DNA of 64,000 nucleotides, taken from Amoeboaphelidium protococcarum X5. Its lineage: Eukaryota; Fungi; Aphelidiomycota. Both the position numbers and the translations under genes were made by a program. Below the pieces are notes generated by a model. The model had not been told where the DNA came from. It did no database searches and worked only from the letters and a program-made list of their open reading frames with translations. Numbering within the stretch: position 1 is the first letter of the stretch; every line of letters starts with the position of its first letter. The stretch is taken from the NCBI GenBank assembly GCA_023515725.1, contig JALDTO010000206.1, positions 687,910-751,909 on the forward strand, in the 5' to 3' direction. This document shows positions 1 through 64,000 of this stretch, one piece after another.

Positions 1-1499
1 CAGTCGCGATGTTGACTATTGGCCTCAGTCTGAAAATTTGTTTGATTAGCTCCTAGCTAATTGCTCTATTCTGCCCTATTCTCAAATCCGAGCCATCTGC
101 TTAATTATTCCATTTAAAGCATTGCTCCATATTTGTAATGTTCTTCACTGTATTATAACAATGCCTTAGTCCTAATACTATGCAAGCTGTTAAACTCGTA
201 AATCTAATCTTGATATCGACTAGCTGCTTAGGGAAAATTGATCATATATTGCGATTATCTGTGCGTTATAAACGATCTGGCTTCACTAAAGAACAATTGA
301 AGTAAAATTTCCGATATTAGAATCAAGATAAGGAGTATATTTACATATCGAGATGATGACATTAAATTTGAGCTGTCGCACTCTGGAAATAGAACTACGC
401 TGGCTTCAGTTTGATTCTCTTCCCGTCTACAATCAAGCGTTAGTTCCTGCGCTAACTTTGGCTATCTAGTAATTGCAGCAGTGAATGGTCTTTTTCCATT
501 TTAGCCAATGTGAAGTGTGCATAGAAAAATAAGTATGGCCGTCAACGTAATAGTTATCTGATGTAACTGGTGTATTATGCTGATGCTGTGAATAAGATTA
601 ATTTATATGAATTGAGTTATTTGTCACTGTAAACGAGAAGAGTGGATTCAATGTGACAGACAAATCTGTATGGAAATGAGTAAATTTTGGTAAATCCCTA
701 CTACTGTATCTAAGCAAAGTCATCCTTCTTTTACTGCCCAGATTATTTGACCCGGACCAGATACGAGGCAGGTACTTAAACGCTCCATCCCTGCTCTTCA
801 CGCTTACATTAGATGAGGTTATCAAAACCAAAAATTAAAAGTGTTCTGCTTTAAGTGCGGTATCAATTAGTTATTCACAATTCCGTATGTCCATACACAA
901 ATGGCGTTTCTGAACGTGGTAATCGTTTAGGAAGTATTATGAGCGCGTTTCACAGCCAGCGGGCTTAAGCTCTCTAGTATGCTGTCGTCACCAAGAATTC
1001 GTACTCGACCAGCTCAGCTTTTAATTCGTTCTTTCACAAATGTCTATCGTCTCTGTTATGTCTCCCTGCGTCATATTATCATTCCGACATCCTAGAAAGA
1101 TGTCGATCGAATGGTCTTGCACTAATAGCACATTGTTCTCCGCGCAGTACTGCATCTGCAGACAAAAGTAAGTTCAATTGATTCAACACAAACTTTATCA
1201 TGCAAATATCGCATTTCATTACGCGATAACCCGTCGTCACGTACCAGAGGAAAAATACTAATTCTGGGCAGGCCCTCACACGTTTGATGACGAGAGCGCT
1301 AGCGCACTCGACAACCATCGTAAGCGAGCCTAAGTTCTAAATGGTAAGAGGTAAGATGGTAGAAACAATTAGCAAAGTAAAATGTACTCAGCCTAAATGT
1401 CCGTTTCATTCATTCATTCATTACTCATCTTTCATTCCATATTATTCTTCAATTCATTATTCAACATTCATCCCAATTGAAGCTCAGGCCAGAGCTTGA

Positions 1500-4418
1500 T
1501 CAAACCATGATGTTCTCATTTTGAATCTCACTGTCATCAGCTCTGCTCTTGAACAGAGGGTTTTCGTGAGAAGAGAACTGAGCAGCATACAATGGGTTCG
1601 TAGCAGCAGATGTGGAATCACCTCCAAAGATGTAGTTGATGTCACGAGCAACTGCACGACCACGACGCAGCATGAACAGACCGAAAGCAGCAGCAGCAGC
1701 AGCTGTTGGAGCCAAGATTCCGATAGTAGCGTTGGAAGAGCTATTATTAGAGGAAGTAGACTGATTGGCACCCTATGGAGCATCAGTAGCAACGACCTTA
1801 ATAACAGCTGGTGTAGCAGGAGCAACTTCAAAGTTCACTGGAGGAGCAACAACATCATCAGAAGAAGGCATAATAAAGACTGGCGCAGCACCTTGTTCAG
1901 ATCCAGACTCACTAATAGGAGGGCTGTTCAGTTTCTCAAACAAGCCAGGGATGATAAAGTCACGAATAACCGCCTGAGTAGGAGATGGAGTTTCTTCCTC
2001 TTCCTCAGTCTCAGATGGGAGCTCTTCTTCAGGCTCTGAAGGAGTTTCAGTTTCCTCAACAATTTCAGTAGTAGATGTAGAAGTCTCTTCCTAAACTTCT
2101 TCAGTGGTGGTTGTAGTTTCCTCAGCAACAGGCTCAGAAGAGGTAGAAGTCTCTTCAACAACCTCGGTACTGGTAGAAGTTTCTTCAGCAACAGGCTCAG
2201 CAGATGTAGAAGTCTCCTCCGCAACCTCAGTGGTAGAAGTGGTTTCTTCAGCAGCAGCAGATGTAGTAGTCTCCTCAGCAACAGACTCAGAAGAGGTAGT
2301 AGTTTCCTCAACAACAGGCTCAGAGGTGGCAATCGCTTCAGACGTGGTAGTAGACTCTTCAACAACCTCGGATGTGGAACTAGTCTCCTCAACTGCCTCA
2401 GTAGTAGTTGTGGTGATGACTTCTTCAATGGTGCTTGATGACGTTGTAGGCTCAATCACGACCTCTGAGGTAGAGGTAGTTGCCTCAACAGAAGACTCGG
2501 TAGTTGACGTCTCAGCAGCAGGAGTAGAGGAGCTAGTTACTTCCTCAGTACTAAACGTGGTAGTCTCAGCAGGAGTAGAGCTTGTCACAGCTTCAGTAGT
2601 AGAGGTAGTACTTTCCGTGGTTGACTCTGAAGTAGACGTAACAGCAGCGCTAGAGGAAGAGGTGGTGGTTGGCTCGACAATTACAACAGAGGAAGTAGAA
2701 GTTTCAACTACAGCAGAGAATGAGCTAGTACTAGTAGGTTCCACAATGGAGGATGACATAATAGAAGTAGTTGTTGGTTCAACAATGATTGAGGTGGTTG
2801 TTGGCTCAACAGTAGCAATAGAGGAGCTAGTGGTTGAGCTAGTGCTAGTGGAGGTGGAAGTTGGAGCGGCAGAGCTTGTGCTAGTAGTAGACGCAGCGGT
2901 GGAGGTGGAGGAGGATGTGATAGGAGCAACGGTGGAGGTAGGACGAGTAGTGGTAGTACTACGAGCAGGTGTGGTAGTGGTGGTAGTAGTTCTACGAGTA
3001 GAAGTAGTAGTCGTGGTAGTAGGAGTGGTAGTGGTAGTAGTAGTGGTGGTGGTAGTGGTGGTGGTAGTTGTAGTAGTCGTGGTAGTTGTAGTAGTAGTAG
3101 TAGTAGTGGTAGTAGTAGTAGTAGTGGTAGGACGAGTAGTGGTGGTAGTACGAGCAGGTGTGGTGGTAGTGGTGGTAGTTTTACGAGTAGTAGTATCAGG
3201 GACGAATACACACTTCTACTAAACATAGCTAGTAGTAGTCACAAACTGCTCAAAGAAGGACTCAATGATCGCAGTGTTCTTTCCGCCAATGAAGGTGTTA
3301 ATGTCAAACACTCTCATAAAGTTACCACTCTTCAGCATACGAGCCTGCAAAGAGTTACCCAGTCCCAAAGCATTCAGAGCAGTCAAAGTCTTCTGGCCAT
3401 CAAAGTTGGCAAAAGTCTGCTAGTTCTAACTCTGATAGTTAGGGTGGCCAAACTGATAAGCAGCAACATTAATGTTATCAGCATTATTCAATTTTTAAGT
3501 CAAGAAGTAATTGCTCGTGGCAGAGGAATAGCCGCTGATAGGGAACACCTGATTAGTATCAGCAATCAATTACTCGGTACCAGCAATCATACTGACCAGA
3601 CTGTTGACGATAACACCATTATCAGACAACATCTTAGCAGTCTCAATGATCTCATTCTCGAAACCATCAGTCAAAGTCAGAGCACTACCAGTGCGGTAAT
3701 AGTTCTGCAGACCAGACAAACTGTAGTAACCTGCCTTGTTCCTTCTATCACCAGGATAGTAATAAATGTAGTCAGTCTTAGCAACAGGACCAAAGCCAGG
3801 TTCAAATTGAGCAAAAATGTCATACAGACTGGTCAGATAGCATTTTTTAGCAGCAACATCGTACATCTGAGTACAGAAAGCATCTTCAACACCCTAATTC
3901 TTCGCGAAGTAAGAGGAAACGGTAGGCAGGTCAGAGTCTTCATCAGTAGCATGCAAAAACACCTTAGTTGCATCAGCACGCCAGTCCAGGATACAGTCAG
4001 CAGCAGACACCTTCTTGTCACAAGCCTTGTTCATGTCTCTACCCTTGTTAGTCAGAGCCATACGCATAGCCTCAAAAGAAGCCTCCTAACCACCAGAAGT
4101 ACAGTCGATAGCCTCCAGATTAGATACCAGTTAACCATGGTTAGAGGTTAAAGGTACGCGAATCTCGGGCTTACCACCAAAAAGGACCAGAGAATACTGA
4201 GCATCAATCTTGCTAGATTGAATCTTGGATGCAAACTTCTTCATACCCTTGATGACACCATCAATCTTCTCACACATGGAGCCGGACGCGTCAATCAGGA
4301 AGAGGAAGTCAGCCTTCTGCACCTGGTTGGTTTAGGTCACAGTTTCATCGGAGCACACGTAGCCGGCACTAATTGTTTGAGCTATTAACAATGCAGCTAA
4401 GCTGGTTAGCAATTTCAT
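1500..4418 (-). CDS. Integrin-beta/Sib-like type I membrane adhesion protein (signal peptide, vWA/MIDAS, Thr/Ser/Glu mucin stalk, TM, NPxY/NPxF tail), 972 aa
   Basis: ORF pieces 4332-4643, 4131-4322, 3570-3866, 2091-2759 and 1500-1715 share one frame and are separated only by TAA/TAG. Signal MKLLTSLAALLIAQTISA; FLIDASGSM (DxSxS); CILDWRADATKVFLHATDE; TM ATIGILAPTAAAAAAFGLFML-RRGR; tail NPLYAAQFSSHENPLF; TGA at 1500-1502. Confidence 0.9.
2090..3200 (-). repeat. Coding low-complexity/tandem repeat forming the mucin-like stalk
   Basis: GTA/GTG triplet run at ~3010-3130 (poly-Thr on minus strand), a duplicated TTTTTPARxTTTxRP unit (~2941 and ~3130), and degenerate EETSTSxEPVA repeats at 2100-2400. 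Confidence 0.85.
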
Positions 4419-5610
4419 CTTATTAACAGTAACGTAGTTTAGATACACAGACAGACGGATGAGGAGTTGATAGTAAAAGAGAAGAGAAGAAGGCAGACTA
4501 GACTTTGGCCCAAGTGGACTATGTTCGATATGCGCGCCACAATTCAGCTGATTGGACACTATACGATGATGCGATTCGCTCGCAATGAATTTCTTACTGG
4601 CAACGGATCCAAAATTATACACAGCGCTGATGATAACAACCAATCAGAATATTCAGCAGAGCTCAGTTTGCTTGTTCTTTCGAAGAATTCATTTTACCGC
4701 CAGCAAATGTGATATTAGATTACGTCTTTATGTATAACAAAAACACGAAATGCACTCTCATTGTTTGAAACACTTTCATTCCGCTAATTTTATTCATACT
4801 TCAGTGTCGAAGAAACTCTCGCAAGAAATCCTGAAACATCAAAACGCGACCGTATTCCTCTGCATCATTAGACAAGTCAAGATATGATGATAAATTCGAT
4901 GAACATTGAGCCTTGCTATTTTAGATACAATCCCAGCTTGGTGGGGGTGTGATATACTATCCATTTGCAATCTACATTTATTAACTAGTGACATCAGATG
5001 CAGGAATATAAATCAGTAAACTTACCATGTGTTTCCGATCAGAGCAGAAGAGGTCTAAATATTTTCGCGCTGAAACGACACGAAAACCGCTACCAAATTC
5101 AAAATAAAGTTACGACTCAAGCAGTATAATAAACCTTACGGCATGAATTATGGCAGACTAAGATCAAACGTGGAATCAATATAAGTTTGTAAATCCACTG
5201 GAAACTCCAACTAGGAGTCCAAATCAAATACCAGGAAATTTCCAATGCTTTCATCTTTTCTGAGCAACACGACGTGGTAGTCCCAAATTACATGGCTCCT
5301 CTGAGCGTGGTGTCTCAAGAGGACTTGTTTTGCATTGTTGGTGATAAATATCACGCTCAATTCATTGATATCCGGAATCATCTAATTCGCCATCATCCAT
5401 ACATTCTCTACATATCGTACATTACATAACACAACTGGAATTCAAAAAATAAAAAGTTTGATAGTATTCGTACCTTCACAATAACACTTGGCGTATTTAA
5501 AGTCGCATTTTTACCATAGGTCCATGATGTCAACGGCAGTTACGAAGAAGAAGAAAAGAGACGTGAGAAAACACGCACTATCGATGTATTTCAAATCTCA
5601 ACATTAAAAC

Positions 5611-7353
5611 TCACTTCCAAATGGAAGGCCACCTAGATTCCTGGGGCTTCTCAGATTTCTTCTCAATCAGCTCTACTTTCAATTCACCATCTTTGACAAT
5701 TAGAGCCACCTTATCGCCATCACCTATCGTTTCATCTTCGTACGCGTTGGCGATGAGACTGATTATAGAGCGTTCGACTTCAAACTTTAGACTTCTGGCA
5801 CCATATCGTTCATCATAAATTCGCTCATTCTAACATATAAAGTCAATTACGGCTTAATCCCAAGTCAAATCTATATTATGGCGCCTTCTAGCCAAGTCTT
5901 GCCATCGGTGCATCTCTTTCATAGTGATTCGACGAATGTGCTCCGGCTTCAGTGGAACATACACCAAAATGTCATTGATTCTACCGATGAACTCATCACG
6001 TCTGAAATGTCGCCTCAAAATAGGATGAAGGATATGATCTTGGAAATTGTCCACCTCTTTCTTGGCCTCTAAATTTCGAGGATCCTCTGATGCCTTGACC
6101 AGAGATGGGGCAAAGTTGGCAATCTCCTTCTAAGCCAAATTAGAAGTCATTATGAATATGGCATTTCTGCAGTCTATAGTCTAGCCTTTGCCATCTGTCA
6201 GTCTTCCTTCATCGAACACTTACAGAAGAATGGTGGTCACATCAGGATGCGCCTTCTCAATCTCATCCAGCAATACCACTACAGGAACATCTCCCTTGCA
6301 CAGTTCAGCCAGCTTAGATGTCAGCTGCCCGCCCTCTTCATAGCCAACATATCCCGGCGGAGATCCAATGAATCTGTGTACAGAATGCTTCTCTTAATAT
6401 TCAGACATATCACATTTGATCATATTAGGAGGGATGCGATTTCCTACGGATGACGCGTCATCAGTTCCGGTATTCTAATTGGTAAAATACCATCCTACGG
6501 CTTTAGCTGTCTGCGTCTTACCAATACCAGAATTACCCAACAGCATGAACACTAGCGGGCGCTCTTCATCATGCCATTTGTTCTCATAACGTCTTATGGC
6601 ATTAGATATGACAGTGATAGCCTAATCCTGACCAATGACTACTTGTTTCAAATACGACTCTATAGGATTTAACTTTCGCCTCTTACGCGCTTCCTACTCT
6701 TATAGTGACTTTGCCTTCGACTCTGCGGCCTGCAATGCCAAGAATACACTTTCTGGTTAACTACTTTCATCATATATATCTAAAGGCTTCAGACCATTGC
6801 TATCAGTAAGAAGAGCATTAGCGCCATTGTCAACTAGCAGCTAAATCAGTTGAGCATCCTCATCCGTCGCTGCTGACAGAGTGAGATAATGGAGTGGAGT
6901 GAAGCCTTTAGTATTCGCATTATGATGTAACAGTGTGGATAGTTCTCTCATTCTATGAACATACGCAGACATTCCATATCTCTTGATATCATAATCATCT
7001 CGACAATTGACGTCAGCACCATTCTGAATAAGCAACTGAATCATCAGATATCGCTACTTATGATCAATGTTTCGCGACATGGCTACCGTATGCAATATGT
7101 TCCATCCATACGTGTGCTTCTCGTTAACATCGCCTCCACTTTCAATGTAACTTTTCAAGGCCTTAAGCTTATCTGAATATCTAGTACCAAACGCGATATT
7201 ATCATCGTGGCTAGCAATTACACCACACAGTTTGTCAACCGCTTTTTATTAGCGGAACCTATCATCACCACGACTATAGCAATTCAAGCGGCTCTATGTA
7301 TACCATTTTGATACCAGCGCGATAGTTAAAGCACTTCCTACGGCTCTGTACAT
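5611..7353 (-). CDS. CLPB: Ankyrin-repeat + single AAA+ disaggregase, Skd3/CLPB ortholog, 580 aa
   Basis: Ankyrins ([19 protein letters not shown]), then [89 protein letters not shown] and [13 protein letters not shown], closely matching human CLPB. Confidence 0.92.
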
Positions 7354-7516
7354 GATGAGTTTCTTTCTGCAGGTAGAATATTGTAATGATTATGGAGCTG
7401 AGAATGAGCGCGCGTTAAAAAGTGCGAGCTTCTTCCTTCACTAAGAGGCATTTGGATTTGGTTAAAGGTCTAAGAATCTCTGATTTAAACTGAAAGAACA
7501 GAACTTAATTGAAATT

Positions 7517-8326
7517 ATGGGAGATAATGTTGAGGCACATGATCCCTCAAATTCCTGGGGAAATGATAAACCACCAGCGAATGATTAGGATGGAATATAA
7601 GCCGTGTGGGACGATGAGTTATAAGGATACGTCAAGCCGGACAAAGATGATAGTAGCTTCCGATACTTATGGGATGCAAGTGTGAGAGCGTGGTTTCCCG
7701 TATTCAATGAAGATCATTAGCAGTAGTAATAGTCTGCTTACACAAGCATTGACCACCTGTAGTCTGATACTAAACGATCACTGAATGAGAAGGAGTTAAA
7801 TGATACTGGATCCGACTATTTTAATGATACAAAGACGCATAGTGTATCAGATAAGTAATAGACTGGTAAGAAGAGGAAATAGAATACAAAAGATAATAAG
7901 CCTAATCAATCCCGTAATAGCTCTGTGTACGTGTCAAAATTACCGCCAGATGTCACCAAAGATGAACTGAAGCTTTTCTTCAACAAGTGTGGTGTAATTA
8001 TGCCAGATCTTAGAAGCAGTGATAAGAATGATGTCAAAATTAAAATCTATCGGCAAGATGCGGATGATAGTAAAGATTGTAAAGGCGACGCGTTAGTGAC
8101 ATATTTTAAACCAGAGAGCGTGGATCTGGCCATCACTATTCTGGATGATACTGAGTTACGACCGGGTGTCACTATTAGTGTACAAAAGGCTGATTTTAGT
8201 CACAAGAAGGCAAAGCAAGATGTTGATATAGGTCAGGAATAAGTATAAGCAGCAGTATCATCATCACTTGATAAGAAGGTGGTGAAGAGTTAAATGAAAC
8301 GAGTAGAGAAGAAACTCGGCTGGTGA
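7517..8326 (+). CDS. HTATSF1: HTATSF1/Cus2-like U2 snRNP-associated RRM protein (only first RRM visible)
   Basis: SVYVSKLPPDVT, KCGVIMPD, KIKIY, KGDALVTYFKPESVDLAITILDD, ISVQKADF; ends KKLGW-TGA. Confidence 0.8.
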
Positions 8327-8646
8327 TGATGATGAATGAGTATGTCACTTTTTTATTTACGCGCATCTTTTGAGTATATTGTATCTTTCAACCATATTAT
8401 ACTCATGTCGTATTACTTTCCAATGGTGCACATTGATCTATCATTACCTTTAGTTTTAGTCATCATTAGTTGGAAATGCGTGTGACCAATCAGATGACTT
8501 GAGCAGATCGCTTTCATTTTCTGTTTCAGCTTTCAAAGTCGCGCCATTGAAGAATCTCTTTCCTCTAACTCTATTGATCACTTGTATTGATTCACCTTCA
8601 TTGTATCTCATAGCTTTCATTGAATATACATATTCATAATATAATT

Positions 8647-10719
8647 ATGGCCAAGAATATTTAAAAATTAGTTGCGCGTGAATATTAACAGATTAACAAC
8701 AACTAATCGTCAGAAGAAGATGATGTTGAAATGTAAAGACTCCGGAATGCTGATGGACAGGAGATGAATTAGCTTGATGATCGGTTATCCCAATTACTTC
8801 GGTATAAGTAATACTTTGGAAGTGATGAATTTTATCATGGAATATACAATTATTACATCAACAATGGGCTGACTGCTTTGATGCTCAAGCGTCTATTAAA
8901 TCTACTCATAGTCGCGTTTGTGGTCTCATTCTCCACCTTCCTCATCAGCTGTATTGATCACTCTGCTATTCCAAAGACGCGTCAGCTAAGTGAAGCTCTT
9001 ATACCTCATTGTCTATCCACCATAAATACATTTTAGACTATATCTCTATTTCTATTCGTGTGCTTTTGGATATATGAAATGATGAAGATGGTGTCTGATT
9101 GGAGTCGATACTAGTTGATTTAATAGTTTTATAGCGATGTAATGCAGATTGATGATAGCCAATTGTCCGACTTGGAGTGGCACGTTGTTGTTGATAAGCT
9201 CGTTGATTTGGTGAATCGTTATCATTAATCTCAAAGTGTAAATACGAAATTTAGTGCTCAAGATTTGACTAATAGGCTCATGAGGCGAGACAATTATCTG
9301 ATCGCTCTTCTGAATTTGGACATACTTGACTTGTAGAGTCCTTGGTCGAGAATGTTTTAGAGTAAAGGCAAAAATATTGGTTAGAATTAGTAACTGAGTA
9401 AAGCTTTGCAAGTGCTTCTCGATTTCTGTGTATTTGATTATCTCTTTGAATCTCAGGATCAGGGCCCTTAGTTTGCCTCGAATTAATCAGGAAATAATCA
9501 CTAGCCTGGATTAAATGCAAAAGTGCTTAAAGATATCCATAGAACTGCTTACATTGCGGGATTGAGAAGACGATTCATTTTGGCTGGTTTGGCTGCTTTT
9601 GTACTTGCACCTTTCGTGTTGGTCTTCCTAATGCTGTATTTTATCTTCAAGTATGGGGAGCAATTTCACAAGAATCCTGTTAAATTGTCGTCACGAAGTT
9701 TTACACCATTAGTCAAGTGGAAGATTCGCGACTTTAACGAATTACCGCATCAGTTTGAGCGCAGATTGAGTTTATGCGCTGATAAGGCGAGTCAATACAT
9801 GAACATGTTCCCTTCTGCTTATGTTGGAGTGTTGGCGAACTTTGTCGCATATATCAGTGGCTCTATCGCGCTGGCATTGACTATCCTGTCATTTGTGGAT
9901 GATGATTTTCTGCTGCATTTCCATATTACACCTGGTAAGAGTGTCTTGTTCTATCTGGGTCTGTTTGGTGTTATATACTCGGCATCTCGTTCACTGGTAC
10001 CTGATGCTTCAAGAGAGATTAAAAAACAATCTGCGGAAGATCTTGTAAAGGAAGTCATTGAACTTGTTCATTATTATCCAAGTCACTGGAAAGTGCACAG
10101 TCTGAACAGTAGGTAATTGTGGCGAGAGTTTAGCTCTATCTATCAGTACAAAGTGGTCATTTTCGCGTAAGAGATTTTGGCTGTTGTCACTGCCCCATTC
10201 CTGCTATGTTTCTCTCTACCATCTTGTGCTGAAGGTATTGTTGATTTCTTTAAAGAAAACACTATCCATGTTGATGGTTTGGGGTATGTCTGCAGCTATT
10301 CCGTGTTTGACTTTAAATCCTTTGACAGTCGGCGAGGTGTGATTAAAAGTTTGGATGCTGATGATGCTGTCAGTGAAGAAATCCGGGAATACTCACCAAA
10401 CAAGATGGAACTATCAGTGATGAACTTTCAGGATAATTATCCAAACTGGGAGCCGGAAGATGATCAGGATAAAGAACACGTCTAAATGCTCCGAAGCATG
10501 AGAAATATTTAGCCTCGAACGCGTAAAAGAATATCGCTTCTATCGCCTAATTAAACTCGTTTATCGCAGTCTGTCGTTGTCAGAAGACCATCTGCCGTGG
10601 TAGAGGACGTAAAAAGCCCACAAGCTGAATCTTCATCTGTGTATAAACCTCCAAAATTGCCTTAAATATTTGCAGAAGACGTGTCTGACATAAGTACTCC
10701 CTCTAAATAACCTCTTTGA
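8647..10719 (+). CDS. ATG9: Autophagy lipid scramblase Atg9, 690 aa
   Basis: NRLMRRDNYLIAL, WKIRDFNELPHQFERRL, HYYPSHW, FFKENTIHVDGLGYVCSYSVFDF, KMELSVMNF..YPNW; continuous with TAR=Gln. Confidence 0.95.
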
Positions 10720-11081
10720 GTTTGTGTGCTTGTATAATAAACATTTGATTGCTTGTCTTGCATATCATCACTTTTGATTTGTAATGTGTTTATCTGCTTC
10801 TTCACTGTGTGTTAAAGAAGATGCGTATTCACTTAGATATGATCAATTTGATTCAAGGTGCCGGCCGACGACATATCTAAACAAACAAAGGGGATATTGT
10901 TTGATCAGTGTCTGTCCCCTACAGCCTTCCTAACAACCAAGTTCAGAATACAACACCCATCCATCTTTTACATCTTTTGAATAACCACTCACATAGTACA
11001 AAAAAGCATTTTTATACTTAAATAATCTGTGGTATTTTAAGTAAAATGTCTCACTATCCAGCTGGTCATTAGTAATAGCCA

Positions 11082-12119
11082 ATGTATGCCCCGGCTCAGA
11101 TGAATACAAGTGAAGGTTCCTCCGTGCCACCTCCTATTCGATCAAGAAACAACTCTAGACAGAATTTGACTGGAAACAATGACAACGACTACATGATTCA
11201 ATCATCGTTTGCGCATGAAGCCAAAGATGGGGATTATCAGCAAGATACTGCTAGTACATGTTATGGTGCAATGATCAGCTCTTTCGGTAGCGTTCTGGGA
11301 GTGTTAGGCTCTATTCCTTGTTGTTTCTGTTTCCCTAATCCGTACAAGTCTATCAATCAGGGAACTGTGGGATTGTTCACTGCATTTGGTCGTTACAGAC
11401 GTACTGTGAATGCTGGCCTGGTCTACTATAATGTTATGACTGAGTCTGTGACTGTGGTTGATGTGAGAATGTAAACCGTGGACATTCCTCATCAGTAGAC
11501 TATTACCAGAGACAATGTGTCCGTCACTGTCGACTCTGTGTTGTTCTACTCCATCTAGAACCCGTACAAGTCTGTGTTTGAGGTTGCCAATGTTCGCACT
11601 GCTTTAATTGAGCGTACTCTGACGACTCTGCGTGCGGTGATTGGATTGCATGATCTGCAGGAGGCAATCACTAACAGAGAGACTGTGGCGCGTGAGATTT
11701 ACAAAAACATTACCGGAATTGCGGCGTAATGGGGTGTCAAGGTGGAAAGTATCCTGATCAAGGATATTGGATTCTCTCAAGAGTTGTAGGACTCTCTGTC
11801 TGCTGCTGCCAAGGCAAAGAGATTGGGTGCCAGTAAGATTGTGCAAGCCGAGGCTGAAGTCCAGGCTGCAATGTTGATGAAGAAGACCGCCATGCTGCTG
11901 TCTAATCCTGCTGCCCAGCAAATCCGTTACTTGGAGACGATGAAGTCTATGGCCGCTGAGAACAACACCAAGATCATCTTCATGCCGCCAAGTTTTGGCA
12001 ATTAGCGCCAGATGACCGAGAAGGAGTTGAAAGATCTGGAGGAGATTGAAGATGAGACGTCCAAGAGTATGGGCAACATGCAAACCGCCGCCTTGAACGA
12101 CGTGATCGCCAAGTTTTGA
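11082..12119 (+). CDS. Stomatin / SPFH (band 7) family protein
   Basis: GSIPCCFCFPNPY, ITRDNVSVTVDSV, WGVKVESILIKDI, AQQIRYLETM. Confidence 0.92.
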
Positions 12120-12424
12120 TGCGATTGATGATGATGATGATACTTGTGCTAAATGTTGAGAGATAAATTTGGGATTGAATAGATAAATGTTCTTTAGTTT
12201 TCCTATCCTGAAAGCGATATTTTATCAAGTTTTGCGCGCCACATCTGTATGATTAATCCAGCAGTATGCATCACATCAGTGTAAAGTGCAAAGATCTTCA
12301 TCGGCTCTTCATCTTCACACAGCGAGCGACGAAAAACTTTTTCGCTGATCTTCCCTTGGATCTAAACCCCCCATTATATCCATCAAATTTAACGTTCAGC
12401 TATTGCTAGTATTAGACTTTACTT

Positions 12425-14464
<2,040 letters not shown>

Positions 14465-14742
14465 AGGCACAGGCTAATTTATTCAATAGAAAGTTACATT
14501 CATATATCGTTTCGCTTTTATCTTATATATTATTTGCCACTCAACTCTATTAAATTGACAGGATAATTTCTCACGGTAATCATCTTTGACAGCAGAGCAT
14601 CTCGGCGCGTGTTAACTTTGTCGATCTTCGAGGATCTCTACTTTTCTCACGAGCGCTGACTGACCTGAACCATTCGAATAATTACTCTCTCTCTCTCTCT
14701 CTGTCTCTCTCCGTAGTTTAGAGAAGGTCATCAATATAAGTA

Positions 14743-16295
14743 ATGCCGACGAATAGCATAATGTAGAGAATTATAAAGGATGAGCATGTCTACTCTGGGG
14801 AGGAAAGTGCGGATGAGTTTTATTACCGTTTCAATGCAAGTAGATTGATTCAAACTCTGATACATCCTTATTGTACTCTGTGCTTTACACTGCCAATCAC
14901 TAGTATCATTCTATTTTGTGCTGTTCTATCTTTAATTCAGAGTCCTCACTCTCTTCTATTGTCCGCTGCAATTTATGGTCCATGTCTAATCGTCGCTGGC
15001 ATAGCGTTAATTTTGAGTCTTTGTCAGTTGTATTTACACTTTGCGACAACTGCTGCCCGGTAAGAGCAACGCTGGCGTGAATGGAATAGAGAAATCGCTG
15101 TTATCACTGGAGGTAATACTAATAATGCTATCATCATCAAGATTTATATTACTTTCAAGCTTTTGATTACTATTATTATTATTATTGAGAGTAGGATCCA
15201 GCGGAATTGGACTGTAATTAGCTGATAGACTCTCTAATCTCGGCGTCAAGGTGGCAATATTAGACATCTAAGCGCCATTGAAGCCAATAGGTACTAATTC
15301 GCGTTAAAACTTTATCCTTTATCATGATATTATACTCATTTATACATATTTGATTACATTATTGTAGAAAACGCCAAGTTTTATTAATGTGACGTCTCCC
15401 AGTATGAACAAGTATCTGATGTTGTGTAGAGAGTAGAGCAAGAAGTAAGTTGCAAACTGTTATTATTTGACCCTTATAACAATAATATCCTACCCAAGTA
15501 CTTAATTCAAAGTGTAGATTGGTGAAATTACAATTTTGGTCAATAATGCTGGTATAGTTAATGGTAAACCGATTGAAGATCTCGATCCTCAGCGTATTTA
15601 GAAAGTGTTCGCCGTGAATACTTTGGCTCAGTTCTGGACGGTCAAAGCTGTGCTTCCTCTGTTCAAACGACGCCGATATGGTCACATTATGACTATTGCC
15701 AGTACAATGGGACTGACTGCAGTCGCTGACATGAGTAGGTTTTAATATTTGTGATTTTCAGTTCATAATATTCCTGGATGATTATTAACTAGTCGCGTGT
15801 CTGTGTGTAGCTGATTATTGTTCAAGCAAGTTTGCCGTTGTTGGATTTCATGAGGCTTTGAGATAGGAGATCCGTAGACTTCCGTATGAACATTTAATTC
15901 ATACCTCCATCGTATGCCCAGGCTTGATACTTACTGGAATGTTCAACGGCATTCGGATGGGATTTCCCTTCATTGTGCCACCTCTAAAGCCTTCTATGGT
16001 GGTTGATTAAATTGTACGCTGCCTCAGCGATGTTGTACGTGTACCTTCTAATGATGGTAATAAATAGGTATCTTTAATTGAAGTGTTGGCGACTGAGAAA
16101 AAGTTCACTTTTAGCGATAGGTTGAAGTAACACAAAGCATCATGGATACCGCTGACTTATTACTTGCCACCATTGTTGAATATTATCGCGCCTGTATATT
16201 TGAATGATCTTGTAAAGTCGGTGCTTGGTGGCAATGATGCAGTCACTTCAAGTTTTAAAGGACGCGGCGAAATTGCTAATCCAACTAAACTTTGA
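14743..16295 (+). CDS. Membrane-anchored short-chain dehydrogenase/reductase (RDH10/DHRS3-like), 4 introns
   Basis: TM N-terminus; VITGGSSGIG, ILVNNAGIV, YCSSK; GT-AG introns at ~15113-15194, ~15291-15367, ~15445-15517 and ~15736-15810. Confidence 0.85.
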
Positions 16296-16560
16296 TACAC
16301 TGTACTATATTGATTTATCCTATTATTTATCTTCTTATAATTGATAATCTATATTCAAATACCTTTTAGTTTTAGTTATTATTACCTATTTAAGTTAGGT
16401 GGAGTAACGCCTCCTTCGAAGAGTGGCGCCTGCGATGGCGAAAACGCGTTCCCCACCGCGCTGTGGCTGGCCCTATCTCTATACTTATTACTATTGCAAT
16501 TTAGCATTATTACTTTCAAGTTATTCAAACTGACGCTAAATATCATCGCTGAATTGAATT

Positions 16561-17884
16561 ATGGTGGTGGATTAAGTTGAAACAGCAGCCAGTGGTACGA
16601 AATCGCTCTAGAATACAGCTCCAATACCGATCATGAACAAGTAGGGGATGCCATTGCCGCCGATAAACACTGGTACACCTCCAACATCGTTATAAATACA
16701 GTAACAACAGGCAGCCTCTGAATAAAACTACCGCTAGCAGCAAAAGTGCTTTAACTGTGGAACATCAAATACTCCGCTATGGCGAAAGACTGCGGAGGGA
16801 GATCACTTGTGTAATGGTATGATTATGAGTTGTCTTAATAGGAACCGTGAGAAAATCCCTAATAACGAACATTTAGATTTGTGTAGCATGTGGTTTATAC
16901 TTGAAGATGCACGGACATCACAAAAGCACTTAGAGGGAAATTAAGAGTAGCAGTGGTTATGGTGACTGTGGATAGGCGTAGGTAAAAGACACATCATCTA
17001 GAAAATCTACTGGTGGAAGATCAAGATGCAACTCAATGAGTTAAGCTGCAAAAACTGCGGGACCAAATCGCGCTCGAGGTAAACGATCAAACTCAATTGC
17101 CTCTGTCGCTGCTGCAGCAACTATTCTGTCTTCTTTAAATGAGTCTATGTCCAATTTGCCGCGTACTCCTCCGCAGTCTAGCTAGAAGAATGCATCCACT
17201 TAATCTAGTGGTCCTATTCGATCCCGTCAGAGTAGAAAGAACTCTTTGATTAATGCTACATTGCCACCGATTGTTGATCAATCGTTCAATGCATCATCAT
17301 CGTCTTCAAACAATCAAACCTTAATTCTTAATAACTAAAAGTTGGTGGATAAATAAACCTCAGTCACGTATAAGGGCAATATTTATAAAGCTGGTGATGG
17401 GATTGTAACAGTGGTTGACTATCAGAGTAAGAAAGAGTTGTATGGTGTAATCAGAGCGTTCATTCAAGATCAAGGGATTGATTTCTTTTACGCCACTTGG
17501 ATAAGAGCTGGTGTCAATGGTAATGTGTTACACTTGAATGATAAAGGGGAAGAATGTCTCTACGTTGGACAGTAAGTGCTCGGCCACGAAGATACTATTC
17601 CGCTACCTCTCGCGTCCATAAACAGAAAAGTTAATGTTGTATATTCTCCTCCGACTCCTACTTCTGGTTCCAAAATCAATCATTTACTTGACGCGGCTAT
17701 ACAGATGTAGTCTGATTAAGTGGTTGATAACATGTAAACTTAGACGCAACAACGGTTGTTGGAACACTCAACTCCAAATACCAAGTCCTTAGACATCAAG
17801 GAGAACGTTATCGAGGTGACTTAATAATCGCCAAAAAAGTCATCGACTGAATTAATGGCAGCACTCGGTCTGCTCGAATTGTGA
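16561..17884 (+). CDS. GATA zinc finger + BAH-like domain protein, GATAD1-like
   Basis: [28 protein letters not shown] (intron 16817-16886); C-terminal SVTYKGNIYKAGD...YGVIRAFIQDQ...ATWI. Confidence 0.8.
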
Positions 17885-18030
17885 ACTCTATGTAAATAGT
17901 CTGAATATTTGCGCCATAATATTTCATAGTAGCTTCTATAAATCGCGCTTTAATCGCGCCTGTAATTGATTTTCCATAACAAAATTTTGATCTTTCTACT
18001 TCACTGAAAGTGATCTTCGATCTTAACAGA

Positions 18031-18645
18031 ATGAAGACGGTTTGTGTCTATTGTGGTTCTTCTAAAGGTAAGAATGCTATTTACGCGAATTAAGCTCAAG
18101 CTCTGGCTGAGGAATTTATCAAGCGAGGTATAAAGTTGATTTATGGTGGTGGCAATCTTGGACTCATGGCTGAGGTGGCGCGAAGTATCACCGACAATGG
18201 CGGGAAAGTTGTCGGTATTATCCCAAAAGCTTTACACTCGGTCAGTGGAGATGGATATGGCGAGACTGTAGTGGTTGATACTATGCATGAGCGGAAATCT
18301 CTAATGTCTGATATGTCTGACGCGTTTATATCTCTCCCCGGTGGATTTGGCACTCTGGAAGAACTGATAGAGACCACAACATGGAGTCAGCTGAGAATAC
18401 ATAATAAACCTGTGGGAATCTTGAACGTAAATGGGTATTACGATCACTTGATCTCATGGATGGACCACGCTGTAACGGAAGGCTTTATAGATGAGCAGAG
18501 CAGATAACTAGTGGTGGTCGCTGACTCTCCGGCTGCATTGCTTGACGCGATGGACCAGTTCAAAGACCCAATTGATGAAAGCAAGTGGATTCTAAAAAAG
18601 GACTCCTGGTCTACGAAAGCTCGATTAAGTTCAAAAGAAATATGA
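18031..18645 (+). CDS. LOG-family (lonely guy) nucleotide phosphoribohydrolase
   Basis: VCVYCGSS, IYGGGNLGLM, TMHERK, PGGFGTLEEL, QLRIHNKPVG. Confidence 0.93.
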
Positions 18646-18676
18646 TAATAACTGCTTGCTATTTCACATACAATTA

Positions 18677-21418
18677 TCATTATTAATCTTTATTATGCTA
18701 AGTTCCATCCTGCTTAATACACAAGTACAGAAATACAGACACCCCACCGCGTATGATAAAGTCGACAGCGGCTAGCATGAATCGCGGAGCAAATACTTTC
18801 CATACCATTAAATGTCTTCTAAATTAGGCAGTGAATACACAACTCAAAGTAGTATCTACGAGTAAAATAAGGAGAAATGTCTTCCACTTTGACTGGACAG
18901 CATTATTATTCTAATCGCGACAATGACTAACAGCCAAAGCAGCCGAGCACAGTAGCCAGCCACCAACACTATTGAGAATCACTAATCCACCAGAGAGATA
19001 GAAATTGAAAGCCTCAAGTCCAATAAAACCACTCTCAAATTATATCGAAGAGAAAGCAGCCTAGTGACCAGTAGCAAAGAATGCAACATTGCCCAGCAGA
19101 TAATATACTGCAATTTGCCACTCAGAATTAACATAATCCGATTACAAATCGTGAACAGTAGAGACGAGAAGTTGACAGGCTATAGTCACCAAACATAATA
19201 CGATAACTCCGGGAAGAGATTATGCACAAGAAGCGATGCAGTGCATAATTGGGATCAGATCGAAGACATTAGCCTTAGACTCAGACTATAATGACACAAT
19301 AAACCACAAGAACCATGCACCAGACAGAAGCATGCAGATACGCATCAACATATGGTGAATAAGGATACCTTAAAACCGAACGTCCATAAACCAGGTGTTT
19401 CCATCAACTGCCCAATAGAACGCAATGAAAGTCAAGATAAAGGCATATTTACATAGGCTTATAAAAGTTATCTTGCCGAATGAACGAGATAGGTAGAGAC
19501 AGATGGATGACAGCAAAATTAAGATTCCCAGCTAGATGGCATGCTGGTAATTAGAGAGATACTATGGAGATAGCAAAGGCAAATCTTTGACCAGTGATAA
19601 AGGATGAGCTTTGAAGGTATTCAGGCACTGACGGCCTTTCTCCTCGCGACAACTACTCAGCACAGACAGATACCTGACGATAAACATGGCGCTAATAATT
19701 TTCCATTTTGGCTAGACACCTCGTACCAAACAGAGTGCAAGTACAGATTACAAGAGATAGACACATACATGATCTTCATGAACTACGAGACTATTCGAAG
19801 TGTAGATAAAGCAATGAATTAATGCCAGCAATACATGCAAAGTGTCAATACTAAGAAAATACGCTTATATTCTATTCCAAATATCTACGCTACTACGTTA
19901 CCGAAGCAGTATAGACACCAGTAAACTGACTATTGAGGTAATAAGTATTAAATCAGAGCGCGAGCCGTCTAGCACCTGTAAGTTATACAGGGATACACCA
20001 AGTACTGTACCAAATGACAAAATTAACACAATATCACTTAAGCTTAAGTGGACTAATAATTCTTGCTTAGGTTAAAAGGAAAATACTAATACTGTAAGTA
20101 TCAGACCAAATGACGCCAATATCATTAAGTCTAAATTAAATCGTGCCCAAATGTGTCGCAATTTTTCCAAAATAGACTTACCAGCCTACTAAAACTAAGT
20201 GAAATCTTTGATACTCTCACCAAACTATTGGCCATCAAAATCGAGACGGGAATGAGCAGAGTAAACATTGAGATATTTCAGGATTTAATTATAGTTCCGC
20301 TATGCCAAGACATTCAATTATCCTTCTTCATCATTAGCTTTAAAAGCCATTAATGACTTCAGCAGATCAACACTCAAAAATCCCAAATTACTGAATGGTA
20401 TGGGAACTCCGAGAAGAGCACATAGTGTAGGTACCAGATCAATTTGAGACATTTAGTCATAGCTCAGAGACGTGTCAGAGGTGGACGACACTTGATATTA
20501 ATCGAATACCGGCAAAGCACTGTACACAAAAAGACCAGCATCAACTTCAGCCAGAGAATCGCCACCATGATCTCCCTACGAATTCATCCCATGATCACCA
20601 AAGACGAGCAAGAGGACATTATCTTCCTTAGAGCGCGAATTAAGCTTATCAATCTATGAAATCACTTTATTAACAGCTTAATTTAAGTCAATTTACTTTC
20701 GCTTCATTTCAGAATGATCTGGACCATGAATGTGACCAGCGTGATCAATGCCCAACCAATGGGTAATCATAACATCCCATTTATCCAGATTTTCTTATTC
20801 AAAGTACTTCCATATACGCCGATCAATAGATTTATCTACAGTATCCAGATCCCAGACTTCAAAGCTTTCATATCCTTCTGAACCATTAACAAAGTGATCA
20901 TATCCAAGAGTCTGAATCCATGTATCATCTCCAAAGAATAAGATCTTGTGCTTCTTTGCAGCCTATAGAACCCAGTTATCCTCCTAAAGCTTATCACTGT
21001 TAAAATTAGACGCAGCGTCAATAAATGTTGGCAACGAGCCAGTCAGAAGAGCCTATAATCGTTATAGAGTTGTCGTGGGTGGATCTGCAGTAAAATGTAG
21101 CAATCTAGCGTTCTATGGCGTATTCTTTACTCTATCGCTCATGGCTGGCATATTCAAATGAAAATTTTTATTAACTTGTCCATCATTATAAGATAATAGC
21201 TAAGGTTCAGGACTAATAAAGTCAAATCTGAGGGCATCAATCAGCATAATGACAATCTTGTTGTGCTTTGCAGAAATTCCACCCAAAGTGCTACTCTCAT
21301 CTTCTTGAGATATTTCACGTAAGGCCAGCCGTGCAAGAAGGAATCCTTTCTAAAAATAGTAGATGAATACCACAGATGCTGCCCATAAGATTACAACTTG
21401 GCTAAAGTTAATTTTCAT
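18677..21418 (-). CDS. PIGO: GPI ethanolamine phosphate transferase 3 (PIG-O/Gpi13)
   Basis: [83 protein letters not shown]. Confidence 0.92.
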
Positions 21419-21559
21419 CCCAGATGCATTCGACTTATGGCTGTTATTAAGAGTAATTCAAAGTCGCTCAACTTGGGCGAAACATACGACGATCTTTCTT
21501 ACAGCGATTCAGCAATTTGCATTCTCTTTTCTCGCTGTCTGATTGATAAAATTATAAAA

Positions 21560-21817
21560 ATGTCAGACAATTATATCACAAGGAATGGTGATTGCTGGTA
21601 GTGCAGGCTCACTGGTACCGCAGCATTTACTGGAGTATCTCTGTATGCAGCTTATGTGCAAAGGAGTGAGGCTCTGAAGAGTCATCATCACTACAGTGAT
21701 ATAGATGCGCAATCGCGTTTCAGACGTGCCACTTTTGGATTTCGCCATGGCCCGAAATGGCTCACTGGTGTTTCAGCTACTTTTGCCGGTCTTGCCTTGA
21801 TGCGATTAATGGCTTGA
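21560..21817 (+). CDS. Small two-TM protein, DMAC1/TMEM261 (DUF4536)-like, 85 aa
   Basis: DCWQCRLTGTAAFTGVSLY (CxxC plus TM) and C-terminal TM ending LMRLMA-TGA. Confidence 0.7.
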
Positions 21818-21948
21818 AATTGATCATAATGGAGAAAGTGGAATGAATTGACATATCTTATATATTGTATTTATTAACATCACTGGCTGCAATTCTCATT
21901 TTATGTTTTTCTTTTTATTTAGCCAGTCTAACTCAATTTTAATTTCCA

Positions 21949-23352
21949 TCACGTAGTAGATCCTCCAGGCGCGGTAGCAGATATAGGTGAATTAGGTAGA
22001 CCGGATAGTCTCTGCTCAATCTTGAACACGTCGGGAACGCCAAGTTCAGTAACCACAATGCTGTTACGTGTTGGCGTCGTGTTTTCTATCTCTTTGTCTT
22101 TCATATGCTCTTAAGATGAATTAGCATTCAGTGGCGTGACTGGTTATGCCACGCATCTGTAATAAGAACATTCTCCACCCCATTTATTCATGCATAACCA
22201 ACAAAACTTGAAGCCGCACATTGTGCAATCAACCTTGTTACAGCCTTCATCGCGTTCGATCAATGTATGACATCGAGGACATGGCTTACTATTAAAATAC
22301 TTCCACTCTATAATCTTTTGTTATTCAGAGTCCGCCACTTCGGTGTTGCGCGACGTTCGGTACATGTAATCTAAGCAACTAGTCTGTGACTCTGAATTTG
22401 CCATAAGCTCAGTTCCATGACTTGTATCACAACATTTAAAGCAGAATGCCACTGGCCTCATATGATTATTGCACTCTACCACTGGAAATAATTTCAAATA
22501 CTCAAACTATAGTGACCGATACAGAGCGGGTACGTCACACAGAGTAATAACATTTGCGCATATAATGCTCAAGTTCTACAGCGACTGCTACTTAAAACCA
22601 TAATTACCATTTGGTGAATCTGGTGTTGGAAGTAATCCTTCAAGGCGCAACTTCTTCGCCTTTGACCGCGTCACAGGAGAATCCATGATCATCGTTTCGA
22701 CATCTTGCAGCGATTTCTTCTAATGCAGCATGAATTCATCTACAATGAAGTGATATATCTATGTAATTGATACTTTGGATGGCAGTGGGCCCTCTTCATC
22801 TTATGCAAGCAAATCTCTTCGAGTATGCCTTTTGATTAGATAAATCAAATTTCCACCTGTGGACTCGCGTGCGGGCTCGGATGCATTATCATTGCCGATC
22901 AGTTCCAGAAACTACTCTGCTACCGACAACAGCTATTAGTGTACGGTATCAATATTACTATCACTAGTATTGCTTCTCTTAATCAAGTCTACCTAATCAC
23001 CGCATTCTGGGCAGAATCTGTGAAGAGCTTTAAACTGGGCGTCTAAGCCGCAACGCGTTTCAAACAAATCAACAGTGCCTTAATCAACCCACAGCCGCCA
23101 TTCAGGCAATGTAAGAGCATCCATACAGACTGGGCATTTTATAAATGAGGATAGAGCTTTACTTTGATCCATATCAGAGTCATTGTCAGTATCAGCACCA
23201 AACACATAAGACCAACCCATTGAATTCAGTATCGTCTTCACATATTGCTGAAAGCATTACTTACAAAACTGATCACGGCACCTCGGAAGGCAGAAATCAT
23301 AACGATTATCAAAGCAAATGGAGCACTTTTCTTGAAAGTACTGTAGATTCAT
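21949..23352 (-). CDS. RBR (RING-IBR-RING) E3 ubiquitin ligase
   Basis: CSICFD...FCKQC...KCPVC; AFCFKC; KPCPRCHTLIERDEGCNKVDCTMCGFKFCWLC. Confidence 0.88.
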
Positions 23353-23729
23353 TAAATTTTAATCTCTAATCCTATAGTATTAAATTGATTGATAATTATA
23401 CTGAAATACGTATATAGTAATTGAGAGTAAAAAGATTGAGGATGCACCGGCCGGTTGTAACAACAACAATGCGAGGTCACGAGTAAGTTGTGATCACTTG
23501 ACACGTAACAACAAATCAAGAATTGGCATATCCAGTCATCTGACGGAGAATTTTATAAAGTTTGGTTTAAGGTTAAAAGTGGAAAAGAAAGTAATCTTGA
23601 ATGTAGTGCTCAATATTCTATTTAATTATTAATTGTTCTTATGTCTTTTCATAGTTCAGCATGAAATACTGTGAGAAGAAGCTTTTCTTCACGCTGTATT
23701 ATGGTGATTGAGGACAGTAAAAAATACTG

Positions 23730-24662
23730 ATGACGTCGATAAAACAACGATAACATAATACATCAAATCACCTTATCGCTGGTGCAATAAGTGGTATGAA
23801 TTTATTATGCACATCTAATCTCTTATTTCACTAAAGCCAATTTGTAGGTATGATCAACTGTATCGCTCTATAACCTCTAGATTTGGTCAAGACGAGAATG
23901 CAGAGTGGAGAAGTTGCAGGCAAAAGATCTATAATGAACATCACACGGTCGATCATTAATAGTGGATCAGTGCTCAGTCTGTGGAAAGGTACAGTGCCCA
24001 CCATACTACGTAACACTCCAGGATCTTCTCTATATTTTGGCACTCTAAACGCTTCCAAGCGGTTACTTGACCCAATTGTTGGCGCATCCAATTAAGCAAT
24101 GATAAATCTACTTGCAGGATCGTTCGCTCGCGTCTCAGTCGGATTTCTACTTATGCCTTTCACGGTTATTAAATCTCGGTATGAATCGAGCATGTACAAT
24201 TATAAAAGTCTTGGTGACGCTTTTAGTAGCATATGGCGAACTGATGGAATTCGCGGGTTCTTTTATGGTTTTGGAAGCACTGCTCTTCGGGATGCACCTT
24301 ACTCAGGCATATACGTTCTAATATATGAGCATTTGAAGAAGCCGCTGTCATCTTTAGAAATGTTTTAACTGAATGGCGAATCTCGCAATGCTTTCATCAA
24401 CATGACTGCGGCGGTGAATGCTGGGATTCTTGCCACTGCTGCCACTTAGCCATTCGATGTACTGCGTGTCAGAATTTAGTTGTCTCCGAACAAGTACAAG
24501 AACATGTTTGCCGCCGCCAAATCACTTCTCTTAAATGAAGGTTATCGGGTGTTCTTCTCAGGCGTCGTCCCCCGACTTATTCGTAAAACTCTGAGTGCGG
24601 CCATAACTTGGACCATGTATGAAGAGCTACTCGTGCATTTCTCAGCTCAATAGAAACTTTGA
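23730..24662 (+). CDS. SLC25A38: Mitochondrial glycine carrier SLC25A38/Hem25, 1 intron (23794-23848)
   Basis: [49 protein letters not shown]. Confidence 0.9.
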
Positions 24663-25353
24663 TTTTGATTTACTCTTTATGGTGATGTTCTCGCCTCTTG
24701 ATCTTCTTTCTGTGTTCTGTCTTAAGATGTCATGTTCTGTAATGGAAGAGACTCTCTTGAGTGAAGTGAAGCGTTCAAAAAGCATAACGCGACCTTTATT
24801 ATATGGGTAAGACTTTCTTTGAATAATTCAGTCTTATACTAAAACTTTGAGTTGTAGTCTCTATGTTTTGTACGGCGATTTGGTCGGGGATGCATTGATC
24901 ATGTTGGACAGTCCTAATTCAGTGACGCGGCTTACGTATGCTGTTACAGACTTGTTCCAAGTACGTATTTTATACCATCATTGTTTTCAGTTTTGCACAA
25001 CTAGTTAATGAAGTATTGTTGCTGTAGATTGGAGACCAAACATGTCTCTATAATTAATATTCGATGTTCTGTGGGTGTGAGACGTTTTAAACACGCGACA
25101 ACTGTGCGCATTTGATCGCTGCTGACTTGGCTTCTGCACTTGGGCTGATTGTTGAATCCAAGATTGATGGACCATCGTTTGTAAATAAAGTCTGTCTAAT
25201 GTGAATAAATAATTGAAGAAAAACATCTATTAAGTCTAAGTTTTAAATAAATAATAAGATCGATCACCATCGAAGCTCTTAATCAGTAAGTTCAACTTGG
25301 ATCAGCTTCCTCTCCCCTGAGGCAAATTAATCATCATACTTTTCGGCACATTC

Positions 25354-27513
25354 CTCATTGCAAAACAAATCCAATTTAGAACAATTACGCTGCATATGGT
25401 ATTGACGTATGCAGTTCTTGTAAAAGATTGGACGATGGCAGCGAACGCAATATTTAATATCTGGAAACAAGGCGAGGATATGCTGAGGTACGTGCTATCT
25501 TACAACATCTTCAAGACAATCCAGCGATGGCTATCTCCGTCTACGGCGCCTATCAATGACTGTGGAACTACTACCACTACCAGCGCTTCCCGCAGACATC
25601 AAATTCGTGAATGCAGACAGTATAGGTGAGATCCTTCGAGCAATCACCGGCCATGGTCCATTAGAGTTGGATCGCATTGCAGTGATGACTACACGCTCTT
25701 AAGAATCGTAGATGCTTTGCAGACCAGCGCAATAAGCTTTCTCCAGCAGAGACATGCAACAGGATTATTATGGCTTAATGTACACAACATGATCCTTAAG
25801 GGTCTCGGTGAATCTAGCAAATATGGTCATCAGGACAAAGTACAGCTCTTCGTAGCTCTTCACTTTCTATGCGGCTTCATACAAATGCACTGCAACTCCG
25901 CGTGTCACCAGCACTTCTTTATAAGCTGGAAGTTCAGACAGATTCATAAGAGCAACACTTGCAAACATTTGAAGCAATAAACCATTTGGTAGACCTTTAT
26001 CATGCTTTGGGCTTCCACTGCTCGACTATGACGCGTCTTCATTCAAATCAGTAGTATACATGGAGGTGGTGGCATTGCTATCTTCAGATCCAGTAGATTA
26101 CCTGTCCACGTGAAAAGTAGTAACAACCTTTTTCACTCCGCCTGACTGACACGGCTTGACTGAAGAGTAAACGGTACGCATAGCCATAATAACTTACTCA
26201 TGTCCATTTAGATTCATAAACTCCTCACGCAATTCGTTGGTACTTGCCACACTGCCGAGAGCAAAACAAGCCGTGGTCTAAAGACTCTTGTGGAACTAGA
26301 AGCGCTTCATGGCATTCAGAATTAATTGGAATCCTTGCAAGCGGCTGAAATGATCAGCATCCAGACTCTCATTGTATGACATATGCGCCAAAGTAAAGCA
26401 GGCGGTCATTTGATATTAGAAATTATCATGTAAATCAGCCATTGTCTATAATATCATATCAGTTATCTGAAGACCATATCCAAGCAGATCGTACCTGGCA
26501 AAAGCAAAACTACCCAGCGCATTGCAGAGAGCAATTTGCACATCACTACTTGATAAAGGATGATGAGACACTTGGTTGAGACATTGCATCAACTTTGCAA
26601 TATCAATGTAACCTTTTGCCTATTTAGCAACATTCGACAATACATGCAAAGCTTGGCAAACCAGCTCAGGACAACTAAGATTGTCTTTGATAATTTCAAT
26701 CAGCATTGCGCATGCTTCCAGTTCCACAATATGCTTAGCACTGTCTTCAAACAAGGCTAGATTAGATAAAGCGGCGCAAATCTCTGTAAGTACTTGCTAG
26801 TCATTACGAAAAAGCTTAATATTACTAATTATGGAATCCATCACGCGTAAATTCACCAGTTTCCTTCGATTCTCAGTTATAGAAGCCATATTAGCAATAA
26901 TAGCCGTGCAATTTACCTGCTCCTAGCCCATAAGAAGTGAATCTTGACATGATAATAGAAGCTGAGCTAGAGACAACGATAAATCACAAGACGGCTGACA
27001 CATCAACCTTGCAATACTGTCGTTACGTGACAAGATACGCAACACTTTCAATTCGGCAACTTTTAAGCGAGACTGTGCCATCAGCGACTTGAACAGTTTC
27101 AGCAGCTAAAACACTGCATCCTTCTACAGATCGAACACGTACTCAAACTACAAGAACTGAGATACTTTAAAGTAGAATTCAATGAACTGATTCATATAAT
27201 CGCTCAGTAAAGCCATCTGTTACAGATCCAACTGACAGTTCCCACGCTCTGAAACAATCGCAGCACGCATCACATCGATCGCCTGTTCCGATTTGAGGAC
27301 ATTACAGCAGCCACTTACATGCAGAGCTACTAAAGCGTCCGAGACAAATCTTTGCTATTACTGCAGACCATCGAATCCGTACATCAAACCATCTATTTGC
27401 ATCGCATCACCAGTGTCCTTATCGCCGATGGAAGCGGAATTGGCAATGAACTACTTTAGATCCACCTGACATTAACTAGGCAGCCTTATTTGCAATTACT
27501 ACGTATCTCTCAT
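25354..27513 (-). CDS. Armadillo/ARM-repeat protein, 719 aa
   Basis: TGA-free frame with ARM-type repeats (EICAALSNLA, QALHVLSNVA, TACFTLAHMS, TACFALGSVA) and C-terminal CVRC. Confidence 0.78.
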
Positions 27514-27955
27514 TTCAGCCAATTATAAGATCAGTTTCAGTATCAAGCTTGGAGCAATATGGACTCTTCAAATCTAATCAAATCAAAACTAAAGATCGAT
27601 TAGGCTTGGAAATTGATCAAGTTCGGAATTTAATGAGTGCAAACATTCCACTATCGGCTGGACCATTGAGCCGATTCATGTGATATCCAGGTAACCAACC
27701 GTCACAGTTACTACAACCGACCAAACAAACACTAAATCGCGCGTGATAAGATAGATGGATCACACATACAGTATACATAACGCATGCAGTGAGAACAAGT
27801 GCAATTTTAACATTGAGAATTCTGACTTCGTACTTCTTAACGCTTAGCTTCAAATATTCGATCACTCTCAAGTTCTTGACCGCGATTTCCTTTTCTCTAT
27901 GGTAATTGACTCATTTTATTTTTACAACATTGAATAACTAAATACACAGAATAGT

Positions 27956-28439
27956 ATGTGGAGGTAAATACTAGATTCGATTTAATTATTTTTGCAATTA
28001 GATCCTGTGTCTAATATAACTGGCGTCAATCCTAATGGTAAGTTGAAGTCACTCCTCTTGTAATTTATCGAGAGCATACTGTAATATTGTTTATGTAGAT
28101 CTAAAGTTGTACAGCGGCGAGAATATAACATGCAATAATGGACAACTAGTTATACCTATTAGTGCGGTGAATGACAACTATTGCGACTGTCCACTAGATG
28201 GCCTAGATGAACCAGGCACCTCAGCATGTAATAACGGAAAGTTTTACTGCAGAAATCGCGGCTATGTCTCACATTACATTCCCTCTTTCCTGGTTGGCGA
28301 TGGCGTATGTGACTGTTGCGATGGCAGCGATGAGTCGAAAGGTGTATGCACCAACTAGTGTTCATAGATTGACATTTCAATATTGAAAAAGAAGGCTGGC
28401 CTCTTCTAAGTAGATCAAGAAAGCAAGGATGAACTTTGA
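27956..28439 (+). CDS. Short glucosidase II beta (PRKCSH)-like protein ending in KDEL; 5' end uncertain
   Basis: VNDNYCDCPLDGLDEPGTSAC.NGKFYC.N.G, VGDGVCDCCDGSDE; intron ~28038-28098; ends SKDEL-TGA. Confidence 0.8.
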
Positions 28440-28810
28440 TCAATTTGTATTGTTATTACCGTTACTGTACTGTGTGACGACGCGACTGTGATTACTTATG
28501 TTCGTTCTCAATTGTAAATATTCGGAAACTTTATTTCATAAGTTGCTGACTGTATAATTTTTAATGTACCCCCTCTGTACACAACTGAGACAACACTCTG
28601 ACAATGCTACCTCAAAGGTTAGTAATGCGTTACCTTAATAGACCCCTTGATGATGATGTAAAGCAGACCAAAGAGGCGGAATTCAACTGCGCCACTTTTC
28701 TTCCAATCTTCTTTTCCCACTTATCCCAGATACAGATATATTTCAAGTTTTCAAATAGCTGCTGAAAATTGCGCGAGATATTTATTATCAGTCAGATTTA
28801 AAGTTGTAAC

Positions 28811-30481
28811 ATGTATTCATCCTCTAATAATAAAAGTCGTGAGTCCATCCGTGAACGCTGGGAGCCGGCGCCGAATCCATCGATGGCAAAGTCGCAGCGA
28901 TCCGCACAGTCATGCTCAAAGTTGTTTACTTCCGTGTCGACATCATTTTAATCCCGCGCCAATTTGAAATAGTCTGAAGAATCTTTCAATACCAACAACT
29001 ATAAATTGTAGAAGAGTATGGTATCTAATAACAATACTGGCAACGCGTAGAGTGTCAATCTCATTGCTGAATGTCCAAGTGGCTCAGTCCGTCATCGCGC
29101 TGATTCCGGAGGCTCGGCCGACCGTGTGGCGCAGTCTGATTTCGGTCATGGCGGCCACTTGGCTGGTATTGATCAAAAGCTGCTGCTGCCCAATGAGAAT
29201 CCCTAGGAACACGGTGGAAGTGAGGGGAACATGGTTCACCAATAATCACCTCCCTCTCTGAATTAACGTCCTTAGTCGATGCATGAGCTTGCCTGGAAAC
29301 TGCAAGAAGACGCTGCCATATCAATGTAATAGAACGCGCGCAAAATACCGCCTGGATTCTCTAGTGTTCCCGTGAGCCCGGTGAAGAGCAATCCATTTGT
29401 GCCGGATAATGTGAGTCATGTATTCTCTGGTCTAAGTGTTCACGACAGTCCGCCAATGATGCATTAGTAGTCTAACTAGCAGCAGCATCATTAGCTGTAT
29501 CCTTAGCAATAGCTGCAAACGCAGAAGTAACAAAGTTTTAGTGCAACGCCAGAATTTAATGATGACGTTAAGCGTATCAATGAATGGTTTGCACATTTGG
29601 GTGAAAGAGACGCGGTGGTGGCTCTATAGTCTATCCTGTAGAATATGAATCCTGAAGTTCTGGGAGCTTTGAATATACGTCATTTGACTTCATAGCGCTA
29701 GAGAACGCGCACAGCAAACACAATTACGTCCAACGTCGCTGGTGGTGACCATGGTAGTACTAAAGTTGTGCATTACGGTGCTGTCGGCCAGAAGTATCCA
29801 ACCACCCCTCAGTCCTGTATAGTCAATTCCGTGCACACTTTTGAGTAGAATGACATGCTCGACATGCGGAGATCCATCTCAATTCCTCCCGAGTAGTATT
29901 AGCAGTGGTCATCTCCTTCATCGTCTCCAGGTGAGAGTGAATCTTTCTTCACACCTGCTTTAGAAGATGTGTCACCAACTAGTAGTATAAATGGAGCTTT
30001 CAAGTTTGATAACAATCGTGGTTACCCTTCCACTCCTCAATGGCATTTGGAGCATGCGAAAGCGTAGTAATAGTAGTTGTAGTAGTAGTAGCAATAAGAT
30101 TATGAAGGTATAAGAAGACGCGTGCAGACTACACCCATCTCCATGTACAAATCTCATGGCTCATAGTCAGCCAAAGTGCAGCCTAAGTCGCCAGAGTTGC
30201 CTTACAAAACTGACAAAGGTAAAATTCCTGAAACTGTAGATTTTGAATTGTTGGAGGATGTCCCTGCGTGGTTGAGAAGTCTACGTTTGCACAAGTACAC
30301 CAATTTGTTTGCACCTTCTAATCGCAATATGAAGCAATGGCACTGGAGAGAGATTGTTGAGCTGTCCGATGAACAACTGGAGTAGATGGGCATCGGTGCA
30401 CTGGGTGCCAGAAGAAAGTTGTTACGCGTGTTTGAAATGATTAAGCATGCATTGGATAATAATAATCATCATCAAAACTGA
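28811..30481 (+). CDS. VTS1: Vts1/Smaug SAM-domain RNA-binding protein
   Basis: LEDVPAWLRSLRLHKY...LSDEQLEQMGIGALGARRKLL; Q-rich N-terminus. Confidence 0.9.
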
Positions 30482-30683
30482 TCCTCTTTGTATAAATGGC
30501 TCTAAATAATTTGGCTTAATTGTAAAGTGAAAGTATAGATTGATAGCAATATATATGAATATTTTGCAGCAATAGTTGGTTTCTAGAATCTTGATCAATT
30601 TTCGACGATTCGGACTTTTCTTTTGACTGGTGTCTAACTTGAGACAATAATTCACACATTCGTTAGTACCTTCGTATCGCCTG

Positions 30684-31274
30684 ATGGATTAGTAACTGAA
30701 TAAGAATGACAGCAATAGTACTAACACAGAGTCGTCGATGGAGTTGATAGCGGTCGATAATCTGATACTAGTAAATAATTTGAGTAGCGATAAATGACTA
30801 GAATGTACAACACTGATAAGTTATATTGTAGATGTATCAAGAAGTTCAATTGGGAAATTTCGATGCGGTATTCGATATGCTGTAATACAAACTGCCTGCT
30901 ATAAAGTCACATCGGGATTCGTTTAAACGGATATTTCATGAAGTGCACAATCAAATGTCTAGTAAGATATATGTCTCATAAAGCCAGTGAAATATCATGT
31001 CTATCTATGTGTAGCCACAAGCGAATCGATATAGATTGTCATAGAAGAACTTCGGAACATTGAATAGCTTATGAATTAGCTTAATAGTCTCCCTATCTGG
31101 AATGTATCAGAGAGAATTTAGTTGTCTCTACAGATTGCAAAGGCATTCATCGCTGTTCCGATCGCTGTGCAAAGACAGCAAATGCCAGATTCATTTGAAA
31201 CAATTCAAAAGTTGATTACAAACTTTGGAGTATCATCATCCAAATCATCATCATCTGCTATCACTCAAGATTGA
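30684..31274 (+). CDS. Hypothetical protein (2 putative introns)
   Basis: Open frame can be built with GT-AG introns at ~30771-30831 and ~30962-31013; no recognisable domain. Confidence 0.4.
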
Positions 31275-31686
31275 AGATTTTTAGATTTCTTGACATGTTT
31301 AATTTTGTATCAATGCTGCTTATAGATTTATCATTTAATTGACTTGACCTTTTTTAAATTATTTCCCCATATCCTTTATCATCGTCACTCGCAATAGTAC
31401 TCGTCTTGTTGCTGTTAAGATCAAATATAATCCAAGAATTGACATTCAAGCCTTGAATAAAGTTTGATATGGCAAGTCCAGGCTGCGTTCATTCTAAATC
31501 TCTTTATTACGACGATTTATATGAAGACTATGTTAACGTGTGGCACGCTGCAATTCTTTCAAACAATCTGTAGTACCTTTTCCATACCAAATGCCGATCG
31601 TTTTAATTCTTTCCAACAAAGCACAGTTGTGTATACGCGTAAATCAAACTTAACTTTTTGTTACAATAGAGCACTCGTTAGTATCA

Positions 31687-33868
31687 ATGAAGATTACAGA
31701 TTGGATATATCAGGCACTGAATGCGGATCCGAATCTAATATTGTATAGCGATAAACCTCAGGAGAAGTACTCTTGGGAGAATCTAAAGTGGGCATATAAT
31801 ACTTGTATTCGATAATGCAATGTGATCCTTAAAATATATCCAACCTTTTTAATGTAGATTTCTGTATCGTGTTTTGTAAGAGACTAGTGCATTGACACCG
31901 TAGAATAAGAAGCTGGTGATGGAGACTATGCAAGAGCTGTGTGAAGTTATGATTTGGGGAGACTAGAATTAGAAATTAAGTCATACTCCGATAGAGCATT
32001 AGACTCAATAGACTACATTTTTCGAGTATTTTATGGAGCATAACCTGGGCGGATATTTTATTGTGTTACTCGAGGCGTTCGGTAAAGAGTCCAATGCCAA
32101 GTTGTGTACGCAGGTTGTTAAACTGCTGATTATACTGATTGAGAATGTCAAGCAGGAAACTAGCTTGTACGCTTTACTCAGTAACAATTACATTAATAGT
32201 GTCCTTCGCTGGGGAACCCATCTCCGCCAGATGGAGTACTGGAGTCCAGACGTGAAGCTGAATGGAGATATAGACGAGTGTTGCGCGTATTTCATAACTC
32301 TGATGAAGGTACTTGGAAATAGATTGGATACGATTACTCTGCCCTTCTTTTTTAATACTCAAAAGTCAGATGGTGTCCAGCATTTTACTCTCTATGACGA
32401 GGCGCTTGTTATGGCACAAGATATGAGGGAGCAGATGATGGTGAATGCTCTAAGAACCATTGTTCTCAAAGTTTATCAATTAGAAGATTTAAAGTTGTAG
32501 GTGTATCTGCTCAATGATTTAACTAGAAACTTTTGGATATCTTTCTGTATGAGACTACATGCCAATGCAATGAAAATTCAAGATAACATTGTATCCAGTC
32601 AGTATTAAAGTGCTCAATAAGTTATGGAAGTGTTGGATGATGATTTGAGCTATTTCAATGAGATTCTGTTCTGCAGTGATCATCAACTGTAGCAAGTAAT
32701 CTTGGATATATTTGAAATACAATTCATTAAAAAGATGTGCTTTATGGATTATACAACTACACAAGACTTTTTTACTGATGATTCTTTAGTGTCTAATTTC
32801 AAGTGTAAAATGTTCGTATTATGCTATGTGGTGGCCCTGGTTCCTCAAAGTGCCGTTATTGACAAAGTGATTGAATGCGCCTTTGTTTAGAAAAGTCTTA
32901 TTGATCTCATGGCATTATATGATGAGAAGATGTCTTCAGTATCTCCAGTTCAAAGGTCTAGAAATCGCGAATTGGTGTCTCCAATCGAAGATGTTGTACT
33001 GCGCAGAGTATAATCTACACAGAACGGTAATAGTAACTTTATAATTCGCGTGCCTGTCGGATACTCTATCGCTAAAATTATATTCTAATAGAAATCCAGT
33101 GTTTCTAGTGGTACATCATTACTCTCTATGCTCCTTCTTAATCAAGTAATTGACTCCAATGCTGATTAATTTAAATTAGCTCAAGTACAGTTGGCGTCTC
33201 CTGCGGAATACAAAAAGCGGTGACTAATAGCCAATCTCACTTCCACAACTGACAACGACGATGGTAGTAAAGGTGGAAGTGACCATGCTATCCGTGAAGA
33301 AGAAGAAGATGATGATGACGATGGCTGTGAAATGATGGATATTTACCAGTCATATTCAGACGAGGATCTGAACATTACACAAAATGAGACGGCTATCGAG
33401 TTATTGAAATTGCTCCATGAGTACATCAAATCTGGTTCTGTGAATCTATCGCTGTTGTACATTTCTCTAATTGTACGCTTCATCCACAAACTCATGCCTG
33501 AAGACAGTGCTGCATTGACATTTTAGAGTCATTTACTCCCTTGCATAGATCTGCTCAAGAATGGAAAGTTGACGCCGCATAATGCCGGTCGTAGAAGTGG
33601 AGATGATCTAATGATTGATTTTACATCTTTAAAGCTGTAATCATTGTTCATGAATGGTTCTTTAGAATGTGATGGACGCGTACTTAGATTACCACTGACT
33701 AAAGTGTTGCTATTTGATTTTGATGAAGACGACAAGGGACAAGTGTTTGCGCTGAAATCAACATTTGATGAATCTGCTGATAAGCCTAGTATCTAATCCT
33801 ACTGGCAGGAAGTGTACAAAATGCTCACCACTTTAAACGAGCTTATACTATAAGCTTAAAACGATTGA
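31687..33868 (+). CDS. CLEC16A: CLEC16A/TT9 (FPL domain) protein; in-frame TGA at 33221
   Basis: EVMIWGDQN, FEYFMEHN, ENVKQETSLYALLSNNYINS, FFFN, RTIVLKVY; intron ~31788-31857; the same frame continues past TGA 33221 to TGA 33866. Confidence 0.8.
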
Positions 33869-34563
33869 ATTTGATTATTTTGGTTTGATCAAGTTTACTG
33901 TAAATTTCAAGAACTCATAAAATGAATTCTCCATGAACTTTATTTAGATTTTAAAACAGTCCCTCTTATGATGATACTAAGTACCTTCTTTCTCTCTCCT
34001 ATTTTGATCAGTGTCGTAATAATGAAATGCTAATAGGGAAAGAGCCAGCCACTCAAATGGTCATCGCTGAAACGACAATAATAATGAAATGCAAAATTTT
34101 CATTCAGCATTCGAGTGAGAAATGTTCCACCATTCAAACGCGGCGCGCCATTTTCATAAGCTTGACGACAAGGAACGGAACGGAACGGACAGAGTGGGCG
34201 GGCGGTCAAACTTTAAATACGAAAAAAGCGCATTGGCGGCAGAAACAACAGCGACAACAAATCGATAAGTTTAATTCCTTCCTTTCATTCATTGACTTTA
34301 ACAACCAACACAACGCTGTATTAACACTAATAATATACACAGTCATCACTTAGTATAAAAGTGTCAAGTCTTTATAATATAAAGTAAGAGTATATACTCC
34401 GGGTAATTTAAATGGGCATATGTGTACTGTTTACACTCACTCACTTACTCCCCCACTATGTGTGAACTTGAACATTGAAATTCTGCCCCTTTGAACTCAC
34501 CCACGACAGAGCTTAACTACTACTACCACTACTACAATTAATCCACCCGGTTTGCATGTAGAT

Positions 34564-35305
34564 ATGTCTGAAATTCGCAGAAAATTAGTTATTGTCGGTG
34601 ATGGTGCCTGTGGTAAAACTTGTCTACTGATTGTATTCTCAAGAGGAACATTTCCAGAGGTATGATTTTTGTGTATGTTGTTGAAACTTTGAATATCCGT
34701 TCATCATCTGTTCGTAGTGGGTAGGTTTATGTCCCAACTGTGTTTGAGAACTACGTCGCTGAAGTTGAGGTGGATGGAAAGAGAGTTGAGCTGGCTCTAT
34801 GGGATACAGCGGGTAAGACTCATATTAACATTTGATGCCTTTACTAGACATTTACTCGATCATCGCACCATACTTGGTGTGAGTGTATATCTGTTTATTT
34901 GTGTGTGTAGGCCAAGAAGATTATGATCGCTTAAGACCCCTTTCATATCCTGACTCTCACGTCATCCTCATCTGCTTTGCTATAGACAGTCCTGACAGTT
35001 TGGACAATGTGCAAGAGAAGTGGATCAGTGAGGTGCTGCACTTTTGTAATGGTCTGCCTATCCTGCTGATTGGATGTAAGAAGGATCTGAGAACTGACAG
35101 CAGAACCATTGAAGAGCTGAAAAAGACTGGCCAGGCGCCGGTTACCTACGAAGAGGGTCTGGCTGTGGCATAGAAGATCAGTGCGTACAAGTACCTGGAG
35201 TGTAGTGCCAAGTCTCAGGAGGGTGTCAAGGAGGTGTTTGAGCACGCCACTCGCGCCGCCCTGATGGCCAAGACCAAGAAGAAGAAGGCTTGTGTGTTGC
35301 TGTGA
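34564..35305 (+). CDS. RHO1: Rho1/RhoA GTPase, 2 coding introns
   Basis: [47 protein letters not shown], CaaX CVLL-TGA; introns ~34660-34724 and ~34813-34910. Confidence 0.97.
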
Positions 35306-35595
35306 GCCAGCTCTCTATATCTATCTATCTATCTACACTTGTGTCTTCATCATTGTAGTCATGAGTGTGGTGGTAGATGGACAAGAATGAATTTGGTGTG
35401 AATGAGTGAGTGATTTGTGGTGTGCGTATATGGTACCAATGGGATGTAATAAATTGGGTTATCTCTAAACAGTTTATCTTTTATTTGAACAATTGTTTTC
35501 ACTACTTAGTGAAGCGTACAGAGATATCATTGAACATTCGTGGTATATAGTTAATAGTCACTATGCACCAACATCAATAATATAGTAATGTCAAA

Positions 35596-37230
35596 TCAAA
35601 CATATCTCCAATTTGCACAATCACTGCAGACAAGATCACTCTTGGGAGAGTTCTTCTTTTTACTCTACTTATTGCCGCTGCTCTTCTATCCATCATCATA
35701 GATATCATCAACAACATGGTGATGATGATGATACGCTGGTATGAATGGAGGCACATCGCGTTGAGGTCCAATAATCTCCTTAAGCACTGTGGCCATCTTA
35801 TGGTAGAAAACATCTGGCGATCTATCAATCTTGTAATTACAGACATTACCAACGTGACACTTTGTCTCTATTGCATAGCCGCCGTAAAAGCAAACACTAC
35901 CTATACCTGTGCACTTACCGAGATAAATAACGTCTGCATTATTCCCAATGTGATAAATTGGTACCTTGAGACGGTAAATCTGATCATCTTCCGGATGCAG
36001 CTCCTTCAGATGATCCACATTATCCAGCAATCCCAGCCGCTCAGCAAACTGTCTCTCTCCAGGAGCTTGAAAGGTCACTGCCGGGTCCTGAGTAGTCAGA
36101 GACATCACAGATGCCAATGCACCGGCCAATGAATGCCCAACAAACCAAATCTGGGACTTGGGATATTGTGACCGCACAGCTGCATAAATCTACTTGGCCG
36201 CATCATAGTAAGAGTGTGTATAATTACGAGAATGTTGTTCAAAGCATTGCAGAGAGCATTTAGGCTAAAAACTGCCACCTAATGATCTACCTCGATAACA
36301 GTCACAAGTGGGTGGTCTAAAAGGATCGAGCCGACCACAGCAGCAACTGAACATCATATTATCATTCTTCCGATCCCAATTATAACCGAGCGATGTTGTG
36401 CCTTTGAATACGATTATGACAAGTGATTGATCCTCACTAGTAAACACGTGTCCTCTGAGTCCAAATCTAACCACCACCGTCTACGGCTTTAAATTGTTCC
36501 CGTCCAAGTTATGACTACTTGCAGTAGATTAACCGTCCTAGTCATTATCGCTGAATATAAATGCAGATGAATTGTCCCATCCAAAGGATGAATTCCTATC
36601 CACGCCAGGAATCTGACGCCACCCATCACCATCAGGTGGAATATACGCGTTCGCCGCAATCATGCCCAATCCAACTATGGTCTGCTTATCAGTTACATTC
36701 GGTAGTCTGACATCACCATTTTAAATAGAAGACACTTTGATATTACCATCCATACTCTACCACATCCGCATTTCATTAAAATATTCCTCTTGAACATTTT
36801 CGGAAGCCTGGGTAAGATTATGAGTATAATTGTCTCTGTTGATTTAATTAGACGCGCCAAATCCATCCTCCTTAGTACTTCTTGACACTTTGATACCATT
36901 AACTTTTTCTATGGAATCATCCACAAAAGATAAAAGCATTCGATTTTGGGCATAGAGTTAATCGTTGGAATCTAATTATCGCCAGGCTGCAACACTTTAT
37001 ATACCAGATGGACGGGTGTCATCATCAAAAGACACGTCTCCAATAAAGAGTTCAGATACCATCTTCATTGAGCTAGTGTCTAATTGATCCTTTTAATCGC
37101 CCATAAGCTACTAATCATTACCAGACTCGAATACCATCTAACCGGTAAATGCACCATCAAAATCAATGCCAGCGATGCCAGAGATAAAAACTAGCTATGC
37201 AATCAGAGTGCAAACCACCAGAATGAACAT
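35596..37230 (-). CDS. ATG15: Atg15-like vacuolar lipase (class 3)
   Basis: Hydrophobic N-terminus; PNVTDKQT, FGWD, GLRGHVF, FKGT, DNMMFSCCC, WFVGHSLAG, ETKCHVG. Confidence 0.9.
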
Positions 37231-37575
37231 ACTTTATGATGGAATGATGCGCAACAAGAGTATCAAATACAGAGAGTAGTACAAAGCAATTGACTAAAAT
37301 TGCTTAAATAATCTCGACTTTAATTATGCTCGAAGAGGCGCCCTTGATGTACCCCTTTCTCGTAATCATTCAGTATTCCCTTTTGGGCGCGAATCGTTAA
37401 AAGCTTCTTCTTCGCTGGTCTAGTCGTCATTTCCAGCCAAAGAAGGATCTGCTCGTTTTCACTTAGACGCGTCCGCTTTCAACATATTCTCTACTTTATT
37501 ATTACCGAAGTTTGTGATTATATTACCATCAAAAATCTCGGTTCAAATTTAAAGCATCATAGACAGTATTTAAAT

Positions 37576-37986
37576 ATGATGAATCAATTTACGCCAGTTA
37601 ATCCAAAGCCGTTCCTCTCAGATCTGGTGAATGATCGCGTCCAAGTAAAGTTAAAGTGGGGCATGCTGTACGAAGGTTAACTGAAATCATTTGACTCTTA
37701 TATGAATATTCGATTAGCGGAATGTGATGAGTATTTCCTTGATAACACTAAATCTACCTAGTAATAATAATAGTAATAGTAAGAAGAAGAATCTTTAAAT
37801 AAAGAGGGATCCGCTGTTGAATGGATTAGTAATGGCCATTTGGGGGATGTGTTGATTAGGTGTAATAACGTGCTGTGGATCAGGAAGGCATCATCAATCA
37901 AAGATTTGGCTACCAGCGGTGCAGATATGGAATAAGATTAAGAGGAGGAAGATGTCGATGCAGAAGATAATCAGGTAGATGAGTGA
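37576..37986 (+). CDS. SNRPF: Small nuclear ribonucleoprotein SmF with polyQ loop insertion
   Basis: PVNPKPFL, VKLKWG, DSYMNIRL, LGDVLIRCNNVLWI; 8 consecutive TAR codons at 37759-37782. Confidence 0.93.
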
Positions 37987-38031
37987 GATTATGTATAATA
38001 AAAACAGTCTTCTAGGTACATCAAGATATTA

Positions 38032-39561
38032 TCACTCTTGGATTTGAGGAGATTATGCAGGAGATTATGACTTTTGGGTGGTTGCGTACAATATCCCAAT
38101 ATTATGAGCAATAGTTTTTGCTGCCTTTCCCATATTAATAGCAGTGTCTGCATCTTCTTAAATGACCATATCTTATGCCACATCTTCAGGAGACATTTAA
38201 TCAACCAGTTCTCTCAATAGAACTGCATTCTTACACAGAATATCATTAATGGAGCTTCCATCCTAACAACTATAATCTTGCATTATATCTGGATCCACTT
38301 CTTAACTACTATCTTCTTAGCTACTATCATTGTTCTCCTGTACAGTATGAGCAGCTGATCGTAAGAAATCTAAGCGCGTACTTTGTATCTCATACGGTGC
38401 CTGACGCAGTACCATCTCTGCTTACATCAACTGCTATCTAATCTCAATCAATTGACAAATCTACAATTCAGGCTATGGTGTACCATTCAACAGATTACTT
38501 ATAAATGTGTCGAATCCATGAGTCAACTAATCAAGCCACTTTTGCGTTGCTTTAAACGTGCCGATCCCAATATTGAATTCTCTCAACGATCGACAGTAGG
38601 CAAAAGCTTGTAAATCGCCATATATAACACTAATCAGATCATTCAACTAATCGCGATACTCTTATGGAAATTCCCTGGAATGAGATCCAACTTAATTAGA
38701 TTAATTATCCACCAAATTCAGCGCGTTATAAGGACCAAAGTTGAAATATGATGAGTTATACGATAATTCATCAACATTATCAGCTTCATTGGGGGCTTTA
38801 CTTAATTAAGAATCATCTTGAGCTGAAGTAGTACGATAAGGAGACTTTGAATGCTTATAAGGATAACTCGTTCCACACAGGGCCAATCGATAGTAATCTT
38901 AATCATTGTTTATAATCATGGAACCATCATCCAGGTGTGTATAGACTTTAGGTTGTATTTCATAATTTACACGTTTCTTGTTCCTCTTTGGTCTATCAAA
39001 TTAACTTTAATCTTGCTGTATAGATCCAGATCGACTTTAATCGTCACCACCAATGACTGATATAGACCGCCGGTCAGTGAGCGATGACTGCTATGATTAT
39101 TATAACTATTACTATTACTACTACTACTTTTATGATAGAGAATGTGAACTGCTCTATCGCTACTGCTAAGCATTCAGCTTCTTCTACTTCAAGTCATCTT
39201 CCTCTTGTTTAGTCATACACTTGCCTTTATGACGCCCAAGTGTCAGATCTCCGTACGCTTTCAACTTCTTGGCCTATTTATGGTATATCGTTTTGGGTGC
39301 ATTATAGATCATTGCATTATCACATATGAGATGGAAGTCATTTATAAACTCTTCAAAGTTATTGTATTACCGGGCATCCAACTTTCTCTGCATCTGATTA
39401 AAGGACATAGGAGTCTTGATGACAGTCAGGTAATCTTAGACTAGAGTAGTGTCCACATCTTCAATAAACAACTAATAATCATCCTTCTTTATCAGCAACT
39501 TGATCAATCCACTCAACGTATCATACAACGGTTTCTTTTACAATTTTATTTTAATCTTCAT
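38032..39561 (-). CDS. BRD7/BRD9-like bromodomain protein
   Basis: DYLTVIKTPMSF...DFHLICDNAMIYNAPKTIYHKQAKKL; NFGPYN...DLISVIYGDLQAFAYCRSLREF (DUF3512-like). Confidence 0.8.
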
Positions 39562-39792
39562 GCTTCCAATTAAACAGTGGTCGATCAGTTAATAGACAAT
39601 TACAATTGATGAGGATAGATTTAATATAAATAAAAGTTGATTAATCAAAAGTGCAAAGAGAGAAAGAAACGAAATTTAAATTCCATCGTTCTGTAACGCT
39701 CTGCTTTTCTTCAGTCTAACTTTGACCATAAGAGCAATTCACTTGTTACGATCGTCTGAACTTTTAGTGGAGAGATTAAAAGTATTTTTAGT

Positions 39793-41772
39793 ATGGATTT
39801 CAAGCGATTTGTGTAAAAGGCTCTGGATAATGTGGAGAGTAGACTGGACAAAGTACTGGACATTAAAGCGATTCCTGCTACGGATGGTAATGCTCTTCTT
39901 GGGAATATACAGTAGTAATAGTCAATTTAATAACAGTAATAATAATAATCGCTTATGGACCTTGATGGTTTTGCTCAGTTCGTACCCTCTGCATAATCTT
40001 TGAGTAGTTAGAAAGTTGGCGACATCAAGGATGATAATATATAACCTGAGCCAGCGAGTGATTCGCTTGATAAATCTTTACCGTAAGAGCAGTCATTGTC
40101 TTTGGATAGAGACGCTACTCAAGCTATAGAATCTGCGCATTAAGATGTTCCCACTTTGAATACTGATAAGAGCGATATTGAATAGACCACTACTGATGAA
40201 AATGTTGAATTTGTGCAAGATGAGCGCGTTAATACTGACACTCAATAGCTAACTGCAAGTGATCAGGTTGATCTAATTCAGGTTTACAAGTAAACTGATA
40301 TGGAGAACAAGTAGCAAGAACTGCATGATAATATTGAGAGATTGAAGCGAATAGTCGCCGAGAGAGAATCGCAGTTGGAGAGTGCTTAGCTTTAGATTGC
40401 GTAGCTGAGAAGTGCCTAAGCGGACGATGACCAAGTAGAAGCTCTGAAGCGAGAGGCTGAAAAGATTTCGACACTTAATGCCAAGTTGACGACAGCGTAT
40501 AAAAAGCTGAGAGAGAAGGACGTGTAAAATACAGTTTTAATTGAAAAGTTGAGCAAATAGGTGGAAGATTATAAAGTTCAAGTTTCATCTCTGCAAGATT
40601 AAATCACATTTTTGGAATAGTCCAAGTTGGATTCTACGAGGAATGTTGAAAATTTAGAAGCAAGTGTTATAGATTTTGAGTAAAAGTATTAATCGGCGGA
40701 AGCTTAATTGAAAGATGTAAACTAGCAACTTAAAGAGTCTAAAGAACAGATTGAGAATTTAAAAGAGGAGATTGAAACTTTGAAGCAACAGTCGGTAACT
40801 GCTGGTGATAGTGCTTTGAAAGAGAAGTCTGAGGAATATGAAGCAATTATTATAGATTTGAATTTCCAAATCTCTTAATGCAAGGAAGAATTAGAAGAAT
40901 TATAGAGTAATAATTAAAAGTAGATTGAGTCTTTGCAGTAGAATATAATGTCTTTATAGTAGGAGAATGGTGCTCGAGAAGATGCATTCTAAGTGGAAGT
41001 TGATTCTCTGATGAATCGATTGGCCATCAGTCAGTCTGAAGCTGAAGATTTGCGGGCTGAACTTTAGTCGCTGGAAGGTCCGCGTGTAATTGAAGTGGAG
41101 AATGTGCGACTTGAACATTAAAGGCAATAGAATGAGTTGCGAGATGTTATTGGTAAGTTGGAGAAGGAAGTTGAACGTCTCACGGATTAATTGTCTCATT
41201 CCTCTGAACAGTATGCCGAGTTGTAATAGAGATTTGATACTCTCTAGTAATAGTATGATGAATGTAAGTAGGATCTGTAAAAATCGCGTGAAGTCATATC
41301 AAGTAATGATGAGACAATTCTGCAACTTTAGTCAGAAGTAAAGTAGTTAACTGACGAAAATATAGAATTGAAGTAGGAACTCGAGTCTAGCACCGCTACT
41401 TTCACCTCATAGATCAAATCTCTTCAGGAGTAAGTAGAAAATCTTTAGAATAGTTAATTTGCAGAACAATAGCACCGAAAGTCTAGTCTTGTTGCTGGTG
41501 GTAGTACTGAATTTGAAGATTTCCAAATTCCGCGTATCGATCGTGAAGGAGGCGAATTGGATCACAGTACTTAGTTACAACAGCAGTAGTCTTAAGCGTT
41601 TAAAGATCTTGAGTTATAATATAATCTAGCTCTCGAGCTTGTGGGTGAGAAAACGGAGCGCATTGAAGAATTATAGGCTGATATAGAGGATATGAAAGTT
41701 GCATATAGAACTCAGCTTAATGATCTCATAGATCAACTGCATGAACTGAAATCATCAAATCAAAATTAATGA
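39793..41772 (+). CDS. TMF1: TMF1/Sgm1 golgin
   Basis: N-terminal ALDNVESRLDKVL, long coiled coil, C-terminal LELVGEKTERIEELQADIEDMKVAYRTQL. Confidence 0.88.
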
Positions 41773-41840
41773 AAAGTTATCATTTACGCGTTCATTCAGA
41801 CTTAAATAAATATATACACTACAATTTGATGATACAATCT

Positions 41841-43013
41841 TCATTTTGACAATTTTGAAGTTCTTGGTCTTTTACTCAAAGACACACTACCCAACTCCTG
41901 ACTTATTTTCTACTCTTCCACTTTCTATCGACTTGATGTAGATGCTTAGGACTACTGCGCCGACTACTCGCCCTATTACTGAACAATTATTTGCCCCAAG
42001 AGACCATCGGTGAAAGGCATATACGTCATCAGTTCCAGCTAAGGCAACTAGATTTATGCATTCTTGATATGGCCAGCTATAGCCAATTCATTGGCAGTCT
42101 ATACAAGATTCTCCACTAAAAGCTTCTGATTAGAGGCATTTGCTGGATTCGAAATAGCCATGCGCGCTCTAAACAGGCGTTTTTGCATATCTTGAACTAG
42201 GATGGACTATCTTTCAACCGGCATACCATATTTTAACGCAAGTTGTTGTTCGTGCCAACTCAAGATTGATTTAACTTCTTGGTGCAGCAGTTGCTTTTGA
42301 TGATTAATTTCTTTGATCCATATGCGCTCCAAATCATCGAGTTTCTACAGCATTTACTACTCAACTTGAACAATGTCCGACTGAAATGACTGCAAATTAT
42401 TAGATATTTAAGACACTCTACCAATCTCTTGTCCTAAGCTAGAAAGCATTTTCTTACTTGCAACATCGAAACTTACTGCAGCTGGTGTATCATGTTCCTA
42501 TTCACACACCTATTGGCACTGAGCACACGTAGGAGCGCGACATTCCATACAAAAATGGGTGCACATCATGTCGCTGTGTGCCTCACAGAACACCATCTTG
42601 TCAAGCCATTCGCCAATTCCAGTCGCTGTAAAATTCTACCTCACTGTAGAGGTAAGCGTATCCAGGTTAAACTGACTAGATTTATCAGCACTCCACTGCC
42701 ATTCTTGTCTGCAAATTGGACATTTCACTTTGACTTTCCGTCTCTGGGCAGTCCGAGCGTCAGATATTGCCTGAGTGAACAGTTATTAAACACATTTATG
42801 ACAGAGCGAATGATCGCAGTTGAGCATTCGATCAGCGACGCCATTCAGACAGATGGGACACTCTACCGATTTCTTTATAGCCTCCATTGACTGAAACCTG
42901 AATGGGGAACTTTGCTGGCTCAAACTATTAGGGAACGTTCCTCCTGCTGAAACGACTGACGATCGCGACGGAGATTCATTTCCATCCCCGCCTTCAAACT
43001 TTCGCTTTTACAT
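41841..43013 (-). CDS. RING-B-box-coiled-coil (TRIM/RBCC-like) protein, 390 aa
   Basis: ECPICL..CDHSLCHKC..KCPICR; CEAH..FCMEC..TCAQC..EH; followed by a helical Q/L/E-rich segment. Confidence 0.8.
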
Positions 43014-43391
43014 TCTGTTGATATCTGACACCTCTTATTTAATGCAATTGTATTTGAAATTTTCAGTTATTACAAATAAATACAAACTATTGTTATTACT
43101 TTTGTTCTTAAAATGGTAAAATTTAAACTCAGTTCATGGATGACCACCACTGATGAACTGCCATAGGAACGAAAGTTGCACTGTTTGATCTACCGTTGCT
43201 CTGTGGCTGCGGTGTGACTGTTCTTCATTCACGTTGTTTCAACTCGCGCCATCTCTACGCTGTTTCGGCCAGCCAGCCTGCCAGTCAACAGTTGTTCTTT
43301 TCTGTAAACGATTGTTACACTTTAGGAAATTTCTTGTGGCGCCTCTGCTTATCAACCAACCACTCAGCCAAACACTTTATCATAAAATCAA

Positions 43392-45904
43392 ATGGTAACC
43401 TTTCTTTGTTTCGTCTGTTTATATAAATTCTGTATTAATCATCATCAGCAATACATTTATCGTAATGTAGAGTAATTTCAAGGATTCTATAGACTTTATC
43501 AATCAGAAGCTGGGATTGAAGTTGACCACTGGTTAAAGTGAAGTGCACAAAGCATTGAAAGATGGAGTTGTATTATGTTAGTAAGTGTTGTTAACCTCTG
43601 ACTGTTGTAGATCTGATATCAAGTGTTCACCTTAATGTTTTGTAGGTTGATTAATGCGTTGTCGCCTGGTTGTATTTAGAGAATTAGTACTAAACCTCTT
43701 CCATTTTTGCAGATTGAGAATATCAACAACTTTATTGATGCCTGCAAATCTTGCGATGTTGGTCTGAACGAATTGTTTGAGGCTCAGGATTTGTTTAAAG
43801 GCCAATCTTTGGAAAAGGTAAGCTGTTTTGTAGTATTAACAGTACTTTAAATGTGGCTGATTAATCTTTTGATATCTCTTACTGTTTGTAGGTGAATGAG
43901 ACTATAATTGCATTGAAGAGGCAGGTGGAGAGTGGCAAGGTGCCAAATAGAGATTCGATGTAGAAGCCTAGTAAACGATCCAGTATGGTTGTGGAGATGA
44001 AGCATTCCAAGTCGAAGAATATGAAATTGCCCAATGCTGCAGAGCCATCGCCAAATTTTCCACGACTGACGGTGGAAGGTTAAGAGCAGTCTGCCGCACA
44101 TGATTCTACAGGCTCTTTGGAAGCTGATGAGATTGCATCCAGTTCAAAGTAGAAGAGATTAATGAGCAATCAGGATGCATCTAAGACATTTGTTGAAAAG
44201 TTATTGGGTAAGAAGTTTGAATCGACCTCTTTTCAGAATGATCTTCGTGATGGTGTTGTGCTGTGTCAACTTATGAACATTCTATCTCCAGACTCCGTGA
44301 AGGATATTAATATGACTGCTTAACCGTATCAGTAGATGGAGAACATTTATAGATTTGTGGAGGCTGCCAAAGTGTATGGAGTCAAATAGTCCGAACTATT
44401 TCAAACGAGTGATTTGTATGAGGGCCGTGACTTTCCACAAGTTTTAGTGACTTTAGCGTCTTTGGAGAGGATTCACAAGGCTCAATAGTAGTAGCAATTG
44501 CAGGTGTAAAGTAAATCAGTTGTGACGAGATCCACCTTCAGCGATTCTCCATAGTTGAGCGTGAATAGTAGCAGCACTAATACGAATACTAAGCAAAGGC
44601 CTAAAAGTCAACATGGATCCTCTGTTGGACCACGTATGAACCAGTAGAATTCAGTAGAGTCTTTTGATACCGATGCCAAAGGATTAAGATTAAGTGTTGT
44701 GCAGACTGCTGTGAATGAGACCACGGGTGAATAGTATGAAGATTCTCTTGACTATTAGCTTGGTGATTGTATTGGACGTGGTTAATTCGGCTCTGTGTAC
44801 CGAGCTTTGGAGCTGGGTAGTGGGTCGATATTTGCCATTAAACGTGTGAAATTGGATCAGTCCACGAAAGCTGAGTATGCCTCTGTAATGAAGGAGGTTG
44901 ATCTTTTAAAGTCGCTATCTCACCCGAATATAGTCAAGTACGAGGGAATAGTTATCAATGGTGGATATCTGAATATTATTTTAGAGTTTGTGGAGAATGG
45001 TTCATTATATCACACTATGAAGTAGTTTGGTGCGTTCCCCGAGAAGTTGGTTTTGTATTACACTTTTGGTATGTTGGAAGGACTTGCATATCTGCACGAC
45101 AAGGGCGTTGTTCATTGTGATTTGAAAGCTGCTAACATTCTGACTACAAAGACTGGTGTTATAAAGCTGGGAGATTTTGGTGTGAGTAAAGAGTTGAGAT
45201 TTGACCAAGGAGATACTTCTGTCGCAGGAACTCCCAATTGGATGGCTCCTGAGATTATTGAGCTGAAGGGAGCATCCCCGGCATCTGATATATGGTCGTT
45301 GGCGTGCACAATAGTCGAGCTGCTCACCACGCATCCACCGTATTTTGGATTTAATGCCATGACTGCTCTGTTTAAAATTGTAGAAGATGACTGTCCGCCA
45401 CTGCCTGAAAATATAACTCCAGAGTTAAAGAATTTTCTTCAGCAATGCTTTAACAAATAGGCTGCCGGTCGACCAAGTGCCAAATAATTATTGAATCATG
45501 AATGGTTATAGAAAGGCAAGAACGGAAAGAACACTGTGCGCATGTCACCAAGCTAATCTGTTCCAGTCTCTCCGGCTATGGTGTCCGGTATGTAGCAGTT
45601 ATCCATTTCCCCGCCCCCTAAATTTTGGTAAGATAATTCTGCTCCAGTCTCACCAGCCATTTAAAAAGAGGCGCCATATCCTGTGGTGAACTCCATCTAG
45701 TCTAGAACTGATGGCAAACAAGAGAAGCCACTACAGCAGTTACAACAGCAATAAGAAATTACCACGGCAGCCACTTCGCAGACTGCTCCTAGAAGAAATT
45801 CAAAGTCTGCGTCAAGTGAACTGGGAGGCAAGAAGAAGCCGAAATTGTAGAAGTCTAAGGGCGAAAGTAAGAAGAAGGATGATTCCAAGTGTGTACTTTG
45901 TTAA
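43392..45904 (+). CDS. Tandem calponin-homology domains + STE (Cdc15/Cdc7/SepH-like) kinase + polybasic CaaX; end is TAA 45904 (TGA 46042 if read through)
   Basis: [23 protein letters not shown]; [24 protein letters not shown]; [36 protein letters not shown]; [11 protein letters not shown]; 3 introns in the 5' part. Confidence 0.88.
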
Positions 45905-46038
45905 GCGTGTTAAATAAACGAAATTTTGTAAGACTTTTTGTTGTTGCGCTTACTCTTCAACTTTGTTGTTTCGCCACAAAACGATATAAAGGTCGTCGCG
46001 TTGATCATTACTGCTATTGAAAAGTCGCCCTAATAATA

Positions 46039-47005
46039 ATGATTAGATTAAATTTGATATCTAGACAGTACGCGCAGATTTGGAGATTGAGGCCAATTGG
46101 GAGGAGTATAAGTTAGAGTACGAAGCGTATGGAAAATCTAGATAGTAAATACAAGAGTTAATAGACGCGAAGTGTAAGTTTATGTGCAGCGATAAATATC
46201 ACCACTCTGCGTTTGTGGAGGCACGTATCGCGTATTGTAAAGACAGACTCTAATTTCATGTGTATGTATGTATGTGTAGCCGATTACTTGGAAGAGTCTA
46301 GCCGTGACATTCGCCATTGCTGGCGCTGGATTGTACTATCTACAGTAGGAGAAGAATGCTCTGATGAAGTAGAAAGCTCAGCGAGAGGCAGAGAAGCGTG
46401 GAATCTAACATGGACAAGTCAAAGTTGGAGGGCCTTTCTCGCTCATTGATGCCAAATCTGGGAAAGCTGTGACCGAAAAGGATTTCCAAGGCAAGTTTAT
46501 GCTGATGTATTTTGGATTCACCAACTGTCCGGATGTGTGCCCTGATGAGTTGGAGAAGATGGCGCTTGCTATTGAGAAAGTTGATAGTGTTTCCCTTGCT
46601 GGATCTTAAATCTAAAAGAAGACAGAAGGTACCTAAAGCGTCGGCGATATGATCGCTCCCATATTTATCAGCGTAGATCCGAAGCGTGATACTCCAGAGG
46701 TGGTCAAGAAGTACCTGGAAGAGTTTAGTCCGCGATTTGTCGGCCTAACCGGCGAGGACGCTGAGATAGACAAGGTTGCCAAGTCTTACAGAATCTACGT
46801 GTCCAAAGGTGATCCAATCCCTAATCCTAACGGAAAGGGCGAAGATGACTATCTCGTAGACCACAGCATATTCTTCTTCTTGATGGACCCTAATGGTGCG
46901 TTCGTTGACTTTTACGGTCGCAATGCCACTGCTGATGAGATTGCCGATAAACTGGTGAAGCGCGTCAGAGAATGGAAACTGCATAAAGATTCTAATAGAC
47001 TATGA
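46039..47005 (+). CDS. SCO1: Sco1/Sco2 copper chaperone, intron 46174-46279
   Basis: Arg-rich presequence; GGPFSL, YFGFTNCPDVCPDEL, FISVDPKRD, YLVDHSIFFFLMDP. Confidence 0.95.
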
Positions 47006-47550
47006 AATTTTGTTTATTTTATTGCGTATACTATATTCCCCTCCTCCTTACAAGTAATTCTTGCTTTTGTTTTTACTGAATCATCTCCAGTATCTTCGTA
47101 TCAGTCCTTTAGAGCATTCACTCTTGCCCAGAACTGCTAAGGGCCCAGTGTGAGAAGAAGGCAGTGTAAATTCATAAAGTATTGACTCGAATTATTAAAT
47201 TGAGTTGCATTAACATGATACAAGTCCTCAAAGAAACTATTTCAGCTCAGGCTGACTTGAGAAATGACCATCATTCCTTTATATCGCTTCTTCTTCTTAT
47301 TTGTCGTTTTTTTCTCAGAACGAACAAATTAAAGTACGACCATCTCCTCCATTCGTTCGTTCAAAGGACTTTTGCGTTGACCATAAGTGATCAAAGCGCG
47401 CGCGAGAAAAGCCCGACCTTAACCGTCGATTAAATCTCAAAATCTTTTCCTTGCCAGATTGCCTGTAATTTGCTTTAGCTTGTAGTGTCAAGTAAGAATA
47501 GTATCATTTTATCCACAGATATCCAGATAAAAGATATTAAATCAACAAAA

Positions 47551-48309
47551 ATGGTTTCCCCATCTAGAAACGAATTACTGCCTGGCGGAGTGGAGCGCTA
47601 TTCACGTACTGCAATGTACAAGCGCCGTGGAATGTATAAGAGAACTATTGAGAAGAAATTGCCACAGGTACAGGATGAGTAGACTCCTAAGCCAGCTACG
47701 AGGAAGGTGAACACTACCAATGATAAGACTGGAAATCGCGTAGTCGCTGCTGAGAGACTGCCAAAGTATTATCCTGTGGAATCAGCCACTCAGGCAAAGT
47801 CATCGCGTAAGACCAAGAAGCAGCCAAAGGCTCGTCTGAATGCTGCCATCACTCCTGGTACAGTATTGATCTTATTGACCGGTCGCTTCCGTGGTAAGAG
47901 AGTTGTATTTTTGAAATAGTTGGACAGCGGACTTTTGCTAGTCACTGGCCCATTCAAGGTCAACGGTGTACCATTGAGACGCGTCAACCAGGCTTATGTC
48001 ATTCCAACTAGCACCAAGATTGACGCTGCTGAGGCTGTCAAGGCTGCCGCTGATGTAACTGATGCTCTGTTCACAAAGGTAACTGACAAGTAGGCTGACC
48101 AGAAGAAGAAGGGCAAGAAGGATGCTGATGCTCTGTTCGATGGCAAGAAGAAGGAAAAGACTCCATTAGATTAGGCGTTTGTCAGCTTGTAGAAAAAGGT
48201 TGATGCTGCTTTGGTGCCTGTTGTTAAGAACACTCCGCTGTTGAAAGGATACTTGTCTTCACTGTTCTCTTTGAAGAGCAATGACAGGCCTCACTTGCTG
48301 AAATTCTGA
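47551..48309 (+). CDS. RPL6: 60S ribosomal protein L6 (eL6)
   Basis: [52 protein letters not shown]; PHLLKF-TGA. Confidence 0.97.
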
Positions 48310-48429
48310 TTTCATCTCTGTCATGAAGACCGATGAGTTTATAAAGTATTTCAATCAATCTATATCTTGCAATTTAATGATTATTCATTAGCAATATCAC
48401 TTATGCCACTCATAATAATGCTACTTGTT

Positions 48430-48855
48430 TCAGAGTCTGAATTTCAAATCTAGCTTCCTACTTATAAACTCCAGAAATGCGACGGTCGGAGATGTCTAGC
48501 CCTTCTCCATTTCTTGCAGTATTCGATTTCGCCACTGATTATAAGTCGCCAGTTTAAACAGCTCCAATCGCGCCTCTCTTGCAAGTTCATATTATTATCG
48601 CCGCTAGGCATTAGTCATTGCTTTCTTTGCCTTTTAAGCCTACGCCTTTTCTTTGGCAGCATCTTGATTCTACTCTTCCGATGTTGATGCAGGTATCCCA
48701 TATAGTCTATACAGCTCTCGCTTCCTTCTCTCTTGCGCAATCTTGGATGGTATCAGTGTGATATACGACCGTTCAGCATCTTCATCTAGATATAAATCTA
48801 CCAGCTCCATGTCATCCTCTTAGTGTGATTGTTTCAGACTGTTACAAAGCCGCAT
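48430..48855 (-). CDS. Hypothetical protein, ~141 aa, start uncertain
   Basis: TGA-free, charged helical frame (AQERRKRELYRLYG...); no family recognised. Confidence 0.4.
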
Positions 48856-49343
48856 TTTGATAAACTCGGAAGACTATAATCTTTACTTCCTGGCTCAAAC
48901 TAATGAGAAATAATCCGTAAGTACTGTGTAAAGTATAAGAAATGGGGTGTGCAAAGTCGTGATATGATCTGGTGATTGTATCACGTTTTGGCAAGAACGT
49001 GATCTCAACGTCGTGTTTCTCTGGTGCTCCCTTATCAGCCACTCAATCTAAAGAAATATGTGGTACAAAGTAATCGCTTGCCGTCGAGGATAGGACATGG
49101 GCTTGACTAGCATAGAATGAAGTCTCTATAAAAATATGAATATTACTATGTCGTGTTTGGCAAGCATGAATATGATCTAGCCAAGATATCAATTAACGCA
49201 ACATCAGTGCAATGGCCAATCAGAACTAAGTCGAAAATGAGATCTGAAATATCAATTTATCAATACCCTATGAGTTGATGATTTTATTTATCTTACTACT
49301 ACAATAAAGAACTCTAACATCAACAATATTTGATACATTTAAT

Positions 49344-49853
49344 ATGAAATTCTTAGCCTTTGGTATTTCTCTGCTGCTATCTACTAACGTACGCGTCAGT
49401 GCGTACAATATTCTGTAGGAAGATCCTGCCTTCTTGGAGACTACTTGCCAGAACAATATTGCGCAGTGTGACACCTTCTGTAAGCCAGAAGGCACGGTGA
49501 AAAATGTGTGCGACTCCTCTTCAATGCAGTGGGAGTGTGTATGTAAGGGTAATCAAGTCCCACCTGACACCAAGATTACGTTCCCTGTGGCTTATGAAAT
49601 CTGCTCCGGAAACTACAAGGAGTGTGCTGCCAAGTGTGTGAGTGACTAGGCGTGCTAGGATCGTTGTGGGCAGCAGTTCAAGTGTGACAACATCACTCCG
49701 ACTTCAAACTCCACCACTCCAGCTGATGTTCCATCTCCATCATCGTCTACAAAGAAGAAGACTCCAAGTCCAGAGGATTATCAAAATGCTGCCACATCTC
49801 TATCTGTCACGTATCTCTCCGCTGCTGTGATGCCTATCTTGGCTATATTGTGA
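49344..49853 (+). CDS. Small secreted Cys-rich, probably GPI-anchored protein, 169 aa
   Basis: Signal peptide, ~12 Cys, S/T/P linker, hydrophobic C-terminal tail. Confidence 0.8.
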
Positions 49854-50247
49854 TTTTAGCTGTGATCTTAACATAATGATCAAATTACTCATGATTTTCA
49901 TCGTTTCCACATTGTTTTCAGTTCTTGCAGTAGACACGCTGTAAAGATTACGCTTAACATTGATCTCTGAAGGTATCATCCAAAAAGCAATATTTGCCAA
50001 TTCGCTATAATTCAAAATCGATTTTTACAATCTTTATGACATCCATCTATCAACAATTATACTTTATAGTTATGGGCTGACTTGTACAGGAATCTCACTA
50101 ATCGTTATACACTGAGGTAAACACGGCGTAGAATCTTTGATCGCCATTGTTTTCTTCTTCTCTACGTTTAGAAGTAGAGTATCTTCTTCACTAAACACTC
50201 ACTCACCCACTGATCTTTAATAAGGAAATATAGTTTTTTATATAGAT

Positions 50248-53124
50248 ATGCCGTTTGTTGCCAATGTGTCAAAATATAGAAATGCAGTGGCCAAGCCTGG
50301 CAAGAAGGAAGAGTGGTATTGTGAGTTACCTTCTGTGTACACTGGAAACGATGCATGCAACAGTGTAGAGTCATCATTGAAATGGCTTGCTTATAGAACT
50401 GGCTCTTCTGGATAGAATGTGTAATTTTTAGATGTTTACAAAGCTGGTAAATATCATGGCATGTCTGATATGGATAGATGTGAGTTTGGCGCCGGTTGTG
50501 GAATTGTAGATTTAAAGTTCTCTCCATTCGACTCAGATGTACTCTTAGCTGGATGTGAAGATTAGAGTATCAGAGTTATTAAAGTGTAAGATAAGCCAGA
50601 TGGTAAACCAGAGACTTTGATGAATTCTTGTATCCAAGTTCCTCACAAAGTGGATTGCCTGGAGCATCATCCTTCCTGTGCTAATCTCATCTCTGCAGGC
50701 TGTGATAAAAGTATTCACCTGATCGACTATGGAGTTGGCTCAGTTGTTAGTAGCTGGAGTGACCATGGAGATGTTATTTAGAGTACAACGTGGAAATCGA
50801 ATGGTCAACTGTGTGCCTCGGTGTCTAAAGACTGTTTTATGCGTGTATTTGATGTTAGAAAAGATAGCAGTGTCGGGAAGGTGAGTTCACACGCTGGTTC
50901 TAAACTGAAAGGCTCTCGTGTGTAATGGCTTGGCAATAGTAATTATGTTTTATCCACTGGCTTTGGTGCTCAGAGATAGAGAGAGTACGCATTATATGAT
51001 CACCGTAATATGAGTTCCGCTGTGGACAGACAGACGATTCCCGGTAGTTCTGGCACTGCTCTCCTGCTTCCCGTCTTTGATGTGGATACTAATATCATTT
51101 ACATGGTATCGAGAGGTGAAACTAGTCTGAGATGGCTGGAATTTAATAGTTTGGTGACTAGCGGTTCTATGCTATCTCCTGTACAGTCTGCAATACTGCC
51201 TGCGTCAGTCTCTGGTGCTTGCTTGTTAAAAAAGAGATCTCTCAACGTAATGGAGGCTGAGATTAATCGCCTGATTTGTGTTTAGGCTAGTGAGGGTGGT
51301 GCGTCTTCTTCTGCTCTGGTTCCCGTTTCGTTTGGTGTCCCTAGAAAGTCTTACAGAGATTTCAGTAGTGATCTATTTGGTAATGGTACAGCTGGCTCTG
51401 ATCCATTCTTTTAATCTTATGCACAGCTTAAAGAGGCCAAATATGATTAAGGGGATGCTACGTATGGTCTCGTACCTACTGTTAGTCTGGATCCTGCAGA
51501 TGGATACCTGGTTAACAGTAGAATTACTAAAACGAAGCAATCTGTATAGTCCGATAAATAACCTCAAGCTAGCAGTGCGGTTAAAAAGGATGATGCACCA
51601 ATGGCACGTTTAAATTTGAAGGATCAGACTGGTGGAAAAGAAAGTCCACTCCAAAGTCCATCGAGTGAGAGCAACACTTCTCGCAGAGCCAGCAATACTC
51701 CACTAGCTTTGTAAAATGTTAGAAAATCTACTTATCGTTACATTTTGGGTACTACTTAGCATCAGTCCAAGAATTTTGAAAACGTTTAGAATCTGAATAT
51801 TTTGCCTGGAGAGAGCGATATGTTGCACTCCAATAGTAAATTCCTGGCTTATCCAATAATGGGAGCAGGTGGGAGAGTTGTGGTGTTACCCACCAGTAAG
51901 CCGGGTCGCTTGCCTCCAGTTACTCCTTGTGTTATAAATGGAGTTGATCTGCTGGACTTGTCTTTGAGTCGTTTGTAGCCTGATCTATTGTTAACTGGTT
52001 GTGAAGATGGTAAAGTTCGTGTGTGGAAGTTGCCAGAGGACGGCACGACGAAAAAGGATTTAACTGAGCCATTTGTATCTCTGAGTGGTCATCAGAATCG
52101 TGTTAACATTGTCAAGTTCCATCCCTATGTTAGTAATTTAGCCATCTCGGCCGAGGCCTAGGGAATGAGCACCCAGACCTCCATCAAGTTGTGGGATATC
52201 AATGCTGGTCGAAATTTGAATACTCTATCGTGCTTCCAGGATGTTGTACAGAGTATTGATGTCAACATGGATGGTTCAGGGACTTTGGCAACTTCATGTA
52301 AAGACAAACTGGTTAGATTGATAGATCCTCGTCAGCAAAAGGAGTCGGCTGCGTTCGCGGCTCATGAAGGAATCCGTGGAAGCCGTGTGTTCTGGGTAGA
52401 TAGTCACCATGTTGCATCCGCTGGATTTGGTCATGGGAGTTAGCGCGAGCTTTCGCTGTTTGACATTCGTAAAGCTAATGTACCGCTGTAAGCTTTGTAG
52501 TTTGATGTATCGCCTGCGATATATGTCCCTCATTTCGATGCTGATACCTCTGTTGTCTATCTTTGCGGAAGGGGTGATACCAGCATTCAGCCAGTGGACA
52601 TTACTCTATCTCATACAACCGAACCATTATACGCATTGCCTAAATTTGAGTCTGTAGGTGCCACAATTCAGTAAGGCACATCGTTCTGCTCAAAGAAATA
52701 TTTGGATGCGAAGAATATTGAGTTTGGTCGTTGTTATCGTCTTACTCTGGATAAAATTGAGACTATCAGCTTCTCAATGCCAAGAAACAGAAAGGAGTAC
52801 TTCCAGGATGACATTTTCCCAGTGACTATTGATGATGAAATGGCGACAATGTCTGCTGATGAATGGATATCAAAGTCGAAAGATGTTGCCCCAAGTAAGA
52901 GTTTGAATTTACAACCGGCTGGAATGACTCCGTTGTCTGAAGCTCCGGTCGAACAGAGACGACCATCAAAATATGTTTTGGAGACTGGGGAAAGGCCGTT
53001 GACTGACTCTCAGAAGCAGGAGAAGTTTTTGACTGGCATGTTCAAGAATGCTAAGGATGAAATTGATAATACACCTTTGGTTCAAGATAAGATGGAGGGT
53101 GTGGATGAGAGTGAATGGGATTGA
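50248..53124 (+). CDS. CORO7: Tandem coronin (coronin-7/POD-1), 958 aa
   Basis: VSKYRN start, two WD40 coronin units, PRNRKEYFQDDIFP, acidic end MEGVDESEWD-TGA. Confidence 0.93.
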
Positions 53125-54198
53125 ATAAATTTTGCTAGTTTACAACCACTGTGTGAGTTCTTTCATGTAAAGTTTATCCTTCAAAACGGAGCAATTGTTG
53201 AGTTGGACTAACCGTGCAATATGGTTCTAATATCGCGAACAATTCATGTGCAACCTTAATGGCTTAGCGGTCAGAGAGACGCGCGTTCAAGTCCGGCTGG
53301 CAACAGCTGTAACCGAAAGGGGACTTCAAAGCGGGATATTGGCTTCGCCTGGCAGATTCATTCAATTTGCCACGTGGTGTTGACAAGCACGGAGTGACCA
53401 ACAGTATTCTGAGAGTAATCTCGGGCGACTCGGGTCTTGAAAAATTGGGGAATGGTTCAGGCAGGCAACTGCGCAGACAGAACCAATTGCTCTGATGCTC
53501 GTGTTGACATTACAGTGGATCCCAAATTGGAGGCTTTCTCCACGGCACAGCCCATAAACTTTTTTTATATTTTGATAGATTGCAAAGACTGTTTTAAGAT
53601 GGTTCCACAAGATTTTTATATAAAACAAGTGAGAGTCGCGCGCGCGGCGCGAAAATTGATGATCATTATTATTAACACTTGTTATCACTCTTCATCTGTA
53701 GTAATTACATCTTTAAACGTACCGGTTTAGAGTTAAACAATTTTATAGAGTCCTCAGAATCAGAGTTGTCGCTAGTTTCATAATGTTAAGTCAGATCTTC
53801 TCAATTTGAAATTGAGTCGGCAGTTGAATAGATATAATCACGCGTATTATCTATCAATTTTATATTCATTACCAAGGTTTTTACGCGGTTATTATTCGCG
53901 AGCCATTTTATGAGGCGACTTCTTTTTCATTGTCTACTTCATCATTTCATCGTAAGAATCGTAGTCTAAATGTTATTTTACAGCAAAGGAGGCCGGAGTG
54001 TTACTTCATTTGGGGATAAATTCAAAGGACTGGTATTGGCGATTGAGATCATTATCACGTACTCCCTTGCAGTACCCAGTCATTTTCGTCACCATTGTCA
54101 TTGTAAGACAGGGCGCCTTATTGCGAATGACTACGGAGGAATTGTTATTGAAATTTTTAATTATAGATATTTTCTTTTCTTTGCCCATAAATTACATA

Positions 54199-54854
54199 CC
54201 GTATTTTTCACGGTATAAGCGAATTCACGGTATAAGCGAAATCGGCTTTTTCTCGTTTGTCGCCTTTTCCAAACACGCCATTTGATAAACTATATTCTAT
54301 GATCAGACTAGCTTTAGTCGTTGATTACAGATGACAATTATGGATATAAAAGCAATAAAAACCAAATTAATTGAAATAGTCGGATTAAAAATAGGATTTA
54401 ATGGAAAGACTTGCTGTTTACTTAAGAGCAGAGCTTGCCTCTCCTTCACGCTTTGTTGTGGGCCGCTGTGAAGCTTCCGCACATCTTCACTAAATTGGCA
54501 ACTCAATCTAGAGCTTAACAACAACTTATCTCTATCTCTATACCACATAGACACCAACCTATCATCAATAGCAATTTTTTTAGCAGTTCACTTGACTTCC
54601 GCGACCATACTATGTCTGAAGCTACATGACTAGTTTCACGACTTTTACCTTGAACTGCAATGCCTACGATTGGCGCATTTTCTTGGGGACAACGATATCG
54701 GGATCCTCATTTTCAGCATTGCTTTATCTATTGGTCTAAAAATTAGAGTCTAAAATATTTTATTCAGAATTTATTATCATGGTATAAGCGAATTTGTTTC
54801 GTTTGTGTGGAGAGTGGCGAATTATGAATTTCGCTTATACCGTGAAAAATACGG
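54199..54854 (-). mobile_element. Non-autonomous pogo/Tc1-mariner element, 656 bp, 25-bp TIRs, TA target duplication
   Basis: TA|CCGTATTTTTCACGGTATAAGCGAA ... TTCGCTTATACCGTGAAAAATACGG|TA; internal copies of GGTATAAGCGAA; frameshifted HTH remnant on the minus strand. Confidence 0.9.
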
Positions 54855-55329
54855 TAGTAGATAGCTAAATATACATCTGTTCAGTGTGGCGTGGAGCAAC
54901 GACCGTTCCGACAACAGTAGCATGTAAGTAGTACCTGAATGGTACATCATTCAATTCTACTTTTGAAAACACATCTATCACACACTATTGTGTCAATCTA
55001 CAGTGGTGCACGATAGAATTGAAGCCTTCAATACACTTAATAAGTGTTCTATCTTGCAGCATATATGCGTTCATAGTCACTCTTGTTTATCGCCATCTCA
55101 TAGTCCCTATTTGACTAAATCAAATCTAATATCAGAGTCGTCGCTGGGGAATATTTAAACATAATGCATCGGAGCGTAAAATGGCTCACTAATCGGAACA
55201 CGCTAAGTTCTGAAATTGGATCGGAGTCGGCCTGATTAAGGTATTCTGCAAACTATCTTTCCGCATCTAATTAGTACTCACCATCGACATTAAATGGAAT
55301 CAATGCAGCAATAAAAGGTATGGAAGGTT

Positions 55330-56015
55330 TGTTAACTTGAGTCAAATTTTAAACAGAATCTCATGTCTGGTAATGAAGCTCTTAAATCCTTGACCTGCAT
55401 GAATATTCTATAGAATGAGCTTCTATCAATGATCATATTCTAAAGTAGGCACAAAGTATCTTAACTCAAATCAGGATAATTCTTCATCCAGATATCCACA
55501 GCAAACTCAGGCTCATAGAAATAAAGTTACGCATTTCTCGGCTCTGCATCGTCCACTGCATATATTATACCAAAATTGTGATATATCTGACCTGATACGG
55601 TACACGGAAAGTGTATTTACCTTCAATACTTGATGCTCTCTCTTTCTATCATATTTTGAGGTTCATGAAGAGAATTCATAGAGAAAATTGTAGATACGGA
55701 TACGGTACTCTTTAGATTATTAGGAATTGCCCATTACTAAATCGCGGTAATATACAGGCGGTAGTCTTAATTATTACAATGCAACAGCACATTACCACAG
55801 CAGATGGTTTCATTACCAATATTTCTAACTTCCTCAGCAAAATGACGAGCCCAAAATGCCAAGCATTTATATTCCAAGTCGAAAATCGGCGCATGATGTA
55901 GATCATCCTCATTGAGTATCCTTCTTGCAATCATGAGTAAATCAACTTCATCGTCAACACTAGAAACCTCACTATCTAAATTGCTTTCGATATTGTGAAG
56001 AACAAAAAGTCGCAC
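55330..56015 (-). mobile_element. Degenerate Helitron RepHel N-terminal fragment
   Basis: ARHFAEE..TICCGN; SGQIYHNFG..EPRNAQLYFYE..LCLLQNMI; internal TGA; no helicase portion seen. Confidence 0.72.
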
Positions 56016-56467
56016 CTTAGATTTGATTGCGAAGGCCGTTTGAACTCACTTCTTTAATTCACCAAGGGGTAATTACAATTTCAACTTTGACGCGTTGATT
56101 TTGCAATATAATTCACAAAATCAGAGTTAACACTACCATATTTGAGCTTGTCGTAAAATCTCCTATAAGGTGATCATAAAGTTTTACGTGTTTTCCAAGT
56201 GGTTCATGTAGGCGTCAATTTTTGTGCATGTGAGAGAGTTGAGTATGTTCCCGTAGGCGTAATGACATGAAATTTGGCATGGCTATTTTAGAGCACGTTC
56301 TAAGACTAGTGGCGGTTGTAGAACAAAATAATATCAACTTGTGCAAAAATGACACGAAGAAGATAAGAAATAAGAATAAAAGAACCCAGTCTGAAATGTC
56401 CTATGATGGGCAATTAAAATGCTAGATGTAATCCTTTGATTTCGATCATGTTAATCTCATTACCATC

Positions 56468-57298
56468 TCAACGGAAGTAGAACGTATCATGTACACTGCG
56501 AACTTTTTACGCAACACTTTCACCCTGCAACAGCTTCTCCCAGGCTTTAGAATCGAGAAGGAGTCGGTTTATCCATATTAGTTTCTCGGTTAAAGGGTCA
56601 TCCATCTGCAAATTGCGCCAAAAGTCAATGCGGTCAACCGAGCAAAAGGGATTAGACTAGATATTGATAAACTTTACTTGAGAAATTACAGCCAAGTCTT
56701 TCAACACACGAGGGGTATCGTCCCAATACTTGTCCATGCCATGAATTTCATTAAAGCTCAGATCAACGACACTGTTCTGTGATAACTTACCAATGTCTTT
56801 GAGATGAATGACAAATTTCAGAGCAATACTCAAATCAGCTGATGATAAGTCGTTGCGTGACAGATCAATCTTTTGAATTGCGACTGTGTCTTTCAGTATA
56901 CCTTTTACAAACTCAAAGTCTTCAAATTGCGTTAAAGAAATCTTGTTTGGCGCAACAGAGGAGTCTTTATCACGCGACAATAAACGACCACTGGCATTTA
57001 AAACACCATCTTGAACTAGAATACACTGACTCTCTGCTTTCGCTTACTTACGCTCATTAATCTTCCTTTACCAAGCTTCTTCCACTTTAGGACGCAGAAC
57101 ATTCTCCACAAAAAGACTCATTAAAATTCGATGTTGCAATGGAGTTTTGTCGGCCAAAGTATCAAGATCCACATTCAGGAACATTTCAACGTTGGAAGAG
57201 CCTATGTAGGCGGCTAAAGGCTTATACAACTCATAGCTCTCAGAATCAAGGCTTTGCAATATACTTTGTCGCCCAGTAGTTGTCTATTGTGCAGTCAT
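56468..57298 (-). CDS. Orphan LRR-like protein, 276 aa, intronless
   Basis: IQKIDLSRNDL, VVDLSFNEI, FINIQSNPFCS, KLIWI; ORFs 57068-57259 and 56657-56980 join via TAR. Confidence 0.75.
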
Positions 57299-57412
57299 TT
57301 TGTTGTCGCTTCAGAAATTAATGTGTGTTTATTATCGGAATTCGCCAAATCTGATAATAAAAAAGAGTTACAGTAGTGTAATCTATAAAAACAATGAGTT
57401 ATATATTCATGA

Positions 57413-58339
57413 TCAAAACTTTAATCTTACAGCTCTTGTCGGAGTCATGGGCGCGTTGGACACTTTATCGGGCGAATTCAACGTCCTGTGAAAGAACTCT
57501 GTGGTTGGAGACATGACTGCTTCAGTTTGACTCAGCATGAGATCTCTGTTATTCTTAAGGCTCTTTTATAGCAATCGCGTACTTGCTCGTCTCCCAAGCA
57601 CTGCTGCCGACTTTTATATGCTGTTATCCTATGGGCTCTCTATCGACTTAGTATCATCAATATCGGTAGATTTATTAGCATCAGGTTTCTAAAATTAAGC
57701 CATCTAGTCTGACGATTACGCGGCTCCATATTATGACATGGTTTGAAATCTAGGATCAAATGGCCCCACAGCAATTGGGCTCATTGGTAGAACTGGATAT
57801 GCATAATTTGGAGAGACAATCAATTGATAGCCAGGTGCTATTGACTGTTGTAAGGGTGAATTTTATATCGACGATTAGTTTGTAGTAGTAGAGTCTCCAG
57901 TTCCAGATTTGCTGATTGGAACGCGTGGCTGTTACAGGAAGCCTTATTGCTACTACATCATGGGCGATATCATCATGTTCACTGGAGGCCGCATACCTCC
58001 ACCCATAATCTCTGCTTGTGTTCGATACATCATCTTCATCTTCAAACTCTACTACAAATATGCCTTGGTCTCCAGCTCTTATTGCACAACATCCTTCTTT
58101 ACACCAGTCTTGTTAGCAAATTTACGCTTCTTTTTCTTCTTCTCCACCTTATTTCCATTTATCAAATGATGATTATGATTGTGCTTATCATCATCGTGAC
58201 CTTTTTACTATTAAGAATTTACACTGCTTTGTGTATTGATCGAATCATTACTTTTCACTTTTGATTCATCATGTTATACCTACATCTTCTCTTCATCCAT
58301 AGTTGTTTCAAGCTGATCACGCTGCACATTGTCAGTCAT
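57413..58339 (-). CDS. Disordered Q/P/S-rich protein with basic NLS-like motif, 308 aa
   Basis: TGA-free frame, KKKKKRK, several SP/TP sites, ends TPTRAVRLKF. Confidence 0.6.
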
Positions 58340-58557
58340 GTTGAAAGTCGATACTAATACTTAGATGTTAAATGATTTTTAACTAAATGAATTATTGAAG
58401 CTAAAGAATATTCTTTCACTTTACCTTTAAGTGGAAAACGGGTTGCTATATTGCGTGACCAGATTGCTATTTATAGACAAGATCATCTGATCAGAAATCT
58501 TACAAAGTTACTGGTACCACTAGAAAATGTTATTTAGACTCTCTATCAAGTGTCAAT

Positions 58558-60234
58558 TCACTAATTTTCTGCAGCAACTTTGGCTTTCAGATAATCTTTG
58601 TACTCTGCAATATCGCCATCCCAAGGAACCAGAACACCTTCTTCAATGACCCAAATCTCTTCAGCAACCTGATTAATAAGTCTAAAGTCGTGACTGATCA
58701 GAACCACACCGCCATCAAACTCATTGATACCTTCCGCGAGAGCATCAATAGTCTCCATATCAAGAAAGTTGGTAGGCTCGTCAAGCATCAACAAGTGACA
58801 CTACATACGAGATAAATAGGCAAAAACTACGCGTCGCAATTGACCATCAGACAGTTTGTCCATAGAGACAGTCTGAGACTTTCCAGTGACACCAAAAGCT
58901 CCAAGAATTCCTCTCATCTACTAAGGCTTTACGTCTTCAAATTTTTCACAAAGCCATTCGACGGCAGACATTGTCAGATCCAACTAATCAGTCAAGTGCT
59001 GATGAAAACGAGCAATCTTCAAATGATGATGTCTTTCAACCACCCCACTACTTGACTTCAATTCGCCGGTCATCAGCTTCATCAGCGTCGATTTACCAAC
59101 ACCATTTTAGCCGACAATGGCCACTCTAGAGCTAAGATCCAAGCCGAAATTCAAACCTTTGTACAACAGATTCTTACCAGGATATGCAAATGACACGTCA
59201 TTAAACTTCAAGAATGGGCTAGGAAGACCACCACCACAATCGTGAAAGCGAATCTTCACCCCTTTATCATCATCCAGTAAGTCCTTCAAATCTGCCACAC
59301 CATCCTTCTCAATCTACTTCTTAATCATCTTTTCATGTGACTTGGCCTACTTGGCAGCTTTACCGCTCTTGGTCAAGTTCTCTTTAATGTTCTGCATCTT
59401 CTTAGTGTCAGCTTTCACCTTCTTACGCGTAGCCTCATCCAATTCACCTTTCACTCTGACAAACGTATCATAGTTTCCACTGAAATACTACAGCTTTCTA
59501 TTGTGCAAGTACATAATCTCGTTACATATCGCATTAGTAAAATCTGAAGAGTGAGACACCATAACCACTGTGTGTGGATAGTTAATCAAGTAGTCCTCAA
59601 GCCAAACAACAGCACTCAGATCCAGGTGATTCGTGGCATCATCAAGCAATAGGATAGTAGGCCTAACAAAGAGAGCTCTAGCCAGCGCGACTCTCATTCT
59701 CCAACCACCCGAGAACTCCTTAGTCTTCATATCCTACATCTCTTTGGTGAAGCCGAGACCATGGAGAACCGAGCGAGCCTTCTACTCAGCCAGCGACACA
59801 TCCAACTCCTACAGTCGCTCATTGATAAAGTCCATGCGCGCACTCTCAGCTCCTTCCACAGTCTCCAACAGAACTTCCATCTCATCCTCGAGTTTGTCGC
59901 GTTCCGTCTTTACGATATCCACCACAGCCTCAACAGCGGTCATCTCAGTCGGATCATACTCTCTCTCAAGCAGATAAATATCCACACTAGGCTGAATGTC
60001 AACATATCTAGCAGCAAGCACTTTCAGTAGTGTACTTTTACCACTAGCGTTGGATCCAACTAAACCATACTTTTTACCATAAACCAATGTCAAAGTGGTA
60101 TCCTTAATCAGCTGTTGACCATACGCGGCCACACTAAATTTGTCAATCTAAACGTCTTTAACTCTATCATTAGACAGCAGCTAACCAGTCGCTGTAATAT
60201 GGTCACTCTTTTCCAATTGAGATAAATCTGCCAT
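58558..60234 (-). CDS. ABCF2: ABC-F protein ABCF2/Arb1
   Basis: [61 protein letters not shown]. Confidence 0.92.
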
Positions 60235-60371
60235 AATGTATTTCAACAAAGATCAAATATCAAAATCCGTAAGTGAAGAAAAGAAGTGAAAAGATCTGAA
60301 CGCGTAACGAACCAAAGGAGGGAGAGATAAAGAGGATATCAATAAACAACCACTGACTGCACACAGTATAT

Positions 60372-61205
60372 TCACAAATGTATTTAACTTTGAAAGTATG
60401 CCAGTGCAGTTTTATCACTTATCATATCCAAAATAGATTTTCCTTCCATATTCTTCTACTAAATCAGTATGTCCTTCACGTAATCATGCCCAGTGATGAA
60501 CTTGTCGTGGTATTGCTCAAACAGACGCGTAAAATACAGCAATGAGTCAATGTGATTCTCTTCAGCCAGAAAATGGAGACATGTATTGCCAACCTTGTCT
60601 TTAACCAGCAGAAGGCTTTTCAGAGAAGCAGCACACTTTTGATCATCATTATTCAAATTGGAACTAGACGTGGCCTATTACACAATATGCTCACTCAACA
60701 ACTTGGCAATCTACAGATTCCCTTTGGCGCAGAGACGGTGAAACACAGTCTAGCCGTTCATGTCTTTAAGCGTCAAGTCGACGCCTTCCTGTTTCAGCAG
60801 CAGTTCAATCACGCCAGAATGCTGTTTCGACACGGCAAAGTGTAAGGGGGATTGCATGGACTGAGTGAGGGCATTAACTTTGGCGCCTGCATTCAACAGC
60901 AGTTGGGTGATCAATTCATTGCCGTGGGATGTCGCCAGATGAAGCGGTGTCCAGTCATCTTCATCCTGAGCATTGACAGCCTTAAGCACAACTTCCTGGC
61001 CATAATCTCTACGCAAAACATCCAGAATATACTCCACAATGTTGAATGACACTTCATTTTTTGAAATTGCCCAATGCAAGACTGTTCTCCCATCTTCATC
61101 CCTGGCCTGTACCTTGGGATCCGAATGAAAAGAGCTTGAAGGTAGATTCTTCAACTGGCTTATATTCTACTGTCTTGCCAACTCAAACGCGTCAACTCCA
61201 GTCAT
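60372..61205 (-). CDS. PSMD10: Gankyrin/Nas6 proteasome assembly chaperone (ankyrin repeats)
   Basis: DGRTVLHWA, DWTPLHLATSHG, QSPLHFAVSK, TVFHRLCAKG, GNTCLHFLAEE. Confidence 0.8.
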
Positions 61206-61325
61206 ATTTTGTTCTACTAATTGTTGTTTAATGAGGCAAGAAATTGAGAGACGAACAGACTGAGATCTAAGAGCTAATAAAATCGATTCTGAAAAAATAA
61301 GTACTGGACCCACTATACAAAGTCA

Positions 61326-62498
61326 TCATGATCTATATTGCGATAACAAGCCTTTAGTCAATTTAAAAATATTTTTAAAAGCTGCACCAAGACAAATGAG
61401 AACAGCTCCGGTAATATCAAGTCCTAGGATAAGCGCGTCTGTAGGAGCATCTTGTAGCACGAAAACTCCTCCAAGGAACGCGAATATAACATCCAAGTTG
61501 CGCAAGAGAACTGCAGGACCAGCTGGCGCTTTCTATAATCCATTATTCAGCAGGAATTATGCAAAGAATGCAGAGATACCGATTGCGCTTAATAGCAAAA
61601 CGTCAATCCAACCGCTTGGCGTCCTTGAATTACTAGCATCAGCGATCAATATCACGATCGATATGACAGTGCTGATCAGGCCAAAGTAGAATACATGCAC
61701 AAGAGGATGTACTTAACCGGGAGCTAAGCGAGTCACACGTCTTACTGAGCAATAGGCAACCGCTGACATACATGCACCAAATAGCGCTGCGAAAACACCA
61801 GAAGCTCTATAAGGGGACGCTGTTGAATCATCAATCAGATGGGAACCAAACAGAAACGAAGGCCTCGAGACTAACACTACACCAACCAGGCAAATAAAAG
61901 ATGATATAATATCCAATCTGGTATAATCTTCACCCAGCCAGAGATGCGCGAGAAGAGCCGTCATAGGAGGTCCTGTGAAGAACAATGTTGTGGCATCAGC
62001 AAGCGGAAGTAAAGTAATGGACAAGTAGAACATGGCCAATCCAATCGATCCTGAGAATCCTCTGATAAATAAATTGAATCTAGGAGAATTGTAAAGCATC
62101 TTCAGAGATTTGATAGGCTGAGATGGTGGACCAAACGGATTGACTCTGATAACCAGTAGCCATATCAGGGCAATGACGAATTGAACGACAGATCTAGCAA
62201 ATACCAGCTGCGAACTACTATATCCAAATGGAAATCGCTCATCATTGATAGATCCAATTTTTACGAGAAGGGACATTACTGAAAATAATAGCGCCGACAC
62301 TCCGACCATAGTAAGTCCAGTCTTGACTGATCGCTTCTCAGACTCTTCATGTACTTCAACATCATTACCATTATCGCCCGTAGATAAGCTCTAATACTAA
62401 TCGCTTCCAACAGGAGACATCAAAAGACTTGTATCTTCATCTGGACTCACAATCACGTCTACTGATCTCAGGCTATCATCACGCTTCACATTCGCCAT
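61326..62498 (-). CDS. EamA/DMT transporter (SLC35G-like)
   Basis: LVFARS, RGFSG, LPLADAT, LGEDY, GVVLVSRPSFLFG; multiple TMs. Confidence 0.9.
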
Positions 62499-62719
62499 AT
62501 AATCTTACTATATAAAAATCACGACTATAACAGCTGCTGCAATGTGTAACGAGAAGAAGAAAATGAAAATTTCAGAGTGAAACGGAACGCGTTAATCGCT
62601 CGCAACTGCTTAGACCCTCTCTTTCTCTTTTCTTTTCGCTTCAAACGTGTTCAGCTTGAAAAGCTCAGTGTCGACTATTAATTACAGTGTGATTGAGAGA
62701 GTATATACAAATATACAAT

Positions 62720-63022
62720 ATGTCCCAGGAAGACGTGAAAGAACCAAAGAAGGATCCAGGTGCAACTGAGCACATTAACATCAAGGTCAAGTCTGGTGAA
62801 GGAAATGAAGTCTTTTTCAAGGTGAAGCCTAACACAAAGTTTCATAAAATATTTGAAGCCTTCTGTGACAGAATGGGAAGAAGCATGAAAGATGTGCGCT
62901 TTTTCAGTCCTGAGGGTGAGCGTATTCAGGCAGAAAGTACTCCTGCCGAGGCTGAAATTGAAGACGGAGACCAGATTGAAGCCCGAATTGAACAGGTTGG
63001 TGGGAATATGGCTATAAATTGA
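62720..63022 (+). CDS. SMT3: SUMO
   Basis: HINIKV, EVFFKVK, IEDGDQIEARIEQVGG plus short propeptide. Confidence 0.95.
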   Translation: MSQEDVKEPKKDPGATEHINIKVKSGEGNEVFFKVKPNTKFHKIFEAFCDRMGRSMKDVRFFSPEGERIQAESTPAEAEIEDGDQIEARIEQVGGNMAIN

Positions 63023-63248
63023 TCTGAATTGTGAAATTGGATATTTGCATTTGTACTAGGCGTTTTTCCTGTTATTCGTTTTCTCTCTGTTCCCCCCAGA
63101 GCCGTGTCGCGTCAAGTCGGTTGATTCGTCGCTCTTCTTCTTTCTTGTTTCGGAAAAAAAAAGCGGGCGAAAGCTATTACCTTATTGTAACATCTCTTCT
63201 TACCGTACAGTTAGTCGATTATAATAAACGTTGTTGAATATCTGGAGA

Positions 63249-63962
63249 ATGCCAACAGAGTCTCAATAGTAGCAATAATAACAAGCGGCTACTGTGCTTT
63301 TGGTAACTGCGTCATATGATAGAACGATTAGATTTTGGGAAGCTCTTTCTGGTATTTGTTCGCGCACAGTTTAGCATCCAGACAGTCAGGTGAATAGAGT
63401 AGCTATTAGTACGGATAAGAAGTATGTGGCTGCAGCTGGCAATCCGAACATTAGAATATATGAAGGTCTCACTAATAATGGAAATCCCATCGCTACCTTT
63501 GAAGGTCACACCGCTAATGTCACCGCTGTCTAGTTTTAATCTAATGCAAAGTGGATAGTAAGTGGTGGCGAAGATGGTTTCGTTAAAGTATTTGATATGA
63601 GAATTGGAAATGCTGGTAATAACGCATAGTAATAGTAATCTGGTGGGAAAAGTGCTGCATAGAGAGAGTATTCGCATGATAAAGTTGGAGTGGCTGATGT
63701 TGTTATCCATCCGAATCAGGTTGAACTGATTAGTTGTGATCATGGTGGAGCGATTAGAGTGTGGGATCTGCGTGCTGGGCTCAATTCATCTTTTAATAAT
63801 TACAACAACTCTGGAAATCTCAGCGGTAGCTTTAATGCTAGTGGAAGCGGTGGTAGTACCAGTCAATACGCCAAGAATGCTTGTTCGCACGAACTTATAC
63901 CAGAGGAGGATGCCATGATGAAGATGACTCAGTCCGATAGTCAGTTTGTATATACAAACTGA
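63249..63962 (+). CDS. LST8: TOR complex subunit LST8 (3' part unresolved at window edge)
   Basis: [63 protein letters not shown]. Confidence 0.88.
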
Positions 63963-64000
63963 CTATCGGACTGAGTCAGTCTACAAAAAAAATAACATTT

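Follow-up and report, generated by a model that had tools for sequence, protein, structure and literature searches.

The window analysed here is a stretch of 64,000 nucleotides of genomic DNA from Amoeboaphelidium protococcarum, an algal parasite and close relative of fungi. The gene described below lies on the minus strand, and its features, with the basis of each assignment, are as follows.

1500..4418, minus strand: complete intronless coding sequence, 972 codons from the ATG at 4418 plus a TGA stop at 1502-1500.
4365..4418, minus strand: predicted signal peptide MKLLTSLAALLIAQTISA, residues 1-18 (from the sequence; cleavage site inferred).
3195..4364, minus strand: Cys-flanked VWA-type ectodomain, residues 19-408 (about 390 aa), Cys22 to Cys403 (Pfam, profile A2, AF2).
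4278..4292, minus strand: MIDAS motif D43-A-S-G-S47 (DxSxS) (sequence; column conserved in alignment A2).
4083..4085, minus strand: Glu112 of GGQEA, at the MIDAS Thr position of ordinary VWA domains (nearly invariant in A2).
3939..3995, minus strand: CILDWRADATKVFLHATDE, residues 142-160, strand beta4 with MIDAS Asp159 (sequence and alignment A2).
1725..3194, minus strand: Thr/Ser/Glu-rich mucin-like stalk, residues 409-898, 490 aa (composition).
1668..1724, minus strand: single TM helix IGILAPTAAAAAAFGLFML, residues 899-917, with small-xxx-small motifs (sequence; conserved in paralogues).
1503..1667, minus strand: cytoplasmic tail of 55 aa, residues 918-972, starting RRGRAVARD (sequence).
1587..1598, minus strand: membrane-proximal NPLY, residues 941-944 (10 of 10 genomic copies, 28 homologous sequences).
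1551..1562, minus strand: membrane-distal NPLF, residues 953-956, 8 residues past NPLY (sequence and homologues).

A2 denotes the family profile and alignment, and A1 the alignment block 112-330. A first-pass annotation had described a 972-aa type I protein masked by in-frame TAA and TAG; all the elements it listed were present in the minus-strand translation, with the tail NPLY-AAQFSSHE-NPLF at exactly 1598-1551. The 972-codon frame contains 12 in-frame TAA/TAG codons (TAA at codons 29, 96, 283 and 308; TAG at codons 111, 175, 331, 333, 400, 401, 776 and 882), and TGA alone delimits ORFs across the whole window. When the paralogues were aligned, in-frame stops of one copy stood opposite CAA/CAG Gln codons of other copies, and the table-6 translation of the paralogue L012:3506-5350 agreed without a difference over 604 aa with GenBank MIR68_004457 of A. 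protococcarum. TAR is therefore Gln within this family, and A. protococcarum uses TAR for Gln. Since GenBank already holds the 604-aa paralogue as a "hypothetical protein" with the correct code, the earlier warning that standard-code annotation would miss the gene is moot, at least for that paralogue. A homologue search with the full-length GenBank paralogue P0090 was swamped by low-complexity words and was restricted to a region instead; neither the window's own 972-aa product nor the long-stalk paralogues were returned by this region-restricted protein search. Domain and fold searches were carried out with stop-free pieces, stop-free homologues and P0090.

A paralogue scan, proposed at first reading, returned five genes of this kind in the A. 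protococcarum genome, each in two copies. The genes are amplified in tandem and have the same N-terminus, with total lengths of 602-1010 aa and stalks of varying length; dN/dS between copies is 0.07-0.11 in the ectodomain. Expression data consisted of assembled contigs only. RNA-library contigs from a freshwater metatranscriptome span 1623-4429, to which they are confined, with no joints and with the in-frame stops retained, and in one run the apparent depth is very high. The gene is intact, transcribed and under purifying selection. Chance is ruled out as the source of the tail motif, since all 10 genomic copies retain it, as do 28 partly redundant homologous sequences of other species.

The family to which the gene belongs gave 73 matches among 1.8 billion representatives, annotated only as "hypothetical". 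Besides A. protococcarum, members were found in the aphelids Amoeboaphelidium occidentale and Paraphelidium, in eight genera of chytrids (Synchytrium, Polychytrium, Irineochytrium, Rhizophlyctis, Phlyctochytrium, Geranomyces, Siphonaria and Caulochytrium) and in Neocallimastigomycota (Neocallimastix and Pecoramyces); none from Dikarya was seen among the family matches that could be named. A VWA head, a low-complexity stalk, a TM helix and NPLY-x7/8-NPL[YF] follow one another in the family, and the window gene fits this order throughout, with profile A2 matching the locus at E 1.8e-111 over profile positions 2-363. The family head is Cys-flanked, about 365 aa long, and carries the signatures GGQEAxFEAIR, C.L.WR...ATDEDSDLP, FEP.F.P, QFG.P and SLQA..L. 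At the place of the stalk, the Polychytrium member has an 'adhesive' pAdhesive_15 domain, and the metagenomic member P0059 a Cys-rich EGF-like stalk. No paper describing the family was found in the literature searched, from which most subscription journals were missing, and an earlier description is possible.

The head of the protein was assigned to the VWA superfamily by its Rossmann-like fold, its DxSxS MIDAS and its matches to Pfam VWA and VWA_2. Stop-free pieces of the gene and its paralogues matched VWA_2 with E-values of 4.7e-7 to 6.8e-9, and VWA was also matched on the pieces; 23 of 26 homologues gave a match too. The VWA domain with MIDAS noted at first reading is thus present. An AF2 model of the homologue P0009:4-382 was obtained with pLDDT 89 and pTM 0.90. 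In this model the VWA termini are paired and Cys-flanked, and are not inserted in a hybrid domain. Two large insertions in the head are specific to the family, one after strand beta4 and the other between beta5 and beta6. CILDWRADATKVFLHATDE falls inside the family signature C.L.WR...K.II.ATDEDSDLP, and T145, D146, E147 and D148 of P0009 are nearly invariant in alignment A2. Glu112 stands opposite the MIDAS Thr of ANTXR2 in an alignment that is not significant; we take it to be the equivalent of integrin E220, as integrin beta has Glu at this site. DxSxS...E...D in the head forms a putative metal-binding site.

The first-pass annotation had called the protein integrin-beta/Sib-like; it is a member of neither family. 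Pfam PF00362 Integrin_beta, with a cut-off of 24.8 bits, was sub-threshold in 7 of 26 ectodomains (12-17 bits, best E 0.0025), and PF24909 vWA_SIBA-E in 4 of 26 (best E 2e-4, e.g. 14.2 bits) against a cut-off of 27 bits. A 'C..IGWRNDA'-like segment had also been noted as a link to integrin beta; in phmmer searches of PDB, the 171-aa piece with 'CILDWR...ATDE' gave chance matches alone and no significant integrin beta, and P0090:62-172 likewise gave chance matches alone. By sequence comparison, the aphelid/chytrid family of VWA head, stalk, TM helix and two NPxY motifs is separate from both integrin beta and Sib.

Beyond the head, the stalk of the window protein is 34% T, 18% S and 14% E and has no Cys; tandem repeats occur in this region at 2101-2324 and 2953-3195. 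The TM helix has AxxxA runs in the window copy and GGxxGGxAG-type segments in homologues. A total of 28 homologous sequences, partly redundant, share the tail consensus NPLY-x7/8-[ED]NPL[YF]. Among these double-motif sequences 27 have a spacer of 7-8 residues; it is 10 residues long in one member, and in the fifth gene the second motif is NELY. The integrin-like NPxY/F spacing seen at first reading is conserved in homologues, and the objection that the NPxY motifs might not be conserved fails, since the double motif is kept there. The beta1 tail is NPIY-x8-NPKY. Against a talin-binding tail stands the absence from the window copy of the aromatic residue found ahead of NPLY in integrin beta (the Trp of WDTANNPLY); its Tyr-5 position is Ala, whereas Val, Ile or Phe is found there in many homologues. 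Pfam Integrin_b_cyt matched the tail weakly (E 0.1).

To identify possible partners, the genome was searched with Pfam in six frames. Talin, which the first-pass annotation had named as a partner, was found: Talin_middle matched at E 6e-36 in a talin ORF of about 2600 aa, whose F3 is 75-83% identical to animal talin and matched, in pieces, the talin-2/talin-1 F3 of solved integrin complexes at E 8.5e-26 and 8.8e-18. With an F3 so highly conserved, the genome cannot be said to lack a talin partner. Vinculin matched at E 1e-60, and at least three FERM_M loci are present besides talin. In the same six-frame search no match was found for Integrin_beta or Integrin_b_cyt, for FG-GAP or Integrin_A_Ig_1 of integrin alpha, or for Kindlin_2_N or PID. 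The absences of integrin, kindlin and PID are weak negatives, since they come from six-frame Pfam scans with prokaryotic control genomes; FG-GAP did match in control genomes, and the other queried families matched in none. To that extent the presumed absence of canonical integrins holds, and kindlin, named at first reading as another binder of beta1 tails, left no signature. Basal fungi retain talin and further scaffold proteins in the absence of integrins, and no receptor had been identified in them (PMC5042518; bioRxiv 10.1101/2020.06.12.142943); sequenced zoosporic fungi and aphelids are repeatedly reported to have talin, vinculin and further focal-adhesion scaffold proteins without integrins (PMC5042518; bioRxiv 10.1101/2020.06.12.142943; PMC10846614). 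Rhizoclosmatium is reported to be without talin.

Binding of the tail to talin was addressed by complex prediction with a split talin F3. The score was 0.35, compared with 0.03 for the best control; contact agreement between runs was at least 72% and partner pLDDT at least 47. In calibration, the 0.35 mark was reached by 51 of 78 solved complexes and by 2 of 108 mismatched pairs, and the band up to 0.60 held only 5 of the 78 solved complexes and all 4 mismatches that passed. The prediction lends weak in-silico support to tail-talin binding; its F3 was split, and memory of solved integrin-talin complexes may be a source of the result. For the talin binding proposed at first reading, support is thus weaker than stated there.

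These results suggest that the gene probably encodes a single-pass, talin-coupled surface adhesion receptor of A. protococcarum, of the integrin-beta/Sib kind but belonging to a separate family. The stalk is probably O-glycosylated and would keep the head away from the membrane, and the head would use Mg2+/Mn2+ at the MIDAS to bind an acidic group of the substrate or of the wall of the algal host. The proximal NPLY would dock in the PTB-like F3 pocket of talin, and the talin rod, together with vinculin, would link the receptor to actin. Such a receptor could provide traction for the amoeboid zoospore and a hold on the host through encystment and penetration, working in the manner of Dictyostelium SibA or of an integrin beta without its alpha subunit.

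NPxY is also a classic sorting signal, as in the FxNPxY of LDLR and in SNX17 recycling. The protein could be a VWA mucin of the cell surface in which the two NPxY/F motifs serve only endocytosis or recycling through another FERM or PTB-like adaptor, with no link to talin, and we regard this as unlikely. Many members are hydrophobic at Tyr-5, like PTB ligands, the additional FERM_M loci could supply an adaptor, and the F3-tail prediction is weak. Against this, the PID-type PTB domain was not found in the genome (a weak negative), the 7-8 residue spacing is kept across aphelids and chytrids although a lone sorting signal does not require it, and the family taxa that could be named, with none seen in Dikarya, are lineages reported to keep talin. 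Sorting is in part compatible with the talin-coupled receptor, since sorting and talin binding coexist on integrin and Sib tails.

A second alternative concerns descent. The family could descend from the ancestral integrin beta subunit by extreme remodelling, the alpha partner and the PSI, hybrid and EGF domains having disappeared at the aphelid-fungal base, with no independent recruitment of a VWA domain. This is an evolutionary claim, compatible with the functional reading as a talin-coupled receptor, and it appears improbable. The modelled head finds its best structural matches in beta-type I domains, with Z 18.5 to Pactolus (rmsd 2.5 A, 184 aligned) and Z 17.3 to integrin beta3 (rmsd 2.6 A, 191 aligned), and integrin beta chains are in the majority among the Foldseek top 50. 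The longest Atlas alignments are to clusters with PF00362/PF24909, and the sub-threshold Integrin_beta and vWA_SIBA-E matches described above point the same way, as do the Glu at the MIDAS Thr position (an argument taken partly from textbook knowledge), the NPxY-x8-NPxY tail with the spacing of beta1, and the EGF-like stalk of P0059. However, many VWA domains have Z-scores of 14-18.5, and ordinary ones come within about 1-2 Z units of the best match (Rpn10 Z 16.9, VWF A1 Z 16.2). The head is thus modelled as a VWA fold to which integrin-beta I domains are marginally nearest; the fold comparison suggested at first reading holds as to the nearest neighbour, but only by this margin. In the PDB profile search collagen VI came first, and integrin beta6 was matched over strand beta1 and helix alpha1 only.

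The metal sites also separate the family from integrin beta. Of the three sites in integrin beta, the MIDAS alone, with its DxSxS, Glu (not Thr) and Asp, is present and conserved. At the sequence level, M-C-x, with a conserved Cys, stands where integrin beta has the ADMIDAS Asp-Asp behind DxSxS, and the SyMBS pattern N-x-D-x-P-E is absent. The family insertions lie at positions other than the integrin SDL, and the membrane-proximal HDR[KR]E motif of integrin beta is absent. PSI, hybrid and I-EGF domains, present in integrin beta, were not found by Pfam in the window protein. Integrin beta pairs with an alpha subunit, of which no match was found in the A. protococcarum genome (a weak negative).

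SibA-E of Dictyostelium (Similar to Integrin Beta; Cornillon et al. 2006, per PMC9453864 and PMC12686525) resemble the window protein in their type I topology and N-terminal VWA head, in the small-residue motifs of the TM helix and in a short tail that bears two NPxY motifs. The hosts are alike in being amoeboid, with talin and without canonical integrin, and the likely role in both is to couple adhesion to talin; in Dictyostelium, talin force is carried by the NPxY tail of SibA (PMC12686525). In contrast to the Cys-free Thr/Ser/Glu stalk of the window protein, SibA-E have bacterial-type repeats R1-R4 and a Cys-rich membrane-proximal domain (PMC9453864), and their heads are without the two large VWA insertions of the family. 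Sib has been reported from dictyostelids only (bioRxiv 10.1101/2020.04.29.069435).

Apicomplexan TRAP/MIC2 are likewise parasite surface adhesins in which a MIDAS VWA head is followed by a stalk, a single TM helix and a short cytoplasmic tail, and the TRAP VWA is among the fold matches (4f1j, Z 13.9). Their tail links to the actin-based motility machinery, through the glideosome rather than talin; TRAP carries TSR domains, its acidic tail has Trp as the penultimate residue, and NPxY motifs are absent from it. That the window protein is a structural glycoprotein of the cyst or zoospore coat, or a TRAP- or agglutinin-like host-attachment adhesin whose tail has no cytoskeletal role, would accord with its long, repeat-rich and rapidly length-variable stalk, the tandem amplification and the very high depth in one run, but is very unlikely, as no other element conserved over roughly a dozen genera is as distinctive as the tail, and its constraint between paralogues would be left unexplained by a purely extracellular role.

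In lineages that keep talin and lack integrins, the attachment point of talin and vinculin has long been an open question, and the family described here is a concrete candidate. It is conserved and expressed, combines a MIDAS head with an integrin-spaced double NPxY tail, and occurs in aphelids, chytrids and Neocallimastigomycota. There is a small chance that the family is at once the missing talin-coupled receptor of aphelids and zoosporic fungi and a stripped-down ancestral integrin beta, in the form of a single chain of VWA head, stalk and NPxY tail. If so, integrin beta would have been reduced, not simply lost, at the base of the fungi, which would explain why talin and vinculin are retained. 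The family also bears on amoeboid crawling and host attachment in parasites of algae and amphibians, and on whether the coupling of talin to NPxY is older than integrins or persisted after them in the fungal lineage.

The receptor gene is read in a single frame when TAA and TAG are taken as glutamine (translation table 6), leaving TGA as the sole stop. The type I membrane protein described in the first-pass annotation was recovered with every listed element in place, and its masking by in-frame TAA and TAG, 12 such stops over 972 codons, was confirmed. Its features are listed here.

ATG at 4418 to TGA at 1502-1500, minus strand: coding sequence, 972 codons (translation, single frame)
N-terminus, minus strand: signal peptide (sequence)
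Cys22 and Cys403, minus strand: cysteines on either side of the head domain (sequence)
Residues 43-47, minus strand: DASGS (sequence)
Residues 142-160, minus strand: CILDWRADATKVFLHATDE (sequence)
Stalk, 490 aa, minus strand: T 34%, S 18%, E 14% (composition and internal tandem repeats)
Between stalk and tail, minus strand: transmembrane (TM) helix, then RRGR (sequence)
1598-1551, minus strand: NPLY-AAQFSSHE-NPLF of the 55-aa tail (sequence)

The in-frame stops are TAA at codons 29, 96, 283 and 308, and TAG at codons 111, 175, 331, 333, 400, 401, 776 and 882. TGA alone bounds all long frames of the 64-kb window, with TAA and TAG abundant inside them. When the receptor copies were aligned, a stop in one corresponded to a CAA or CAG glutamine codon in others. 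The table-6 translation of a paralogue (L012:3506-5350) is identical at 604/604 residues to GenBank MIR68_004457, a hypothetical protein of A. protococcarum, and UAR-to-Gln reassignment has been published for this organism (PMC5304391). The concern that the gene would escape standard-code annotation no longer applies, because GenBank has at least one of its paralogues translated under the correct code. The window gene's own product was not found in the searched protein collection. Elsewhere in the window, 53303-53524 (plus strand) gave a full-length match to the protozoan-type signal recognition particle RNA (Rfam RF01856, 80.1 bits).

Contigs from the freshwater metatranscriptome run X1 were confined to 1623-4429, with none in the flanks. 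They contain no joints and cross the in-frame stops at 3896, 4088, 4133 and 4334 with those codons unchanged; thus the gene appears intronless and the stops are present in the RNA. These data are assembled contigs, from which transcript ends and expression levels are not derivable. In run X10, the kind of which is not recorded, summed contig depth within window 1400-4700 was ~10^5 in the gene versus ~220 just upstream (4508-4700), a contrast that would fit high expression, short of proof. If X10 is RNA, transcripts of the receptor family rank among the most abundant. The ectodomain dN/dS between copies is 0.07-0.11. The receptor gene is expressed and under purifying selection. About 200 nt before the ATG (window 4419-4643; equivalents in loci L009, L010 and L011) are conserved among the tandem and duplicated long-stalk copies. 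Since the RNA contigs stop ~10-30 nt before the start codon, the bulk of it is probably promoter sequence common to these copies.

Searches for paralogues of the same plan, run with the tail fragment and with the family profile, recovered ten receptor loci in the genome, the window gene included.

Contig C205: tandem trio, the window gene being the first and the other two lying just before the window
Contig C233: tandem trio
Contig C155: short-stalk pair
Contigs C200 and C158: more distant pair

The ten loci represent five genes in two copies each, with dS ~0.2 between the closest copies. Stalk length differs among copies, giving total protein lengths of 602-1010 aa. The tail FGLFMLRR[GS]RAVARDI[NK]Y...NPLYAA[QR]F...[ED]NPL[FY], or a close variant, is kept in 10/10 copies. 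In the fifth gene (L020:371-2086, plus strand; L021:1177-2856, minus strand; ~540 aa) the metal site is degenerate, DLAGA replacing DxSxS and TYGDSD replacing ATDEDSD. Its tail reads NPLY-x8-NELY, the second motif being NxxY as in integrin beta3. This member may be a metal-independent variant. Paired diverged copies were seen for every gene examined (receptor genes, talin, vinculin and FERM loci), the pairs lying on C205 and C233, C155 (two places), C200 and C158, and C214 and C213. This pairing suggests that the assembly is duplicated, hybrid or unphased-diploid.

A tiled alignment of stop-free pieces (residues 112-330) gave 73 matches at E <= 1e-3 against 1.84 billion representatives. Most full-length matches share one plan: signal peptide, ~365-aa Cys-flanked VWA head, low-complexity stalk, TM helix and two-NPxY tail. 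Members were found in the aphelids Amoeboaphelidium occidentale and Paraphelidium tribonemae, in chytrids (Synchytrium endobioticum, S. microbalum, Polychytrium, Irineochytrium, Rhizophlyctis, Phlyctochytrium, Geranomyces, Siphonaria and Caulochytrium) and, as giant multi-VWA proteins, in the Neocallimastigomycota (Neocallimastix and Pecoramyces). All named members are labelled hypothetical, uncharacterised or 'VWFA domain-containing' in the databases, and none of the matches that could be named is from Dikarya. The NPxY pair is conserved: NPLY-x7/8-[ED]NPL[YF] is kept in 28 homologous sequences (a count that includes redundant cluster members), with a spacer of 10 in one. Loss of NPxY in homologues, which the first-pass annotation named as a refuting outcome, is thereby ruled out. 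Across the family, the stalk is an interchangeable module. In P0045 (Polychytrium) its place is taken by a pAdhesive_15 'ice-binding-like adhesive' domain (E 4e-17); P0059 (metagenome) has Cys-rich EGF-like repeats and is without a cytoplasmic tail; P0001 and P0007 (Pecoramyces and Neocallimastix) are 1.5-3.5-kaa proteins with several head-domain copies and Cys-rich repeats.

The head domain certainly has the VWA fold. Above threshold, Pfam assigned only generic VWA/VWA_2 to it; matches to Integrin_beta, given by 7/26 family members (12-17 bits), and to vWA_SIBA-E, given by 4/26, did not reach cut-off. An AlphaFold2 model of the homologue P0009:4-382, built from a 26-sequence alignment, placed all 379 residues in one VWA domain (pLDDT 89, pTM 0.90), with insertions of ~70 aa after beta4 and ~95 aa between beta5 and beta6. 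Strands at the two ends of the domain pair with each other and adjoin the flanking cysteines. In Foldseek against the PDB, the top 50 were almost all integrin beta chains (E ~1e-7). VIA-align gave its best match to the beta-type I domain of Pactolus (Z 18.5, rmsd 2.5 A, 184 aligned) and its next best to integrin beta3 (Z 17.3, rmsd 2.6 A, 191 aligned). Beta-type I domains are thus marginally the nearest, with Rpn10 (Z 16.9) and VWF A1 (Z 16.2) following closely. The longest ESM Atlas alignments (225-228 residues) were to bacterial clusters with Integrin_beta/vWA_SIBA-E. The family alignment has a near-invariant Glu (GGQEAxFEAIR) where ordinary VWA domains have the MIDAS threonine, which we take to be the arrangement seen in integrin beta (E220 in beta3); neither ADMIDAS nor SyMBS residues occur in the alignment. 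The 'C..IGWRNDA'-like segment, earlier read as an integrin-beta mark, is without significant sequence match to integrin beta. These several weak, partly dependent lines suggest, short of establishing, that the head is specifically related to beta-type I domains.

Compared with integrin beta, the receptor does not reach the family profile and is without the full set of three metal sites and the PSI, hybrid and EGF domains, and no alpha partner was found; compared with Sib, it does not reach the Sib VWA profile and is without R1-R4 repeats and a Cys-rich domain. Only TM and tail features are common to it and either group. Sib proteins have been reported from Dictyostelia only (bioRxiv 10.1101/2020.04.29.069435). 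The receptor belongs to the VWA superfamily and to the family defined here; as proposed, it would work like Sib or an alpha-less integrin beta, yet is a member of neither.

Talin is present in the genome as a gene of ~2600 aa (Talin_middle E 6e-36) with ~85 in-frame TAA/TAG. The genome also has a vinculin-family gene at full length (Pfam Vinculin E 1.4e-60), in which >40 TAR codons lie in frame.

L018:975-8972, i.e. G000:C205:~12.8-20.8 kb, minus strand: talin, first of two copies (Talin_middle match)
L019:1079-8884 on C155, plus strand: talin, second copy (Talin_middle match)
G000:C214:722630-725143, plus strand: vinculin, first of two copies (Pfam Vinculin)
C213:40784-43297, minus strand: vinculin, second copy (Pfam Vinculin)

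The talin F3 pieces matched the F3 domains of talin-2 (E 8.5e-26) and talin-1 (E 8.8e-18) whose structures were solved in complex with integrin tails. Identity to animal talin is ~75-83%, the RWAA strand and C-terminal LIAGYIDIILKK helix included. Besides talin, FERM_M matched at four places (two ~2 kb apart), each duplicated. Kindlin, named earlier as a possible partner, gave no genome match to Kindlin_2_N. No match to Integrin_beta, FG-GAP, Integrin_A_Ig_1 or PID was obtained either; these are mostly weak negatives.

An in-frame TAG divides the F3 sequence, which was therefore entered as two separate chains to predict its complex with the 55-aa tail. The result was graded 'weak support' (score 0.35 versus 0.03 for the best control), with runs agreeing in >=72% of contacts and partner pLDDT >=47. 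In calibration the same mark was reached by 51/78 solved complexes and 2/108 mismatched pairs; at 0.60 or under, only 5/78 solved complexes reached it, as did all 4 passing mismatches. The pass may reflect memory of solved integrin-talin complexes, and a three-chain job is unlike the calibration set.

The MIDAS head would bind a ligand carboxylate via a divalent cation, and the stalk, presumably glycosylated, would project it off the membrane. The proximal NPLY would dock on talin F3, and talin with vinculin would couple the receptor to actin, which would serve the amoeboid zoospore in crawling and in attaching to its algal host. Dictyostelium SibA works by this logic, as force sensors have shown (PMC12686525). 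Two points count against talin coupling: NPxY motifs can also act as sorting signals, and the window copy has neither an aromatic nor a hydrophobic residue immediately before NPLY. The architecture, the conserved tail, expression, purifying selection and the presence of talin and vinculin are shown. The cation-dependent, talin-coupled receptor first proposed is partly supported; membership of integrin beta or Sib fails. We regard the protein as a fairly probable candidate for a talin-coupled adhesion receptor.

In the literature searched, which included few subscription journals, no account of a chytrid or aphelid integrin-like, NPxY, Sib or VWA receptor was found; an earlier description is possible. 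Basal fungi are reported to lack integrins, to retain talin and to have no known receptor for it (PMC5042518; bioRxiv 10.1101/2020.06.12.142943). The receptor family merits real interest, since it makes the identity of talin's partner in fungi directly testable.
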